Positions 1-64,000 of a DNA stretch of 64,000 bases are shown here, piece after piece. The notes beneath the pieces were generated by a model. That model saw nothing but the letters and a program-made list of their open reading frames with translations. It did no database searches and was not told where the DNA came from. The number at the start of each line of letters is the position of its first letter. Within the stretch, counting starts at the first letter, position 1. The position numbers and the translations under genes are program-made. Source of the DNA: an uncultured Solirubrobacterales bacterium (GTDB lineage Bacteria > Actinomycetota > Thermoleophilia > Solirubrobacterales > 70-9); NCBI GenBank assembly GCA_963805075.1, contig CAWDSZ010000001.1, forward strand, positions 72,862 through 136,861. Reading direction: 5' to 3'.

Positions 1-343
1 CCCCGGCCTCGGCCATCAGCTCCTTCGCGAACAGCTTCGACCCCTCCAGCCGCGCGGCCTCGGCGCTGGGCCCGAAGGCGGGGACGCCGGCCTCCTCCAG
101 CGCGTCCACCGCCCCGGCGACCAGGGGCGCCTCCGGTCCCACGATCACCAGACCCGCCTGCTCGTCGGCTGCCGCGCGAACGATGGCGTCGACGTCCTCG
201 GCGCCCACGTCCAGGCAGCGGGCGTCGGCGGCGATGCCCGCGTTGCCGGGCGCGCACAGCACCTCGGTCACCTGGTCCGAGCGCCGGGCGGCGCGCACGA
301 TCGCGTGCTCGCGCCCGCCGCCCCCGACGACCATCACCTTCAC
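1..343 (-). CDS. purD: Phosphoribosylamine--glycine ligase, N-terminal part (gene continues past the window start)
   Basis: Reverse-strand translation from GTG at 343 reads VKVMVVGGGGREHAIVRAARRSDQV..LCAPGNAGIA..LVIVGPEAPLVAG, the PurD N-terminal signature. It is absent from the ORF track because the window edge truncates it. Confidence 0.85.
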   Translation of the reverse strand, partial: MKVMVVGGGGREHAIVRAARRSDQVTEVLCAPGNAGIAADARCLDVGAEDVDAIVRAAADEQAGLVIVGPEAPLVAGAVDALEEAGVPAFGPSAEAARLEGSKLFAKELMAEAG

Positions 344-375
344 GGGTTGCCCTCGCCGCTCGCTCGGACGCGCCG

Positions 376-657
376 CTAGAGGGCCTTCGCCAGGTCCTCG
401 GCGGGCATGGCGGCCAGCGTCTGGCTGCTCATCGTGCCTCGGGAGCCGAGCTCGATCGAGACCTTGGCCATCGTCTGGTCGTCCGGGGCCTCGACGACGG
501 TGATGAAATCGAACTGCCCGAGCGTGGCCCACTGCTCCTTGACCTTGACGCCGAGCTGTTCGACCTCCTTGTTCACCTCGCCGACCCTGCCGGGGTTGTT
601 CTTCAGGGTCTGGACCCCCTCGGGGGTCAGGTTGGTGAGCATGACGTAGGTTGGCAT
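376..657 (-). CDS. GYD-domain protein
   Basis: ORF 376..741. The ATG at 657 gives MPTYVMLTNLTPEGVQTLKNNPGRV..GQFDFITVVEAPDD, a typical GYD-family start. The upstream 28 codons look non-coding. Confidence 0.7.
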   Translation of the reverse strand: MPTYVMLTNLTPEGVQTLKNNPGRVGEVNKEVEQLGVKVKEQWATLGQFDFITVVEAPDDQTMAKVSIELGSRGTMSSQTLAAMPAEDLAKAL

Positions 658-761
658 GGCGGTCTCCTCTCCTGATCGGTGGCTCGCAGACCCCTTTCTT
701 TCAGTTTCGGCCGCGGAGTGCAAACAAGTGATGCCCCTCACGCCCCGCGTCGGTCCGGACG

Positions 762-1423
762 GTGATGATTGAGCGATGGCGGAGGTTCCCCGAGCATCCC
801 ATCTTCGCGCGCTTCTATGACCGCATGATCGCCGGCGCCGAGCGGGGCGGCCTGGCCGAGATGCGGCGCTCGCTGCTGGCCCGCGCTTCTGGGCGCGCGC
901 TCGAGATCGGCGCCGGCACCGGCCTCGACCTGGCCCATTACACGGACGCCGTCACCGAGCTGGTGCTGGCCGAGCCCGACCGGCACATGGCCGCGAGGCT
1001 TCGGTACTCGCGCCGAGTCCGGCTCCTTCGCGCCGCAGCGGATCACGGTGATCGAGGCGGCCGCCGAGGACCTGCCGTTCGACGACGGCAGCTTCGACAC
1101 GGTCGTCTCGGCGCTGGTGCTTTGCACCGTCGCGGATCCCGCCCGCTCGCTGGCCGAGGCCCGCCGCGTCCTGGTCGAGGGCGGGGAGCTGCTGTTCCTC
1201 GAGCACGTTCGGGGCGAGAGCAGGCACCTGGCCTGGTGGCAGGACCGGCTCGAGCGCCCCTGGGGCGTCTTCACCGGCGGCTGCCATCCAAACCGGCCCG
1301 ACCGCCGATGCTCTCGCGAACGCCGGCCTCTGGATCGAGCAGCTGGACCGCACGCGGTTCCCGAAGTTACCGATGTTGATCCGTCCACTGATCAGCGGGG
1401 TTGCGCGGCGGCCCAGGGCGTAG
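762..1423 (+). CDS. Class I SAM-dependent methyltransferase (two apparent frame changes)
   Basis: ALEIGAGTGL (SAM motif I) lies in the frame of 762. EDLPFDDGSFDTVVSALVLC..GGELLFLEH lies in the frame of ORF 1048. The tail ..FPKLPMLIRPLISGVA is in a third frame ending at TAG 1421-1423. The frame changes are near 1005-1015 and 1290-1305. Confidence 0.7.
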
Positions 1424-1427
1424 CGGG

Positions 1428-2386
1428 CTAGCCGGGCTCGTCGGAGCCCAGGTCCTCCACCTCGCCGCGCTGCCAGGGCCGAACCCCGTCGGGGTCGGCC
1501 CACGGCGAGCCGTCGCGGCGGTCGACCTCGGCCACAAACGCCGCCATCGCCCGGCGCGCGGGCTCGGTGCCGCCCACCGACATGAAGCGGCGCCGCTCCT
1601 CGGCCAAGCCCCCGCAGAAGGCCGCGCCCGGCCCCCTCGTAGACCGCCGACCTTCAGCGCGCGAACCGAACGCGGCGAGCGTCGCGCCATCCGCTCCGCC
1701 GTCTCCATCGCCTCGGCCTGCAGGCGAGCCGGGTCGACGGCGCGGTGGACGACCCCGGCCTCGACCGCCTCCGCAGGCGTGAAGGTACGTCCCTCCAGCA
1801 TCGCCTCCAGAGCACGCGCTGGACCGAGCGCCCTGGTCAGCCGCTGGGTCCCGCCCGCGCCGGGGTTGAAGCCCATCGTCATCTCGGGCAGGCCGATCAT
1901 GACCCCTGGCCTGTCCGCGATATAGCGGAGGTCGCATGCCAGAGCCAGCTCGCAGCCTCCTCCGGTGGCGGGGCCGTTGATCGCGGCGATCACCACCTTG
2001 TCGAGCCGGTTCATGCGCACGAAGGCGTCGTGCAGGCGGTGCAGCTCCAGCAGCCCGCGCAGCGGGGTGCGCTCCGCCGCGTCTCGCAGGCCGGGGACCC
2101 GGAGGATCGCGCCGGCGAGGCCGAGCAGGGCGCCGGCCGCGCGCGGGCCAGGCGTCACGCCGACATCCTCGACGCCGGCAAGGATCTCCGCGACGTCGTA
2201 ATGGGTCACGAACAGCTCGGGCGGGCGGCCAGTGATCACGACTGAGCCGACCGAGCCGTCGCGTGCCAGCCCGCGGGTGAGCGCGTCGAGCTCGGCGACC
2301 ATGCTGCGATCCATGAAGTTGTGCGGCGGGTTGTCCACCCGGACGGTCAGGACGCGTCCGGAGCGCTCGGACTCGAGCGTCGGCAT
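1428..2386 (-). CDS. Enoyl-CoA hydratase/isomerase (crotonase) family protein (frame change near 1600-1660)
   Basis: ORF 1367..2386 shows the crotonase core VVIAAINGPATGGGCELALACDLRY. The C-terminus continues in the frame of ORF 1428..1937 (..AEERRRFMSVGGTEPARRAMAAFV..). Confidence 0.75.
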
Positions 2387-2414
2387 GCCGCGAGCCTATC
2401 CGTCTGCGGCAGAG

Positions 2415-4053
2415 CTACTCGTGGCCGTGCCCGAGGCCCTGGTCGTCGTAGCCGGCGTGGATGTGGTCGCAGTGGTCCGCCGCGGCGAACGCGGGGCCGG
2501 GGCCGTCGGGATCGAAGCAGAAGATCAGCTCGGTCGGGCGCTGGCCGGGCGGCAGCAGCGCGAGCGCGCGGGCCATGCGGCCGCAGGGCCCGTCGGGGGT
2601 GACCACGGTGCAGGGGACGCCGTCGATCGCAGCGATGTCAACGGCGCGGCCGTAGAAGTGGTTGGAGACGTTGCCCGAGGCCGTGTACATCGAGTGGTCC
2701 GAGCGCAGAGACGAGATCGTGATCTGGTGGTTCTGGCTGATCGCCGCGATCAGCGTCATCACCCTGGGGTCGATCATCCCCTGCTGCAGGTCCCAGGCCT
2801 CGAGCGAGTTCGAGAGCGTGACGTTCTCCCAGTTGATCGGGATGCCGGTGGGGCCGGGCAGGGCGATCGAGTAGGAGACGTTCCGGACCCGGCACTTGCC
2901 AGCCAGCGGCGAGGTCTCGTCCAGAACCTCCTCGACGTACCAGGAGGCGTGATTGTGCTGGAAGAGCCCGGCCCGCAGGCCGCCGCTGGCCCAGACCATG
3001 CGCCCCAGCGTCGCGGCGGAGTCCCCGGGGCTCTCACGCTCGACCTTGCCGTCGCCGTCGCCGTCGACCGCGAAGCTGTCCCAGTTCGCCTCGTCGATGC
3101 CCAGCGGCCCCCTGGTCTTGAGCTCGGCGGGCGTCATGCTGCGGCCGAAGTCTGACTCGAGACGGGCGATGGCCGCCAGCGCCCAGACGCCGTCGGTGCC
3201 CATGTCGTAGCGGCCGGCCGCGGATTCGAAGGCATCGAGGTAGTCCTTGGGGACTGGCCGGCTGTCGCCCTTGGGGCCGCAGATCAGCTCCTGGCGCTCG
3301 GGCAGCAGCGAGAGCACGCCGCCGCCGATGCCGCTGTAGCAGGCCGCGCGGGCCAGCACGTCGGCGACGTACCAGTCGGCATGGTTGTAGGAGAAGATCG
3401 CGCCCTCGGGGTCCTCGGGCATTCCCGAGGCCTTCAGGTAGCGGGCGGCGGCGAAGATCGCGTCTTCGGGGTCGGCGGGGTCCTCGACGCCATCGTCGTT
3501 TGCGTCCACCCCGTAGGCGGCCCAGGTCGCCGGCATGAACTGCATCCAGCCGACGGCGCCGGCGCTGGAGGGGCCCTGGTTGACGCCGAAGCCGGTCTCG
3601 ATCTCGTTGATCGCCGCGAGGATCGAGGGCCCGGCGGGGCCGAGCCCGTAGGCCTCGGTCGCGCGCTGGTAGATCGGGATCAGGAACGCGGGCACCGAGG
3701 TGGGGCCGCACGATGCCGGGGCCGGGAAGGCGAGCTCCTCGTCGATCGGCTGATCCGGCGCGACGCCCCCCTCCCCCTGCTCGGAGCCGCCGCCATCGTT
3801 CTCGGGTGGCTTGCCGCCCTGGTCGGCCGGTGGCTTCTCCGGCTTGCGGCTGCGGCTTGGGCGTGGGCTGCGGCTTGGGCGGCTTCGCCGGCGCCAGCCC
3901 GGCCATCGGCGGCGCGGGCTGCGCCGGGGACTGCTGAGGGGGCGCCGCCGTGGGCGGCGGCGGGGGATCGGGGGGCGCCTGCGCGACGGCGCCCTGCGCC
4001 GCGATCGCGGCGCCGACCACGGTGGCGGCAATCGCGGTTCTGATGCGACCCAT
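2415..4053 (-). CDS. Secreted peptidoglycan hydrolase: two lytic-transglycosylase-like domains plus a C-terminal LAS/M15-type zinc peptidase (frame change near 3830-3845)
   Basis: The N-terminal signal MGRIRTAIAATVVGAAIAAQGAVAQA and a Pro-rich linker are in ORF 3034..4053. The rest is in ORF 2415..4031. It contains AINEIETGFG..GWMQFMPATW and ARLESDFG.. (SLT-like), then SNHFYGRAVDI (H-x6-D) and DHCDHIHAGY (H-x-H). Confidence 0.75.
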
Positions 4054-4832
4054 CAGCCCAGCACCCCGGCGACCCGCCAGCCCTTGTCGGTCTCCTGCAG
4101 CGTCAGCCGCAGCTCGCTCGCCGCCTCGAGCCGGAGCAGCGAGACGCTGGCGGTCATCTCCTTGCCCGTCTGCTTGCCGAGGAGGACGTTCAGGACCTGC
4201 GCCTCGGGGACGTTGGCGCCCTCCGGCAGGCGTGGGGGGTTGTCGCTGAGCGCGGAGGCGAGAGGCTTGGTCGCGGACTCATTGAAGGTCTTGACCGCGG
4301 CGTCATCGACCTTTCCGACCTCGTACTGGACGAAGGCGCGGGCGAAGCTCCACGCGACGGGGCCGGGCTCGGTCATCGCCTCTTCTCCGCCGGCCGGGGG
4401 CGGAGCCGGCTTGGCCGTCGCGGCGGTCGTCGTGCTCGCGTTCGGGTCGGCGACGAAGTCGGGCGGGACACCCTCCAGGCTCGCCCCCCGATCGCTCGCC
4501 TGAGGGACGACGGCCGCCGCCGCCACAGGCGCGGGCGAGCGCTCGCCGGAGCCCGCGACCATCACGCCCGCCGCGCCCGCGCCGAGCGCGGCGGCGACGC
4601 CCACGGTCGCGACGGCGGTCCTGGCGACCACTCCGTAGTCGTCGAGGCGGTCGGTGAGCGGCCACACGAGCTTGGTCTGGATCAGCCGCTGCAACGGGGA
4701 GACCGCGCGCAGGGCGCGCCGCAGCGCGGCGCGGGACGCGTCCGAGGCGCGCCAGATCACACGCTCCTCAACGGTCCAGGCCACCTCGCGGACCCCCCAG
4801 CGGGCGTCCTCAGCTGAAAGCTTGATGCTCAT
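4053..4832 (-). CDS. Hypothetical single-pass membrane protein, co-operonic with the peptidoglycan hydrolase
   Basis: ORF 4053..4832 has one hydrophobic helix (VATVGVAAALGAGAAGVMVAG). Its stop overlaps the downstream start at 4053 (ATGA). I recognised no family. Confidence 0.55.
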   Translation of the reverse strand: MSIKLSAEDARWGVREVAWTVEERVIWRASDASRAALRRALRAVSPLQRLIQTKLVWPLTDRLDDYGVVARTAVATVGVAAALGAGAAGVMVAGSGERSPAPVAAAAVVPQASDRGASLEGVPPDFVADPNASTTTAATAKPAPPPAGGEEAMTEPGPVAWSFARAFVQYEVGKVDDAAVKTFNESATKPLASALSDNPPRLPEGANVPEAQVLNVLLGKQTGKEMTASVSLLRLEAASELRLTLQETDKGWRVAGVLG

Positions 4833-5002
4833 CCCCTGATCTATTCGTCCGGAGGCCAGGCGTGCTTTAGCCGTGGCGCCCCGAATAGTGGGGTAGATGC
4901 GATTCGACGCCTGGGTCGGCTTCCATCAGGCGGGACCACTGGCGGCCGCCCGGCGACAGTCGCAGCTTTGCAGCTGCTCCATAGCCTGCGGCCTGGTGGT
5001 CC

Positions 5003-7673
<2,671 letters not shown>

Positions 7674-7839
7674 GCCTAGATGGTACCGGGCTTACGCCCA
7701 GATGTAAAGAAATCTATGCGTGGAACGCTTAGATATTTCAGGCACAGGCAGGCGTGAAATAGCGGTGAAGACTGGCGCTGACGGGGTCCGAGAGCATAGG
7801 ATGGATGGGTCCGTCGAGGTCGGGTCAAGGAGGATCTGC

Positions 7840-8256
7840 TTGGCGTCCAACGTCGAGACATTCCAGCGGCTGATCGCCGCCTTCAACGAGGGCGGTGTCG
7901 ACGCGGTGCTCGGCTTCTTCGACGAGGACGTCGAGGTCTACGACCCGGATCTGCCCCCGGACGGCAGCTACCGCGGCCGAGAGGCCCTGCGCGGCGTGCT
8001 CGAGCTGATGCTGAGCGGCAACGAGACCACGGAGGTGCTGGAGTTCGACGCCATTCCCGCGGGCGACCGGGTCGTCGGCCTGACCCGCACCTACTCCCGC
8101 GGCACGGGCGGGGGCCCCGAGGTCGAGGTCCGGGACGCGCACACGATGACCTTCCGCGACGGCAAGATCGTCTACTGGCGGCTTTATCTGGACCGGAGCG
8201 AGGCGCTGGCCGACGCCGGGATCGATCCCGAGCTCAGCCGCACGTCGGGTGGCTAA
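7840..8256 (+). CDS. SnoaL-like / NTF2-fold protein
   Basis: ORF 7720..8256. I prefer the TTG at 7840, 7 nt after AAGGAGG, which gives LASNVETFQRLIAAFNEGGVDAVLGFF..DGKIVYWRLYLDRSEAL, a typical SnoaL_2-like pattern. Confidence 0.6.
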   Translation: MASNVETFQRLIAAFNEGGVDAVLGFFDEDVEVYDPDLPPDGSYRGREALRGVLELMLSGNETTEVLEFDAIPAGDRVVGLTRTYSRGTGGGPEVEVRDAHTMTFRDGKIVYWRLYLDRSEALADAGIDPELSRTSGG

Positions 8257-8690
8257 CGAAGCCGGGCCGCGACCCAGAGGCCGGCCAGCGTCGCCGGGAC
8301 CGCCGCCGCAAGCCCGCGCAGCGCCGCCGTCCGCACCTCGTCCCCGCGCGCCAGCGCGGCCGCAAAGGTCGCCGCGTCGCCCGCGTCCACCGCCGCGTTG
8401 GCCAGGCTGGCCGCCCGCAGCCGGTTGGGGTCGTCGATCGCGGCCATCATCACTGCGCCCAGCACGATGTCGCGGCCACCCGCGAGCCTCGACGCGGCCA
8501 CCGCGGTCGGCGAGAGGTCGGTGAACCCCAGCGCCGACAGCGCCCGCTCGGGTGCCATCGCCAGCGCGGCGCCGATAGCCATTCGGCCCAGACCCGAGAC
8601 GAGGGTCAGCGCCCTGACGTCGGGGGCGGCGACCGCGTCGTAGCGAGCCAGGTCGGGATCACTGGCAGGATGGACGTCGGAAACAGCCAT
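8253..8690 (-). CDS. Hypothetical small membrane protein
   Basis: ORF 8253..8864. The ATG at 8690 gives MAVSDVHP.. followed by Ala/Gly-rich hydrophobic segments. The start is uncertain because it overlaps the divergent start at 8689. Confidence 0.45.
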   Translation of the reverse strand: MAVSDVHPASDPDLARYDAVAAPDVRALTLVSGLGRMAIGAALAMAPERALSALGFTDLSPTAVAASRLAGGRDIVLGAVMMAAIDDPNRLRAASLANAAVDAGDAATFAAALARGDEVRTAALRGLAAAVPATLAGLWVAARLR

Positions 8691-9621
8691 GGTCAGCCGC
8701 CGATCGTATGACCCACCGCATTCACGGCGCAGTCCAGGCGCCCGCGCCGCGGCTCTCGCCGGCGCGCTCGCGCTGGTGGTCATTGCCGCCGCGCCTTCGG
8801 CTTCGATGGGGGGCGGGGATGCGAAGGAGGAAGGCGGCTCGGCCGGCAAGCTGGCGAAGCCCAATGCGGAGCGGACCTGGCCGCCGGTTCCCTACCCGTC
8901 GGGAAAGAGCGTTGACGCCGCCCGGGCCTTCGCGGAAGCGGCGCCCGGCACCGTTGCGTTCGCGGTCGAGGACGCCAACGGGGCCGTGCGCGGATTGGAC
9001 CCGGACCTGCAGTTCAGCTCGGCGAGCGTGTCGAAAGCACTGTTGCTCGCGGCCGAGCTGAGGCGGCTTGCGCGCGGGGACGAGCCGCTCGACGAGGGGA
9101 CCCGGTCGCTGCTCGACTCGATGATCACCTACTCGGACAACGACTCGGCCAGCGCCGTCTACGCGCGGGTCGGGGACGGGGGCATGGAGGAGGTCGCGGC
9201 CGGGGCCGGAATGGGGAGCTTCGAGGTGACGCCGGGGTACTGGGGCGGCGCGCAGGTGACGGCGGGCGACCTGGCGCGGTTCTTCTTCGACCTCGACCGC
9301 AACCTGCCGGCCCGGTACCGGGCCTACGGCAAGCGGCTGCTGGCGAACGTGACGAGCTCCCAGCGCTGGGGCATCCCCGCCGGAGCCGGCGATGATTGGC
9401 GCGTCTACTTCAAGGGCGGCTGGCGCCCCTACGAGACGAGCGAGACGAGCGGCCCCGTCACCCACCAGGCCGCGCTGCTGGTCCATCGCTCGGGGCAGCG
9501 GATCGCGATCGCGGTTCTGAGCGACCAGTCGCCGGGGACGACCAGCTACGGGACGCTCGAGGGGATCACGACGAGGCTGCTGGGCGAGGACCCGAGTAGC
9601 CGCCGCTGGCCGGCGCCCTGA
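8689..9621 (+). CDS. Secreted serine hydrolase, class A beta-lactamase-related
   Basis: Signal-like ARAAALAGALALVVIAAAPSA. Motifs SASVSK (S-x-x-K), YSDND (SDN) and FKGGW (KTG-like) appear in the expected order. Confidence 0.7.
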   Translation: MVSRRSYDPPHSRRSPGARAAALAGALALVVIAAAPSASMGGGDAKEEGGSAGKLAKPNAERTWPPVPYPSGKSVDAARAFAEAAPGTVAFAVEDANGAVRGLDPDLQFSSASVSKALLLAAELRRLARGDEPLDEGTRSLLDSMITYSDNDSASAVYARVGDGGMEEVAAGAGMGSFEVTPGYWGGAQVTAGDLARFFFDLDRNLPARYRAYGKRLLANVTSSQRWGIPAGAGDDWRVYFKGGWRPYETSETSGPVTHQAALLVHRSGQRIAIAVLSDQSPGTTSYGTLEGITTRLLGEDPSSRRWPAP

Positions 9622-10131
9622 TCAGCCGGTAGCGCTCGAGCCGCGCTTGCCGCGGCGGATCGGGACCTTCACGGACTGCCCCTCGCCGCCCGCCGCCGCG
9701 GGCATCTCGTAGGCGCCGTAGGGGACCAGCTCGCCGCCCCGCGCAGCACGCAGGCGCTCGAGCTCGTCGCCCATCCGCTTCTCCATCGCGGCAGCCCGCT
9801 TTCGCATCCGCGACATCTCCGCCCTCATTCCCTCGACGCGCGCCTCCATCTCCAGCACGGTCTCGACACCGGCGAGGTTGAGCCCCTCCTCGTTGGTCAT
9901 GTGCTGAATCCTGCGCAGGCGCTCGACGTCGGCCTGTGAGTAAAGGCGGGTGTTCTTGGGCGAGCGCTTCGGCGTGATCAGCCCGCGGGCCTCGTACATG
10001 CGAAGGGTCTGGGGGTGCATGTGGGCCAGCTCGGCTGCGACCGAGATCATGAACACCCCGCGCTCCTCGTCGATCCGGGTCTCGGTCCTGACCCGCGTGG
10101 TGCGCCTGGTCTTGCGATTGCCGTTGCTCAT
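9622..10131 (-). CDS. hspR: MerR-family heat-shock repressor HspR
   Basis: ISVAAELAHMHPQTLRMYEARGLITPKRSPKNTRLYSQADVERLRRIQ. It is the last gene of the dnaK-grpE-dnaJ operon, as in actinobacteria. Confidence 0.9.
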   Translation of the reverse strand: MSNGNRKTRRTTRVRTETRIDEERGVFMISVAAELAHMHPQTLRMYEARGLITPKRSPKNTRLYSQADVERLRRIQHMTNEEGLNLAGVETVLEMEARVEGMRAEMSRMRKRAAAMEKRMGDELERLRAARGGELVPYGAYEMPAAAGGEGQSVKVPIRRGKRGSSATG

Positions 10132-10138
10132 CGCTCCA

Positions 10139-11260
10139 TCACTTTCTCGCCCCGCCCGGACGCCCGGCGCGCTGCAGCAGCTCGCGCCTGGGGTCCTCGC
10201 CGTTGAGGGCGTCGGCGAGCTTCTCCACGGCTTCGCGCTGCTCGTCGTTGAGCTCGCGCGGGACCTGCAGGTTGACGCGGTAGTGGATGTCGCCCCGGCC
10301 CGAGCCGCTGGTCCTGGGAGGCCCCTCGCCCTTGAGTCGCTGCGTGCTTCCGTGCTGGGTCCCGGGCGGGATCTTGATGCGCTTGGAGCCGTTCAGGGTG
10401 GGGACCTCGATGGTGGCGCCCTGGATCGCCTCGGTGACCGACACGGGCAGGTCGACGTCGAGGTTGCCGTCGGGCCGCTGGCGGAAGACCGGCGAGGGGG
10501 CGACCCTGGTGGTCACGTAGAGGTCGCCGCGGGGGCCACCGCGGTATCCGGCCTCGCCCTTGCCAGCCAGCCGGATGCGGCTGCCGTCGTGGACGCCGGC
10601 TGGGATGTTGACGCGGTAGCGCTTGCTCTCCTGGGTGATGCCGCTGCCCGCGCAGGTCGGGCACGGCTCCTCGATCACCTGGCCCTGGCCGCCGCACTCG
10701 GGGCACGGCTGCTGAATTGAGAAGAAGCCCTGGCTCTGGGTGTCCACCCCGCTGCCCTCGCAGCGGGGGCACACCTTGGGGGCGGTCCCGGGCTTCGCGC
10801 CGGAGCCCCCGCAGGTCGAACAGGCGCCGGTGGTCGGCACCTCGACCGTGATCTGGGTGCCGTGCACCGCCTGGTCGAAGCCAAGTTGGACCTCTGTCTC
10901 GAGGTCGCGCCCCGGCTGGGGCCGCGGGCCCGATGTGCCGCCGCCACCGCGATTGAAGAAGGTCGAGAAGATGTCGCCCAGGTCCGAGGCGAAGCCGCCG
11001 CCCGGGAAGCCGGCTCCGCCCGCTCCGGGGCCAAAGCCACCGAACATCCCACCCGAGTCGTACTCCTTCCGCTTCTCGGGATCCGAGAGCGTGTCGTAGG
11101 CCTGCTGGATCTCCTTGAACTTCTCCTCGGCATCAGCGTCATCGGGGTTGCGGTCGGGATGCCACTTGCGGGCCAGTTCGCGGTAGGCCTTCTTGATCTC
11201 GTCCTGGGAGGCCTTGCGGCCCACCCCCAGCACCTCGTAGTGGTCGCGCGGCGTCGCCAT
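10139..11260 (-). CDS. dnaJ: Molecular chaperone DnaJ
   Basis: J domain [16 protein letters not shown], a G/F-rich linker and four CxxCxG zinc-finger repeats ([32 protein letters not shown]). Confidence 0.95.
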
Positions 11261-11268
11261 CCCTCCCC

Positions 11269-11940
11269 CTACTCGCTGACGATCACACGCGCGGGGCGCA
11301 GCACCTGGCCGTCGAGCCGATAGCCGCGCTCTAGGGTCTCCAGCACCGTCCCCGGCTCGCCCCCCTCGGGCGCCGGCCGGGTCGACAGTGCCTCGTGCCA
11401 GGCGGGGTCGAACTTCTCGCCGGCCGGGTCATAGGCCTGCACGCCCGCGCGCTCGAGCGTCGCGCGCAGCTCTCCCAGGACAAGAGCCACGCCGCGCGCG
11501 AGCGCGTCCCGGGCCGAGACCTCCTCGCTGGGCGCATCCGCCGGGCCGCCCCCCGGGGCGTCGAGATCCACCCCGGCCGCGCCGACCGCCCGCTCGAGGT
11601 TGTCGAGCACGGGGATCAGCTCGCGCGCCAGCTGGGCCCGCCCGCGCGCCTCTGCAGCACGCGCCTCGGCGGCGACCCGCTTTCGGTAGTTGTCGAAGTC
11701 CGCCTTGGTGCGCTGGGCGAGCTCGAGGTATTCGTCGCGCTCGCGCTTGGCAAGCCCGAGCTCATCGAGGTCCTTTTCCACCATCTGGCCGGCCTCCTCC
11801 GTGGCCCCTTCAGCTTCGCGGGCCTCCGGCCCGCTCACGCGTCCGGGGGCCGGCGCCTGATCGGCGGCCTCATCGGCGCGCTGCTCGGCGGCCGCCTCCT
11901 CATCGGCGGCCGCCTCGGGTGCGACTGGCTTCTCGCTCAT
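11269..11940 (-). CDS. grpE: Nucleotide exchange factor GrpE
   Basis: ..[27 protein letters not shown].. plus C-terminal ..[16 protein letters not shown]. It lies between dnaK and dnaJ. Confidence 0.9.
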
Positions 11941-11948
11941 CGACGCTC

Positions 11949-14355
<2,407 letters not shown>

Positions 14356-14370
14356 GGCGCCGGGAGCATA

Positions 14371-14452
14371 TAAGGGGTCGTCAGGCCGGTCTCCTGGTCG
14401 CGGCGCCTTGGCGCCGCGACTGATGTCACCGGCCGCTACGACCCCGGTTGAC
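14371..14452. repeat. Structured palindromic intergenic repeat, copy A (72-nt core 14374..14445)
   Basis: The core GGGGTCGTCAGGCCG..GCGCCGCGACTGATG..CGGCCGCTACGACCCC is preceded by TAA and followed by G-NN-TGAC. 56 of 72 core positions match copy B at 51818..51889 by manual alignment. The outer arms (8 bp and 5 bp) are complementary, and there is an inner GC hairpin. Confidence 0.8.
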
Positions 14453-15238
14453 GGCGCCCTCGCGGTGGTCGCGATACCAATGGCACATCCTCCGCAGCTC
14501 GCACTCGCCGCAGCGGGGGCGGGGTCGGCAGAGGGCGCGGCCGTGCCGGATCAGGTTGACGTGGAGCTCGTACGCGTCCTCGGGCGGGGTGATCGCGAGC
14601 ATCTCGTCGTGGGCCTCCTCGAAGGAGGCGTTCGGGCGAAAAAGCCCCAACCGCGCCCCGACCCGTTTCACGTGGGTGTCGACCGGGATCTCGGGACGGT
14701 CGAAGCTGAAGATGAGGACGCAGGCGGCCGTCTTGCGCCCGACCCCGGGCAGGTCGGTGAGATGGTCGAGGGCCTGCCGGCGCGGCGCCTCCGCCAGCCA
14801 GTCGAGGTCGGGCGGGTCGCCGATGTTCTCCAGCACGTGCTGGATCCGGGGCGTCTTCGACGGCGCCAACCCCCCGGGCCGCAGCGCCTCCTCCAATTCC
14901 TCGGGAGGGGCGTCCCGGACCTCCTCCCAGGTGGGGAAGCGCTCGCGCATGCGGGCGTAGGCGACGTCGCGGTTGTTGTCGTTGGTGTTCTGGGAGAGGA
15001 TCGTCCGCACCAGCTCGGCGATCGGGTGGCCATGCGGCTCGTTCACCGGGCGCCCGTACATCTCGCGGAGGCGGTCGCGGATGGCGAGCACCCGCCGGCG
15101 CGAGGGACGCCGCCAGGAGGGATCCCGCTTCGGGATCCGACCGACCTCCTCGGCCAGGCCGGTGCGCCGCCCCCGCTCGGCCAGCTCCCGCGCCCTGCGG
15201 TCGGGCTCGGCGATCGCGTCCTTGCTGGGCAGCGGCAC
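14426..15238 (-). CDS. nth: Endonuclease III-like HhH-GPD DNA glycosylase with Fe-S cluster
   Basis: ILSQNTNDNN, the HhH LPGVGRKTAACVL, VDTHV, and C-terminal CRPRPRCGECELRRMC. The last ~7 codons and the stop lie inside repeat copy A. Confidence 0.8.
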   Translation of the reverse strand: MPLPSKDAIAEPDRRARELAERGRRTGLAEEVGRIPKRDPSWRRPSRRRVLAIRDRLREMYGRPVNEPHGHPIAELVRTILSQNTNDNNRDVAYARMRERFPTWEEVRDAPPEELEEALRPGGLAPSKTPRIQHVLENIGDPPDLDWLAEAPRRQALDHLTDLPGVGRKTAACVLIFSFDRPEIPVDTHVKRVGARLGLFRPNASFEEAHDEMLAITPPEDAYELHVNLIRHGRALCRPRPRCGECELRRMCHWYRDHREGAVNRGRSGR

Positions 15239-15264
15239 GAGGCGAGGATATTGTCCGGCCGGGC

Positions 15265-16101
15265 GTGGCCGACAGCGGCAAAGATCGCATCGAGACCGGC
15301 AGCGTCGTCGTCGACGGCGTCGCGGTCTTCTTCCGGCGCATCCCGGGGGAGGGCCCTCCGGTCGTCCTCGCCCACGGCGTGCCGAACCACTCCGAGCGGT
15401 GGCTGCCCTTCCTGGGCCGCATGCGGGGCCCCGCGCTCGCCTTCGACCTGCCGGGCTTCGGGCGCTCCGCGCGGCCCGACCCGGCGAGCTTCGATTATTC
15501 AGCCCGTGGCCAGGGCGCCTTCTTCGGCACCGCGCTCGAGGCCCTCGGGGTCACCGATCACGCCCTCTGCGTCCACGACTGGGGTGCCCTGGGCCTGATC
15601 GCGGCGCAGCGTGAGCCGGCCCTGGTGAAGCGGCTCTGCATCATCAACGCGGTGCCGCTGCTGCCGGGGTATCGCTGGCATCGCACCGCCCGCGGCTGGC
15701 GCACCCCGGTGCTCGGCGAGCTCTCGCTGCGGCTGTTCACGAAGCGGACGCTGGCGCTGGGCTTGCGCGAGTCGCGGGGCGATTGGAGCGCTCCGCCCGA
15801 CGAGTTCGTGGAGATGATCCGGGAGCACCTCGACCGCGGCACCTTCGACGCGATCCTGCGGCTGTACCGCTCGGCTCCCTCCGAGGAGCTCGCGCGCCTG
15901 GGCGAGGGCCTGGGTTCGATCGAGGCCCCGGCGCTGGTGGCCTGGTCGACGAAGGACCGCTACCTGCCGCTTCGATTCGGGCGTGCCTACGCCGACGCGC
16001 TGCCGAACGCCGAGCTGCTGGAGCTGCCCGGGCTCGGGCACTGGCCATGGCTCGAGGACCCTTCGCTGGTCGATCGCGCCGTCGCCTTCCTCGAACCCTG
16101 A
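15265..16101 (+). CDS. Alpha/beta hydrolase (haloalkane dehalogenase / epoxide hydrolase-like)
   Basis: VVLAHGVPNHSERW, nucleophile elbow VHDWGALG, and C-terminal LPGLGHWPWLEDP. Confidence 0.75.
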   Translation: MADSGKDRIETGSVVVDGVAVFFRRIPGEGPPVVLAHGVPNHSERWLPFLGRMRGPALAFDLPGFGRSARPDPASFDYSARGQGAFFGTALEALGVTDHALCVHDWGALGLIAAQREPALVKRLCIINAVPLLPGYRWHRTARGWRTPVLGELSLRLFTKRTLALGLRESRGDWSAPPDEFVEMIREHLDRGTFDAILRLYRSAPSEELARLGEGLGSIEAPALVAWSTKDRYLPLRFGRAYADALPNAELLELPGLGHWPWLEDPSLVDRAVAFLEP

Positions 16102-16164
16102 ACACCAGGCGGAGCGCCGAAAACAGGCCGGTTACCCGCACCCGGATCGGTGGGCTACCTCACG

Positions 16165-16192
16165 TTGGTTGTTAACGGGCGGTGACTAGAAT
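16165..16192 (+). promoter_or_regulatory. Sigma-70-type promoter candidate for the inositol-lipid operon (leaderless geometry)
   Basis: TTGGTT (16165-16170), a 16-nt spacer, then TAGAAT (16187-16192). The -10 ends 8 nt before the GTG at 16201 and there is no Shine-Dalgarno. Confidence 0.45.
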
Positions 16193-16200
16193 CTGCGATC

Positions 16201-16968
16201 GTGCGCGCTCTGATCGCAAGGACCGGTCGTTGGCTTCCTCAAGGATGGGGTGATGCCGGCCGCCAGGTCGGCCTCTTCGTCCTGGCCGACGTCTGCTACG
16301 AGACCGTGCGCGGGATCGCCGACGGCCAGCGCGCCGAGGCGTTCGCCAACGGCGCCTGGGTGATCGACGTCGAGGCGGCGACCGGCACCTTCTTCGAGCC
16401 GGACCTGCAGGGGCTCCTGATCGACCACCGCTGGCTGATCGACCTGGCCAACTTCTCCTACATGAACACCCACTTCGTGCTCACGACGGGGTTCCTCGTC
16501 TGGCTCTACCTCTACCGCAACGAGCACTTCTACTTCGTCCGCAACATGTTCATGGTCGCGATGGCGCTGGCCCTGGTCGGGTACACGCTGGTGCCGACCG
16601 CGCCGCCGCGCCTGATCGAGGGCTACGGGTTCGTGGACACGATCAACCAATACGCCCAGGTCACACACGACTCCGCGCTGGTCAAGATCTTCATCAACCC
16701 CTACGCCGCGATCCCCAGCATGCACTGCGCCTTCGCGCTGATGATCGGCGCGACCGGGGTCCTGGTCTCCAAGCACACCGTCAGCAAGGTCTTCTGGAGC
16801 GTCTATCCGGTGTTCGTGCTGTTCGTCGTCATCGTCACGGCCAACCACTTCTGGCTTGACGGGGCGATCGGCTGGGGTGTCGCCGGCGTCTCGGCGCTTG
16901 CAGCCGCCCAGCTGGCCCGGATGCGCCCCACCGCTTGGTCGTTCGGTCGGCGGCCGGCGACGGCTTGA
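16201..16968 (+). CDS. PAP2-superfamily membrane phosphotransferase, Aur1/Ipt1-like (paralog 1)
   Basis: Multi-pass membrane protein with NPYAAIPSMHCAF (PSxH, C2 motif) and TANHFWLDGAIG (H-x3-D, C3 motif). The pattern resembles fungal IPC synthase (PSLH .. HHYxxD). Confidence 0.65.
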   Translation: MRALIARTGRWLPQGWGDAGRQVGLFVLADVCYETVRGIADGQRAEAFANGAWVIDVEAATGTFFEPDLQGLLIDHRWLIDLANFSYMNTHFVLTTGFLVWLYLYRNEHFYFVRNMFMVAMALALVGYTLVPTAPPRLIEGYGFVDTINQYAQVTHDSALVKIFINPYAAIPSMHCAFALMIGATGVLVSKHTVSKVFWSVYPVFVLFVVIVTANHFWLDGAIGWGVAGVSALAAAQLARMRPTAWSFGRRPATA

Positions 16969-18575
16969 GCAATCGCGACCGCTTTCGCCGCTTCGCCGAG
17001 CCCGGCCTGATCGCCGCCGCGTTCGGGATCGCGTACCTGATCATGGAGCCGTCCAGCGCGGACCACGCCGCGCAGGTGTTCCGCTCGGGCCTGTTCGAGG
17101 ACGAGGGCCTGTCGGCCTGGAACAACCTCTGGTTCGGCGGCCACCACATCCCCGGCTACAGCGTCCTCTTCCCCTTCCTCGGCTCGCTGATCGGGCCCCG
17201 CGAGACCGCCGTCCTGGCGACGGTGGTCGCGGCCGTCCTCTTCGGCGCCATCGCCTACCGCCGCTGGGGCGATCGGGCCCGGCTCGGGGTGGTCTGGTTC
17301 GCGGCGGGCAGCTCGATCAACCTGTTCACGGGCCGTCTGGCTTTCGCGCTGGGGATCGCGATCGCCCTGGCGGCGGTCTTCGCCGCCCAGCGCGGCTGGC
17401 GGCCCGCCGGGGTCGTCCTCGCCGTCCTCACTCCGCTCGCGAGCCCGGTCGCCGCCCTGTTCCTGGCCTGCGCCGCCGTGGCCCACTCGGTCGCGGAGCG
17501 CAGCCGCGCGGGCATCGAGTTGGCGGTGGCGGCGCTGGGAACCGCGGTGCTGCTGGCCTTCGCCTTCCCGGAGGGGGGCACCGAGCCCTTCGTCGCCTCC
17601 AGCTTCCAGCCGGCCCTGCTGATCGCACTCGCCGTCTTCATCGCGATCCCGAGGGAGGAGAGGCTGCTCCGCTACGGGGTCGCCGCCTACGCGGCGGCGC
17701 TGGCGGGAGCCTTCCTGATCGATTCGCCGATGGGGGGGAACGCCACCCGCATGGGGGCGCTGTTCCTCGGCCCCGCCCTCGCCTTCGGGCTGTGGCGGCG
17801 ACAGAAGGTCGTGCTGGCGCTGCTCGCTCCGTTCCTCGTCTACTGGCAGTTCTCCCCGGTGGTCCGAGACCTCGAGACCGTCGTCGCCCAGCCCTCGGTG
17901 GAGTCGTCGTACTACGCGCCGGTGCGCGACTACGTCCGCGGCGTTCCGAATCACCAGCGCCATCGCGTCGAGGTGCTGCCGGCCGAGCACCACTGGGAGG
18001 CGGCGCACGTGCCCAGGGGGATCTACATCGCGCGCGGCTGGGAGCGCCAGCTCGACCGCAAGCTCAACGCCCTCTTCTATGAGGACGAGAACGGGCCCCT
18101 CACCTCGGCGGACTACAAGGTCTGGCTCGACGAGCTCGCGGTCGGCTTCGTCGCGGTTCCGAATTCCGAGCTCGACTACGCGGCCGAGGCCGAGGCGAGG
18201 CTGATCGCCGACGGGCTCCCCTACCTGAAGCAGGATTTCGTCAGCGAGGACTGGACCATCTACCGCGTCCGCGACCCCGCCCCGCTGGCGTTCGGCGCGG
18301 GCGATCGGGTCAAGCTGACCCCGCAGGGGTTCGTGCTGATCGCCGACTCGCCCGGGACGATCGTGGTCAAGGTGCGCTGGACCCCGTACTGGTCGATCGA
18401 AGAGGGGACCGGTTGCCTCGAGGAGTCCACGCGCGGCTTCACCCGCGTGATCGTGCCGGAGCAGGGGCGCCTGCGGATCGGCGTTGACTTCAGTCCGTTG
18501 CGCGCCCTCGACCGCGGCCAGCGCTGCGCCGACCATCCCCCCGTCACCAGCGGCTGGGAGGAAGCGGTCAAGTGA
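16935..18575 (+). CDS. Large polytopic membrane protein with C-terminal soluble domain (possible GT-C-fold glycosyltransferase)
   Basis: ORF 16935..18575 has roughly 9-11 hydrophobic helices, then a ~200-aa soluble C-terminus. An in-frame TTG at 16965 overlaps the upstream stop (TTGA). The family assignment is inferred from architecture only. Confidence 0.45.
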   Translation: MVVRSAAGDGLSNRDRFRRFAEPGLIAAAFGIAYLIMEPSSADHAAQVFRSGLFEDEGLSAWNNLWFGGHHIPGYSVLFPFLGSLIGPRETAVLATVVAAVLFGAIAYRRWGDRARLGVVWFAAGSSINLFTGRLAFALGIAIALAAVFAAQRGWRPAGVVLAVLTPLASPVAALFLACAAVAHSVAERSRAGIELAVAALGTAVLLAFAFPEGGTEPFVASSFQPALLIALAVFIAIPREERLLRYGVAAYAAALAGAFLIDSPMGGNATRMGALFLGPALAFGLWRRQKVVLALLAPFLVYWQFSPVVRDLETVVAQPSVESSYYAPVRDYVRGVPNHQRHRVEVLPAEHHWEAAHVPRGIYIARGWERQLDRKLNALFYEDENGPLTSADYKVWLDELAVGFVAVPNSELDYAAEAEARLIADGLPYLKQDFVSEDWTIYRVRDPAPLAFGAGDRVKLTPQGFVLIADSPGTIVVKVRWTPYWSIEEGTGCLEESTRGFTRVIVPEQGRLRIGVDFSPLRALDRGQRCADHPPVTSGWEEAVK

Positions 18576-19374
18576 GCTTCGGCCGCCCTGCGGCGGCGCC
18601 TGCTGCCGCGGGGCCCGCTGGACCTGCTCGTCCAGTTCGTGGTGATCGCGGCGGCCTACACGGCCTGGCGCTACGCGCGCGGCGCCGTCGCCCCCTCGGA
18701 CCTGTCGTCGGCCTTCGCCAGCGGCCGCGACCTGGTCTCCTTCGAGGACTCGATCGGGACGCTGATCGAGGCCGACGTGCAGAGTTGGGCCCTGGAGCGG
18801 GAGTGGACGGCCGAGCTGGCGCGCTGGGGCTACGCCAACCTCCATTTCAAGGGCAGCGTGCTGGCGCTGGCCGTGATCTTCTTCGCATATCGAGGCAGCT
18901 ACGGGTTCGTGCGTAATACGGTGATCGCGGCAATGGCCATCTCCGTCCTCTCCTACTGGCTCTATCCGGTCGCTCCGCCGCGGTTCCTCCCCGAGCTGGG
19001 GCTGGACGCCGCGACCTCGGTCACCGGCAACAACACGCTCCTGAGCAGCCCCGACGACCCCCTCTTCAACCCGGTCGCCGCGGTGCCGTCGATGCACGTC
19101 GGCCTCTCGGTGATCTTCTCCTGGTCGCTGGCGCTGCTGGTGCCCGTGGCGGCCCCTGAAGGCGGTCCTGTTCGCCTACCCCCTGCTGATGACCTACGTC
19201 GTCGTGGCGAGCGGCAACCACTACTGGATCGACGCGCTCTTCGGCCTCATCACCGCCGCGGCCGCGGCCGGGGTCGCGATGCTGCTGGCGCGGGTGAACC
19301 CGGACTGGGCCTTCGGCGCCCCGGCTGATCCGGAGCCGGCCGGCGCCACCGGGACGAGAACGGTGGCCGCGTGA
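18572..19374 (+). CDS. PAP2-superfamily membrane phosphotransferase, Aur1/Ipt1-like (paralog 2; two apparent frame changes)
   Basis: The GTG at 18572 overlaps the upstream stop (GTGA). The body is in ORF 18639..19328 ([14 protein letters not shown]) and the tail in ORF 19189..19374 ([13 protein letters not shown]). The frame changes sit at the CCC runs 18586-18588 and about 19143-19146. Confidence 0.65.
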
Positions 19375-20033
19375 ACGAGCGCCCGATGGCCACGGCCGCA
19401 GAGGAGATCTCGACGGCGATGCGCAATCGGCTGATCGAGTCCCGCCTCACCCCCAACGCGATCTCGATGGTGGGCCTGGCCGGCAACCTGGCCGCCGCGG
19501 TGCTCGTCTGGGAGGGCTACTACTTCCTCGGCGGGGTCGCCTTCATCCTCGGCTCGATCATGGACACGCTCGACGGCCGCTACGCGCGCGTCTCGGGCAA
19601 GGGGACGCTCTTCGGCGCCTTCCTCGACTCCACTCTGGACCGGGTCGAGGAGGGGATCGTGATCACCGCCGTCGCCTACCGCTTCGCCGTGACCGGCGAC
19701 GAGTTCGCGGCGGCGATGTGCGTCTTCGTGGTGCTCGGCTCGCTGATGGTCTCCTATACGCGCGCCCGGGCCGAGGCGCTGGGCGTGGAATGCAAGGTCG
19801 GTGTCGCCACGCGACCCGTCAGAGTGGTCATACTGTCCATCGGCCTCGTCTTCGCAAAAGGGGCCGGAGTCTTCGACATCGAGCTGCTGGCTCCCGCGAT
19901 CTACGCGATGGCCGTGCTCACCGCCTTCACCGTCGTGCAGCGTGTCTGGCACGTCAGAAACGCGCTGAAGGAGATGGAGAGGACCTCAGAAGGGCCCCAG
20001 ACCGGGCCGGAGGGCGCTACCGCGGACGTGTAA
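19371..20033 (+). CDS. CDP-alcohol phosphatidyltransferase (phosphatidylinositol-phosphate synthase-like)
   Basis: [30 protein letters not shown] matches D-G-x2-A-R-x8-G-x3-D-x3-D. The GTG start overlaps the upstream stop (GTGA). The gene sits immediately upstream of ino1. Confidence 0.8.
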
Positions 20034-20098
20034 CCGCAGCGCCCCGCAAGTGTGGTCTCTGGGCCAAGTCTTCGCATCCAGGAGGGTTTTTCAGCCAT

Positions 20099-21334
20099 AT
20101 GAGCACCGTCAACGGAAGGACAACCGGCGCGGCCCGCAACGGCGCCCGCGACGAGAAGGTCCGAGTCGCGATCGTCGGCGTCGGGAACTGCGCGAGCTCC
20201 TTCGTGCAGGGCGTGGAGTACTACAAGGACGCCGACCCCGCCGAACAGGTGCCGGGCTTGATGCACGTGGACCTCGGCGGCTACCACGTGAGCGACATCG
20301 AGTTCACGGCCGCCTTCGACATCGACGTCGAGAAGGTCGGCAAGGATCTCTCAGAGGCGATCTTCTCGGGCCAGAACAACACGATGAAGTTCTCCGACGT
20401 CCCCAAGCTGGGGGTGAAGGTGCACCGGGGCATGACCCACGACGGCCTCGGCAAGTACCTGAAGGAGAAGATCACCAAGGCCCCGGGCCAGACCGCCGAC
20501 ATCGTCGGCATCCTGCAGGACACGCAGACGGACGTGCTGGTCTGCTACCTGCCGGTCGGCTCGGAGCAGGCGACCAAGTGGTACGTCGAGCAGGCCCTGG
20601 CGGCCGGCGTCGGCTTCGTCAACTGCCTGCCGGTCTTCATCGCGCGCGAGGACTACTGGAACAAGCGCTTCGACGAGGCGGGCCTGCCGATCATCGGCGA
20701 CGACATCAAGTCCCAGGTGGGCGCGACGATCGTGCACCGCCAGCTCGCCAGGCTGTTCGCCGACCGCGGCGTGCGCATGGAGCGCACCAGCCAGCTCAAC
20801 GTCGGCGGCAACATGGACTTCTACAACATGCTCGAGCGCGAGCGGCTGGAGTCCAAGAAGATCTCCAAGACCAACGCGGTCACGTCGATCATGGACCACG
20901 AGCTGCCGCCCGAGGACGTCTACATCGGCCCCTCGGACTACGTGCCGTGGCTGACCGACCGCAAGTGGGCGCACATCCGCGTCGAGGGCAGGTCCTTCGG
21001 CGACGTGCCGCTCAACGTCGAGCTCAAGCTCGAGGTCTGGGACTCGCCGAACTCGGCGGGGATCGTGATCGACGCCGTTCGCATCATCAAGCTGGCGCTG
21101 AATCACGGCATCGCGGGGCAGCTGGACGGCCCCTCGAGCTATCTGATGAAGTCGCCGCACGACCAGCGGCCCGATCCGATCGCACGCGAGATGACCGAGG
21201 AGTTCATCGCCGAGCACGCCCGCCAGCGCGGCCTCTCCGCCGCCGGCAGGGGTGCCGCCGCCAAGGACGGCGCCGCGAGCAAGGGCAAGAAGGCGAAGAA
21301 GGACAAGAAGAAGGCCAAGGCCAAGTCGAAGTAG
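20099..21334 (+). CDS. ino1: myo-Inositol-1-phosphate synthase with a Lys-rich C-terminal tail
   Basis: The ATG at 20099 is 12 nt after AGGAGGG. Motifs include [18 protein letters not shown], ..[19 protein letters not shown].. and ..[11 protein letters not shown]... The last ~30 aa are [24 protein letters not shown]. Confidence 0.9.
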
Positions 21335-21359
21335 GCCCTCGGGCCATCCGGCTTCACGA

Positions 21360-21388
21360 GGGGCGCGCCCGCACGGCGCGCCCCTTTT
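21360..21388 (+). terminator. Rho-independent terminator after ino1
   Basis: GGGGCGCGCC (21360-21369), loop CGCAC, GGCGCGCCCC (21375-21384), then TTTT (21385-21388). This is a perfect 10-bp stem. Confidence 0.85.
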
Positions 21389-21569
21389 CGTTCCGCGCTT
21401 GGCGCCGCCCCCGGGCGAGCGCTGGATCAAGCGGCCGGCCTGGGTTACTCCTGCGCCCTCGCCGGCTGCTCGGCGGGCGCGGTGGCGGAGTGCGCGCTCG
21501 GCTCGGCTCCGGTGTCGCCGCAGCTCTGATCCGTGATCGGCGGGGCGCGGGTCGGCCTATGCTCACGGC

Positions 21570-23472
21570 GTGAGCGGCCAGCAGACACTGGCGGTCGCCC
21601 AGGTCAGCCCGCGCCTCCTGGGATCGCGCCACGAGACCGACGAGTACGTCACCCGCACCTCTGACGTGCTGGCCGAACGCGGGCACCGCGTGCTGATCGC
21701 GGCGCCCTCGGACTCCCGCACCGCGATCCGCGAGGGGCGGCGGGCGATCAAGGCCGCGGCCGACGACCCGGACTCGCTCTGGAGCGGCGAGAACCCGCGC
21801 GTGGTCGCGATCGGGCAGAGCATCCCCCTTCCCAGCGGGCCGCGCCGGCGGCCCTCGCCGATCCCGCTCGACGTCAGCAGGGCCCTGGAGCAGCTGTTCG
21901 AGCGGGTTCCCTTCGACATCGTCCACGTGCACGAGCCCTTCGCCCCCAGCCCGGGCTCGGCGGCCCTGCGCCACTCCCACTCCCTCAACGTCGCCACCTT
22001 TCACGAGCCGGCCGAAAGGGTGCTCTCGACCCAGGTGGCCCGGATGCTGGTCGAGATGTTCTTCGGGCGCATCGACGCGCGCACCGCGAGCAACGTCGCC
22101 ACCGCCGAGATGCTGGAGCAGGTTCTTCCCCGGGCCGTGGGAGGTGATCCGCGCCGGGGCCGACGTGGCCGAGCCGGCGCTGGATCCCGCGCCGCCGGGG
22201 CGGATCCGCATCGTCCACGCCGCCGAGGAGGAGCGGGGCGCCCTGCGCCTGTTCCTTCGCGCCCTGCGACGCCTGCCCGAGGAGCTGGACTGGGAGGGCG
22301 TGATCTGGTTCGACGGCCCGACCGATCCGCTGGCGCGAGTCAGCCGGAGGCTGCGCGAGCGGCTTCGGGTGGTCCGGCCGCGCGACGGGGAGCCTCCGGG
22401 CTTCATCGCCGGAGCCGACATCGTCTGCCTGGCCTCGGGAGGGGTGCGGACGGCGCCCGGGGTGGCGCGCGAAGCGCTCGCCGCCGGCGCGGTGCCGGTC
22501 GTCTCCGACCTCGAGCTGTACCGCGAGCTGGTCGGTGACGGCGAGCGCGGGCTGCTGTTCCCGCTCGGGGACGCGCTCACGCTGGCCGCCCAGCTGGAGC
22601 GCCTCTGCACCGATTCGGAGCTGCGCCGCGGGCTCGGCGCCAAGGGTCGTTCTGGGGGGGAGGGGCGCGGCTGGCCGGAGGTCACCGACGAGCTCGAGGG
22701 CGTCTACAGGCGCCTGGTCGCCCGCCGCCACGACCCGGCGGGGGACCCCGTCGTCCGCGGCCGCCTCGACGGTCGCCCCTACATCCATTGCGACCTGCAC
22801 ATGCACACCGACCACTCCCCCGACTGCGCCACCCCGGTCGAGGTGCTGCTGGCCACGGCCAAGGAGCGCGGCCTGGGGGCGATCGCGATCACCGACCACA
22901 ACGAGGTGTCGGGGGCACTCGAGGCCCGCGAGCTGTCCGAGCGCACCGGCGGCGTCAAGGTGATCGTGGCGGAGGAGGTGAAGACGGCCCACCAGGGCGA
23001 GGTGATCGGCCTCTTCATCGAGGAGAAGATCGAGCGGGGGATGTCGCTGGCCGAGACGATCGCCGAGATCAAGCGCCAGGGCGGGCTGGTCTACGTGCCC
23101 CACCCGTTCGACCGCCTGCACTCGGTCCCGGACTACGAGCACCTGCTGGAGGTGGTCGAGCAGATCGACATCCTCGAGGTCTTCAACCCCCGGATCGCGA
23201 TCGACTCCTTCAACGAGGAGGCGGTGAGGTTCGCGCGCAAGTACGACATCGTCCCCGGCGCCGGCTCGGACAGCCATGTGGCCCAGGGACTGGGCAGCGT
23301 CAAGATCCGGCTGCAAGATTTCGAGGGGCCGGAGGAGTTCCTGGAGTCGATGCGCGCCGCGGACATCGTCCGCAAGCACAAGAACCTGATCTACGTCCAG
23401 GCGCTGAAGTTCCTGCAGACCAGCGGGGGCCGGGGCGGCCGCGCTCTGGCGGCGCGCTCAGGCAAGAGTTGA
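21570..23472 (+). CDS. GT4-family glycosyltransferase fused to a C-terminal PHP phosphoesterase domain (one frame change near 22121)
   Basis: The GT-B N-half is in ORF 21570..22538 (..RVLIAAPSD.., VHVHEPFAP). The rest is in ORF 22144..23472: FPGPWEVIRAGADV, ..APGVAREALAAGAVPVVSD.., then the PHP motifs IHCDLHMHTDHSPDC, AITDHN, YVPHPFD and GAGSDSH. There is no stop between the two domains. Confidence 0.75.
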
Positions 23473-24128
23473 TGCACCCGCAAGGGTCCGGGGCCGCGCC
23501 GAAGAAGAGGCAGGCAGCCGTGCCACCGACCACCGACGACGAGATCCGCGAGAAGTACCTGGAGCGGGCGATACGCGAGCTGAACGACCTGGGCCGGGAC
23601 CTGGCCACCTGCGAGCGTTGCCCGCGCGGCAACGTGATGCCGGTGCAGGGCTCGGGCCATCCCCAGGCTGACATCTTCATGCTCAAGCACACGGCGACGC
23701 CGGCGGAGATCGAGGAGGGGGTCGCGTTCTACGGCCGCGCCGGCAACGCCCTGATGAAGAGCTTCAAGCGGCTCTCGATCGACCCGATCGTGGTCTTCGG
23801 GACGCTCTGCGTCAAGTGCCCCCTGACCGATCCCACCGAAGCCGCCGACCCCTGCGTCGAGCGGATCGCCGAGGAGATCGCGATCGTGCAGCCCCGGATC
23901 GTGGTGGTGATGGGACTCGAGGCCCTCGACGTCCTCAACGAGCTCGAGCTGCCGCTGGCCGACGAGATCGAGCCGCTCGAGGGCGAGGTGCAGCGGCTGA
24001 CGCCGACGATCGACGCGCTGTTCGTCCCCGACATCGACGATTCGCTGGACGAGCAGAGCGCCAAGCAGCGCTTCTGGTCCTCGTTCCGGTCGCTCGGGGA
24101 CTGGTACGACAAGCTGCCGCCGTACTGA
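23472..24128 (+). CDS. Uracil-DNA glycosylase superfamily protein (family 4-like Fe-S cysteines, non-canonical catalytic motifs)
   Basis: The ATG overlaps the upstream stop (TGATG). It has CERCPRG and ..LCVKCP..ADPC cysteines and GRAGNAL. FMLKHTATP replaces the usual GEAPG, and FVPD replaces HPS. Confidence 0.6.
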   Translation: MHPQGSGAAPKKRQAAVPPTTDDEIREKYLERAIRELNDLGRDLATCERCPRGNVMPVQGSGHPQADIFMLKHTATPAEIEEGVAFYGRAGNALMKSFKRLSIDPIVVFGTLCVKCPLTDPTEAADPCVERIAEEIAIVQPRIVVVMGLEALDVLNELELPLADEIEPLEGEVQRLTPTIDALFVPDIDDSLDEQSAKQRFWSSFRSLGDWYDKLPPY

Positions 24129-24144
24129 TCGTCGTCCAGAGTCT

Positions 24145-24246
24145 TGGCAGGACCGCACCCGCGAGCGGCTGGCGAAGCTGAAGGAGTCAGGGGCGCAGAG
24201 CGAGCAGGAGTTCGAGCGCGAGAAGGCCCGGATCCTGGGCCAGTGA
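24145..24246 (+). other. Orphan SHOCT-like coding remnant (no canonical start codon)
   Basis: The frame ending at TGA 24244-24246 reads WQDRTRERLAKLKESGAQSEQEFEREKARILGQ, like the SHOCT short C-terminal domain. No in-frame ATG, GTG or TTG lies after the preceding stop. Confidence 0.3.
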
Positions 24247-24308
24247 CGTAGTCGCGTCGCTACCCGCAGGGTTCGGGCGATCCGGCAGGACCGACGTCGC
24301 GACCCACT

Positions 24309-25091
24309 TCAGTCGCCGGGTGCCGCCGCCTCGGCTACGGCGCTCAAGTCCTCGATCGTCGCGCTCGCCAGCGCCCTGACCACCACCGTGTCCAGGGCGC
24401 GGTAGCGGGCCAGCTCGGCCTGGGCCTCCCCGGCGTCCTCGGCGGCGACGCCGACGGTGCCGTCGGGCTCGCTCAGGCGGTCGAAGTGGTCCCGGTATCC
24501 CTTGTGCAGGTCGCGGTAGAAGGCCTCCTCCTCGGCGAGGCGCTGTTCGGCGTCCGTCCCGACCGCGGTGCGGACGTAGCCCATCACCGGCGGGGGCTCG
24601 CGGCCGGCCTCGGCCGCGCCGGCCTCGACGTTCTTTCGCGCCCCCTCGGCGTATTCGGGAGTCATCCAGTTGAAGAAGACGCCGTCCCATTCCGCCCCGG
24701 CGAAGGCGCACATCTTCGGTCCCATCGCCGCCAAGACCAGCCGCACCCCGGGCAGCTTCTGGCGCAGGGTGGGCAGCGCCTCCCGCATCGTCGTCAGCGG
24801 CTTCTTGGTGAAGCCGGCGCCGACTCCAAGCCAGAGCCGCTCGCGATCGAGTCCGGTTCGCTCCAGGTGGGAGGCGATCGCGTCAGGATCGTGGCGGTCC
24901 AGGGCGATCACCCCGACGCCGAGCTCGATCCGGTCGGCGCCGCGCGCGTATTCCGCCAGCGTGTCGAGGCCCTTGGCCCCGGGATGGTCGTTGGACCACA
25001 TGGACGCGTAGCCGAGCTCCTGGCAGCGGGCGGCCAGCGGCGAGGCGATCTCGGGGTCGAGCCCGGCGGCGACGCCGAATGCCCGGCTCAT
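24309..25091 (-). CDS. Luciferase-like (LLM class) oxidoreductase, possibly F420-dependent
   Basis: ORF 24309..25115. The ATG at 25091 overlaps the upstream stop (ATGA). Supporting segments are ..ELGYASMWSNDH.., ..LGVGVIALD.. and ..LWLGVGAGF... Confidence 0.65.
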   Translation of the reverse strand: MSRAFGVAAGLDPEIASPLAARCQELGYASMWSNDHPGAKGLDTLAEYARGADRIELGVGVIALDRHDPDAIASHLERTGLDRERLWLGVGAGFTKKPLTTMREALPTLRQKLPGVRLVLAAMGPKMCAFAGAEWDGVFFNWMTPEYAEGARKNVEAGAAEAGREPPPVMGYVRTAVGTDAEQRLAEEEAFYRDLHKGYRDHFDRLSEPDGTVGVAAEDAGEAQAELARYRALDTVVVRALASATIEDLSAVAEAAAPGD

Positions 25092-26428
25092 GCTCGCTCC
25101 AAGAGCGCCACGCACTCGATGTGCGGGGTCTGGGGGAACATGTCGACGGGCTGCACGCGGCGCAGCCTATAGCCGGCCTCCTCCAGCTGGGCGGCGTTGG
25201 GGGCGAGGGTGGTGGGGTTGCAGGAGACGTAGACGATGCGCGGGGCCTCGCACTCGATCAGGCGGCGGACGATCTTCTTCGAGAGGCCGGCCCGGGGCGG
25301 GTCGACGACGACCAGGTCGGGGTTGCCCGCCTCCTCGACCAGCGGGCGGATCGTGGTGCGGGCGTCGCCGGCGCGGAAGGTGACGTTCTCGATCCCGTTC
25401 AGCTCAGCGTTGCGCTCGGCGTCGTCGATCGCCTCGGGCACCACCTCGACGCCCCACGCCTCACCGGCCTCGCGCGCCATCACCAGGGAGAGGGTGCCGA
25501 TGCCGCAGAAGAGGTCGAAGACCCGCTCGGACCCTGTCAAGCCGGCGGCCTCGAGCGCGTGGCCGTAGAGGCGCTCGGCCATCTCGGTGTTGGTCTGGAA
25601 GAAGGCGCTGGGCGAGATCCGGAAGCGGAGGCCGCTCAGCTCCTCCTCCAGGTACTCCTCGCCGAGGGCGCCGGTGGGCCCGTCGGTGCCGCCCGCCTCG
25701 TCCTCGACGATGGTGTGGAGGTCCACCGGAGGGCGCGGGATCTCGGCGGCGGAGGTGACCAGCCGGGTCTGCAGCTGGCCCGTCCGCCGCCCCTCGCGGA
25801 TGACGAGGTTGCGGAGCACTCCGTCGCCGGAGCGGCGGTCGAAGGCCGGCACCCCAGACGCCCGCGCCCAGGCGCGGATCTCGTTGCGGCGAGCGTTGTT
25901 CGCCTCGGAGGCCAGTAGGCAGTCCTCCGCGTCGACGATCTCGTCCCAGCGGCCGCGGGCGTGGAAGCCCAGGACCAACTCTCCCTCGCGCTCGCCGAAC
26001 GAGTACTCGAGCTTGTTGCGGTAGCGCCAGCGCTCCACGGCCGGTTCGATCGGCGCCAGCTCGAAGCCCTCCAGCCCGCCGAGGCGGCGCAGGGCGTCGT
26101 CGACCTGCTGCTGCTTGATGCGCAGTTGCTGCTCGTACGCGAGGCCCTGCCAAGGGGCGCCGGGGCACGGTTCGCCCCCGTGGTCGCAGCGGTCGGGGAC
26201 ACGGTCCGGACTGGGCGCCAGCAGCTCGACCGTGCGCGCCTCCGCGTAGCGGCGCTTGCTCTTCGTCACCTGGGCGCGGACGCGGTCCCCGGGCAGCGCC
26301 CCGGCGACGAAGACCACGTAGCCGTCGCGGCGCGCGACGCCCTTGCCGCCGAACGCGAGCGACTCAACGTCGAGGTCCAGCTGCTCGCTGACCCGCGGGC
26401 GCGCGGGCTTCTGCTGTGTCTCCGCCAT
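25088..26428 (-). CDS. TrmA/RumA-family RNA (uracil-C5)-methyltransferase with TRAM domain
   Basis: TRAM-like N-terminus (..GKGVARRDGYVVFVAGALPGDRV..). It has ..FFQTNT.., DLFCGIGTLSL (SAM motif) and ..VDPPRAGL.. and ..IVYVSCNPTTLA... Confidence 0.85.
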   Translation of the reverse strand: MAETQQKPARPRVSEQLDLDVESLAFGGKGVARRDGYVVFVAGALPGDRVRAQVTKSKRRYAEARTVELLAPSPDRVPDRCDHGGEPCPGAPWQGLAYEQQLRIKQQQVDDALRRLGGLEGFELAPIEPAVERWRYRNKLEYSFGEREGELVLGFHARGRWDEIVDAEDCLLASEANNARRNEIRAWARASGVPAFDRRSGDGVLRNLVIREGRRTGQLQTRLVTSAAEIPRPPVDLHTIVEDEAGGTDGPTGALGEEYLEEELSGLRFRISPSAFFQTNTEMAERLYGHALEAAGLTGSERVFDLFCGIGTLSLVMAREAGEAWGVEVVPEAIDDAERNAELNGIENVTFRAGDARTTIRPLVEEAGNPDLVVVDPPRAGLSKKIVRRLIECEAPRIVYVSCNPTTLAPNAAQLEEAGYRLRRVQPVDMFPQTPHIECVALLERA

Positions 26429-26491
26429 GCGCCCAGGCTATATAGGCTGATTCCGCAAATTGCGCGAAACTGAACGAGTAGGAGGTATGCG

Positions 26492-26821
26492 GTGGAATCG
26501 AGCGGAAGCGGCGGAGACAGCGGTATCAGGGACAACCTTCAGAAGGCGCTGGACGATCTGCGCGCGGCGGGTGAGAAGGCCACGGGCGACGTCCGCTCCA
26601 ACATCGACTCGGCGGTGGCGCGCGTGCGGGACGCCTCCAGTGAGGCGACCAAGACCGCTCAGGATCAGGTCTCGAACTGGCGCAGCACGCTTGAGGACGC
26701 GACCGAGGACGTGCGCAAGGAGCTCGCGAAGCTCGCGGTGCGGGCGCAGACCTCGGCCGAGTCGCTGGACGAGCTCGGCAAGGAGATCGACGAGCGCCGC
26801 AAGAGCCTCGGCAAGAGCTAG
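26492..26821 (+). CDS. Hypothetical all-helical small protein
   Basis: The GTG at 26492 is 7 nt after AGGAGG. The 109-aa protein has charged helical-repeat composition. I recognised no family. Confidence 0.5.
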   Translation: MESSGSGGDSGIRDNLQKALDDLRAAGEKATGDVRSNIDSAVARVRDASSEATKTAQDQVSNWRSTLEDATEDVRKELAKLAVRAQTSAESLDELGKEIDERRKSLGKS

Positions 26822-27456
26822 CGGCTGAGCTTGCGGTCCACGGCGCGGAGCACGCCCTTGCGCGCCTTGTGCGTCCGCTCGTAGTCGCGCACCTTGCGCA
26901 GCTCGTCTCGCGACAGCTCCGCCAGGCGGCTGTCCACCTGGCGGATCGAGAGCTGGTCATAGGCGCTGATCGGGAACCCGGGGACGCGCGCCTTGCGGCG
27001 GGCGCGGTCGGCGGTGGCGAGGGGGCGGTCGACCGCGCCGACGGCGCGCTTGCGGGCGTCCTCCGCACGGGAGCCGACCTCCTGGCGGGCGCGGTCCGTG
27101 GCGTCACCCAGCTCGCGCTTGGCGCGCCCCGCGGTGCGCTTGGCGGTGCGGCGCTGCTGTGAGGTCCGCTCCGAAACCTCGTCGCGGAGCTGGGCCACCA
27201 CCCGCTCGAGCTCGCCGAGGATGTCGTCGGCCTGCTCGCGGCTGCGCGTGACGAGGCGGTTGACCAGCTCCTCGGCGTCGCCTCGGGTCATGCGGCCGCG
27301 GCGGACCGCGTCGTCGACGACGTCCTGGAGCCGCTCGCGAGGGATCGTGACCGTGGCCTCCAGGGCCTTGCGGAAGGCCTGAACGCTCTCCTCCGCGCGG
27401 GTTGAGCCCTGACCGGCGTCCGCTGCCTGGCTCGGCGCTGTCGGCTGCTTAGCCAT
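26818..27456 (-). CDS. Phasin-like / coiled-coil protein with conserved C-terminal helix motif
   Basis: ORF 26818..27750 with ATG at 27456 (MAKQPT..). It contains ..MTRGDAEELVNRLV.. (phasin PF05597-like) and C-terminal ..ISAYDQLSIRQVDSRLAELSRDELRKVRDYE... Confidence 0.5.
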   Translation of the reverse strand: MAKQPTAPSQAADAGQGSTRAEESVQAFRKALEATVTIPRERLQDVVDDAVRRGRMTRGDAEELVNRLVTRSREQADDILGELERVVAQLRDEVSERTSQQRRTAKRTAGRAKRELGDATDRARQEVGSRAEDARKRAVGAVDRPLATADRARRKARVPGFPISAYDQLSIRQVDSRLAELSRDELRKVRDYERTHKARKGVLRAVDRKLSR

Positions 27457-27470
27457 CGGACCGGGCCAGT

Positions 27471-28289
27471 CTACCCCTGCCCCTTGGGCGGCCAAACGAG
27501 CTCCAGCTCGACGGGGGCGTGGTCGGAGAGGCGCAGGGCCAGCCCGTCCTCCTCCAGCTCGCGCTCCTCGGGGGGCCAGGCGCGGGGTGGGCCGGCGACC
27601 TCGACGCCGCGGACCAGCAGGTGGTCGATCGAGTCGGGAGCCGTGATCCCGCGGAGGCCGAAGCGGCGCTCGATCTCCTCGTAGACGCCGCTCTTGCCCG
27701 GGCGGACGTTGAAGTCGCCGCCCAGGACCAGTGGCGCGTCGCCGGCCCACTCAGTCGCCTTCTCGGCCGCCAGCAGCAGCTCGGGCTCGGCGCGCGGCGG
27801 GTGCGTGCTGGCGTGGAGGCTGGTGACGCACAGCCCCGATCCCAGGCGCGCGAAGGCCATCGTGCGCCGCTCGGGGTGGCGCTGCTGGATCACCAGCTCC
27901 CGGCGCTCGGCGATGCCTCCGGACGCGCCGCGGGCGAGGATCAGGTTGGAACCGCCCTCCGAGGAGCCGATCAGGTCGGGCCAGCGCCGCGCGATCGCCC
28001 AGCTGAACCTCTCCAGCCAGTTGCGAGAGGTGTAGACGCGGTGGGACTCGGCGCCGCACTCGCGGCTGAAGCCGGGCTCCCAGCGGGGAGGGCACTCCTG
28101 CAGCAGCGCCACGTCCCAGCCTGCTCCGCAGAGCATGTCGGTGTACTCGCGCCAGAGGTCGCGGTTGACCTGCACGTGGGTCGCGTTGCGCTCGGTGCGC
28201 CGCGTCCATTCAGCGCAGCGGGTGTAGAGGGCCTTGTCGGGAGGGCCGTCGCGGCCGTGAAAGATGTTCCAGGTGAGGATCTTGATGAC
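27471..28289 (-). CDS. Endonuclease/exonuclease/phosphatase (EEP) family protein; start unresolved
   Basis: ORF 27471..28175 carries GGDFNV and SDHAPV. The conserved N-terminus VIKILTWNIFHG continues in frame up to 28289, but there is no canonical start codon between the upstream stop and the GTG at 28175. Confidence 0.65.
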   Translation of the reverse strand, partial: VIKILTWNIFHGRDGPPDKALYTRCAEWTRRTERNATHVQVNRDLWREYTDMLCGAGWDVALLQECPPRWEPGFSRECGAESHRVYTSRNWLERFSWAIARRWPDLIGSSEGGSNLILARGASGGIAERRELVIQQRHPERRTMAFARLGSGLCVTSLHASTHPPRAEPELLLAAEKATEWAGDAPLVLGGDFNVRPGKSGVYEEIERRFGLRGITAPDSIDHLLVRGVEVAGPPRAWPPEERELEEDGLALRLSDHAPVELELVWPPKGQG

Positions 28290-28304
28290 CGTAGTATCGG
28301 CGGC

Positions 28305-29219
28305 TTGACTCCACCGCCGCCCTCAGACGCCGCGCCGCGCTCTTTCCTGACCGGGGAGGAGCTGTCCCGAGAGGAGCTGCTCGGCCTGATCGACCGCGCG
28401 TCCGAGCTCAAGGGCGGGCGGGCCGAGGGGGAGGGGGAGGCCTCGCTCGCCGGCCGCTCGGTGGCGCTGATCTTCGAGCGGCCCTCGACGCGGACGCGGA
28501 TCTCGTTCGAGGTCGGGGTGGCCGAGCTGGGCGGGACGCCGCTGGTGCTGCGCGGCGAGGAGATGCAGCTGACCCGCGGGGAGTCGGTCGCCGACACGGG
28601 AAGGGTGATGTCGCGCTACCTGCACGCGATCGTGATCCGCTCGAGCTCGGACGGGCGGGTGGCCGAGCTGGCGGAATCGGCGAGCGTGCCCGTCGTCAAC
28701 GCGCTGACGCCGCTCCACCACCCCTGCCAGGCGCTGGCCGACCTGCAGACGCTGCACGACCGCTTCGGCGAGCTGGAGGGATTGAAGCTCGCCTACGTGG
28801 GCGATGGCAACAACTGCGCCCGCTCCCTCGCGATCCTCGGGCGCACCGCCGGCGTCGAGCTCGTGGTCGCGAGCCCCGAGGGCTACCGGATCGAGCCGGA
28901 GCTGGCGGAGCTGACGGACGACCCCAGGGTCGCGGCGGAGGGGGCCGACGCGCTCTACACCGACGTCTGGGTGAGCATGAGCGACGAGGGGGAGGACGCC
29001 GAGCGTCGCCGCGCCGACCTCGCCCCCTACCAGCTGAACGCGGATCTGCTCGCCCTCGCATCGGACCGCGCCATCGCCATGCACTGCCTGCCCGCCCACC
29101 CCGGCGAGGAGATCACGAAGGGCGTCCTCTACGGCGAGCGTTCGGCTGTCTGGGACCAGGCGGAGAACCGCCTGCACGCGCAGAAGGCGCTGCTGGAGCT
29201 CCTGCTCCCGTCGAGCTAG
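28305..29219 (+). CDS. argF: Ornithine carbamoyltransferase
   Basis: The motifs FERPSTRTRISFE (STRTR), HPCQALADL and HCLPAH are present. TTG 28305 is the first plausible start in frame. Confidence 0.9.
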   Translation: MTPPPPSDAAPRSFLTGEELSREELLGLIDRASELKGGRAEGEGEASLAGRSVALIFERPSTRTRISFEVGVAELGGTPLVLRGEEMQLTRGESVADTGRVMSRYLHAIVIRSSSDGRVAELAESASVPVVNALTPLHHPCQALADLQTLHDRFGELEGLKLAYVGDGNNCARSLAILGRTAGVELVVASPEGYRIEPELAELTDDPRVAAEGADALYTDVWVSMSDEGEDAERRRADLAPYQLNADLLALASDRAIAMHCLPAHPGEEITKGVLYGERSAVWDQAENRLHAQKALLELLLPSS

Positions 29220-29455
29220 GCCTGGACCGGGGTAGTTGCTCGAGACCATCGCGTCCTCGTTGAAGCGGTGGATCAGGTCGTAGGCACCGTGGGCCGCGAT
29301 GAGATTGGTCCGCATCGCCTGCACGCCTTCGGCGGTCAGCGGGTCGGTCAGCGGGTAGTTGCCCTGCTCGATGTACTCGAAACCAGGGAGGAGGGACCCT
29401 GCATTGCGCGACGCCGCTAGATGAGATTCCGAGCCCGGCCGCGAAACTAGGCCGC

Positions 29456-30512
29456 GTGGACGCAAACGAGCACGTTGCCGAGGACCTGCCCGCCGAGTTT
29501 CAGTCGCCGACGCTGCGGCGCCGCGCCCTCGAGGCACTCGTGGCCCTCGGGGTCCTTGCCGCGATCGCCCTGCTCGCGCCCGGCCTGGGATCCGTCCGCG
29601 ACGAGCTCGCCAACGCGGACCCCGAGTGGCTGGCGCTTGCCGTGCTGTTGGAGGGCCTTCCTTCGGCTCGTATGTGCTCATGTTCGGGCCCATCTTCTGC
29701 ACAGGGCTGCCGTGGCGCCGCAGCTGGCAGATCGGCGGCTCGGAGCTGGCGATGGGCTCGCTCGTACCCGCGAGCGGCATCGGCGGACTCGCGCTCGGCG
29801 CGTGGATCCTGAATCGCGGGGGCATGGCCGGCGGGCAGATCGCCCGCCGCTCGGTCGCGTTCTTCCTGATCAAGAGCGGCGTCAACTTCGTCGTCGTCGT
29901 CGTGCTCGGGGCCGCGATGGCCCTCGGCCTGGGCCCCGACCTCTCGCTCTGGCTGACCGCGTTTCCGGCGGCGGCGGCGGCGCTTGCGATCCTCGCGGTC
30001 GCGCTGATCTCGCGTCTTGGGCCCGGCGCTCCGGTCGACCCAGAGGCTCAGCGCTTCGAGCGCGCCCTCAGCGCCGTGCGTCGGGAGGTTACGCGGGGAT
30101 CGAGCGAGGCGTTCGCGATCGTGCGGTCGGGCAACTGGCGCGTGTTGGCCGGGTCGGTCGGCTATTGGGCGTTCGACAACGCGGTGCTGTGGGCGACCTT
30201 CAAGTCCTTCGGCCTCTCGGTGCCGCTGACCGTGGTCCTGATGGGCTATCTGATCGGCCAGCTGGGTGGGTTGCTGCCGATCCCCGGTGGGGTCGGTGGC
30301 ATCGATGGGGGGAGGGCGGGCTGATCGGAACCCTGGTCGTCTACGGAGCCCCGGCCGCCGGAACGGTCGCGGCGGTACTCGCCTACAGGGTGATCCTGTT
30401 CTGGCTTCCCCTGATCGTCGGCGGGATCGCGTTCGCGATGCTGCGACGCGACATGCCGCGGCCCGGTGAGCTGGCTGCGTGCGCGCCGGCGATCGCCGCT
30501 CAGAGCGCCTGA
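29456..30512 (+). CDS. Lysylphosphatidylglycerol-synthase-TM-region (UPF0104) family membrane protein (two frame changes)
   Basis: It is pieced from ORFs 29456.., 29626..30324 and the tail of 29475..30512 (..LLPIPGGVGGIDGG.., ..AVLAYRVILFWLPLIVGG..). The frame changes are near 29655 and at the G6 run 30307-30312. Confidence 0.55.
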
Positions 30513-30669
30513 CTGCCGAGCGGAGGCGGGGCGGCGTGCCGTGTTCCGCTCGCATGGCCCGCGCGACCCCCTCCTCGATCGGTTTCGTCATCTCGGTGAT
30601 CCCCAACAGACCATGGTTCGATCCTCGGGGACAAGGTGTGACGAAATGCGCTACCTAAGATGCGACTTA

Positions 30670-30741
30670 GGCCCCGTGGTGTAACGGCTAGCACGCGAGA
30701 TTTTCATTCTCGTAGCGCGGGTTCGACTCCCGCCGGGGCTA
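30670..30741 (+). tRNA. tRNA-Glu (anticodon UUC)
   Basis: A cloverleaf can be folded by hand: acceptor GGCCCCG/CGGGGCU (G1-U72 wobble), anticodon stem CGAGA/TCTCG with loop TTTTCAT, and T arm GCGGG-TTCGACT-CCCGC. CCA is not encoded. Confidence 0.9.
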
Positions 30742-30910
30742 CTTCTTGGGTTTGTCGGGCTTGTCCCGGTTCGCCAATGTCTGGCGGCATCGTCGAGCGT
30801 CCCGGGCGATGGCGCGCGCTCGGGCGGTGTAGCCGCTGACGTTGACGGCGCGAGCACAAGGTCGCCCATGGACGCAAAGCTAAGGGGCCGCTCGGTTAGC
30901 CTGCTGCGTC

Positions 30911-31666
30911 GTGCAGCCCGAGATCGAGATCGGCCCGCTCACCCTGCAGACCTTCGGCCTCTGCTTCGCCCTCGCATTCCTGGCGGCCGGCGCAGTGATC
31001 GGGGTGCGCCTGCGGGAGCTCGGCAAGCCCGTGGACTGGGCCTACGAGATGGGCTTCGCCGCCCTTGTGGGTGGCCTGATCGGCGCCCGCCTCGACTGGA
31101 TCATCCAGAACTGGGACGAGGCATCCGACGACCTGCTCGGGAACGTCTTCTCGGGCTCAGGCCTGATCTGGTTCGGCGGCCTGGTCGGCGGCGCCATCGG
31201 CGTCTTCCTCTGGGCCCGCTGGCGCGGCTTCCTGGGAACGGCGCTGCTCGACGTCGCCGCCCCGGCACTGGCGCTGGGCTACGCCGTCGGGCGCATCGGC
31301 TGCCAGCTCTCCGGCGACGGCGACTACGGCCAGGCGTGGGACGGCCCCTGGGCGATGTCCTACCCCGACGGGACCGTCCCGACCACCGAGGAGGTGCACC
31401 CGACGCCCGTCTACGAGACGCTGGCGATGGGCGGCGTCGCCTACGCCCTGTGGCGATTGCGCAACCGGCTCACGGGCGGCCTGCTGTTCGCCCTCTATCT
31501 GGTCCTGGCCGGGCTCGAGCGCTTCCTTGTCGAGTTCATCCGCCGCAACGAGGACGTCGCGATCGGGCTCACCCAGGCGCAGCTGATCAGCGTCGTGATG
31601 GTCGTCGCCGGGGCCGTCTGGCTCGCGGTCGGCCTGCGGCGGCCCGCCACCCCCGCCACGGCCTAG
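30911..31666 (+). CDS. lgt: Prolipoprotein diacylglyceryl transferase
   Basis: Multi-pass membrane protein with GRIGCQLSGD and HPTPVYE, which resemble the Lgt GRxGN and HPTQLYE motifs. The start is GTG. Confidence 0.7.
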   Translation: MQPEIEIGPLTLQTFGLCFALAFLAAGAVIGVRLRELGKPVDWAYEMGFAALVGGLIGARLDWIIQNWDEASDDLLGNVFSGSGLIWFGGLVGGAIGVFLWARWRGFLGTALLDVAAPALALGYAVGRIGCQLSGDGDYGQAWDGPWAMSYPDGTVPTTEEVHPTPVYETLAMGGVAYALWRLRNRLTGGLLFALYLVLAGLERFLVEFIRRNEDVAIGLTQAQLISVVMVVAGAVWLAVGLRRPATPATA

Positions 31667-31690
31667 CGGCGCCTCAGCGGCTCGGCCCGG

Positions 31691-32443
31691 TCAGTGCGAC
31701 TGCAGGCGCCCGCCGTCCAGCGGGATCACCGTGCCGGTCAGATAGCCCGCCCGTTCCGAGCAGATGAACGCGACCAGGTCCCCGTACTCGTCGGGCGTGC
31801 CCAGCCGCCCCGCGGGAATGCTCTGCTTGGCGGTCTCCTCGGCGGCCTCCAGCGACCCGTACATCGAGGCGAGGCGATCCGTCGCGAACAACCCCGTAGC
31901 GACCGTGTTGACGGTGACCCCATCGGGCGCCACCTCGGTGGCGAGCGTCTTGAACAACCCCACCGTCGCCATCCGATGCGCGTTCGACAGCGCCAGACCC
32001 GGAATCGGCTCGCGGACCGAGGTCGAGGCGACGTTCACGATCCGCCCCCAGCCCCGCTCCCGCATCCCGGGAATCACGGACTCGGCGAGCACCCGCGGCG
32101 CCTGCACCAACGTCGTGTAGGCCGCCTCCCACTGCTTGGCGGCGTGGTCCAGCGCGCCCCCCGCCGGCGGCCCGCCGGTGTTGGTCACCAGGATCTCCAC
32201 CGGTCCCAGCGCCTCGGCCACCTCACCGGGCAGCGCCGCCATCCGGTCGAGGTCCCCGCTGTCGGCCGCAATCGTCACGACTCCCTCCCCGATCTCCCCC
32301 GCGGCCTCATCCAGCGCCTCGGCGGAGCGGGAGGAGATCGCCAGCCGCACCCCCTCGCGGGCCAACGCCCCCGCGATCCCACGTCCGATCCCCCTGCTGG
32401 CGCCCATCACCAGCGCCACGCGACCATCGATCCCGAGGTCCAT
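31691..32443 (-). CDS. SDR-family oxidoreductase (atypical active-site region)
   Basis: The ATG at 32443 overlaps the upstream stop (TGATG). GASRGIGRGIA (TGxxxGxG) and NTGG are present. The usual Y-x3-K region reads LSNAHRMATVGLFK. Confidence 0.7.
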   Translation of the reverse strand: MDLGIDGRVALVMGASRGIGRGIAGALAREGVRLAISSRSAEALDEAAGEIGEGVVTIAADSGDLDRMAALPGEVAEALGPVEILVTNTGGPPAGGALDHAAKQWEAAYTTLVQAPRVLAESVIPGMRERGWGRIVNVASTSVREPIPGLALSNAHRMATVGLFKTLATEVAPDGVTVNTVATGLFATDRLASMYGSLEAAEETAKQSIPAGRLGTPDEYGDLVAFICSERAGYLTGTVIPLDGGRLQSH

Positions 32444-33644
32444 CAGTCCCCGGTCAGCTTGGCCAGGTAGGCGGCGTCGTCGGGCGGCAGGCCCGGGATC
32501 GCTTGGCCGTCCCAGGTGATCCCGTCCGACATCGCCTCGAACAGCCCCTTGCGCTCCTCCAGGCTCATGCGCTCGTGGTGGCAGAAGGCCAGGAACGAGT
32601 ACAGCTGCGGCAGCGTGTCGTGCCAGCCGGCGTCCGTCCCCTTGACCGCGGCCAGGTCGTGGATCGAGCCCGGCGCGTCGCTTCAGCGGCTGGCGGAACA
32701 TCTGCCCCAGGACCGCGAAGTCGAGCTGCTCGGACCGTCCCGGCTCGATCTGGAGCGTCTCGATCGTCGGCGCCAGCAGCCCGCGCTCGAGCTCCTCGGC
32801 CGTCATCAACAGCACCCCGTCGGTCGGCCGCGGGTTGCACTCGATCATCATCAGCCCCTGCTCGGCATCGACGAAGTCGAGCGACATCTGCCCGTCCCAG
32901 GACAGCTCGCTCGCGAGCTTCTCGACACTGGGAAGCGTGTCGGAGGGATCCACCGAGGTGAACTGGATGCCGGTCGAGTGCTCCCACTGCCTCGGCGCCC
33001 GGTAGGACATGTGCGTCGCCACCTCGCCGTCGTGGATGCAGGAGTAGGTGCAGTGCATCGGCCCATCGACGAACTCCTGCACCAGCCACGGGTTCGACTC
33101 CGTCGGGTGCACGTCGTCGGGGCTCAGGGCGCCCGCCAGCGGGCCGGTGTTGGTCATCAGCCCGACGCCGCCGCGCGAAAACGCCGCCCGCCCGAAGTAG
33201 TGGGGGAAGCGCTCGATCGCCGCCTTCAGCTCATCCTGGTCGTGCGCGACGACCGTCTGCGGGGTCCGCAGCCCGAGCTTGTCGCAGAGCTCCTGGAAGG
33301 TCCCCTTGTCGTGGACCTGGGCCAGGGTGCGGAACGGGGGCGCGTAAAGCCGCGTCACCTTCGAGAGCCGCTCGTGCTGGGCAGCCAGGTAGAAGACCTC
33401 CTCGAACATCGGCAGGATCAACTCGATCTCGTTCTCCGACGACATAGCGCTCGACGTCGTCGACGAAGGCGGCGGGGTCGTCCGTCGCCGAAGCGGTCGT
33501 CGTGTGGCCCGCCAGGTACTTGGAGTGGCTGCCTGGCGCCTCCGGATAGCTGTCGCACGAGTAGACCTCGTGCCCGCGCTCGCCGAGCTTCCGGATCACG
33601 TCGAGGGCGAACGGCATCCGCGAGCTGGTGACCAGCAGCTTCAT
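32443..33644 (-). CDS. ATP-grasp enzyme of unknown substrate (two frame changes)
   Basis: MKLLVTSSRMPFALDVIRKLGERGHEVY is in ORF 33231..33644. The core (..DKGTFQELCDKLGLRTP.., ..WLVQEFVDG.., ..MIECNPRP..) is in ORF 31691..33445. The tail is in a third frame. The frame changes are near 33430 and 32682. Confidence 0.65.
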
Positions 33645-33699
33645 TGGCGCGCGACGGTACTACGATCGCTGTTCGGTGGGCGTGCTGGATCAGGCGGAC

Positions 33700-34338
33700 A
33701 TGGACGAGGGACCGAGGCGTCGGCCTCTGACGCGGCGGCAGGCGCTCGCGGGCGCACTCGCCGGCGGCGCGGCCGTGGTGATCGCCGCCTGCGGCGGCGG
33801 GGATGACGATGGCTCCACGGTCGCAGCCGAGACGATCCCCGGGCGCCTGGACCCGACTCCCTCCTGCGGCGACGGCGGCGCGACGCCCGCCCAGACGGAG
33901 GGCCCGTTCTTCAGGCCCGACTCCCCACAGCGCACCTCTCTGCTCGAGCCGGGCATCGCGGGAACCGCCCTGCTCCTGACCGGCCGCGTGTTGGACACCG
34001 ACTGCCGCCCGATCCCAGGCGCCCTCCTCGACTTCTGGCAGGCCGACGGCGAGGGCGTCTACGACAACTCGGGCTACCGCCTGCGCGGCCACCAGTTCGC
34101 CGACGAGCGCGGGGCCTACCGCCTGCGCACCGTCGGCCCCGGCGCTTATCCCGGGCGCACCCGCCACATCCACGTCAAGGCCCAGCCCCGCGACGGGCGG
34201 GTCCTGACCACCCAGCTCTACTTCCCAGGCGAGCCCCAGAACGATCAGGACGCGATCTTCGACCCCCTGCTCCTCGTCGACCTGACCGCCGAGGCGGGCG
34301 GCGCGCGCGCCCGCTTCGACTTCGTGCTGGAGACCTGA
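33700..34338 (+). CDS. Tat-exported intradiol ring-cleavage dioxygenase family protein
   Basis: The ATG at 33700 gives MDEGPRRRPLTRRQALAG (twin-arginine) followed by ..IAACGG... Family segments are ..TEGPFF.., LDFWQADGEGVY and GRTRHIHV. Confidence 0.75.
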   Translation: MDEGPRRRPLTRRQALAGALAGGAAVVIAACGGGDDDGSTVAAETIPGRLDPTPSCGDGGATPAQTEGPFFRPDSPQRTSLLEPGIAGTALLLTGRVLDTDCRPIPGALLDFWQADGEGVYDNSGYRLRGHQFADERGAYRLRTVGPGAYPGRTRHIHVKAQPRDGRVLTTQLYFPGEPQNDQDAIFDPLLLVDLTAEAGGARARFDFVLET

Positions 34339-34384
34339 GCGTCCCTATCCTCAGGAACCCACGCCGACTCCCCGGGTCGGCTGC

Positions 34385-34457
34385 GGGCGGTTAGCTCAGT
34401 TGGGAGAGCGCCTCGTTTACACCGAGGAGGTCACTGGTTCGAGCCCAGTACCGCCCA
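34385..34457 (+). tRNA. tRNA-Val (anticodon UAC)
   Basis: Acceptor GGGCGGT/ACCGCCC, D arm GCTCAGTTGGGAGAGC, anticodon stem CCTCG/CGAGG with loop TTTACAC, and T arm CTGGTTCGAGCCCAG. Confidence 0.92.
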
Positions 34458-34467
34458 TCCTCGACAG

Positions 34468-36102
34468 TCAAGAGGAGCTCGGGGGCTTCGGGTCCTCGCT
34501 CTTGCTGTGCTGCGGCATCAGAGCCCCGGCGCCGAAGCGCCGGCCGCGCAGCAGCTCCTCCTTCAGCTCCTCGCCCGCCGTGTCCTTGCCCGGGACCAGG
34601 GTCTTGCGCAGGTCATGGGCGTCGAAGATGTCGTCCAGATCCTCGCGGGTGAGCGTCTCGCGCTCGAGCGCGTTCGTCGCCAGGTCGTCGAGGCACTTCC
34701 TGTTCAGCTGCATCAGCTGGCGGGCGCGCGCGTAGGCCATGTGCGCCAGCTCCTGCGCGTGCACGTCGACGTCACGGCGGGTCTGGTCGGAGAGCGCGTA
34801 GTCGGCCGTCGGCTGGGCGAGCGGCGCGCTGTCGGGCGGCCCCTTGGCGACCGTCATCCCGAACTCGGTCACCATCTGCACGCAGATCCCGTGCACGCGC
34901 GCGAGGTCGTCGGCGGCGCCGGAGTAGGCCTCGTCGAAGACCTCCTCCTCGGCCGCGCGGCCGCCGAGCAGGGTCACGACCTCGTCCAGCAGCTGCTTGC
35001 GCGAGCGCAGGTAGCGGTCCTCCTTCGGGGAGTGAGCGACGAAGCCCAGCGCCGGCCCGCGCGGCACGATGCTGAGAATCTCGGGCGGGTCCAGGCCGAC
35101 GAGGCGCCGGGCCAGGGCGTGGCCTGCCTCGTGGTAGGCGACGATGCGCCGCTCCTCGTCGTTCAGACGTCGCGCCTGCTGGGAGCCGACCGACTGGCGC
35201 AGCAGCGCCTCGTCGAGGTGCTCGCGCGCGATCTCGTCGCGCTCGTCGCGGCCGGCGATGATCGCGGCCTCGTTCAGCGCGTTGGCCAGCTGGGCGCCGG
35301 TCATCCCGGTCGTCTTGCGCGCGACGTCGGTGAGGTCGATGTCGTCGGCGAGCGCCTTGCCCTTGGCGTGGGTGCGCAGGATCGCCTCGCGCCCGTCGCG
35401 GTCGGGCGGCGCAACCAGCACCTGGCGGTCGAAACGGCCGGGTCGCAGCAGGGCCTTGTCGAGCTTTTCAACCGCGTTCGAGGCCGCAAGCACGATCACC
35501 GTGCCGGGGTCGCGCTCGAAGCCGTCCAGCTCCACCAGCAGCTGGTTCAGCGCCTGCTCGCGCTCGCTGGTGCCCCCGTCCCCGCCGCCTCCGCGATGGC
35601 CGCCGACCGCGTCGAGCTCGTCGATGAAGATCACCGCGCGCCCCGACTCGCGCGCCTCCTTGAACAGCCGCCGGATGCGGGCAGCCCCGCGGCCGACGAA
35701 CATCTCGACGAAGCTGGAGCCGGAAGCGGCGAAGAAGTCGACCCCGGCGTGGGCAGCCACGGCCCGCGCGAGCATCGTCTTGCCCGTCCCAGGCGGTCCG
35801 TAGAGCAGCACGCCGCGCGGCGCCCTGGCTCCCAGGCCGGCGAATCGCTTCGGGTCCTTGAGCCACTCGGCGACGTCGACCAGCTCCTCCTTGGCGGCGT
35901 CCACCCCCTGGACCTCGTCCCAGAGGACGGGCTGCGTCTTGCTCGCCTTGACCGTCTCGGGCCGGGTGGACCCCATCGTCCCCCGCAGCAGCATGATGAA
36001 CACGATCAGCAGTCCGAGCGAGAACAGCACCCCGAACACGGGGTACCACTCGAACATGAAGTCCGTGAAGGAGGAACCGAGCATGGTCACTGAGCCGATC
36101 AT
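34468..36102 (-). CDS. FtsH-like AAA+ zinc metalloprotease paralog lacking the extracytoplasmic domain
   Basis: There is a single N-terminal helix. Motifs: GPPGTGKT, IFIDELD, SRH ..LLRPGRFD.., and zinc site HEAGHAL. The protein is 544 aa, and the AAA module begins about 60 aa after the helix. Confidence 0.8.
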   Translation of the reverse strand: MIGSVTMLGSSFTDFMFEWYPVFGVLFSLGLLIVFIMLLRGTMGSTRPETVKASKTQPVLWDEVQGVDAAKEELVDVAEWLKDPKRFAGLGARAPRGVLLYGPPGTGKTMLARAVAAHAGVDFFAASGSSFVEMFVGRGAARIRRLFKEARESGRAVIFIDELDAVGGHRGGGGDGGTSEREQALNQLLVELDGFERDPGTVIVLAASNAVEKLDKALLRPGRFDRQVLVAPPDRDGREAILRTHAKGKALADDIDLTDVARKTTGMTGAQLANALNEAAIIAGRDERDEIAREHLDEALLRQSVGSQQARRLNDEERRIVAYHEAGHALARRLVGLDPPEILSIVPRGPALGFVAHSPKEDRYLRSRKQLLDEVVTLLGGRAAEEEVFDEAYSGAADDLARVHGICVQMVTEFGMTVAKGPPDSAPLAQPTADYALSDQTRRDVDVHAQELAHMAYARARQLMQLNRKCLDDLATNALERETLTREDLDDIFDAHDLRKTLVPGKDTAGEELKEELLRGRRFGAGALMPQHSKSEDPKPPSSS

Positions 36103-36168
36103 CGCGCGCGCACGCTCAGTATCGGCAATACCGCGCCCGGGCTGAACCGGGGCGGGGGCTGGGCGCGG

Positions 36169-36564
36169 CTAGTCGGCCAGGCCGTAGAGCAGCGCCTTGC
36201 TCTTGTCGTCGGGGTCGACCTTCACCTCGAACTTCTTGCCCTGCTCGTAATGACCGGAGCCGATCGCGTCGTCGGTCAGGTTCTGGAGCACGGTCGTGTC
36301 GTACTTGTCGCCGGCCTCGAGCTCGATCGAGACCCCGATCGCGTACTGCTTGTTGACGCCCGCGTCGGTCTTGCCCGTCTCGCCGATGGAGTTGATCGTG
36401 GCGACGCCCGGGAGCCCGCTGGTCGCGATCTTCTGCGCGGTCTGCGCGTACTCCATGTCCGCGGCGTCCGGCATCGCGGCCATGCCGCCGCCCTGCTGGG
36501 CGGCGTTCTGCTGCGCCTGCGCGGCCATCTCCTGCGCCTTCTTGATGTCGTCCATCATTCCCAT
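36169..36564 (-). CDS. Hypothetical protein
   Basis: ORF 36169..36957 with ATG at 36564 (MGMMDDIKKAQEMAAQ..). It has a Gln/Ala-rich N-terminus and a beta-rich C-terminal part. I recognised no family. Confidence 0.5.
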   Translation of the reverse strand: MGMMDDIKKAQEMAAQAQQNAAQQGGGMAAMPDAADMEYAQTAQKIATSGLPGVATINSIGETGKTDAGVNKQYAIGVSIELEAGDKYDTTVLQNLTDDAIGSGHYEQGKKFEVKVDPDDKSKALLYGLAD

Positions 36565-36651
36565 GGCTGATCTCCTCCGAAGTCGGTGTCGGGCCGCCAC
36601 TCTATGTGGATCGGATACGTTGCGCGGGGACCGGTAGACGAGGAGGCCACG

Positions 36652-37038
36652 ATGGAAACGAGTCAGCTCAAGCGCATCCCCCTGTTCGCGGACGCCTCCG
36701 ACGAGGAGCTGAAGCGGGTCGCCGCCTTCGCCGAATCGCGCGAGGTCACCGAGGGCACCGAGGTGATCGGCGAGGGCGAGTTCTCGCGCGCGCTGCTGGC
36801 GATCGAGGATGGGACCGCCGAGGTCACGCGCGACGGGGAGCGGGTCGCCGAGCTGGGTCCGGGGGACATCTTCGGCGAGGCGGGCATGCTGGACGACTCG
36901 ATGCGCAGCGCCACCGTCACCGCGACCTCGCCGCTGAAGCTGATCAGCATGGGTCACTTCGAGGTGAAGCGGCTGCGCAAGGACGCCCCCGACGTCTACG
37001 CGAAGATCCAGCAGCTCGTCGAAGAGCGCTCGGGCTGA
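36652..37038 (+). CDS. Stand-alone cyclic-nucleotide-binding domain protein
   Basis: The ATG at 36652 follows GAGGAGG. It has LKRIPLFADASDEEL and the phosphate-binding cassette FGEAGML..RSATVTA. Confidence 0.75.
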   Translation: METSQLKRIPLFADASDEELKRVAAFAESREVTEGTEVIGEGEFSRALLAIEDGTAEVTRDGERVAELGPGDIFGEAGMLDDSMRSATVTATSPLKLISMGHFEVKRLRKDAPDVYAKIQQLVEERSG

Positions 37039-37063
37039 GCGGCTGCGAAGTCAGCCCGGCTGA

Positions 37064-37849
37064 TCAGAATTCGTCCAGGCACCCGAGGATCTCGTCCGTG
37101 TTGCTGCCCGCGGCCGCGATGCAGTCGTTCAGCTTCTTGGCGTCCTGCGCCGCCTGGGGGATCTGGGTTCCCGCGCCACCCTCGTTGCGCACGTCGCTGC
37201 CGTCGGGCGCCGCGCGATAGAGCACATAGCGGCCGCCGGCCTCGGCGTTGATCGTCCAGCGCAGCTCGCGTGATCCGAAGGGGATGGCCCGCTCCAGCGT
37301 CAGCACCGTGGGCTCGAAGTCCTGGGCGCCGCTGAGCTTGCGCGCCTCGGAGAGCATGCGGTCCACCGAGCCGGCCTTGACCCCGGAGAGCGGGAACGAG
37401 AAGTCGTCGAGGGTGGCGTTCCCGGAGATGGAGATCGTCGCGTCCTCGCGCACGAGCTCGCCGCTGTCGGCGCGGACGCTGTAGGCCTCGACGCCGTCGG
37501 CGCCACGGCGAACGATGAACTGGGTCTGGACGGGGTTGACGAACAGTCTGGTCAGCTGCGCGTTAGCGCCGGCGGCCCCGCTGACCGCATCCAGCGCCGA
37601 GGCGAAGCCCGCGCTGGTGAACGGGTCCAGGGTGGCCTCCGGCGGGTCGCCCCCGTTGATGGTGGTGTCCTGGAGCGTCGTGTTGTCGAGGTTCGTGACC
37701 TGCCCGCTGTCCACCTCGGGCAGGTCCGGAAGGTCGATGTCGACGCCGTTCCCCACGATCGCGAAGGCGCCGATCCCGAGGCCCGCTGCCACCAGGACGA
37801 CCAGCAGTAGCTTGAACAGGCCGCCGGAGATGATCGGGTCTTCGCGCAT
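37064..37849 (-). CDS. Hypothetical membrane-anchored extracytoplasmic protein
   Basis: ORF 37064..37849 has an N-terminal helix LFKLLLVVLVAAGLGIGAFAIV. I recognised no family. Confidence 0.5.
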   Translation of the reverse strand: MREDPIISGGLFKLLLVVLVAAGLGIGAFAIVGNGVDIDLPDLPEVDSGQVTNLDNTTLQDTTINGGDPPEATLDPFTSAGFASALDAVSGAAGANAQLTRLFVNPVQTQFIVRRGADGVEAYSVRADSGELVREDATISISGNATLDDFSFPLSGVKAGSVDRMLSEARKLSGAQDFEPTVLTLERAIPFGSRELRWTINAEAGGRYVLYRAAPDGSDVRNEGGAGTQIPQAAQDAKKLNDCIAAAGSNTDEILGCLDEF

Positions 37850-37852
37850 CCG

Positions 37853-38708
37853 CTAGGAAGCTCCCCTGAGCGTGGTCCGCAGCTCTCCGAGCGTCGGCGA
37901 GCTGATCACGATCTCGTCTCCCGGCTGCAGCCAGACGCGCGGATCCCGCACGCTGCCAACGCCCGACGGCGTGCCGGTCGAGACGATGTCGCCTGGCTCC
38001 ATCGTCATCCAGCTGGACAGGTGCGACAGCAGCTGGGGCGGCGAGAAGATCAGATCGGAGGTGACGGCTTCCTGCATCCGCTCTCCGTTCAGCTCGAGCT
38101 GGAATGAGATTGCGTCGTGGGCGCCGGCCTCGTCGGCAGTCACGAGCGCGGGCCCGCACGGCGCCGAGCCGTCGAAGACCTTGCCCGGCATCCACTGCGG
38201 CGTCGCGAACTGGAGATCGCGGGCCGAGAGGTCGTTCAGCAGCATGTAGCCGGCGATCGCGTCGCCGGCCTGCTCCTCCGTCACGTCCTTGCAGCGCCGC
38301 CCGACCACGAACGCCACCTCGGCCTCGTAGTCGACCTTGGCGCTGGCGGCGGGCAGGCTCACCTCGGCGCCCGCCGCGGCGAGCGCGTTCCGGAACTTGG
38401 CGAAGATGGTCGGAACCTCGGGGGGCTCGAGACCGGCTTCCTCGGCGTGGGAGCGGTAGTTGAGTCCGATGCAGACGATCTTGTCGGGGTCGGGAACGGG
38501 CGGCCTCAGCTCGACCTCGCCCTCGGGCAGCGGGGAGACTGCGGCGGAGCCCGCGGCGCCGGCCAGGTCGCCGACCCGCGTCCCCCGCGAGCAGCTCCCG
38601 AACGCCGATCGAGTCCTCGCCCAGCAGCTCGGCCGCGTCGAGGATCCCGTCGCCGGTCTGCACCCCGGCCCTGTCGGAGCCCCCCTTACGGTACGTCAGG
38701 ATCCGCAT
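37853..38708 (-). CDS. Fumarylacetoacetate hydrolase (FAH) family protein (frame change near 38585)
   Basis: The N-terminus [20 protein letters not shown] is in ORF 37563..38708. The catalytic part is in the frame of ORF 37853..38362 (..[12 protein letters not shown].., [12 protein letters not shown], ..[13 protein letters not shown]..). Confidence 0.8.
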
Positions 38709-38894
38709 CGAACGGCAGACCCTAACGGCGCGGAGGCGGTCGCGAATGCGCTCATCCTGGCTGACGCGACGCCGTCCGGTTCGCTACCTTGCGGCCCGTT
38801 CGACGGGGTCGCGAGCCCCAAGGAAGTGTGTGTAGGAAGCGGTGTCGGACCGGCACCTCCTCGCGCACAGATCCGGCCGAGGAGGCTTATTCAA

Positions 38895-39104
38895 ATGGCA
38901 GAAGGCACCGTGAAGTGGTTCAGCAACGAGAAGGGCTACGGGTTCATCACCCCGGATGACGGCACCAAGGACCTGTTCGTCCACTTCTCTTCGATCAGCG
39001 GCGAGGGCTACCGCTCGCTCAACGACGGGGCCCGCGTCAGCTACGAGGCCGAGGACGGCCCGAAGGGGCCGGTCGCGGTCAACGTCCAAGAGCTGGCCGG
39101 ATAG
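38895..39104 (+). CDS. cspA: Cold-shock protein (CspA family)
   Basis: [30 protein letters not shown] carries the RNP1 and RNP2 motifs. GGAGG lies 9 nt upstream, after a long AT-poorer leader. Confidence 0.93.
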
Positions 39105-39118
39105 CCTTAGTCACAACG

Positions 39119-39140
39119 CGGCGGCCACAGAGGGCCGCCG
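39119..39140 (+). terminator. Stem-loop between cspA and tRNA-Asp (possible terminator or processing site, no T tract)
   Basis: CGGCGGCC (39119-39126), loop ACAGAG, GGCCGCCG (39133-39140). Confidence 0.35.
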
Positions 39141-39149
39141 TCGAACCCC

Positions 39150-39223
<74 letters not shown>

Positions 39224-39259
39224 TTTGAGGCCCCCCGCTTCGGTGAGCGGTTCTCGATC

Positions 39260-39634
39260 TCAGCCCGGCTGGAAGAGCTCGATCGGGTTGCCGGAGGGGT
39301 CCTCGAGCAGAATCTGCTTCCCGCCTCGACCGGTGACGATCTCGTTGCGAAAGCGCGCCCCCGTCTTGCGCAGGGCCTCGACCTCGGCGGCCAGATCCTC
39401 GACCTCGAGCTGGATCCGGTTCCATCCCCCCGGCTCAGGCGTGCGGCCGTCGGGCATCGCCTCGCCGGCGCCGCCGCTGCCCGGCGCGTTGAGCATCAGG
39501 CGCAGCTCGCCCCGGGACAGGACCGCGAAACCCGGGGCGGGGTTCATCTCGACGTTGAACCCGAGGTTGTCCCGGTAGAACGCGGTCGCGGACTCGACGT
39601 CGTCGGCGATGTAGCGGATGCTCACAGGGCTCAT
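39260..39634 (-). CDS. VOC (glyoxalase/bleomycin-resistance) family protein
   Basis: IRYIADDVESATAFYRDNLGF.., ..GWNRIQLEVEDL.. and ..GGKQILLEDPSGNPIELF. Confidence 0.75.
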   Translation of the reverse strand: MSPVSIRYIADDVESATAFYRDNLGFNVEMNPAPGFAVLSRGELRLMLNAPGSGGAGEAMPDGRTPEPGGWNRIQLEVEDLAAEVEALRKTGARFRNEIVTGRGGKQILLEDPSGNPIELFQPG

Positions 39635-39677
39635 CTCGCACCTCCTCGGCTCTGGCGCCGAGAACCTTAGCCAGCTC

Positions 39678-40778
39678 CTAGATCGGCGCGCCGGCGAAGA
39701 GGAAGAACCAGACTTCGAACGCGACCACGCCCACGACCACGCAGGCCACCACCGCCAGCTCGGGGGCGCTGATCCCGTAGCGGCTTCTGACGTCCTGGAC
39801 GCGATCGCCGCGCTTGGCCCGGTGCCAGGGGGAGGTCTGGCTCGCGATCGCGGGCCGACCCGTGAGCCGGTCGTAGCGGTTGTTCAGCCACATCAGCGTC
39901 CATGCGAGCAGGGCTACCAGGACCGACATCACCACCAGGACGGTGACTACCCCTCGCAGGCTCAGCACCTGACCACCCTGGGCCAGGGAGCCGAGCCAGA
40001 GGGCGAGCAGCGGGGCGCCGGTCCAGGTGTTCATCGCCGCGAGCGCGGTCGCGGTCACCAGGCCGACCTTCTTCAGCTCCAGGTGGCGGGGCACCTCCTC
40101 GGCCGGGCCGGAGCCGTCGATCCGCCGGACCGTCGCCGCCGATGCCGCGGCGGAGGCGTCGGGCTCCGGCTCGACCTCCATCCCCGGCGCCAGGTCGAGC
40201 TCGAGCGCGTCGAGTCCCCCGGGGACCACCGCGCCCAGCTCTCCCAGCTGCTCGCGGGTCAGCGCCCCGGTGTGCACCGAGATCGCGTTTCGCTTGCCGT
40301 CCTGGTGGGCCTGCAAGACGTCGAGGCTGTTGCGAAGGACCAATGCCGACTTCGATGCCTTGATCTGCTTCGCCGACAGGTCGAATCCGAAGATCGCCTG
40401 TTCGCGGCGGTACAGCCCCGCGTCGGGCGAGACGACCCAAAGGGGCCAGGAGGGACCGAGGTGCGTGCTGAGGCCGGCGAAGCCGACGACCTGGCCATCC
40501 CGATTCCTGACGGGGAACATGATCCGCGAGTGGAAATGCTCGTGGACGCGGCCCCGGGGCGAGACGCGCAGGAGCCCGGCCGCCTCCATGTCCTCGGGCG
40601 CGTACCCGAGCTCGCGGAAGTGCTCCATCAGCTCGTGATGGCGGACGGGCGCGTAGCCGACTCCGAAGTCCCGGAGCACCTTCTTCCCGAGGCCCTTGTC
40701 TGCCAGGGCGTCGCGGGCCGACTCGCAGTTCGGCGACTCCCAGAGGTAGCCCTGGAAGAACTCGGCGGCATCCGCCAT
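39678..40778 (-). CDS. DnaG-primase-core-like domain (no zinc finger, degenerate TOPRIM) fused to C-terminal transmembrane helices
   Basis: This is the C-terminal part of ORF 39678..42737. The ATG at 40778 follows GGGGAG; an alternative ATG lies at 40847. It has FGVGYAP and HSRIMFPVRNRDGQVVGFAG as in the DnaG core. LVLRNSLDVL replaces the LVVEGYMDV-type TOPRIM motif. Three hydrophobic helices lie near the C-terminus. Confidence 0.6.
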   Translation of the reverse strand: MADAAEFFQGYLWESPNCESARDALADKGLGKKVLRDFGVGYAPVRHHELMEHFRELGYAPEDMEAAGLLRVSPRGRVHEHFHSRIMFPVRNRDGQVVGFAGLSTHLGPSWPLWVVSPDAGLYRREQAIFGFDLSAKQIKASKSALVLRNSLDVLQAHQDGKRNAISVHTGALTREQLGELGAVVPGGLDALELDLAPGMEVEPEPDASAAASAATVRRIDGSGPAEEVPRHLELKKVGLVTATALAAMNTWTGAPLLALWLGSLAQGGQVLSLRGVVTVLVVMSVLVALLAWTLMWLNNRYDRLTGRPAIASQTSPWHRAKRGDRVQDVRSRYGISAPELAVVACVVVGVVAFEVWFFLFAGAPI

Positions 40779-40904
40779 CAGCTCCCCGGTGCGGCCGTCC
40801 GTGACCCCGCCGCCCTGCCTTTCCAGCGTCGTGGTGATAGCCACCATCGTGGCACGATTCCGTCCCCGGCCGAAGGGCCGCCGGTCCCTGTACGTTCCCG
40901 CCGC

Positions 40905-42587
40905 ATGCCCGCTCGCCCGCGAATCGGCCTCGCCACGATCGCCGCTGCCGTGCTGCTCGGACTGTCCCCGGGCGCCGCCACGGCCGCCTCGGACCCCGCG
41001 AACCAGCCGCCGTTCGGCGGCGAGGACGTCCCGCCGCTCGTGAAGCAGGAGGGGCAGCGGGCTCCCGCCGGGTTCGAGCTCAGCGCCGACCGGGTCCTGG
41101 AGCTCGCCGGCCCCGGTGCCGGCACCCCCACGGTCGCGACTCGCGGCGAGGACCTGTGGGAAGTGCGCTTCCGGAACGAGGAAGCCGAGGTGGTCCGGCT
41201 GGTCGTCGTCGACGACCGGAGCGGCGAGGTCATCGATGTCTTCACCGGGGAGAAGATCGAGACCGAGCTGGCCCGCGGCTATGAGGGTGCCGTCGCCGGC
41301 AAGGCCAACTCGTGGTGGATCTGGCTGCCGCTCTGCCTCCTGTTCGTGGCGCCGTTCGTGGACCCACGCCGCCCCCTCCGGCTCCTGCACGTGGACCTGC
41401 TGGTGCTGCTGGGGCTGAGCGTCTCGCTCTATTTCTTCAACCGGGGCGAGATCGAGGCCTCGGTGCTGCTGGTCTATCCGGTGCTCGGCTACGTCTTCGC
41501 GCGGATGCTGGGGCTCGGCTTCGATCGCGGCCCCGGACGCGGCCGGGACGGCCCCCTGCTGCCGCTCGCGAAGCCGAGCTGGCTCGTCGCCGGCATCGCC
41601 GTTCTGGCGATCTTCCACGTCGGCTACCAGGCGGCCGAGGGCAAGGTGATCGACGTCGGCATCGCGGGGGTGATCGGGGCCGACCGGCTGACGGACGGCG
41701 AGGACGTCTACGGCGAGGACTTCGGCTCGGAGCTGCCCGAGAGCGGGGACGTGCGCGGCGACGTCTACGGCCCGGTCAACTACGAGGCCTACGTCCCGTT
41801 CGAGCTGGCACTTCCCTACGAGGGGGAGTGGGACGAGGTGCCGGCGGCGCAGGCGGCGGCCGTCGCCTTCACGCTGCTGACGGCGATCGCGCTGTTCTTC
41901 CTGGGCCGGGCCCTGAGACGGGAGGGCGGGGACCACGACGACGATGGGAGGACGCTCGGCTTGGCGCTGGCCTTCGCCTGGCTGGCCTACCCCTTCACGC
42001 TGTACACGGCGGCCTCCAGCTTCAACGACTCGCTGGTGGCCCTGCTGGTCGTCTGCTCTCTGTTGGCTGTGGCCTCCCCGCCTGGGCGCGGCGCGCTGGC
42101 GGCGCTGGCGGGGCTGACCAAATTCGGGCCGCTCGCCCTGGCGCCGATGCTGGCCGCCGGGACAGGCGACCGGCGCCCGAGGACTCTCGCGTTGTTCGTC
42201 GCCGGCTTCGTCGCGGCCGCCGCGGTGGTGACGCTGCCACTGCTGCCCGACGGCGGCCTCGGGGAGATCTACGACCGCTCGCTCGGCTACCAGGCCTCGC
42301 GCGGCTCGCCGTTCAGCATCTGGGGGCAGGCCCCCTCCCTCGACGCGCTGCAGACCGCGTCCAGGGTGTTCGCCGTGGGTCTGGCGGCGGCGTTCTTCTT
42401 CGTCCCCCGCGTCCGCACGCTCGCTCAGCTCGCGGCGCTGGCGGCGTCGGTCCTGATCGCGGTGCAGGTGACCGCGAGCCACTGGCTCTACCCCTATGCG
42501 GTCTGGTTCGCCCCGCTCGCGCTCGCGGCCCTGTTCGCCCGGCAGACGGCGCGCCCGGGCCGGCGCCCAGGCACCACATCCACCTGA
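40905..42587 (+). CDS. PepSY-like domain plus DUF2029/GT87-like polytopic membrane glycosyltransferase
   Basis: The ATG at 40905 lies within ORF 39618..42587. It has a signal peptide (..LLGLSPGAATAAS) and a PepSY-like segment (..DLWEVRFRNEEAEVVRLVVVDDRSGEVIDVF). About 10 helices follow, with ..DVYGPVNYEAYVPFE.. in a loop. Confidence 0.55.
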   Translation: MPARPRIGLATIAAAVLLGLSPGAATAASDPANQPPFGGEDVPPLVKQEGQRAPAGFELSADRVLELAGPGAGTPTVATRGEDLWEVRFRNEEAEVVRLVVVDDRSGEVIDVFTGEKIETELARGYEGAVAGKANSWWIWLPLCLLFVAPFVDPRRPLRLLHVDLLVLLGLSVSLYFFNRGEIEASVLLVYPVLGYVFARMLGLGFDRGPGRGRDGPLLPLAKPSWLVAGIAVLAIFHVGYQAAEGKVIDVGIAGVIGADRLTDGEDVYGEDFGSELPESGDVRGDVYGPVNYEAYVPFELALPYEGEWDEVPAAQAAAVAFTLLTAIALFFLGRALRREGGDHDDDGRTLGLALAFAWLAYPFTLYTAASSFNDSLVALLVVCSLLAVASPPGRGALAALAGLTKFGPLALAPMLAAGTGDRRPRTLALFVAGFVAAAAVVTLPLLPDGGLGEIYDRSLGYQASRGSPFSIWGQAPSLDALQTASRVFAVGLAAAFFFVPRVRTLAQLAALAASVLIAVQVTASHWLYPYAVWFAPLALAALFARQTARPGRRPGTTST

Positions 42588-42672
42588 GAGCGAGGATCGC
42601 CCGCCGATCTTTGGACATCGGTACAAGGCGATTCGACCTCTCGAGTTCCAAGATTCAGGGCGGAGAGAGGCG

Positions 42673-43422
42673 ATGACCAAGGCGATGAGACAGATAGTCG
42701 CGTTCGGCGGCGGCGGCTTCTCGATGGAATCGGGCAACCCGCTGCTGGACGACTACGTGCTGGGACTGACCGGCGCGGCCGAGCCGCGCGTCTGCTTCCT
42801 GCCCACGGCCAGCGGCGACGCTGACCACTACCTGGTGCGCTTCTACAACGCTTTCCGCGAGCGGGCGAGGCCCTCGCACATCTCGCTGTTCCGGCGCGAG
42901 CGCGGCGTCACCGACGTTCGTCGGCACCTGCTCTCCCAGGACCTGATCTACGTGGGCGGGGGCAGCCTGTTGAGCCTGCTCGGCGTCTGGCGCGCCCACG
43001 GCATCGACTCGATCCTGCGCGAGGCATGGGAGGCCGGCGTCGTGCTGTGCGGCCTCAGCGCCGGCTCGCTCTGCTGGTTCACCGAGGCGGTGAGCGGCTA
43101 CCACGACGAGGTCAACCGGGTCGAGGGACTCGGCTTCCTCAGCCACAGCAACGCCGTCCACTACGCCGACGGCGACCGGCGCGCGGCCTTCCACCGCCAC
43201 CTGCTCGACGGCATGCCGGCCGGATACGCAGCCGAGGACGGCGCCGCGCTGCGCTTCGTCGGCGACGAGCTGGCCGAGGTCGTCGCCTCGCGGCCCGAGG
43301 CGCGCGCCTACCGGCTGGAGCGTCGCGGCCCGCTGGTGGTCGAGACCCGCCTCGCCACCCGCTACCTCGACAGCACCGTGCCCTCGGCGGTGCCGCTGGA
43401 CTTCTCGACCGCGGCCGCGTAG
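42673..43422 (+). CDS. Peptidase S51 (dipeptidase E / cyanophycinase-like), paralog 1
   Basis: The ATG at 42673 follows GGAGAG. Motifs: ..VCFLPTASGD.., IYVGGGSLLSLL and CGLSAGSLCWF (nucleophile-Ser motif). Confidence 0.75.
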   Translation: MTKAMRQIVAFGGGGFSMESGNPLLDDYVLGLTGAAEPRVCFLPTASGDADHYLVRFYNAFRERARPSHISLFRRERGVTDVRRHLLSQDLIYVGGGSLLSLLGVWRAHGIDSILREAWEAGVVLCGLSAGSLCWFTEAVSGYHDEVNRVEGLGFLSHSNAVHYADGDRRAAFHRHLLDGMPAGYAAEDGAALRFVGDELAEVVASRPEARAYRLERRGPLVVETRLATRYLDSTVPSAVPLDFSTAAA

Positions 43423-43428
43423 GCGCAG

Positions 43429-44244
43429 GTGGGCGCGGCGGGCCGGATCCTCGCCTGCGGCGGGCACGACTTCGACCGCCGTAGCGGCAACGAGGCGATC
43501 ACCGACCTGCTGGTCGAGCTGGCCGGCGGCAGCGGCTCGCGCATCTGCCTGCTCCCCACCGCCAGCGGCGACGCCGAGGACCAGATCCTGCGCTTTCGCC
43601 GCGCCGTCGGCGAGCGAGGCGCCGAGCCCGAGGTGATCTCGCTGTTCCGTCTCGGCGAACGGCCGGTGGAGCTGGGGCGCGAGCTGCTGGGAATGGACGC
43701 GGTCTTCGTCGGCGGCGGCAGCATGGTCAACCTGCTCGCGATCTGGCGGGCGCACGGCCTCCACCTGCTCCTGCGCGAGTGCCTGGAGGCGGACGTGCTG
43801 CTGGCGGGACAGAGCGCGGGGGCGATGTGCTGGTTCGAGCAGGGGATCACCAGCTCCTCGGGGGCACCGACGGCCGCCGAGGGACTGGGCTTCCTGCGGG
43901 GAAGCGCATGCGTCCACTACCGGCTGCAACCTGCGCGGCGGCGGACCTACATGCGCGCTGTGGCCGAGGGGCTGGTCGAAGCCGGCCTCGGCTTCGAGGA
44001 CCAGACCGCGGCGCTGTTCGAGGGCGGTGAGTTGCGCGAGGCGATGAGCGCACGCGAGGGCGCTCGGGTGTGGCGCGTCGGCGCCGAGTCAGGGGTCGCC
44101 GAGGAGCAGGCGCTCGAGTGCAGGGCGCTGACCGCCTCGCGCCCCGCGATCGACGAGGCGCGCGCGGAGATCATCGAGCTGCGCCAGACCCTCGCCGCGC
44201 GGGCGGCGGCCAGGCGGGGTCGTCGCGGAGGCCCGAGGGGGTGA
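43429..44244 (+). CDS. Peptidase S51 family, paralog 2 (tandem duplicate)
   Basis: ..ICLLPTASGD.., VFVGGGSMVNLL and AGQSAGAMCWF appear in the same order as in paralog 1. It has an extra Arg-rich C-terminal tail. Confidence 0.75.
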   Translation: MGAAGRILACGGHDFDRRSGNEAITDLLVELAGGSGSRICLLPTASGDAEDQILRFRRAVGERGAEPEVISLFRLGERPVELGRELLGMDAVFVGGGSMVNLLAIWRAHGLHLLLRECLEADVLLAGQSAGAMCWFEQGITSSSGAPTAAEGLGFLRGSACVHYRLQPARRRTYMRAVAEGLVEAGLGFEDQTAALFEGGELREAMSAREGARVWRVGAESGVAEEQALECRALTASRPAIDEARAEIIELRQTLAARAAARRGRRGGPRG

Positions 44245-44249
44245 CAGGC

Positions 44250-44299
44250 GGGGCCCTACCTGCAGGGACCTCCGATCCGGTGGACGGAGGTCGGGCCCC
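44250..44299. terminator. Nested hairpin between convergent genes (bidirectional terminator candidate)
   Basis: The outer stem is GGGGCCC (44250-44256) with GGGCCCC (44293-44299). The inner stem is GACCTCCG (44267-44274) with CGGAGGTC (44285-44292). Confidence 0.5.
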
Positions 44300-44832
44300 T
44301 AGAGCGCCCCGCCGGCCGCATCGGGCGCCAGCGGGTCATCGCCTGCGTCGCCGATCTGCTCGCGCGCGAGGAAGTCCTCGATCAGCAGCGGTGTGTCCTT
44401 CGAGCTCTCGACGACGTTCAGGAGGTCGGTCATCGAGGACACCTCCTCGATCTGCTCCTTGATGAACCAGGTCAGGAACTGCTCGCCCTGGTAGTTGCCG
44501 GAGTCCCGCGCGAGCTTGAACAGCGCGTCGATCTCCTCGCTGACGCGCTTCTCCTGTTCCAGCGCCATCTTCACGGGCCCGACCACGTCGTCGTACTTGG
44601 TCTGCTGCGACTTGATGTCCGGGATCACGACGGGCTCGTCGATGTCGAGCAGGAACTGGACCATGATCATCGCGTGGTTTCGCTCTTCGACCGCCTGGCG
44701 GTAGAAGAAGGCGGCAAGGCGCGGCAGCGTCTCGGAGTCGTAGTAGACGGCCGCCCCGATGTACTGCTGGGAGGCGGCGAACTCGTTCGAGATCTGCTCG
44801 TTGATCGCGTCGGCGAAGCTCTTCTCGGCCAT
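44299..44832 (-). CDS. Ferritin (non-heme, ferritin-like diiron fold)
   Basis: The ATG at 44832 gives MAEKSFADAINEQISNEFAASQQY..AVEERNHAMIMVQFL..EQEKRVSEEI..FIKEQIEE. Confidence 0.85.
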   Translation of the reverse strand: MAEKSFADAINEQISNEFAASQQYIGAAVYYDSETLPRLAAFFYRQAVEERNHAMIMVQFLLDIDEPVVIPDIKSQQTKYDDVVGPVKMALEQEKRVSEEIDALFKLARDSGNYQGEQFLTWFIKEQIEEVSSMTDLLNVVESSKDTPLLIEDFLAREQIGDAGDDPLAPDAAGGAL

Positions 44833-44897
44833 GGACCGCACCCTACCCGCCTCGCCGCAAACGTGCGTTTTCGGCTCCCCTAAACGGTTTGGGGCCC

Positions 44898-45996
44898 CTA
44901 ACCCGTTATCCAGCGGAACCCGGTCTCGGTGGGCGCGGGGTCCAGGGGGCTCTCGGGCAGCCCCGGTTCGGTGCCGTGGGTGTTGTAGCCCGAGGGCGCA
45001 ACGTCGTTGGGGGTATCGGGGTGGAAGATCGAGGCGAGGTACTGAATGTGCCCGCGGCCGGGGCCCAGCTCCCACTGGCCGCCTCCATAGGCCCCGATGC
45101 CATTGGCGTCGCAGTGGTCGTAGGCCGCGAACAGCGCGCTCAGGGGCCCGAAGCGCGAGGGCTTGATGTTGACCATCTTCGGCGGCCAGGGCTGCGAGTT
45201 GATGTCGTCGACCGAGTGGATCGGGGCGTCCCAGGTGACGCGGTCGGCGACGGGATCGAGCAGCGGCTTGGTCTCGTCGTTCACGTCGGGATCCTCCAGC
45301 CAGGCCTCCGGGAAGGCATCGATCAGCTTTCCGTAGAGCACCGGATCGGTGTCGACGTCGACCGGGGTGCCCTTGTACTGGCCCTTCAGGTCCAGCGAGT
45401 CGACGGCGCCCGTCTCGACCAGCTCGCCGATCAGCTCGTCCGTCCAGTCGTTGGTGGGGTCGAGCTTGAAGCGCAGGGTGGGGTAGATCGCGAGCCGCTC
45501 CCGCACCGGCTCGATCGACGAGGCCGCCTTCGACTCCTTCTCCGGACCGGTGGCCCGGGGGTCGTCCAGAGGCGCCAGCCGCATCGAGACGACGAAGTCG
45601 ACCGGCTTCGGCTCGCGGCCCAGATGCTCGTGGAGCGACGTGCCGGCCTGGCGCAGCGCCAGGTCGAGCGCGGCGCTCTCGAAGGCCCAGCGGCGGTAGT
45701 TGCGTGAGACGTCGCGCTCCGGCGGCGACGGGAACAGGTCCAGGCCGTCGAGCAAGCTTCGAGAAGGAGTCGATCGTGTGATCGCCGGCAAGGTCGAGGA
45801 TCGGGCCGGCGTCCTGCTGGGCGATGTGATCGACGGCGTCGTAGACGACGTCCTCGCCGACACCCTCATCGCCACCCCCCCTCAGGTGGATCACGGTGGT
45901 CAGCCGCGTGAACCCGGGCGCCTCGAACTCGAGCCCCTCGAGCTCGTACGAGTCGATCCGGAGCGGCAGGTCGGAGATCTGCGTGTAGCTGCTCAT
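44898..45996 (-). CDS. Enolase-superfamily-like protein (frame change near 45750)
   Basis: The N-terminus is in ORF 44299..45996 (MSSYTQISDLPLRIDSYELE..). The rest is in ORF 44898..45875, with ..LRFKLDP.., ..DLKGQYKG.., ..WLEDP.. and ..VNIKPSRFG.. in the order expected for MR/MLE-type barrels. Confidence 0.5.
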
Positions 45997-46098
45997 CGAG
46001 CGAATGAATCTAGCGGGCGTCGGGCGCCCGCCCGTCTTTGCAGGTGCTTTATGGGCAGCGATAGGGTCCGGGCGTCGTCCACACGCGAGGGAGAAGAG

Positions 46099-46782
46099 AT
46101 GGCCGAGTCACTGAGCGCGGACGCCGGCGAGGGCCTGAAGGCGCTGGGAGTCAACTGCACCCTCAAGAAGACGCCCGAGACCTCGAATACTGAGGCGCTG
46201 ATGAACCGGGTGCTCGGCGTGCTGGCGGAGCACGGCGTCGAGACCGACATCCTGCGGCCGGTGGACTATGACGTCAGGTTCGGCGTCAGCTCCGACGAGG
46301 GCGACGGCGACGAGTGGCCCCAGATCCTCGAGAAGATCAAGGCAGCCGACATCCTGCTGATGGGGATGTCGATCTGGTTCGGGGTCCGCTCCTCGGTGAT
46401 GCAGATGGTGATCGAGCGCCTCGACGGGACCTACAACGAGCGCAACGAGTTCGGCCAGTACCCGCTCTACAACAAGGTCGCCGGCGTCGTCGTCACGGGC
46501 AACGAGGACGGGGCCCACGCCAGCGCCGAGACGACGCTGTTCAACCTGGGCCACCTCGGCTGCGTGGTCCCGCCGAACGCCGACACCTACTGGGTCGGGG
46601 ATGCGGGCCCGGGGCCGTCATACCTCGACGCGGGCGGCCCCGAGCACCCCTACACCCAGCGCACCAGCTCCTGGTGCGCCCACAACCTGCTGCACATGGC
46701 GCGGATCATTCGGGACAACCCGATCCCGCCGATCGGCAACACCCTGGAGGACTACGGCGGTGACGCCGTGCACGGCGGCTAG
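46099..46782 (+). CDS. Flavodoxin-like fold NAD(P)H-dependent FMN reductase family protein
   Basis: The ATG at 46099 lies within ORF 45700..46782. Supporting segments are ..LGVNCTLKKTPETSNT.., ..ADILLMGMSIWFG.. and ..VVVTGNEDGAH... Confidence 0.6.
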   Translation: MAESLSADAGEGLKALGVNCTLKKTPETSNTEALMNRVLGVLAEHGVETDILRPVDYDVRFGVSSDEGDGDEWPQILEKIKAADILLMGMSIWFGVRSSVMQMVIERLDGTYNERNEFGQYPLYNKVAGVVVTGNEDGAHASAETTLFNLGHLGCVVPPNADTYWVGDAGPGPSYLDAGGPEHPYTQRTSSWCAHNLLHMARIIRDNPIPPIGNTLEDYGGDAVHGG

Positions 46783-46849
46783 CCGGGCCCCCCTTCACCG
46801 CTTAGGCGTGTGATGTCAAAGCGCTGCTTCTCGTCTCTATGAAGAAGGG

Positions 46850-48167
46850 CTATCCGCGGGCTTTGCAGCCGCGCTTCTTGAGGCGCCCCTTGGTGTCGGC
46901 GATGTTCTCTTGGATCATTGAGCGCTTCGCCTTGGTGGTCGCATTGGCGAGCCCCTTTTTCTGGCGCTTCAGCTTCTTGCGGAGCTTCTTGCACTTCGGG
47001 TTCTCCGCGGCGTTCACCGCGGCGCTCGTCTGCGAGGTCGAGCCGGCTTGGTTTGAGGCCGTCACCCGGCAGGCGTAGGAGCCGGCGGTCGTCGGCGTGT
47101 AGGAGCTCGCCGTCGCGCCGGGGATGTCGGTGCCGTTCAGCTGCCACTGGTAGGCGAAGCCCTGCGGGGCCCGGTAGAGGAAGGCGCCGAGCAGGTCCGG
47201 CGCCCAGCCCCCCTGCGAGCAGGCGAGCTGCCTGACCTGCCCGCCGCCGGAGATCGCAGGCGCCGCGACTCCGAGCGGGGCGCGGAGGGCGGCGAGGAAC
47301 AGTGGGCTGCTCACCTCGTGCCGCCGGGCCGTAGAGGGTGTCGACGGTGCCGCCGCCGGCGAGCGGGGCGCCGCGGATCGTGCTGCCGCCGACGTTGGCC
47401 CAGTAGATCCGCCCGGCGGCGGGGTCGATCGCCACCCCGAGGGGGGCGAACACCCCCTGCGCCGGGCTGCCGTAGAGGGTGTCGACGGTGCCGCCGCCGG
47501 CGAGCGGGGCGCCGCGGATCGTGTTGTCGCTGGCGTTGGTCCAGTAGATCCGCCCGGCGGCGGAGTCGATCGCCACCCCGAAGGGGCCGCTCACCCCCTG
47601 CGCCGGGCCGTAGAGGGTGTCGACGGTGCCGCCGCCGGCGAGCGGGGCGCCGCGGATCGTGCTGCCGCCGAAGTTGGCCCAGTAGATCCGCCCGGCGGCG
47701 GGGTCGATCGCCACCCCTTGCGGGCCGTTCACCCCCTGCGCCGGGCCGTAGAGGGTGTCCACGGTGCCGCCGCCGGCGAGCGGGGCGCCGCGGATCGTGT
47801 TGTCGCCTTGGTTGGCCCAGTAGATCCGCCCGGCGGCGGGGTCGATCGCCACCCCTCGCTGGCCGTTCACCCCCTGCGCCGGGCCGTAGAGGGTGTCGAC
47901 GGTGCCGCCGCCGGCGAGCGGGGCGCCGCGGATCGTGCTGCCGCTGGCGTTGGCCCAGTAGATCCGCCCGGCGGCGGGGTCGATCGCCACCCCCAAGGGG
48001 TTGCTCACCCCCTGCGCCGGGCCGTAGAGGGTGTCGACGGTGCCGCCGCCGGCGAGCGGGGCGCCGCGGATCGTGTTGTCGCCGCTGTTGGTCCAGTAGA
48101 CGCTGTCGACTGCGTTCGCCGGGGGCGCCGCCCAGGCCGCGAGCGCCAATAGCGTCAGGCACGCCAA
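46850..48167 (-). CDS. Secreted six-blade YWTD-type beta-propeller protein with Ig-like domain and Lys/Arg-rich C-terminal tail (frame change near 47317)
   Basis: ORF 46779..48167 has six units of ..RIYW[AT]N..TIRGAPLAGGGTVDTLYGPAQGV..GVAIDPAAG... The C-terminus is in ORF 46850..47314 (..FAYQWQLNGTDIPGATASSYTPTTAGSYACRVTASN.., then PKCKKLRKKLKRQKK..). TTG 48167 is the only canonical start. Confidence 0.7.
47329..48101. repeat. Six tandem, near-identical ~138-bp coding repeats (propeller blades)
   Basis: The string CCGTAGAGGGTGTC.ACGGTGCCGCCGCCGGCGAGCGGGGCGCCGCGGATCGT recurs at 47329, 47470, 47608, 47746, 47884 and 48022. The spacings are 141, 138, 138, 138 and 138 bp. Confidence 0.9.
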
Positions 48168-48341
48168 TGCCGCGACACGAATGCGCTGCCCGTGCCCGCG
48201 GATTATTGGGGTGGACGCCAGGATGTGACTTTACTCGCTGCTGCTCTCACTTTGCAGGGGAATTTCGGCTGGTGACACCGCTGCTCTCCATGCGAAGCAG
48301 CTGTGTTTAATCACCCCTCTAAGCGGCGAAGGGGGCCGGGG

Positions 48342-48899
48342 CTAGATCCGCTCGTAGACCTGGAGTCCGACGCTGTCGCCGACGAGGCGGTGATCGGTCA
48401 CCTTGAACTTCCTGGAGTCGCTGGTGTCGCCGAAGAGCCTCTGGCCGGTGCCCAGCACGACCGGGAAGACCATCAGCCGCAGCTCGTCCACGAGGTCGGC
48501 CTCGATCAGCGCCGCCACCAGCTTCCCGCTGCCGTGGACGATCACATAGCCGTCGATCTCGTCCCTCAGCTTCGCCACCTCGTCGAGGTCGCTGAGCACG
48601 GTGGTGTCGCCCCAGTCGGGGTCCTTGAGCGTCGACGAGACGACGTACTTCGGCATGGTGTTGAACTTGTCGGCGAACTCGCCGTCGCGCCCCGGCCACG
48701 CGCTCGCGAAGCCCTCGTAGGTCTTGCGCCCGAGCAGCAGCGCCTCGGCGTCCATCGTCTCGGCCCCCTTGAACTCGTTGCCCTCGTCGCCGCGGTCGAA
48801 CTCGAAGCTCCACTGGCCCCGGACGAAGCCGTCGTCGCCGCCCGGCGCCTCGATCACTCCGTCAAGCGAGATGAATTCGGTCACAACTATCCGTCCCAT
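48342..48899 (-). CDS. Dihydrofolate reductase-like (RibD C-terminal domain) family protein
   Basis: MGRIVVTEFISLDGVIE.., ..LLLGRKTYEGFASAWP.., ..KYVVSSTL.. and ..DELRLMVFPVVLGTGQRLF. Confidence 0.8.
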   Translation of the reverse strand: MGRIVVTEFISLDGVIEAPGGDDGFVRGQWSFEFDRGDEGNEFKGAETMDAEALLLGRKTYEGFASAWPGRDGEFADKFNTMPKYVVSSTLKDPDWGDTTVLSDLDEVAKLRDEIDGYVIVHGSGKLVAALIEADLVDELRLMVFPVVLGTGQRLFGDTSDSRKFKVTDHRLVGDSVGLQVYERI

Positions 48900-48942
48900 C
48901 TGAGCTCCTCCGTTCTGTTCGTCTGATCCGGCTTTGCGATAT

Positions 48943-48958
48943 TCAACATATCAGTTGA
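48943..48958. promoter_or_regulatory. Inverted repeat in the divergent promoter region upstream of the ArsR-family gene (operator candidate)
   Basis: TCAAC-ATATCA-GTTGA lies within an AT-rich stretch, 16 nt before the GTG at 48974. Confidence 0.4.
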
Positions 48959-48973
48959 TAAACTCACCGCCGA

Positions 48974-49313
48974 GTGGCCGTCGACCATCAACTCGATAGC
49001 ACCTTCGCCGCGCTCGCCGACCCCACCCGGCGCGCGATCCTCGGGCGGCTCGCCGAGGGAGAGGCCACCGTGACCGAGCTCGCCGAGCCCTTCCCGATCA
49101 GCGTGCAGGCGGTCTCCAAGCACCTCAAGGTGCTGGAGGGGGCCGGCTTGATCTCGCGCGGCCGCACCGCGCAGCTCCGGCCCTCGCGGCTGCACGCCGA
49201 GCCGATGCGCGACGCGGCCGCCTGGCTCGACGGATACCGTGGCTTCTGGGAGGGTGGCTTCGACCGCCTCGAACGAGCGACTGCGGAACAGCGAGCGAAA
49301 GGCCGGCCAGTGA
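48974..49313 (+). CDS. ArsR/SmtB-family transcriptional regulator (C-terminal boundary uncertain)
   Basis: FAALADPTRRAILGRLAEGEATVTELAEPFPISVQAVSKHLKVLEGAGLI. As sequenced, the frame runs on into the next gene. A TGA at 49311-49313 in the +1 frame would give the usual GTGA overlap. Confidence 0.8.
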
Positions 49314-49769
49314 GTGAGCAGCAGGAGACTTCGTTCACCGTCACCCGCACCTTCGACGCCCCCCGAGAGCGCGTCTGGCGCGAGTGGGTCGAGCCCGAGG
49401 CCTTCGCCGACTGGTTCGGCGGCACCGCAGGCGGAGGTCGCCGATCGAGACCGTGGAGATGGACGTGCGCGAGGGCGGTAGCTGGAAGGCGACGATGTTC
49501 GGGGGCCCCGCAGCGCAAGGAGATCAACTGGGCGGGCGAGTACCTGGAGCTCGACGAGCCCGAGCGGCTCGTGGTCCTGACCATGACCGACCGCCCCGAC
49601 GACCCCGAGCGGGCGGCTGATCACCGTGGAGCTGGAGGACCTCGGCGACGGCCGCACCGAGATGCTGATGGAGCAGCGCGGGCCGCTGCCGCCGGAGCAG
49701 TTCGAGGCGCGCCGCGCAGCGGCTGGGGCGGCTTCTTCGACCGGATGGAGAGCGCTGGCTCGGGGCTAG
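49310..49769 (+). CDS. SRPBCC / Aha1-domain protein, heavily frame-disrupted as sequenced
   Basis: The segments FTVTRTFDAPRERVWREWVEPEAFADWFGG, IETVEMDVREGGSWKATMFGG, EINWAGEYLELDEPERLVVLTMTD, LITVELEDLGDGRTEMLMEQ and GWGGFFDRME lie in alternating frames. There are at least four frame changes in about 460 bp. Confidence 0.55.
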
Positions 49770-50236
49770 GCGGCTTGGACCGCGGACGCAAGGGCCAGAC
49801 CAGGCGCGACCTCCGCGTCGCGCGCGGAGATCTCCTCGCCGCAGCGATCGCAGCTCAGGTGCACGTGGGCCTCGCCGCCGCAGTCGCGGTGGCGGATGCT
49901 GAGAAGCGGGCCGTCGTCGGCCATGTACTTGTCGCCCCACTCGCGCAGGGCCATCAGCGCCGGGTAGAGGTCGAGGCCCTTCTGGGTCAGGCGGTACTCC
50001 TCGCGGGTGCGGATCCTGTCCTTGTAGGGACGCCGCTCGAGAATGCCGGCGTCGACCAGGGTCTGAAGCCGGTCGGCCAGCAGCGAGCGGGAGATGCCGA
50101 GCTGGCGCTGGAAGTCGTCGAAGCGACGGACGCGCGAGAACGCCTGGCGGAGGATCACCAGCGTCCACGGGTCGCCCAGCAGCGTCGCCGGGCGCGCGAC
50201 CGAGCAGTTCTGGTTGATCAGCTCAGCGGAGCGCAT
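49766..50236 (-). CDS. HxlR-family transcriptional regulator with C-terminal Cys-rich extension
   Basis: ORF 49766..50323 with ATG at 50236. It has ..CSVARPATLLGDPWTLVILRQ.., ..RRFDDFQRQLGISRSLLADRL.. and ..EYRLTQKG.., followed by ..CGGEAHVHLSCDRCG... Confidence 0.8.
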   Translation of the reverse strand: MRSAELINQNCSVARPATLLGDPWTLVILRQAFSRVRRFDDFQRQLGISRSLLADRLQTLVDAGILERRPYKDRIRTREEYRLTQKGLDLYPALMALREWGDKYMADDGPLLSIRHRDCGGEAHVHLSCDRCGEEISARDAEVAPGLALASAVQAA

Positions 50237-50261
50237 CGCTGTGTGAGCATACCCACTTGCG

Positions 50262-50274
50262 TTCGGAATCCGAA
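50262..50274. promoter_or_regulatory. Perfect palindrome in the HxlR/tautomerase divergent region (operator candidate)
   Basis: TTCGGA-A-TCCGAA lies at 50262-50274. It is nested inside the longer-range inverted repeat CCACTTGC (50253-50260) with GCAAGTGG (50320-50327). Confidence 0.35.
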
Positions 50275-50350
50275 TCCTATAGCTTTGCGCCCCGTTTTCG
50301 AACCCAGACGCCCGACATTGCAAGTGGCGTCAGCCGCCAAAGGAGCCCCG

Positions 50351-50797
50351 ATGCCGAAGCTCGACGTGACCCTTCCCGACGACGCCCTCTCCCCCGACGC
50401 CAGACGGGAGCTTCCCGAGAAGCTCGGCGCCACATTGCTGCGCTGGGAGGGCGCCCCAGACACCGAGTTCTTCCGGTCGATCACCTGGGCCCACCTGATC
50501 GAGCTCCCCGCAGCCGCGATCCGCACCCCCGACGGCGAGGCCGAGCCGCACGCCGTCGTCGAGGTCACCGTTCCCGATGGCGCCCTCAGCGACCGGCGAA
50601 AGGCCGGCTTGGTCGAGGAAGTCACCGGCGACGTCCTCGAGGCCACCGGATGGGGCGACGAGGCCGCGCTGCGGGTTTGGGTGCTGATCAGGGAAGTGCC
50701 CGACGGCAATTGGGGCGCCGGCAAGCAGATCATTCGCTTCGAGCAGCTCCGTGAGGCGGCGAAGGCCGAGCGCGAGAAGGCGGAAGCGCCGGCCTAG
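50351..50797 (+). CDS. Tautomerase-superfamily protein (tandem 4-OT-like units)
   Basis: The ATG at 50351 follows AAAGGAG. The N-terminus is MPKLDVTLP (Pro right after Met). A second unit, ..HAVVEVTVPDGAL.., resembles the first. Confidence 0.5.
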   Translation: MPKLDVTLPDDALSPDARRELPEKLGATLLRWEGAPDTEFFRSITWAHLIELPAAAIRTPDGEAEPHAVVEVTVPDGALSDRRKAGLVEEVTGDVLEATGWGDEAALRVWVLIREVPDGNWGAGKQIIRFEQLREAAKAEREKAEAPA

Positions 50798-50806
50798 CCC
50801 GCGGCG

Positions 50807-51817
50807 ATGCGGCAGCTGACCTACGCGGAGGGCGGAAAGCCCGAGTGGCGCGAGGCCCCCGAGCCGGGCCTCGAGGGCGACCGCGAGGCGCTCGTGCGCC
50901 CGGTCGTGGTCGCCACCTGCGACCTCGACCTGCTGGTGACGCGTGGCCATGTCCCCGTCCAGGACGGCCTGCCGGTCGGCCACGAGGGCGTCGCCGAGGT
51001 GGTCGAGGTCGGAGACGCCGTGACCTCGGTCAAGCCCGGCGACCTGGTCAGCGTTCCCTTCCAGGTGTCCTGCGGCGAGTGCGCGAGCTGCCGCCGCGGC
51101 CGCACCGGCAACTGCCAGAGCGTCGGCAGGATGGCCACCTACGGGATCCCGATCGGCGAGAACTACGGCGGCTTCCTCAGCGACCTGGTCCGGGTGCCGT
51201 TCGCCGACGCGATGCTGCTCGGCGTCCCGGAGGGGGTGGAGCCGGCGGCGGTCGCCAGCCTCTCGGACAACATCCCCGACGGCTGGCGCGCGGTGGGGCC
51301 GCAACTGCAGGAGGAGCCGGGCGCCGAGGTCCTGGTCTGCGGCGGCGGCGGGTCGATCGGCCTCTATGCCGTCGCGATCGCCGTCGCGCTCGGCGCCGGC
51401 CGCGTCGACTGGGCCGGCGGCAGCGACGCGCACCGGGAGCTGGCGGAGTCCCTCGGCGCCAACCTGCTCGACCGGGAGTTCCCCGAGCGGCTCGGTCCCT
51501 ACCCGATCACCGTGGACTTCAGCGGCACCCACGAGGGCCTTGCCTGCGCCCTGCGGTCAACCGCGCCGGACGGGATCTGCACGATCAACGCGATCTACTT
51601 CGAGCCGCTGACCCCGGTGCCGATGCTGGAGATGTACTCGAAGATCATGCGCGTGGACACCGGCCGCGTCCACGCCCGGCCGGCGATGGACGAGGTGCTG
51701 GGGTTGGTGCGGGACGGCAAGCTCAGCCCCGAGCGGGTGACGGCCGAGACGGCCGCCTGGGACGACGCCGCCGAGGCGGTCGCGGGCCACGGCGGCAAAC
51801 TGGTGATCAGTCGCTAA
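50807..51817 (+). CDS. Zinc-type medium-chain alcohol dehydrogenase/reductase
   Basis: GHEGVAEVVEVGDAV, structural-zinc CGECASCRRGRTGNC, and the nucleotide loop VCGGGGSIGLY. Confidence 0.85.
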   Translation: MRQLTYAEGGKPEWREAPEPGLEGDREALVRPVVVATCDLDLLVTRGHVPVQDGLPVGHEGVAEVVEVGDAVTSVKPGDLVSVPFQVSCGECASCRRGRTGNCQSVGRMATYGIPIGENYGGFLSDLVRVPFADAMLLGVPEGVEPAAVASLSDNIPDGWRAVGPQLQEEPGAEVLVCGGGGSIGLYAVAIAVALGAGRVDWAGGSDAHRELAESLGANLLDREFPERLGPYPITVDFSGTHEGLACALRSTAPDGICTINAIYFEPLTPVPMLEMYSKIMRVDTGRVHARPAMDEVLGLVRDGKLSPERVTAETAAWDDAAEAVAGHGGKLVISR

Positions 51818-51896
51818 GGGGTCGTCAGGCCGCAGGTCTTGGAGCGGCGCGCAAGCGCCGCGACTGATGCGGGCGGCCGCTACGACCCCGCCTGAC
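51815..51896. repeat. Structured palindromic intergenic repeat, copy B (72-nt core 51818..51889)
   Basis: It has the same TAA + GGGGTCGTCAGGCCG .. GCGCCGCGACTGATG .. CGGCCGCTACGACCCC + G-NN-TGAC layout as copy A. The inner hairpin here is GCGGCGC-GCAA-GCGCCGC. It lies between convergent stop codons. Confidence 0.8.
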
Positions 51897-53055
51897 TACT
51901 TGTTGAGCGGCAGCGGCCGCAGGGAGCTGATCTCGGGCTGCTTGAACAGCAGGCGCATCGAGTCGTCGGAGGCGAAGAAGAAGAACGCCCCGCCGCCGCG
52001 CTTGAGCCCGGCGCGGGCGCAGGCCGCGGCGGTGGCGGGCGAGGTCTTCGTGATCGCCATGCCGGCGCTCGGGTTCGGGGTGTCGCTGAAGGAGACCTGA
52101 AGCGAGAGGTTGTTGAGGGTCGGGCGCGCCTGCTTCTTGAGCTTGCGCCGAATCGTGATCTTCCGCTTCTTGCCCTTGCCCTTGCCCTTGCCCTTGCGCT
52201 TGACCGTCTTGGTGATGAACTTGAACTTGTACTGGTCGAACAGCGTCTTCACGCGGGAGCTGTAGCCGCCCGCCCCCCGTTGGCGCAGGCGTCCTGGATC
52301 TGGACGCTGAGCGGGCCCAGGTGGCGGCCGCCGAGGCGCCGGTTCTTCTTGTCCAGGTCCTGGGCGATCTGACCGAAGTTCCAGCCCGAGTGGTCGACCG
52401 GGACGAGGCCGCTGCGCTTGCTTGCCCCCAGGGGGTTTACGGCCAGCGTCGCGGCAAGCCTGCCGTCCCACTGCTTGACCCGCGGATAGGCGACCTTGAA
52501 GTTGTAGTTCCAGGGCGGGCGGCCCGGGTCGCTGGCGCGGCCGCCGTTCCAGTCCATCGGCTCGAAGTCGGTCATCAGCGAGTAGACCGCGGGGTGATCG
52601 AGCAGGGTGAACGCGTAGCCCGGGACCGTCGGGTCGAGGCTCATCCCGTTGAGGGCGATGATCCGGTTGCAGGGGAACGCAGAGCGCAGGTTGGTCGCGA
52701 GCTGGGTGGCCAGGGCGGGCGTGGACTTCTCGAAGCGGGTGTTGATCACGAAGATGTCCTGGGGGCGGACGCGGCCGCCGAGCCCGCCGGTCGCCGAGTC
52801 GAAGTTGGTGTAGGTGTCGACGTTCTCCTGCTGGTTGATCCGGATCAGCATCGTGAACCTCACGGGTCCCGAGCCCTTCGGGCTGAGCCCGGCGGGCAGC
52901 GCCGGGCAGTTCGCGTCGGCCTTGATCCCGCCGTTCGGCGCGGCGGGCGCCGGAGCAGCGGCGGCCCCGAGCAGCAGCGCGAGGGCAACCGTGAGGGCGC
53001 CGAACGAGGCGAGGGCGGTGCGCCCCCGGTTGGGTGTGGACGAAACTCCTGCCAT
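51896..53055 (-). CDS. Secreted hypothetical protein with internal (GK)n/Lys-rich insert (frame change at C6 run 52273-52278)
   Basis: The signal ..ALASFGALTVALALLLGAAAAPAPA is in ORF 52249..53055. The C-terminus is in ORF 51896..52471, with ..VKRKGKGKGKGKKRKITIRRKLKK... I recognised no family. Confidence 0.55.
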
Positions 53056-53122
53056 GACTGGACGGGCACGGAAGCTAGCCCGTCCCTACCCCGAACACGG
53101 TAGGACGCTTGCAGTCGCGCTG

Positions 53123-53138
53123 GGGGTCGTGAGGCCGG
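53123..53138. repeat. Partial copy of the left arm of the palindromic repeat
   Basis: GGGGTCGTGAGGCCGG matches 15 of the first 16 positions of copy A. No matching right arm was seen. Confidence 0.4.
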
Positions 53139-53155
53139 CTAAGGCGGTGCCGGGA

Positions 53156-54646
53156 TTACTCGCGGACGACCCGGATGGTCTTCAGGGTTCGGTCGCTCGC
53201 CCCTCGTACCAGGCCGCCGTGGGCGAGCGAGTCGCCGATGTACGCGAGCGTCGCGGCCGTCAGGCGTTCGCCCGGCAGCACGTTCGGGACCCCGGGCGGA
53301 TAGGCCGCCAGGGACTCGGCCGCGATCCGGCCCTCGGCGTCGTCGAACGGCACCACCTCCTGAGCGCCCAGGAAGGCGTCGCGCGGGGCCAGCTCCAGCG
53401 GCCCCCAGGGCGGGGGCTCCGCGAAGGCGCGGCGCTCCTCGACGTCGGAGGGCCCGATCTCCTCGACTGCGTGCTCGAGGGCCTCGATCAGGCGGTCGGC
53501 GGTGGGGCCGGCCTTCTCGCCCATCCCGAAGACCGCGACGATCACGTTCTCGGAGTACAGCTCGACCTGGACGTCGTCGTGCTCGCTCATCAGTTTCGCG
53601 ATCCTGTGGCCGGTTGCGCCGGTGCCCCGCACGTCCACGGACAGCCTCAGCGGATCCCAGGCGTACACGCTCTGGCGGTCGGCCAGCTCCTCGTCCAGCA
53701 CGTCGAACCCCGGCATCGCGACGATCCGCTCCCGGGCGCGATTCAGCGTCTCGAGGGTCTCGGTCAGGAGCTCCTGACCCTTGGTCGCAGCGAAGCGCCG
53801 CTGCGCGTCGAGCGAGGCGGTCAGCAGGGCGCTCGGGCTCGTGGACTCGACCAGGGTCACCGAGCGATCCATCAGGCCCTCATCCACGAGCTCCTTGCGC
53901 CCGAGGTGCAGGATCGCCGATTGGCCGAGGCTGCCGACGATCTTGTGCGTGCTCGACAGCACCACGTCGGCGCCGCAATCGAGGGCGCCCGCCGGCAGCG
54001 AGTCGTGGAAGTACATGTGCGCGCCCCAGGCCTCGTCGACCACCAGCGGCAGGCCGCGGGCGTGTGCGATCTCGGCCAGTTCCGCCACCCGTGCGACGGC
54101 GCCGAAGTAGGTGGGCGAGACCAGCATCACCGCCTCGGCGTCCGGGTTCTCGTCCAGGGTCCGATCCAGCGCCTCGGGCATCACGCAGTGGGCGATTCCC
54201 AGGTCCGGATCGATCTGCGGCGCGACGAACGCGGGGCGAAGTCCCGACAGCACCAGGCCGTCGATCACCGAGGAGTGAACGTTGCGCTGCACCACGACCG
54301 TGCCGCGGTCGGGCGGGCCCGCGCGGGTGGTCTCGGGAGCGTGTGCGAAGGTCATGCAGATCGCGTGGTTGCCGCCCGATGCGCCATTCAGCAGGAACCA
54401 GCTCCGCTCCGCCCCCCACGCGTCGGCGGCCAGCTCCTGGGCACGCTGGAACGGCGTCGGCTCGGGGCCGAGGTCGATCCACTCCAACCCGGCCGGCAGG
54501 TCGTGCAGGATCGCCGCCGGGCCCAGCGCCTCCTTCAGCGCGGGGTCGACCCCGTAGCCCTTGTGCCCGGGGATGTGCAGCCGCCCGGCGTCGCGCTTGA
54601 CGTGGGCGACGAGCGCGTCGAGGTAGGGGGCTTCCGACTGGTCCAA
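53156..54646 (-). CDS. PLP-dependent Orn/Lys/Arg decarboxylase (Bacillus SpeA-type family)
   Basis: This is the C-terminal part of ORF 53156..55978. The TTG at 54646 lies 2 nt after the ALDH stop. Motifs: ..HIPGHKG.., ..SSTHKIVGSLGQSAIL (PLP Lys) and ..AYPPGVPNVLPGE... Confidence 0.8.
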   Translation of the reverse strand: MDQSEAPYLDALVAHVKRDAGRLHIPGHKGYGVDPALKEALGPAAILHDLPAGLEWIDLGPEPTPFQRAQELAADAWGAERSWFLLNGASGGNHAICMTFAHAPETTRAGPPDRGTVVVQRNVHSSVIDGLVLSGLRPAFVAPQIDPDLGIAHCVMPEALDRTLDENPDAEAVMLVSPTYFGAVARVAELAEIAHARGLPLVVDEAWGAHMYFHDSLPAGALDCGADVVLSSTHKIVGSLGQSAILHLGRKELVDEGLMDRSVTLVESTSPSALLTASLDAQRRFAATKGQELLTETLETLNRARERIVAMPGFDVLDEELADRQSVYAWDPLRLSVDVRGTGATGHRIAKLMSEHDDVQVELYSENVIVAVFGMGEKAGPTADRLIEALEHAVEEIGPSDVEERRAFAEPPPWGPLELAPRDAFLGAQEVVPFDDAEGRIAAESLAAYPPGVPNVLPGERLTAATLAYIGDSLAHGGLVRGASDRTLKTIRVVRE

Positions 54647-54648
54647 AG

Positions 54649-56148
54649 CTAGGCGCCGTGGGGCTCGCCGCCGCCGGAGTACTCCGAGTAGGGGTACCAC
54701 CACTCCTTCGGGGCGATCTCGGACTCGATGTGGACGTGCTTGGTCTCCTGGAAGGCTTCCAGGCCCTCGCGGCCGAGCTCCCGCCCCAGCCCCGACTGCT
54801 TGAAGCCTCCGAACGGCCCCGCGTCGTTGTCGGTGAGCGGGTCGTTGAACCAGACGGTGCCGGCCTTCACCTCGCGCATGCAGCGCAGGATCGTCTTGAA
54901 GTCCTGGGTGTAGATGTTCGCGCCGAGCCCGTAGGGCGTCGAGTTGGCGAGCTCGATCGCCTCGTCGACGCTCTTGACCGGGACCAGCGGTGCGACGGGG
55001 CCGAAGGTCTCCTCGCTGAGCAGCGCGGTCTCGGCGTCCGCCCCGGTGACGACGGCGGGCGCGTAGAAGTGCCCCCGCTCGTTGCCGGCCGTGTCGCCGC
55101 CGGCCAGCAGCTCCGCCCCGGCGCCCACCGCGGCCTCGACCTGGCCCGCGACCTTGGCGCGCTGGGCGGCCGAGACCATCGGGCCCAGGTCGGTGTCCCC
55201 GCTCATCGGGTCTCCGACCACGAGGCCCTTGGCGACGTCGACGAACGCGTTCACGTAGTCGTCGTAGATCTCCTCCTGCACGTAGAAGCGCTCGGCCGAG
55301 GTGCAGACCTGGCCGGCGTTCAGGTACGCGGCCCAGGCGCCGCCGCGGGCGGCGACGTCGAGGCGGTCCGCCATGTCGGCGCAGACGATGAACGGGTCCT
55401 TGCCTCCCATCTCGAGGTTGACGCGAGCGACCCGGTCCATGCAGGCGTGACCGACCTTCTTGCCGGTCTCGACCGAGCCGGTGAACGCGACTCCGTCGAT
55501 GCGGGGATCGGCGGTGATGGCGGCGCCGACGTCCCCGGCGCCGGCGACCAGGTTGACCACGCCGGGCGGCAGGTGCTCCACGCAGGGGGCGAGCATCAGG
55601 GTCGAGAGCGGGGTCACCTCGGATGGCTTGCAGACCGTGGCGTTGCCGGCGGCGAGCGCGGGCGCGAGCTTCCAGGCGAGCAGGAGCAGCGGGTAGTTCC
55701 AGGGGACGATGCAACCCCAGACGCCATGTGGCTCCTTCAGCACCATCGCCAGCTGGGTGGACTCGATCGAGGGGATCACCCGGCCGGCCGAGTCGCGGCC
55801 GATCTCGGCGTAATAGCGGAAGCAGGCGACCACCCAGCTGACCTCGTCGGTGTTCTCGATCAGGGGCTTGCCGCCCTCCATCGTCATCGTCTCGGCGAGC
55901 TCGTCGGTGCGCGACTCGATCCGGTTGGCGAGCTCGTGCAGGAGCTCGCCGCGGTCCACGGCGGGCGTGCGCATCCACTCCTTCGACGCCTCGCGCGCAG
56001 CGCCGATCGCGGCGTCGAGCTGCTCGTCGCTCGGCGCCCCGACGGTCGCGAACGTCTTCTCGGTGAAGGGGTTCTCGACCTCGATCGCGGTGCCCTCGCC
56101 GGCGACGCGCTCGCCGCCGATCAGGAGCTCTGTCTCGAGCTTCGCCAT
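54649..56148 (-). CDS. NAD(P)-dependent aldehyde dehydrogenase (aminobutyraldehyde DH-like by context)
   Basis: ..IVPWNYPLLL.., FTGSVETGKKV, VNLEMGGKDP, NAGQVCTSAERF (catalytic Cys) and EETFGPV. Confidence 0.9.
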   Translation of the reverse strand: MAKLETELLIGGERVAGEGTAIEVENPFTEKTFATVGAPSDEQLDAAIGAAREASKEWMRTPAVDRGELLHELANRIESRTDELAETMTMEGGKPLIENTDEVSWVVACFRYYAEIGRDSAGRVIPSIESTQLAMVLKEPHGVWGCIVPWNYPLLLLAWKLAPALAAGNATVCKPSEVTPLSTLMLAPCVEHLPPGVVNLVAGAGDVGAAITADPRIDGVAFTGSVETGKKVGHACMDRVARVNLEMGGKDPFIVCADMADRLDVAARGGAWAAYLNAGQVCTSAERFYVQEEIYDDYVNAFVDVAKGLVVGDPMSGDTDLGPMVSAAQRAKVAGQVEAAVGAGAELLAGGDTAGNERGHFYAPAVVTGADAETALLSEETFGPVAPLVPVKSVDEAIELANSTPYGLGANIYTQDFKTILRCMREVKAGTVWFNDPLTDNDAGPFGGFKQSGLGRELGREGLEAFQETKHVHIESEIAPKEWWYPYSEYSGGGEPHGA

Positions 56149-56575
56149 GGGCGCGTGATGCTATCCGGGGGTCCGACCAACCGCCCGGGCACGACTTGTG
56201 CGAAATGGAAAAAGGTGGCGGGGTTGGGCGGCCAGGGGGAGAAGGAAGCTGACCGCCCGAACCCCCCGCCCGCGCCGAGGCGAAGCCCGGCGTCGACGAG
56301 GCGCGTTATGTGGGCGGGCGCCGGAGTAGGGGGTCTCCGAACGCCCGCCCGCTGCCTCGACTCACCAATCGCGTACCCGTCGCGGACGATCGTAAACACG
56401 CCTTCCCGCTAGTGCGTTGAAAACGATCGCCGCCGAAAAACGGAAAGTCCGTACCCAATTCCTGTTAGTTTGGTTTTCGCCCCGGGTCGCTCCCGGCGCT
56501 TCGGGGGAAGTCCGTGTCGCGCGCCAGTTTGGAACGGCGGCGTCGGCGGACGCTTGCGAGGAGAACGACATAGCC

Positions 56576-57388
56576 ATGGACGACAGCGCCTCGACGGGCG
56601 AGCACCTGACCCCTTCACCGGGTCCCGACGAGCAGCTCGCCGACGAGAAGGCGCTGCTGCGCCGCTACGCCGAAGATCCCTCGCCCGCCGTCCGCGAGGA
56701 GCTGGTCGAGCGCTTTATGCCACTCGCGCGCCGGCTCGCCTCCAGGTACTCCGGCGGCGCCGAGCCGTTCGACGACCTGGTCCAGGTCGCGAGCGTCGGC
56801 CTGGTCAAGGCGATCGACCGCTACGAGCCCGAGCGGGGGACGGCCTTCTCGACCTTCGCGGTCCCCACGATTCTCGGCGAACTCAAGCGTCACTTCCGCG
56901 ACCGGGGCTGGTCGATCCACGTGCCTCGCGAGGTGCAGGAGCGGATCCTCAAGGTCGAGCGGGCCCTGGCCGAGCTGCCCGCGCGTCTGGGGCGGGCTCC
57001 GACCGTGGACGACATCGCCGAGAGGCTGGGCGTCAGCACCGAGCAGGTGCTGGAGGCGATGCACGCGTCGCAGGGGCACCACGCCGTCTCGCTCGATGCC
57101 TCGCCCGCGATGGGCGACGGCGAGGAGCCGGCGCCGCTTCGGGAGCGGATCGGCAGCGAGGACGTCGGGTATGACACGGTCGAGTACGGCGCCGCCATCG
57201 AAGGCGCCCTCTCGGAGGTCTCCGATCGCGACCGCGAGATCCTGCACCTGCGATTCGTCGAGGACCTGACACAGAGCGAGATCGCCGAGCGCGTGGGCAT
57301 CTCGCAGATGCACGTGTCGCGCATCCTGCGCGCCACGCTCGACGACCTCCGGAGCGCGGTCTCCGAGGACGAGGACGAATCGGGCTAG
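56576..57388 (+). CDS. SigB/SigF-type (group 3) RNA polymerase sigma factor
   Basis: The ATG at 56576 lies within ORF 56417..57388. Region 2 is DLVQVASVGLVKAIDRYEPERGTAFSTFAVPTILGELKRHFRD. Region 4 is LTQSEIAERVGISQMHVSRIL. Confidence 0.88.
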   Translation: MDDSASTGEHLTPSPGPDEQLADEKALLRRYAEDPSPAVREELVERFMPLARRLASRYSGGAEPFDDLVQVASVGLVKAIDRYEPERGTAFSTFAVPTILGELKRHFRDRGWSIHVPREVQERILKVERALAELPARLGRAPTVDDIAERLGVSTEQVLEAMHASQGHHAVSLDASPAMGDGEEPAPLRERIGSEDVGYDTVEYGAAIEGALSEVSDRDREILHLRFVEDLTQSEIAERVGISQMHVSRILRATLDDLRSAVSEDEDESG

Positions 57389-57392
57389 CCGG

Positions 57393-58214
57393 TTAGCTGC
57401 CCGAGACCTCGAACTCGAGGTACTCGGCCGGTGAGCCGTCCGGCGCGGTCGCCGTCGTCACCTCCATCGAGGACGCCAGCCCGCGCAGCGACCTGCCGTC
57501 CTCTGGGATCTCCATCTGGGCCAGGATCCGCTCGCCGCCCCCCTCGACCAGGGGTCCCACCCGCACGTCGAGCGCGCCGTCGCCGTCCTTGATCGCCAGC
57601 TCGACGCGGCCGCTCGAGAAGTCATCGGCGCCGTGCGCAGAGACCGCGTCACCGAGCAACATCGTGTCGGCCAGGCGATCGACGGAGAACTCCGCGCGCG
57701 CCGCGAGGGCGCCTATGACCCTGGCCAGCACCGGCCGCACGATCGCAGGGCCGCTGATCTGCATCGCCAGCTCCTCCGCGGCTTCGACCGGCACGGTGCC
57801 GTTGCCCGGGTGCGACCCCGCGAGGTCGAAATGCATCGTCATCCGGGTCCCCTCCCCGGCCGCACCGGAGATCTCGAAGCTGTCGGAGAGGGCGGCGATC
57901 AGGGGCAGCCCCAGGCCCAGCGAGAGCTCGTCGCCGACGCTGGTGCTGGGCTGAAAGCCGCTGCCGCGGTCCCGCACCTCGATCGCTATCTCCCCCTCGT
58001 CCGCGGTGGCGGTCACCTCGAGCGGGCCCTCCTCGGCGCCCTCGTAGGCATGCAGCACGACGTTGTTGCACGCCTCGGTGACGACGGTCTTGAGGTCGTC
58101 CACCCGGGGGGTTGGGATCCCGAGGGCCTCGCCCACCCCGGCGACGGCCTGCCGGACGACGATCACGTTCTCGGGGCGCGCCGGAAGCACCAGGTGCAGC
58201 TCGCGATCGCTCAC
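57393..58214 (-). CDS. Anti-sigma factor serine kinase (RsbW/SpoIIAB-like) with ~130-aa C-terminal extension
   Basis: The HATPase N box is TEACNNVVLHAY and the G1 box is VRDRGSGF. At 273 aa it is about twice the usual RsbW length. Its start overlaps the STAS gene stop. Confidence 0.8.
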   Translation of the reverse strand: MSDRELHLVLPARPENVIVVRQAVAGVGEALGIPTPRVDDLKTVVTEACNNVVLHAYEGAEEGPLEVTATADEGEIAIEVRDRGSGFQPSTSVGDELSLGLGLPLIAALSDSFEISGAAGEGTRMTMHFDLAGSHPGNGTVPVEAAEELAMQISGPAIVRPVLARVIGALAARAEFSVDRLADTMLLGDAVSAHGADDFSSGRVELAIKDGDGALDVRVGPLVEGGGERILAQMEIPEDGRSLRGLASSMEVTTATAPDGSPAEYLEFEVSGS

Positions 58215-58615
58215 GATCCCTCCCCGGCCGGAGCGCGCGAGGCCGCCTCGACGGCTTCCTCCCTGCTCGCGTGCACCGGCAGCTCCGCGCGCAGGCCCGT
58301 GATCTCCAGCACGCGGGTCACGGCCTGGGAGCCGTCGGCGTGGGCCACGGCGAAGCCGACGCCCGTGTCGGACGAGCGCCGGACCCCCTCCAGGATCACG
58401 CCGAGGATCGACGAGTCGACGAAGCTCGCACCCGTGAGATCGACCACGACCCCGCCGCCGGCATCGATCTGTTCCTCGAGGCGCTGCCGGAGTTGGGGCG
58501 CCGTATTGAGGTCATGCTCGCCGCTGATCGCAACTACTGAGATGCCGCCGTCCGTTCGCTCGAGGTCGATCTCCCCGATCTGCACATCATCCGAGTTACC
58601 TTTTTCGGGGCTCAC
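58211..58615 (-). CDS. STAS-domain anti-sigma-factor antagonist (RsbV/SpoIIAA-like)
   Basis: ..VVAISGEHDLNTAPQLR.. and ..VVVDLTGASFVDSSILGVIL (phosphorylatable Ser context). The start is the GTG at 58615. Confidence 0.85.
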   Translation of the reverse strand: MSPEKGNSDDVQIGEIDLERTDGGISVVAISGEHDLNTAPQLRQRLEEQIDAGGGVVVDLTGASFVDSSILGVILEGVRRSSDTGVGFAVAHADGSQAVTRVLEITGLRAELPVHASREEAVEAASRAPAGEGS

Positions 58616-58620
58616 TCAAA

Positions 58621-58636
58621 CCTCCGCAAGCGGAGG
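58621..58636 (-). promoter_or_regulatory. Hairpin that pairs the rsbV-like Shine-Dalgarno with an upstream anti-SD (also a possible pot-operon terminator)
   Basis: The sense strand reads CCTCCG-CTTG-CGGAGG-TTTGA-GTG. GGAGG lies 5 nt before the GTG at 58615, and the hairpin starts 11 nt after the potC stop. Confidence 0.55.
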
Positions 58637-58647
58637 CCACCGGCGGG

Positions 58648-59529
58648 TCAAATTTCCTGCTCGGGACGCACGGAGGCGAGTTGCTCCGCGCGGCGCTGCT
58701 GCCACAGGACCAGGGCGATCGCTATCACCGTGACCGCGAACAGCATCGTCGCCAGCACGTTCACCTGGACGGGGATGCCGCGCAGGCTGGCGCCGAAGAT
58801 GTAGAGCGGGAAGGTCACCGTGGTTCCCGAGTTGAAGTTGGAGATGACGAAGTCGTCCAGCGAGAGCGCGAACGCCAGCAGCGCCGCCGCCACGATTCCG
58901 GGTGCGAGCAGGGGGAAGGTGATCAGGCGGAAGGTCGTCAGCGGCTTCGCGCCGAGGTCGGCGGCGGCCTCTTCGATGCTGCGGTCGAACCCGATCAGCC
59001 GCGAGCGCACGACCACGACGACGAAGCTGATGCAGAACATGACGTGGGCGATGAACAGGGTCGTGAAGCCGAGGTCGACCTTGTAGGTGATGAACAACGA
59101 CAGCAGGGCGGCGCCGATCACGATCTCGGGCGTCGCCATCGGCAGGATAATCAGCAGGTTGGTGGCGCGCCGGCCGAAGAACTCGTAGCGGACCAGCGCC
59201 ATCGCCATCAGCGTGCCGATCGCCGTCGCCGCGACCGTGGTCAGGGCGGCGAGCTGCAGGCTCTTGACCATCGAGTCGTTGACTGCCTCGACCGCGAACG
59301 CGTCCTTCCAGTAGTCGAGGCTGAAGCCGTCCCACGCGAAGTCGAGCTCGCCCTGGGCGGTGCCGGTCTCGAACGAGAACAGCGCGATCACGGCGATCGG
59401 GACCACCATGTAAGCGACCGCGAGACCCGCGTAGATCAGCAGCGCGTTGCGGCGCAGCCAGGCCCAGGCGCGGGCGGGCAGCGAGGTCGAGGTCGAGCGG
59501 ACGGGGGCTGTGGTCGTGGCGGCTTCCAT
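58648..59529 (-). CDS. potC: Spermidine/putrescine ABC transporter permease
   Basis: This is the C-terminal part of ORF 58648..60399. The ATG at 59529 overlaps the potB stop (ATGA). The EAA-type loop is ..SIEEAAADLGAKPLTTFRLITFP... Confidence 0.85.
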   Translation of the reverse strand: MEAATTTAPVRSTSTSLPARAWAWLRRNALLIYAGLAVAYMVVPIAVIALFSFETGTAQGELDFAWDGFSLDYWKDAFAVEAVNDSMVKSLQLAALTTVAATAIGTLMAMALVRYEFFGRRATNLLIILPMATPEIVIGAALLSLFITYKVDLGFTTLFIAHVMFCISFVVVVVRSRLIGFDRSIEEAAADLGAKPLTTFRLITFPLLAPGIVAAALLAFALSLDDFVISNFNSGTTVTFPLYIFGASLRGIPVQVNVLATMLFAVTVIAIALVLWQQRRAEQLASVRPEQEI

Positions 59530-60399
59530 CAGCCCTTGCGCTCGTCCTCCTCGCCCATGAAGGCGCCGGAGCCCGCCATCCGCAGGTAGATCAGCACCAC
59601 GACCAGGATGGCCAGCATCATGATGAACGAGAGGGCCGCGGCCTCTGGATAGTTCCGCTGCTCCAGGTACAGCGACTGGATCACGTTTCCGATCATCGCG
59701 GTGCCCGTGCCGCCGAGGATCTCGGCGTTGATGTAGTCGCCCACCGCGGGGATGAAGGTGAGCAGCACCCCCGCGACGATCCCCGGGCGCGGTGATCGGG
59801 AGGGTCACCCGCAGGAAGGTCTGCACAGAGGACGCGTAGAGGTCCTTGCCCGCCTCGATCAGGCTGGTGTCGATCCGCTCCAGGCTGGCGTAGATCGGCA
59901 GGATCATGAAGGGCAGGAAGTTGTAGGTGAGGCCCGCGATCACGGCGCCGCCGGTGGCGAGCACACGCCCGTCCTCGGGCACCAGCTGCAGCGTCTGCAG
60001 CACCGAGACGACCGGGCTGTCGTCGGAGAGAATCGTCTTCCAGGCGATCGTCCGGATCAGATAGGTGGTGAAGAACGGCGCCACCACCGCGAACAACAGC
60101 AGCAGCTTCCAGCGTCCCGCCTTGAGCGCGATCGCATACGCGAGCGGGTAGGCGATCAACAGCGCGATCAGCGTTGCGGTCCCGGCGTAGACGAAAGAGC
60201 GCACCAGCTGGTCGGTGTTGCCAGAGAGCGCGTCCGAGAAGTTGGAGAGCTCGAAGGCGGACTGGAACCCGGTGTTGAAGGTGCCCGACCGAAGCGCCAG
60301 CTCCCCCATGAAGTACATGGGGACGACGAAGAACAGCGCCAGCCAGATCGCGCCCGGGCCGAGCAGCCAATACGGGATGAGGCGCCGGCGGAGGGTCAT
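59529..60399 (-). CDS. potB: Spermidine/putrescine ABC transporter permease (1-nt insertion at C4/G4 run 59781-59784)
   Basis: The N-terminal 200 aa are in ORF 58648..60399 (..LIEAGKDLYASSVQTFLRVTLP..). The tail is in ORF 59529..59768 (LLTFIPAVGDYINAEILGG..). Removing one G restores ..APGIVAGVLLTFIPAVGD... Confidence 0.85.
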
Positions 60400-60451
60400 C
60401 GGATGTCAGTCATGACGTCATCCATGTCCGCTCCGCCGGCGTTCCCCGAAC

Positions 60452-61594
60452 CTACTGGGTGATCACGGCCTGGAAGGCCTCGATCACCTCTTGTACGTCC
60501 TCCTCGCTGCCGGGCGGGTCCGGCTGCGTGGAGCAATCCGCCGTGAAATCGTCGGGCGGGTTGACGAGCACGTTCTCGGCCAGCGACGGATCGACCTCCT
60601 CGACCCCCTGGACCGGGCTCACGTACTGGACGTACGCGGAGATGTCCGCCTGGACCTTGGGGTCATAGACGAAGTCCGCCCACGCCAGCGCCGCTGCCGT
60701 GTTCGGCGCCCCGACCGGGATCACCATGTTGTCCGACCAGATGATGCAGCCGTCGGTGGGCATCCGCCACTCGACGTCCGGGTTCGAGATCAGCCCGACA
60801 TCGCCGGACCAGCCGATGGACGCAACGACGTTGCCGTTGTCGAGGTCCTGGACGTAGTCGTTGCCGGTGAAGCGCCGGAGCTGGCCTGAGTCGACGGCCT
60901 CCTGGAGCTTCTCGATCTGCGCCAGCCAATCCTCCTTGGTCGCGTCGGCGGGGTCGATCCCGTCGGCCTTCATCATCAGCGGGACCGTGTCGCGCATCTC
61001 GGTCAGCACGGTGACCTTGCCCTTGTACTGCGGGTCGAACAGGTCGTTGACCGACTTGATGTCGGGAGCCTCCGCCTTGTTCACGAGCAGGCCGGTCATG
61101 CCGCTCTGCCACGGGATCGAGAACTTGCGCTCCGGATCGAAGTCCGGGCTGCGCAGGCTCTCCTTCAGGTTGGCGTCGACGTTGGGTACGTCCGCGTAGT
61201 CGATCTCCTGCAGGTAGCCCAGGTCATACATCTGCTTGGCCATGTAGTCGGTGACCACGAACATGTCACGGCCGCCGGACTCGCCCTGGTCGAGCAGGGG
61301 CTGGACCTTGCCGAAGAACTCGACGTTGTCGTTGATGTCCTCGGTGTAGTTGACCGTGGTGCCCGGATACTTGGCCTCGAACTCCTCGATCGTGCTGCCC
61401 TCGCCCTTGTCGATGTAGCCGACCCAGTTCGAGATGTTGAGCTCGCCCTCTACCGGCCCGGCCTTGGCGACCTCGACTTCGGCATCGCTGCCTCCGCCGA
61501 CCTCATCGTCGCCGCCGCAGGCGGCAAGCGCGACCGCTGCGGCCAGAGCGACACATGCCGCCAGCAACGCCCGCAGGCTTCTTTGGGTCCTCAC
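60452..61594 (-). CDS. potD: Spermidine/putrescine-binding lipoprotein
   Basis: Lipobox ..AVALAACGG. It shows PotD/PotF-type periplasmic binding protein features (..LNISNWVGYI.., ..IPWQSGMTGL.., ..IWSDNMVIP..). Confidence 0.85.
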   Translation of the reverse strand: MRTQRSLRALLAACVALAAAVALAACGGDDEVGGGSDAEVEVAKAGPVEGELNISNWVGYIDKGEGSTIEEFEAKYPGTTVNYTEDINDNVEFFGKVQPLLDQGESGGRDMFVVTDYMAKQMYDLGYLQEIDYADVPNVDANLKESLRSPDFDPERKFSIPWQSGMTGLLVNKAEAPDIKSVNDLFDPQYKGKVTVLTEMRDTVPLMMKADGIDPADATKEDWLAQIEKLQEAVDSGQLRRFTGNDYVQDLDNGNVVASIGWSGDVGLISNPDVEWRMPTDGCIIWSDNMVIPVGAPNTAAALAWADFVYDPKVQADISAYVQYVSPVQGVEEVDPSLAENVLVNPPDDFTADCSTQPDPPGSEEDVQEVIEAFQAVITQ

Positions 61595-62745
61595 GTCTGG
61601 TCCTCCTTGTCGTTCGTTGGTCCCGCCTCCTCCGCAGGGCTCTCGCGCACGATGTGCATGTGCTCGGGCGCCCAGGACAGCTTTACATTCGCTCCCCCTC
61701 CCGGCAGCTTCTGGCGATCAGCCTCGTCGGCGTTCGGCACCAGCACGGTCATCCTGACCTCGCCGGGGAGTTGCACGATCATCTGGGTCGCGGTGCCCAG
61801 GTACAGCGAGCTCTCGACCAGGCCGTCGACGCTCGGGTGTCCCCGCCCGCCGTCGCCGATCTCGAGCTTCTCCGGGCGCACCACCGCGTAGCAGCGCTCG
61901 CCCGCCTTCAAGTCGTTGACCTTCGCCTTGACATTGACGCCGCTGTCCAGCTCGACCTCGCCGGCGGCGCCGCCCTTCTTGACGGACCCGGGCATCAGAT
62001 TGGAGACGCCGATGAAGCCTGCGACGAATGTCGAGGCCGGCTTCTCGTACACCTGCTCGGGGTGGTCCACCTGCTCGATGCGGCCGTGGTTCATGACCGC
62101 GATCCGGTCCGACATCGTCAGCGCCTCCTCCTGGTCGTGGGTCACGTAGACGAACGTGATTCCCACCTCGCGCTGGATCTGCTTCAGCTGCACCTGCAGC
62201 CCCTTGCGGAGCTTCAGGTCGAGCGCGCCGAGGGGCTCGTCCAGCAGCAGGACCTTCGGCAGGTTGACCAGCGCCCGCGCCAGGGCCACGCGCTGCTGCT
62301 GGCCGCCGGAGAGCTGCGCGGGGCGGCGGTTGGCCTCGCGGGGGAGGCCCACGCGCTCGAGCTCCTCCTCGACCCGGCGCTTCACCTCGGCCTTGTCCAC
62401 GCCCTTTCGCTTCAGCCCGAAGGCGACGTTCTCGGACACGCTCAGGTGCGGGAACAGGGCGTAGCTCTGGAAGACGGTGTTGGTTGGCCGCCGGTAGGGA
62501 GGCAGGCCGACGACGTCGGCACCGTCGATCAGCACCTGGCCCTTGGTGGCCTCCTCGAAGCCCGCGACCATCCGCAGGGTGGTCGTCTTGCCGCATCCGC
62601 TCGGGCCCAGCAGCGTGAAGAACTCCCCCTCTCCGATCTCCAGGCTGAGCTGGTCAACGGCCGTGAGGTCTCCGAACTGCTTGGTGACGTCGCGAAGCTC
62701 GACGCTGGGCCGGCCGTTGCTCGCCTGATCGGGAGGAGGGGTCAT
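61591..62745 (-). CDS. potA: Spermidine/putrescine ABC transporter ATPase
   Basis: Walker A GPSGCGKTT, signature LSGGQQQRVALARAL, Walker B LLLDEPL, and a C-terminal TOBE-like domain. Confidence 0.92.
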   Translation of the reverse strand: MTPPPDQASNGRPSVELRDVTKQFGDLTAVDQLSLEIGEGEFFTLLGPSGCGKTTTLRMVAGFEEATKGQVLIDGADVVGLPPYRRPTNTVFQSYALFPHLSVSENVAFGLKRKGVDKAEVKRRVEEELERVGLPREANRRPAQLSGGQQQRVALARALVNLPKVLLLDEPLGALDLKLRKGLQVQLKQIQREVGITFVYVTHDQEEALTMSDRIAVMNHGRIEQVDHPEQVYEKPASTFVAGFIGVSNLMPGSVKKGGAAGEVELDSGVNVKAKVNDLKAGERCYAVVRPEKLEIGDGGRGHPSVDGLVESSLYLGTATQMIVQLPGEVRMTVLVPNADEADRQKLPGGGANVKLSWAPEHMHIVRESPAEEAGPTNDKEDQT

Positions 62746-63133
62746 CCGTCTTGTCTCACAGGGAAATCTATCCCTATCGCGGTCTCTACTCGGCTCCGCC
62801 GGCCACCGCGGGCGCCTCCTGGAAGACCCGCGGGTCGGCGACCTCGCACATCGGGAGCCTTGACCTCGGGGGCCTGCCCGCAGCTTGCGCCAATCCTCTC
62901 TCCTCCTCCTCGTCGATGCGGTCGGCCCCTCTGTCCCAATGGGCCGGCGCGCGGTGGACAGTAAGGCACCGGCAGAAGGAACCGCAACCTGCAGATGCCC
63001 AAAAATGCGATCCGATGGTTATACGATCAGTACAAGGCCGTTTCGCAAGCTTGACCTAAATCTCGCTTGCGGGAAAGGCTCCTCGCCTCTACGTTTGTGC
63101 GAAGCGTCGAAGCGTAAGAAGGAGGTAAAGGAG

Positions 63134-64000
63134 ATGGCTGCAACCCCCCAGACCGAGGCCCCCCCGGCCGCCGCCAACGCCGAGAATGCAGGAGCTGGCG
63201 CGCCGGCACCTGTGGATGCACTTCACCCGCATGGGGTCCTTCGACTCCGACCACGAGGTCCCGATCATCGTCAAGGGCGAGGGCTGCTACGTCTGGGACG
63301 CCCACGGCAACCGCTACCTGGACGCGCCTCTCCGCGCTCTTCTGTGTCAACGCCGGCCATGGGCGAGCCGAGATCGGCGAGGCGATGGCCGCGCAGGTAT
63401 CCGAGCTCGACTTCGTCACGATCTGGAGCTACGCACATCCGCGGGCTGTCGAGCTGGCGGAACGCATCGCCGGACTCGCCTCCGGGCGACCTGAACAGAG
63501 TCTTCTTCACCAACAGCGGCTCCGAGGCCGTCGAGTCCGCGGTCAAGCTTCGCGCGCAACTACTGCAGGCACCGGCCAGGGCGCAGAAGATGAAGCTGAT
63601 CGCGCGCGAGATCGCCTACCACGGCACCACCATGGGGGCGCTCGCCGCGACCGGCATGCCGCCGCTGCGGACCCCTTCGAGCCGCTGATGCCGGGCGGCG
63701 TCCACGTCCCCAACACCGGCAGCTATCGCTGGCCCGAGGATCGCGACCCGCTCTGGGCGGCGGACGCGATCGAGGAGAAGATCCTCTGGGAGGGACCGGA
63801 GACGGTCGCCGCGGTGATCCTCGAGCCGGTCCAGAACGCGGGCGGCTGCCTGCCCCCGCAGGACGGCTACTTCCAGCGCGTCCGCGAGATCTGCGACCGC
63901 CACGACGTGCTGCTGATCTCCGACGAGGTGATCTGCTCCTGGGGGCGCCTGGGCCACTACTTCGGCTGCGAGCGCTACGGCTACCAGCCCGACATCATCA
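63134..64000 (+). CDS. Class III (omega) aminotransferase, putrescine/GABA-aminotransferase-like; partial at window end, several frame changes
   Basis: The ATG at 63134 follows AAGGAGG. Segments in alternating frames are ELARRHLWMHFTRMG..IIVKGEGCYVWDAHGNRYLD, ..FTNSGSEAVESAVKL.., ..IAREIAYHGTTMGALA.. and ..AAVILEPVQNAGG..LLISDEVICSWGRLG. Confidence 0.8.

Follow-up and report, generated by a model that had tools for sequence, protein, structure and literature searches.

Bacterial synthesis of phosphatidylinositol (PI) runs via PIP, and PI and the PI mannosides (PIM) are essential and drug-relevant in mycobacteria. Genetic evidence for the removal of phosphate from PIP exists for Bacteroides alone, in which a PgpA-family enzyme does this work (PMC9246714). 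An earlier note on the DNA considered here held that the corresponding phosphatase is not firmly assigned in actinobacteria, and a preprint indeed still describes the actinobacterial PIP phosphatase as unidentified (bioRxiv 10.64898/2026.07.15.738315). The question raised by this locus, which comes from a soil actinobacterium of the class Thermoleophilia, is what is done by a protein that joins a GT4 glycosyltransferase (GT) to a PHP phosphoesterase and is encoded just after a PIP synthase and ino1. The answer that we favour, at about an even chance, is that the PHP domain acts as a PIP phosphatase and that a domain derived from the mannosyltransferase PimA, no longer catalytic, keeps it at its lipid substrate.

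In the window (the whole 64-kb stretch of DNA that was analysed), the gene is split into two open reading frames, 21570-22538 and 22144-23472, which are both on the + strand and overlap in different frames. Dropping one base of GAGCAGGTTC (A22120, G22121 or G22122) gives a 633-aa protein of GT4 plus PHP, the single frame that the earlier note had read, and across the junction LE[QR]FFPG this protein shows no gap against intact homologues at 77-89% identity. The possibility that relatives lack the fusion can be set aside, as there are thousands of intact Thermoleophilia homologues of 575-660 aa that align without gaps; the fusion is real and ancient. The earlier note had placed an extra G at about 22121. 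A single extra base at 22120-22122 stands, and DNA alignment with the closest relative (L001) likewise gives one extra base in the window, but it is the removal of A22120 that brings back the consensus Arg, whereas removal of a G gives Gln. The break does not coincide with the GT/PHP junction but falls within the N-terminal half of the GT part; it has no slippery site and is common to no relative. Because the window and L001 proteins differ by four frameshifts over 20 neighbouring genes, an assembly error is much likelier than a pseudogene, and the split is almost certainly such an error. The other frameshifts fall in the PAP2_3 gene (at about 19141) and in the gene for a 399-aa protein (at about 32677 and 33440); that the extra base is one of several was missed by the earlier note. 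A programmed frameshift or a pseudogene is rejected on the strength of the missing slippery site, the intact relatives and the three further frameshifts nearby. In the same way, three short PHP-only matches on very long contigs (P0394, P0444 and P0479) were not accepted as standalone PHP proteins and are rather frameshift-split fusions, because their clusters hold members of 627-668 aa.

Pfam matches that each exceed their gathering cut-off divide the repaired protein into Glyco_transf_4 (residues 26-200), Glycos_transf_1/Glyco_trans_1_4 (221-360), PHP (408-494) and PHP_C (547-597). On the + strand, the PimA-like N-terminal Rossmann domain of the GT-B fold occupies 21570..22158 (residues 1-196, from Glyco_transf_4 and the PimA alignment) and holds the 22120..22122 insertion. 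It is followed by the C-terminal Rossmann domain, a degenerate sugar-donor domain (22159..22653, residues 197-361, Glycos_transf_1 at 39 bits), and by the last GT-B helix, folded back against the N-terminal domain, with a linker (22654..22779, residues 362-403, AlphaFold2 helices 368-384 and 393-399). The PHP plus PHP_C phosphoesterase domain (22780..23370, residues 404-600, PF02811 and PF13263) and a conserved basic amphipathic C-terminal tail with the stop codon (KNLIYVQALKFLQTSGGRGGR..., 23371..23472) complete the protein.

The affinity of the GT part is clear. It has PF13439 and PF00534 above cut-off and the two Rossmann domains of a GT-B fold, and a phmmer search against PDB finds PimA at E 3.5e-23 (85 bits), the next GT4 at E 3e-4 and sucrose-phosphate synthase weakly at E 1e-3, while MshA and PimB' are absent among the matches (E <= 1). 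For comparison, true PimA scores only 64-67 bits against PimB', sucrose-phosphate synthase and MshA. An AlphaFold2 model from 9 close homologues was unusable (pLDDT 51); rebuilt with 58 diverse sequences, it reached pLDDT 86.8 and pTM 0.86, and its best Foldseek match is again PimA (4n9w, 2gej; E 6e-20, TM 0.79-0.81, 24-25% identity), other GT4s lying at TM of about 0.7 and 15-20% identity. The GT part is thus placed with PimA, one of the affinities that had been proposed for it, and not with exopolysaccharide GT4s, MshA, PimB' or sucrose-phosphate synthase.

What has been lost is the donor site. Residue roles were taken from PMC9202250 and mapped onto 40 non-redundant family members, with the PimA sequence verified against 4n9w. 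At the donor phosphate contacts G15, G16, R196 and K202 of PimA the window has H, E, A and G, and within the family Gly is found at G15/G16 in 2-5 of 41 sequences, Arg at R196 in 5 of 41 and Lys at K202 in 3 of 41. In place of E274 the window has Arg, and 24 of 41 members have a deletion there; E282 survives in the window, with Glu at this position in 27 of 41 and Lys in a sister clade of about 80% identity. The EX7E motif (E274 plus E282) is absent from the window protein. Because G15/G16, R196, K202 and E274 are replaced, all three beta-phosphate contacts and the mannose-binding Glu are missing, the latter having been reported as essential in PimA (PMC9202250). Acceptor-side residues persist (H118 in 32 of 41, R201 in 34 of 41, E95 as E or D in 39 of 41), and the HVHEP..PS and ATFH motifs of the N-terminal GT domain are conserved; the basic amphipathic helix of PimA, 77-RKVKK-81, is not conserved in the family. 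The N-terminal Rossmann domain is the acceptor- and membrane-binding half in PimA, and bacterial PIP bears its phosphate at O3 of inositol. Docking has set the inositol O3 against R201 (PMC9202250). The GT part descends from PimA and, judged by its residues, most likely no longer transfers sugar.

Relatives carry the loss further. In 14 related loci, whose PHP domains are 66-75% identical to that of the window, residues 1-196 are kept and about 197-360, the donor domain, are deleted, the last GT-B helix and linker (362-403) being retained. In one lineage (L093) the order PIPS-ino1-PHP is found with the GT part wholly absent; for another locus, L094 (P0390), the contig is too short for a reading of the neighbourhood. 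Two distant members (P0374 and P0386) keep EX7E and the RKG loop, with 32-34% identity to full-length PimA. These sequences suggest a decay series in nature, from apparently intact (P0374/P0386) through donor site lost (window) and donor domain deleted to GT absent.

The PHP domain has been conserved, evolving at roughly half the rate of the GT part (49-56% vs 27-33% identity at equal divergence). PF02811 and PF13263 match it at 48 and 39 bits, and all four motifs claimed for it earlier, IHCDLHMHTDHSPDC, AITDHN, YVPHPFD and GAGSDSH, are found in the window. Its nine metal ligands (H410, H412, D418, H443, E469, H511, H517, D567 and H569) are complete, and they are invariant in alignments of 16-58 divergent sequences. 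In the tail, Y608, L612 and K613 are invariant, and AlphaFold2 gives a helix at 606-618, with low confidence after it. The domain is accordingly predicted to be the catalytic part of the protein, a metal-dependent phosphoesterase. We know of no PHP enzyme that acts on a lipid, and a literature search for PHP domains together with PimA, PHP_C (PF13263) or inositol gave no relevant paper.

Upstream of the gene, on the + strand, lie genes for a PAP2_3 (AUR1-like) membrane protein (18588..19371, the frameshifted gene mentioned above), directly followed by a CDP-alcohol phosphatidyltransferase of the PIP-synthase type (19419..20033, PF01066) and by ino1, encoding myo-inositol-1-phosphate synthase with a Lys-rich C-terminal tail (20093..21334, PF01658). 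Among NCBIfam models the PIP-synthase-type gene best matches archaetidylinositol-phosphate synthase (140 bits) and PIP synthase (133 bits), without reaching the cut-off of either, and ino1 scores 554 bits against TIGR03450, whose cut-off is 638. The end of ino1 at 21334 is 235 nt upstream of the GT-PHP gene, and the position after ino1 that had been pointed out holds well beyond the window: among loci that were all chosen for carrying the PHP gene, 74 of 75 have PIP synthase and ino1 upstream in the same orientation, in members down to 33-40% identity. The adjacency of ino1 is by itself weak evidence, however, because synteny across the class extends to the region as a whole, with such unrelated genes as dnaK-grpE-dnaJ upstream and a TRAM methyltransferase downstream. 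The junction on the other side is tighter. A UDG-like gene (23520..24128, +, PF03167) begins 47 nt downstream of the GT-PHP gene. All 82 loci have it downstream in the same orientation; the median gap is 69 nt and a single gap exceeds 500 nt, as against 21 of 74 for ino1. The UDG-like gene is there too in L084, which has no PIPS-ino1 upstream, and in the GT-less L093. This gene, which the earlier note missed, is probably co-transcribed with the GT-PHP gene.

The GT-PHP gene also seems to have a promoter of its own. A -10-like hexamer, TATGCT (21558..21563, +), ends 6 nt before the GTG start at 21570, as the earlier note had stated, and an alignment of nine relatives shows conserved upstream columns in the TA..CT hexamer and the GTG alone. 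By the criterion for leaderless genes (a TANNNT hexamer that ends some 6-8 nt short of the start codon, Shine-Dalgarno spacing being absent), an in-frame box stands 6-8 nt ahead of the start codon in 72 of 84 loci, compared with 1 of 84 in an out-of-frame control. This conservation supports a leaderless transcript and a -10 box positioned for it. A scan for the sigma-70 consensus found no promoter upstream of the gene, which is to be expected in a GC-rich actinobacterium; the TANNNT test fits better.

We suggest the following scheme. The PIP synthase encoded two genes upstream would use CDP-diacylglycerol, together with the inositol phosphate that ino1 provides, to make PIP, and the PHP domain would remove the phosphate of the inositol ring to give PI. 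The PimA-derived part, its GDP-mannose site lost, would recognise the membrane and the PI headgroup and so hold the phosphatase at its lipid substrate. The protein would be made from a leaderless mRNA, with the UDG-like gene probably on the same transcript. Both PIP as the substrate and the tethering role are what we infer from the analysis as a whole. These bacteria need such a step: Conexibacter has PI as its main polar lipid (PMC3035278), and PI and PIM are reported in Solirubrobacter, PIM by TLC in Solirubrobacter deserti (PMC10722151). A wider version, to which we give somewhat less than an even chance, is that this PHP protein is the PIP phosphatase of the Thermoleophilia, that it would be the first PHP enzyme known to act on a membrane lipid and a non-homologous replacement of the PgpA-type enzyme of Bacteroides, that its PimA partner has turned into a targeting module, and that the ancestral fusion channelled PIP to PI and on to PIM1.

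There is a real rival to PIP as the substrate. The PHP domain may instead act on nucleotides or nucleic-acid ends (pAp, oligonucleotides, 3'-phosphate or AP sites) together with the UDG-like protein, the ino1 neighbourhood being merely inherited gene order. The constant presence of the UDG-like gene, including in L084 and L093, speaks for this reading, and the leaderless-type promoter would drive GT-PHP and UDG together. In the Gaiellales, however, UDG is set apart by two opposite-strand genes and ino1 is 8 nt away, and the UDG-like protein, though family-4-like (4zbx, E 9e-8), has LKHTAT in place of the GEAPG catalytic motif, which leaves its own role uncertain. The closest solved relatives of the PHP domain in a profile search of PDB are TrpH-type (3e0f at 3.6e-11, RNase AM at 8e-10 and Cv1693 at 1e-5). 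These relatives act on nucleotides or oligonucleotides, a point missed by the earlier note. Against a transfer of their function, the TrpH/RNase AM equivalogs of NCBIfam score only 38 bits (NF041577, cut-off 400) and 35 bits (NF047791, cut-off 375), and the TrpH-type insertion of about 100 residues between motifs III and IV is absent, since residues 83-184 of 3e0f align with profile positions 81-95. Standalone PHP proteins of the nearest unfused sister subfamily (P0408 and P0426) are encoded directly after xseA-xseB (exonuclease VII), with their genes overlapping the xseB stop codon in two lineages, but they are only 34-41% identical to the window PHP, whereas all fused forms reach at least 49%; they count as evidence for the nucleotide reading, not as orthologues. 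A nucleic-acid substrate would also leave unexplained why the partner came from PimA and why its PI- and membrane-binding half has been retained. Taken together, we regard a nucleotide or DNA-end substrate as unlikely.

We now return to PIP as the substrate and ask whether a neighbour, rather than the PHP domain, dephosphorylates it. The PAP2_3 protein or an epoxide-hydrolase-like alpha/beta hydrolase could be the PIP phosphatase, with PHP cleaving another phosphoester, e.g., phosphatidylglycerophosphate, a soluble inositol phosphate or a phosphorylated glyco-inositol intermediate. The PAP2 superfamily includes lipid phosphate phosphatases, and in 74 of 87 loci PAP2_3 is the gene immediately preceding PIP synthase. 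It is missing there in the other 13, L093 among them, and because it belongs to the AUR1/IPC-synthase branch and has as its sole NCBIfam match, a weak one, phosphoinositol dihydroceramide synthase (E 4e-4), it looks like a transferase rather than a phosphatase; PDB sequences gave no useful match to it. We dropped the argument that PHP is a more faithful companion of PIP synthase than PAP2_3 is, the loci all having been chosen for the PHP gene. The alpha/beta hydrolase heads the cluster in most Solirubrobacterales loci and belongs, broadly speaking, to the family of EphE, which is the candidate in mycobacteria, but unlike EphE it keeps its Asp nucleophile (HDWG). As for the alternative substrates, a phosphatase for soluble inositol phosphate would draw on the very compound that PIP synthase consumes. 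An assignment of PIP to either neighbour appears improbable to us.

The earlier note had proposed a bifunctional enzyme that couples glycosylation with dephosphorylation. In this form the GT part would be an active PI or PIP mannosyltransferase, the local PimA, with PHP removing the inositol phosphate before or after glycosylation. PimA is indeed the closest relative of the GT part, neither the 64-kb window nor any of the loci examined showed a second PimA-like gene, although a separate PimA may lie elsewhere in these genomes, and PIM, as noted, is reported in S. deserti. The window protein keeps E282 and passes Pfam Glycos_transf_1, and with EX7E and the RKG loop intact in P0374 and P0386 the ancestral fusion may have been bifunctional. 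The coupling finds no support in the present-day protein, because the donor residues of PimA are lost family-wide and close relatives drop the donor domain, or the entire GT part, and keep PHP. Even the retained E282 gives way to Lys in the sister clade, and the GT part evolves twice as fast as PHP. We consider an active mannosyltransferase in the window doubtful. The further suggestion of MshA2, the GlcNAc-Ins-P phosphatase of mycothiol synthesis, finds no support either, as the GT part is not MshA-like: it reaches 21.8 bits with TIGR03449, where the cut-off is 462.5, and this match covers just the C-terminal 87 residues, and MshA does not appear among its PDB matches.

This fusion after PIP synthase and ino1 is a concrete, soluble candidate for the long-sought actinobacterial enzyme, and if the PHP domain is indeed the PIP phosphatase, it would lend independent support to a PIP phosphatase that works in physical contact with PimA in actinobacteria. 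The family is in addition a clear natural series of a glycosyltransferase decaying into a non-catalytic partner domain. If the substrate is a nucleotide or a DNA end, the protein is an odd domain architecture of local interest only.

Finally, the protein can be compared with known systems. PimA of M. smegmatis (the GDP-mannose-dependent PI alpha-1,2-mannosyltransferase of family GT4, 2GEJ/4N9W) shares its GT-B fold and is the best match in sequence and structure by a clear margin; HxHEP..PS, ATFH (H118) and R201 are conserved in the window family, and pimA adjoins pgsA1 much as the fusion lies in a PI-synthesis cluster. It differs in that the window protein lacks the Gly-Gly loop, R196, K202 and E274, is fused to PHP and has a donor domain that is dispensable in relatives. 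With the COG0613/TrpH-type enzymes (RNase AM 7UG9, Cv1693 2YB1, 3E0F) it has in common PHP motifs I-V and the type of metal-ligand set, with Asp in third position, and they are its best solved relatives (E 1e-11 to 1e-5). The similarity is mostly in the first 80 or so residues, however, and the window protein has no insertion of about 100 residues, has PHP_C and a conserved basic C-terminal helix, stands in another genomic and domain context, and scores about ten times under the NCBIfam equivalog cut-offs. BT_1525 of Bacteroides thetaiotaomicron, a PgpA-family enzyme, carries out the reaction proposed here, PIP to PI, and its cluster consists of AUR1-like, PIP synthase, PgpA-type PIP phosphatase and MIPS genes (PMC9246714), where the window has PAP2_3 (AUR1-like), PIP synthase, MIPS and PHP, an analogy that speaks for the reading favoured here. 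PgpA and PHP are unrelated families, with no Pfam or NCBIfam match to PgpA in the window protein, and BT_1525 is backed by genetic evidence, whereas the protein here is a candidate. Fusions of sucrose-phosphate synthase with SPP also join a GT4 enzyme to a phosphatase of the same pathway, but there the phosphatase is of the HAD type and the GT is active, and here a PHP domain is joined to an inactive-looking GT. Closest in concept is the predicted PimA-ML0451c-EphE complex of mycobacteria, in which EphE has been proposed as the PIP phosphatase (bioRxiv 10.64898/2026.07.15.738315). In both systems a candidate PIP-dephosphorylating hydrolase is physically tied to PimA at the membrane, non-covalently and by an alpha/beta hydrolase without its nucleophile in the one, and by covalent fusion to a PHP domain in the other, and both are candidates.

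We propose, at an even chance of being right, that the PHP domain of the gene following ino1 is a phosphatidylinositol phosphate (PIP) phosphatase: the neighbouring synthase would make PIP, the PHP domain would take the phosphate off it, and the PimA-derived glycosyltransferase (GT) part, now non-catalytic, would recognise the PI headgroup and the membrane.

In the window (G+C, 70.4%) the gene appears as two ORFs that overlap in different frames (21570-22538 and 22144-23472, +), the first beginning 235 nt after ino1 (20093-21334, +). Removal of one base from GAGCAGGTTC (22120-22122) gives a single 633-aa protein, much as the earlier note had read it, with one frame apart from an extra base at about 22121. 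The repaired protein exceeds the Pfam gathering scores for Glyco_transf_4, Glycos_transf_1, PHP and PHP_C, contains all four PHP motifs that the note had picked out, and aligns over its full length without gaps to homologues 77-89% identical, junction LE[QR]FFPG included. The break lies within the N-terminal GT half, not at the GT/PHP boundary, and the closest relative (L001) has exactly one base fewer there. Compared with L001 proteins, 20 neighbouring genes of the window contain four frame changes, in the PAP2_3 gene (19141-19145), the GT-PHP gene (22120-22122) and a 399-aa gene (at about 32677 and 33440). This pattern favours a long-read assembly over gene decay. The GT-PHP frameshift is probably a local sequence error and the assembly is probably indel-prone and of long-read origin, so that other split ORFs in the window should not be taken as pseudogenes. 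The C-terminus of the GT-PHP protein is basic (a GGRGGR/KS tail), as is the Lys-rich tail of the ino1 product, which lies outside the family-model match (21254-21334).

Database searches portray the fusion as a family both old and large. Among 5.8 billion proteins, at least 8000 matched, the best 120 of which are all 617-665 aa with an essentially identical Pfam domain set; the source-named entries among these 120 are Solirubrobacterales MAGs. An exhaustive search of cluster representatives yielded 453 below E 1e-30, with full-length fusions down to 33-40% identity. Relatives are encoded by 569 stretches in GTDB species representatives, the best 80 being all Thermoleophilia (Solirubrobacterales, Thermoleophilaceae, Paraconexibacteraceae, Baekduia), and a second search added Gaiellales. 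We found only generic database annotation of the architecture and no paper describing it; it is a new combination of known parts, a PHP phosphoesterase and a GT4 domain.

The survey of neighbours bore out the association with inositol genes that the earlier note had envisaged. Where the sequence extends 2.5 kb or more upstream of the fusion gene, ino1 lies on that side and on the same strand in 74 of 75 loci, accompanied by PIP synthase in essentially all 74, counts to be read knowing that the region is syntenic across lineages, unrelated genes included, and that every locus was selected for presence of the PHP gene. The placement recurs in Gaiellales (8-nt gap to ino1), in a 705-aa member of 34% identity and, with a TetR gene interposed, in a 590-aa group; a single locus, L084, is without adjacent PIPS-ino1. 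In the 575-590-aa subgroup the TetR-family regulator is divergent and immediately 5′ of the GT-PHP gene (L084, 9359-9958; L087, 9387-9983; both −).

In the window the synthase is a CDP-alcohol phosphatidyltransferase (19419-20033, +); in NCBIfam it matches archaetidylinositol-phosphate synthase and PIP synthase best. It is possible, though improbable, that the PIP phosphatase is another enzyme of the cluster and that the PHP domain acts on a different phosphoester. One candidate is the PAP2_3 protein (18588-19371, +; Pfam), whose gene adjoins that of PIP synthase on the upstream side in 74 of 87 loci; however, NCBIfam gives it a single, weak match, to phosphoinositol dihydroceramide synthase, in keeping with an AUR1-like member of the PAP2 superfamily. 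The other is an alpha/beta hydrolase, whose gene comes first in the inositol-lipid cluster of most Solirubrobacterales loci. According to a July 2026 preprint (10.64898/2026.07.15.738315), no PIP phosphatase has yet been identified in mycobacteria, and EphE, an alpha/beta hydrolase with a predicted PimA complex, is proposed for the role. The hydrolase here belongs to the same broad family, but unlike EphE it retains its nucleophile (HGxP motif; Asp in HDWG). It is haloalkane-dehalogenase/epoxide-hydrolase-like and is found at 15289-16095 (+) in the window and 3754-4587 in L001. Between it and the synthase gene, a protein of about 550 aa (16950-18572, +), with no Pfam or NCBIfam match, is encoded between two paralogous PAP2_3 (AUR1-like) genes (16201-16956 and 18588-19371, +), an order kept in many Solirubrobacterales loci; this arrangement suggests further inositol-phosphoryl transfer chemistry beyond PI.

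On the downstream side, every one of 82 loci has a UDG-like gene in the same orientation (median gap, 69 nt); one gap is over 500 nt, versus 21 of 74 for ino1. The leaderless geometry recognised in the earlier note, TATGCT (21558-21563) followed after 6 nt by the GTG start, proved to be widespread: in nine relatives the only conserved upstream columns are a TA..CT hexamer and the GTG, and 72 of 84 loci have an in-frame TANNNT 6-8 nt upstream of the start codon, whereas out of frame, as a control, 1 of 84 does. Because this box is conserved, the GT-PHP gene probably opens a leaderless transcript continuing into the UDG-like gene. Co-transcription with ino1 is therefore not required, except in Gaiellales, where the box is absent. 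The UDG-superfamily protein itself (23520-24128, +) resembles family 4 (4zbx, E 9e-8). It has retained Cys residues where the family-4 Fe-S cluster could be bound, but has LKHT(A/P)T in place of the catalytic GE(A/G)PG motif; it may represent a UDG variant not yet characterised, or have no glycosylase activity.

Such a partner would suit a nucleotide or DNA-end phosphoesterase, as would the nearest relatives of the PHP domain. In alignments this domain is the constant part of the family: its nine metal ligands are complete and invariant, and at equal divergence it retains 49-56% identity versus 27-33% for the GT part. TrpH-type enzymes head the PDB profile search (3e0f, 3.6e-11; RNase AM, 8e-10; TM0559; Cv1693, 1e-5), and the true standalone relatives (clusters P0408 and P0426; 220-228 aa), in two lineages, lie directly downstream of xseA-xseB. 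Yet the TrpH-type match is confined mostly to the first ~80 residues and the ~100-residue insertion of these best solved relatives is not shared; the pAp phosphatase and RNase RNM NCBIfam equivalogs score about tenfold under their cut-offs; and the standalone proteins share only 34-41% identity with the window domain and have different C-terminal halves. We consider a DNA-end or nucleotide role unlikely. On metagenome and MAG contigs (L088-L092), the standalone PHP+PHP_C gene begins on the xseB stop codon or no more than 1 nt from it, forming xseA-xseB-PHP operons in the two lineages, one of which carries FhaA/FHA/FtsW genes, typical of Actinomycetota; this sister subfamily may be exonuclease VII partners.

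Sequence and predicted fold identify the GT part as a PimA descendant with its donor site lost. Of the GT4 enzymes weighed in the earlier note (PimA, MshA, PimB and sucrose-phosphate synthase), PimA is the one it resembles: M. smegmatis PimA matched at E 3.5e-23 (85 bits, residues 78-380) in a PDB sequence search, with the second-best GT4 at E 3e-4, whereas PimA itself reaches only 64-67 bits against PimB′, sucrose-phosphate synthase and MshA. MshA and PimB′ are absent from the PDB sequence matches, and the MshA equivalog model gives 21.8 bits against a cut-off of 462.5, which argues against the MshA2 step. With an AlphaFold2 model (58-sequence alignment; pLDDT 86.8, pTM 0.86), Foldseek ranks PimA first (E 6e-20, TM 0.79-0.81, 24-25% identity), ahead of BshA, MshA and PglA (TM ~0.7, 15-20%).

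The GDP-mannose-binding residues of PimA (PMC9202250) were mapped, once the PimA sequence had been checked against 4n9w, in 41 sequences: the window protein and 40 non-redundant family members. G15/G16 are His/Glu in the window (Gly in 2-5 of 41), R196 is Ala (Arg in 5), K202 is Gly (Lys in 3) and E274 is Arg (deleted in 24); E282 is Glu in the window and in 27 of 41, and Lys in a clade ~80% identical to the window. Acceptor-side residues of PimA are largely kept: H118 in 32, R201 in 34 and E95 (Glu or Asp) in 39 of 41, with the HxHEP..PS and ATFH motifs likewise kept. Inositol O3 has been docked against R201 (PMC9202250).

Starting from a short homologue, a scan of metagenomes gave 80 loci, classed by the extension before the PHP motif: ~0 aa (L093, PIPS-ino1-PHP-UDG, with only 31 nt from ino1 to PHP), ~185 aa (seven loci), ~232-259 aa (seven loci), ~355-367 aa (Gaiellales type, C-terminal GT domain undetected by Pfam) and ~390-460 aa (full length). 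The short forms match window residues 1-196 and 360-619, thus retaining the last helix and the N-terminal half (the PI- and membrane-binding half of PimA); the donor Rossmann domain is entirely missing, and over the PHP domain they share 66-75% identity with the window protein. From these natural deletions, most of the family most likely has no GT activity. The active bifunctional enzyme of the earlier note, coupling glycosylation of an inositol-phosphate substrate to phosphate removal, is accordingly doubtful, given the replaced donor residues and deleted donor domain, although two homologues from public read assemblies, P0374 (L085, 402-2294) and P0386 (L086, 54-1955), keep EX7E and the RKG loop with 32-34% full-length identity to PimA, so that the ancestral fusion may have been an active PimA and these two would be the likeliest members to be truly bifunctional PimA-PHP enzymes.

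We favour the PIP-phosphatase model because the PimA ancestry is specific, the acceptor half is selectively retained, the PHP site is complete and slowly evolving, the gene follows PIPS-ino1 in divergent lineages, a Bacteroides cluster is analogous, and PI-rich bacteria need such an enzyme. Conexibacter has PI as its main polar lipid (PMC3035278), and Solirubrobacter deserti is reported to contain both PI and PI mannosides (PMC10722151). Our literature search found no paper connecting PHP domains to PimA or inositol lipids; the fusion bears on the identity of the PIP phosphatase, and the model is directly testable. In Bacteroides, the PIP phosphatase is BT_1525, of the PgpA family, clustered with an AUR1-like PI-DHC synthase, PIP synthase and MIPS (PMC9246714). 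PIP synthase, MIPS and an AUR1-like protein are thus common to both clusters, whereas the phosphatase is PgpA there and the candidate here is a PHP domain.
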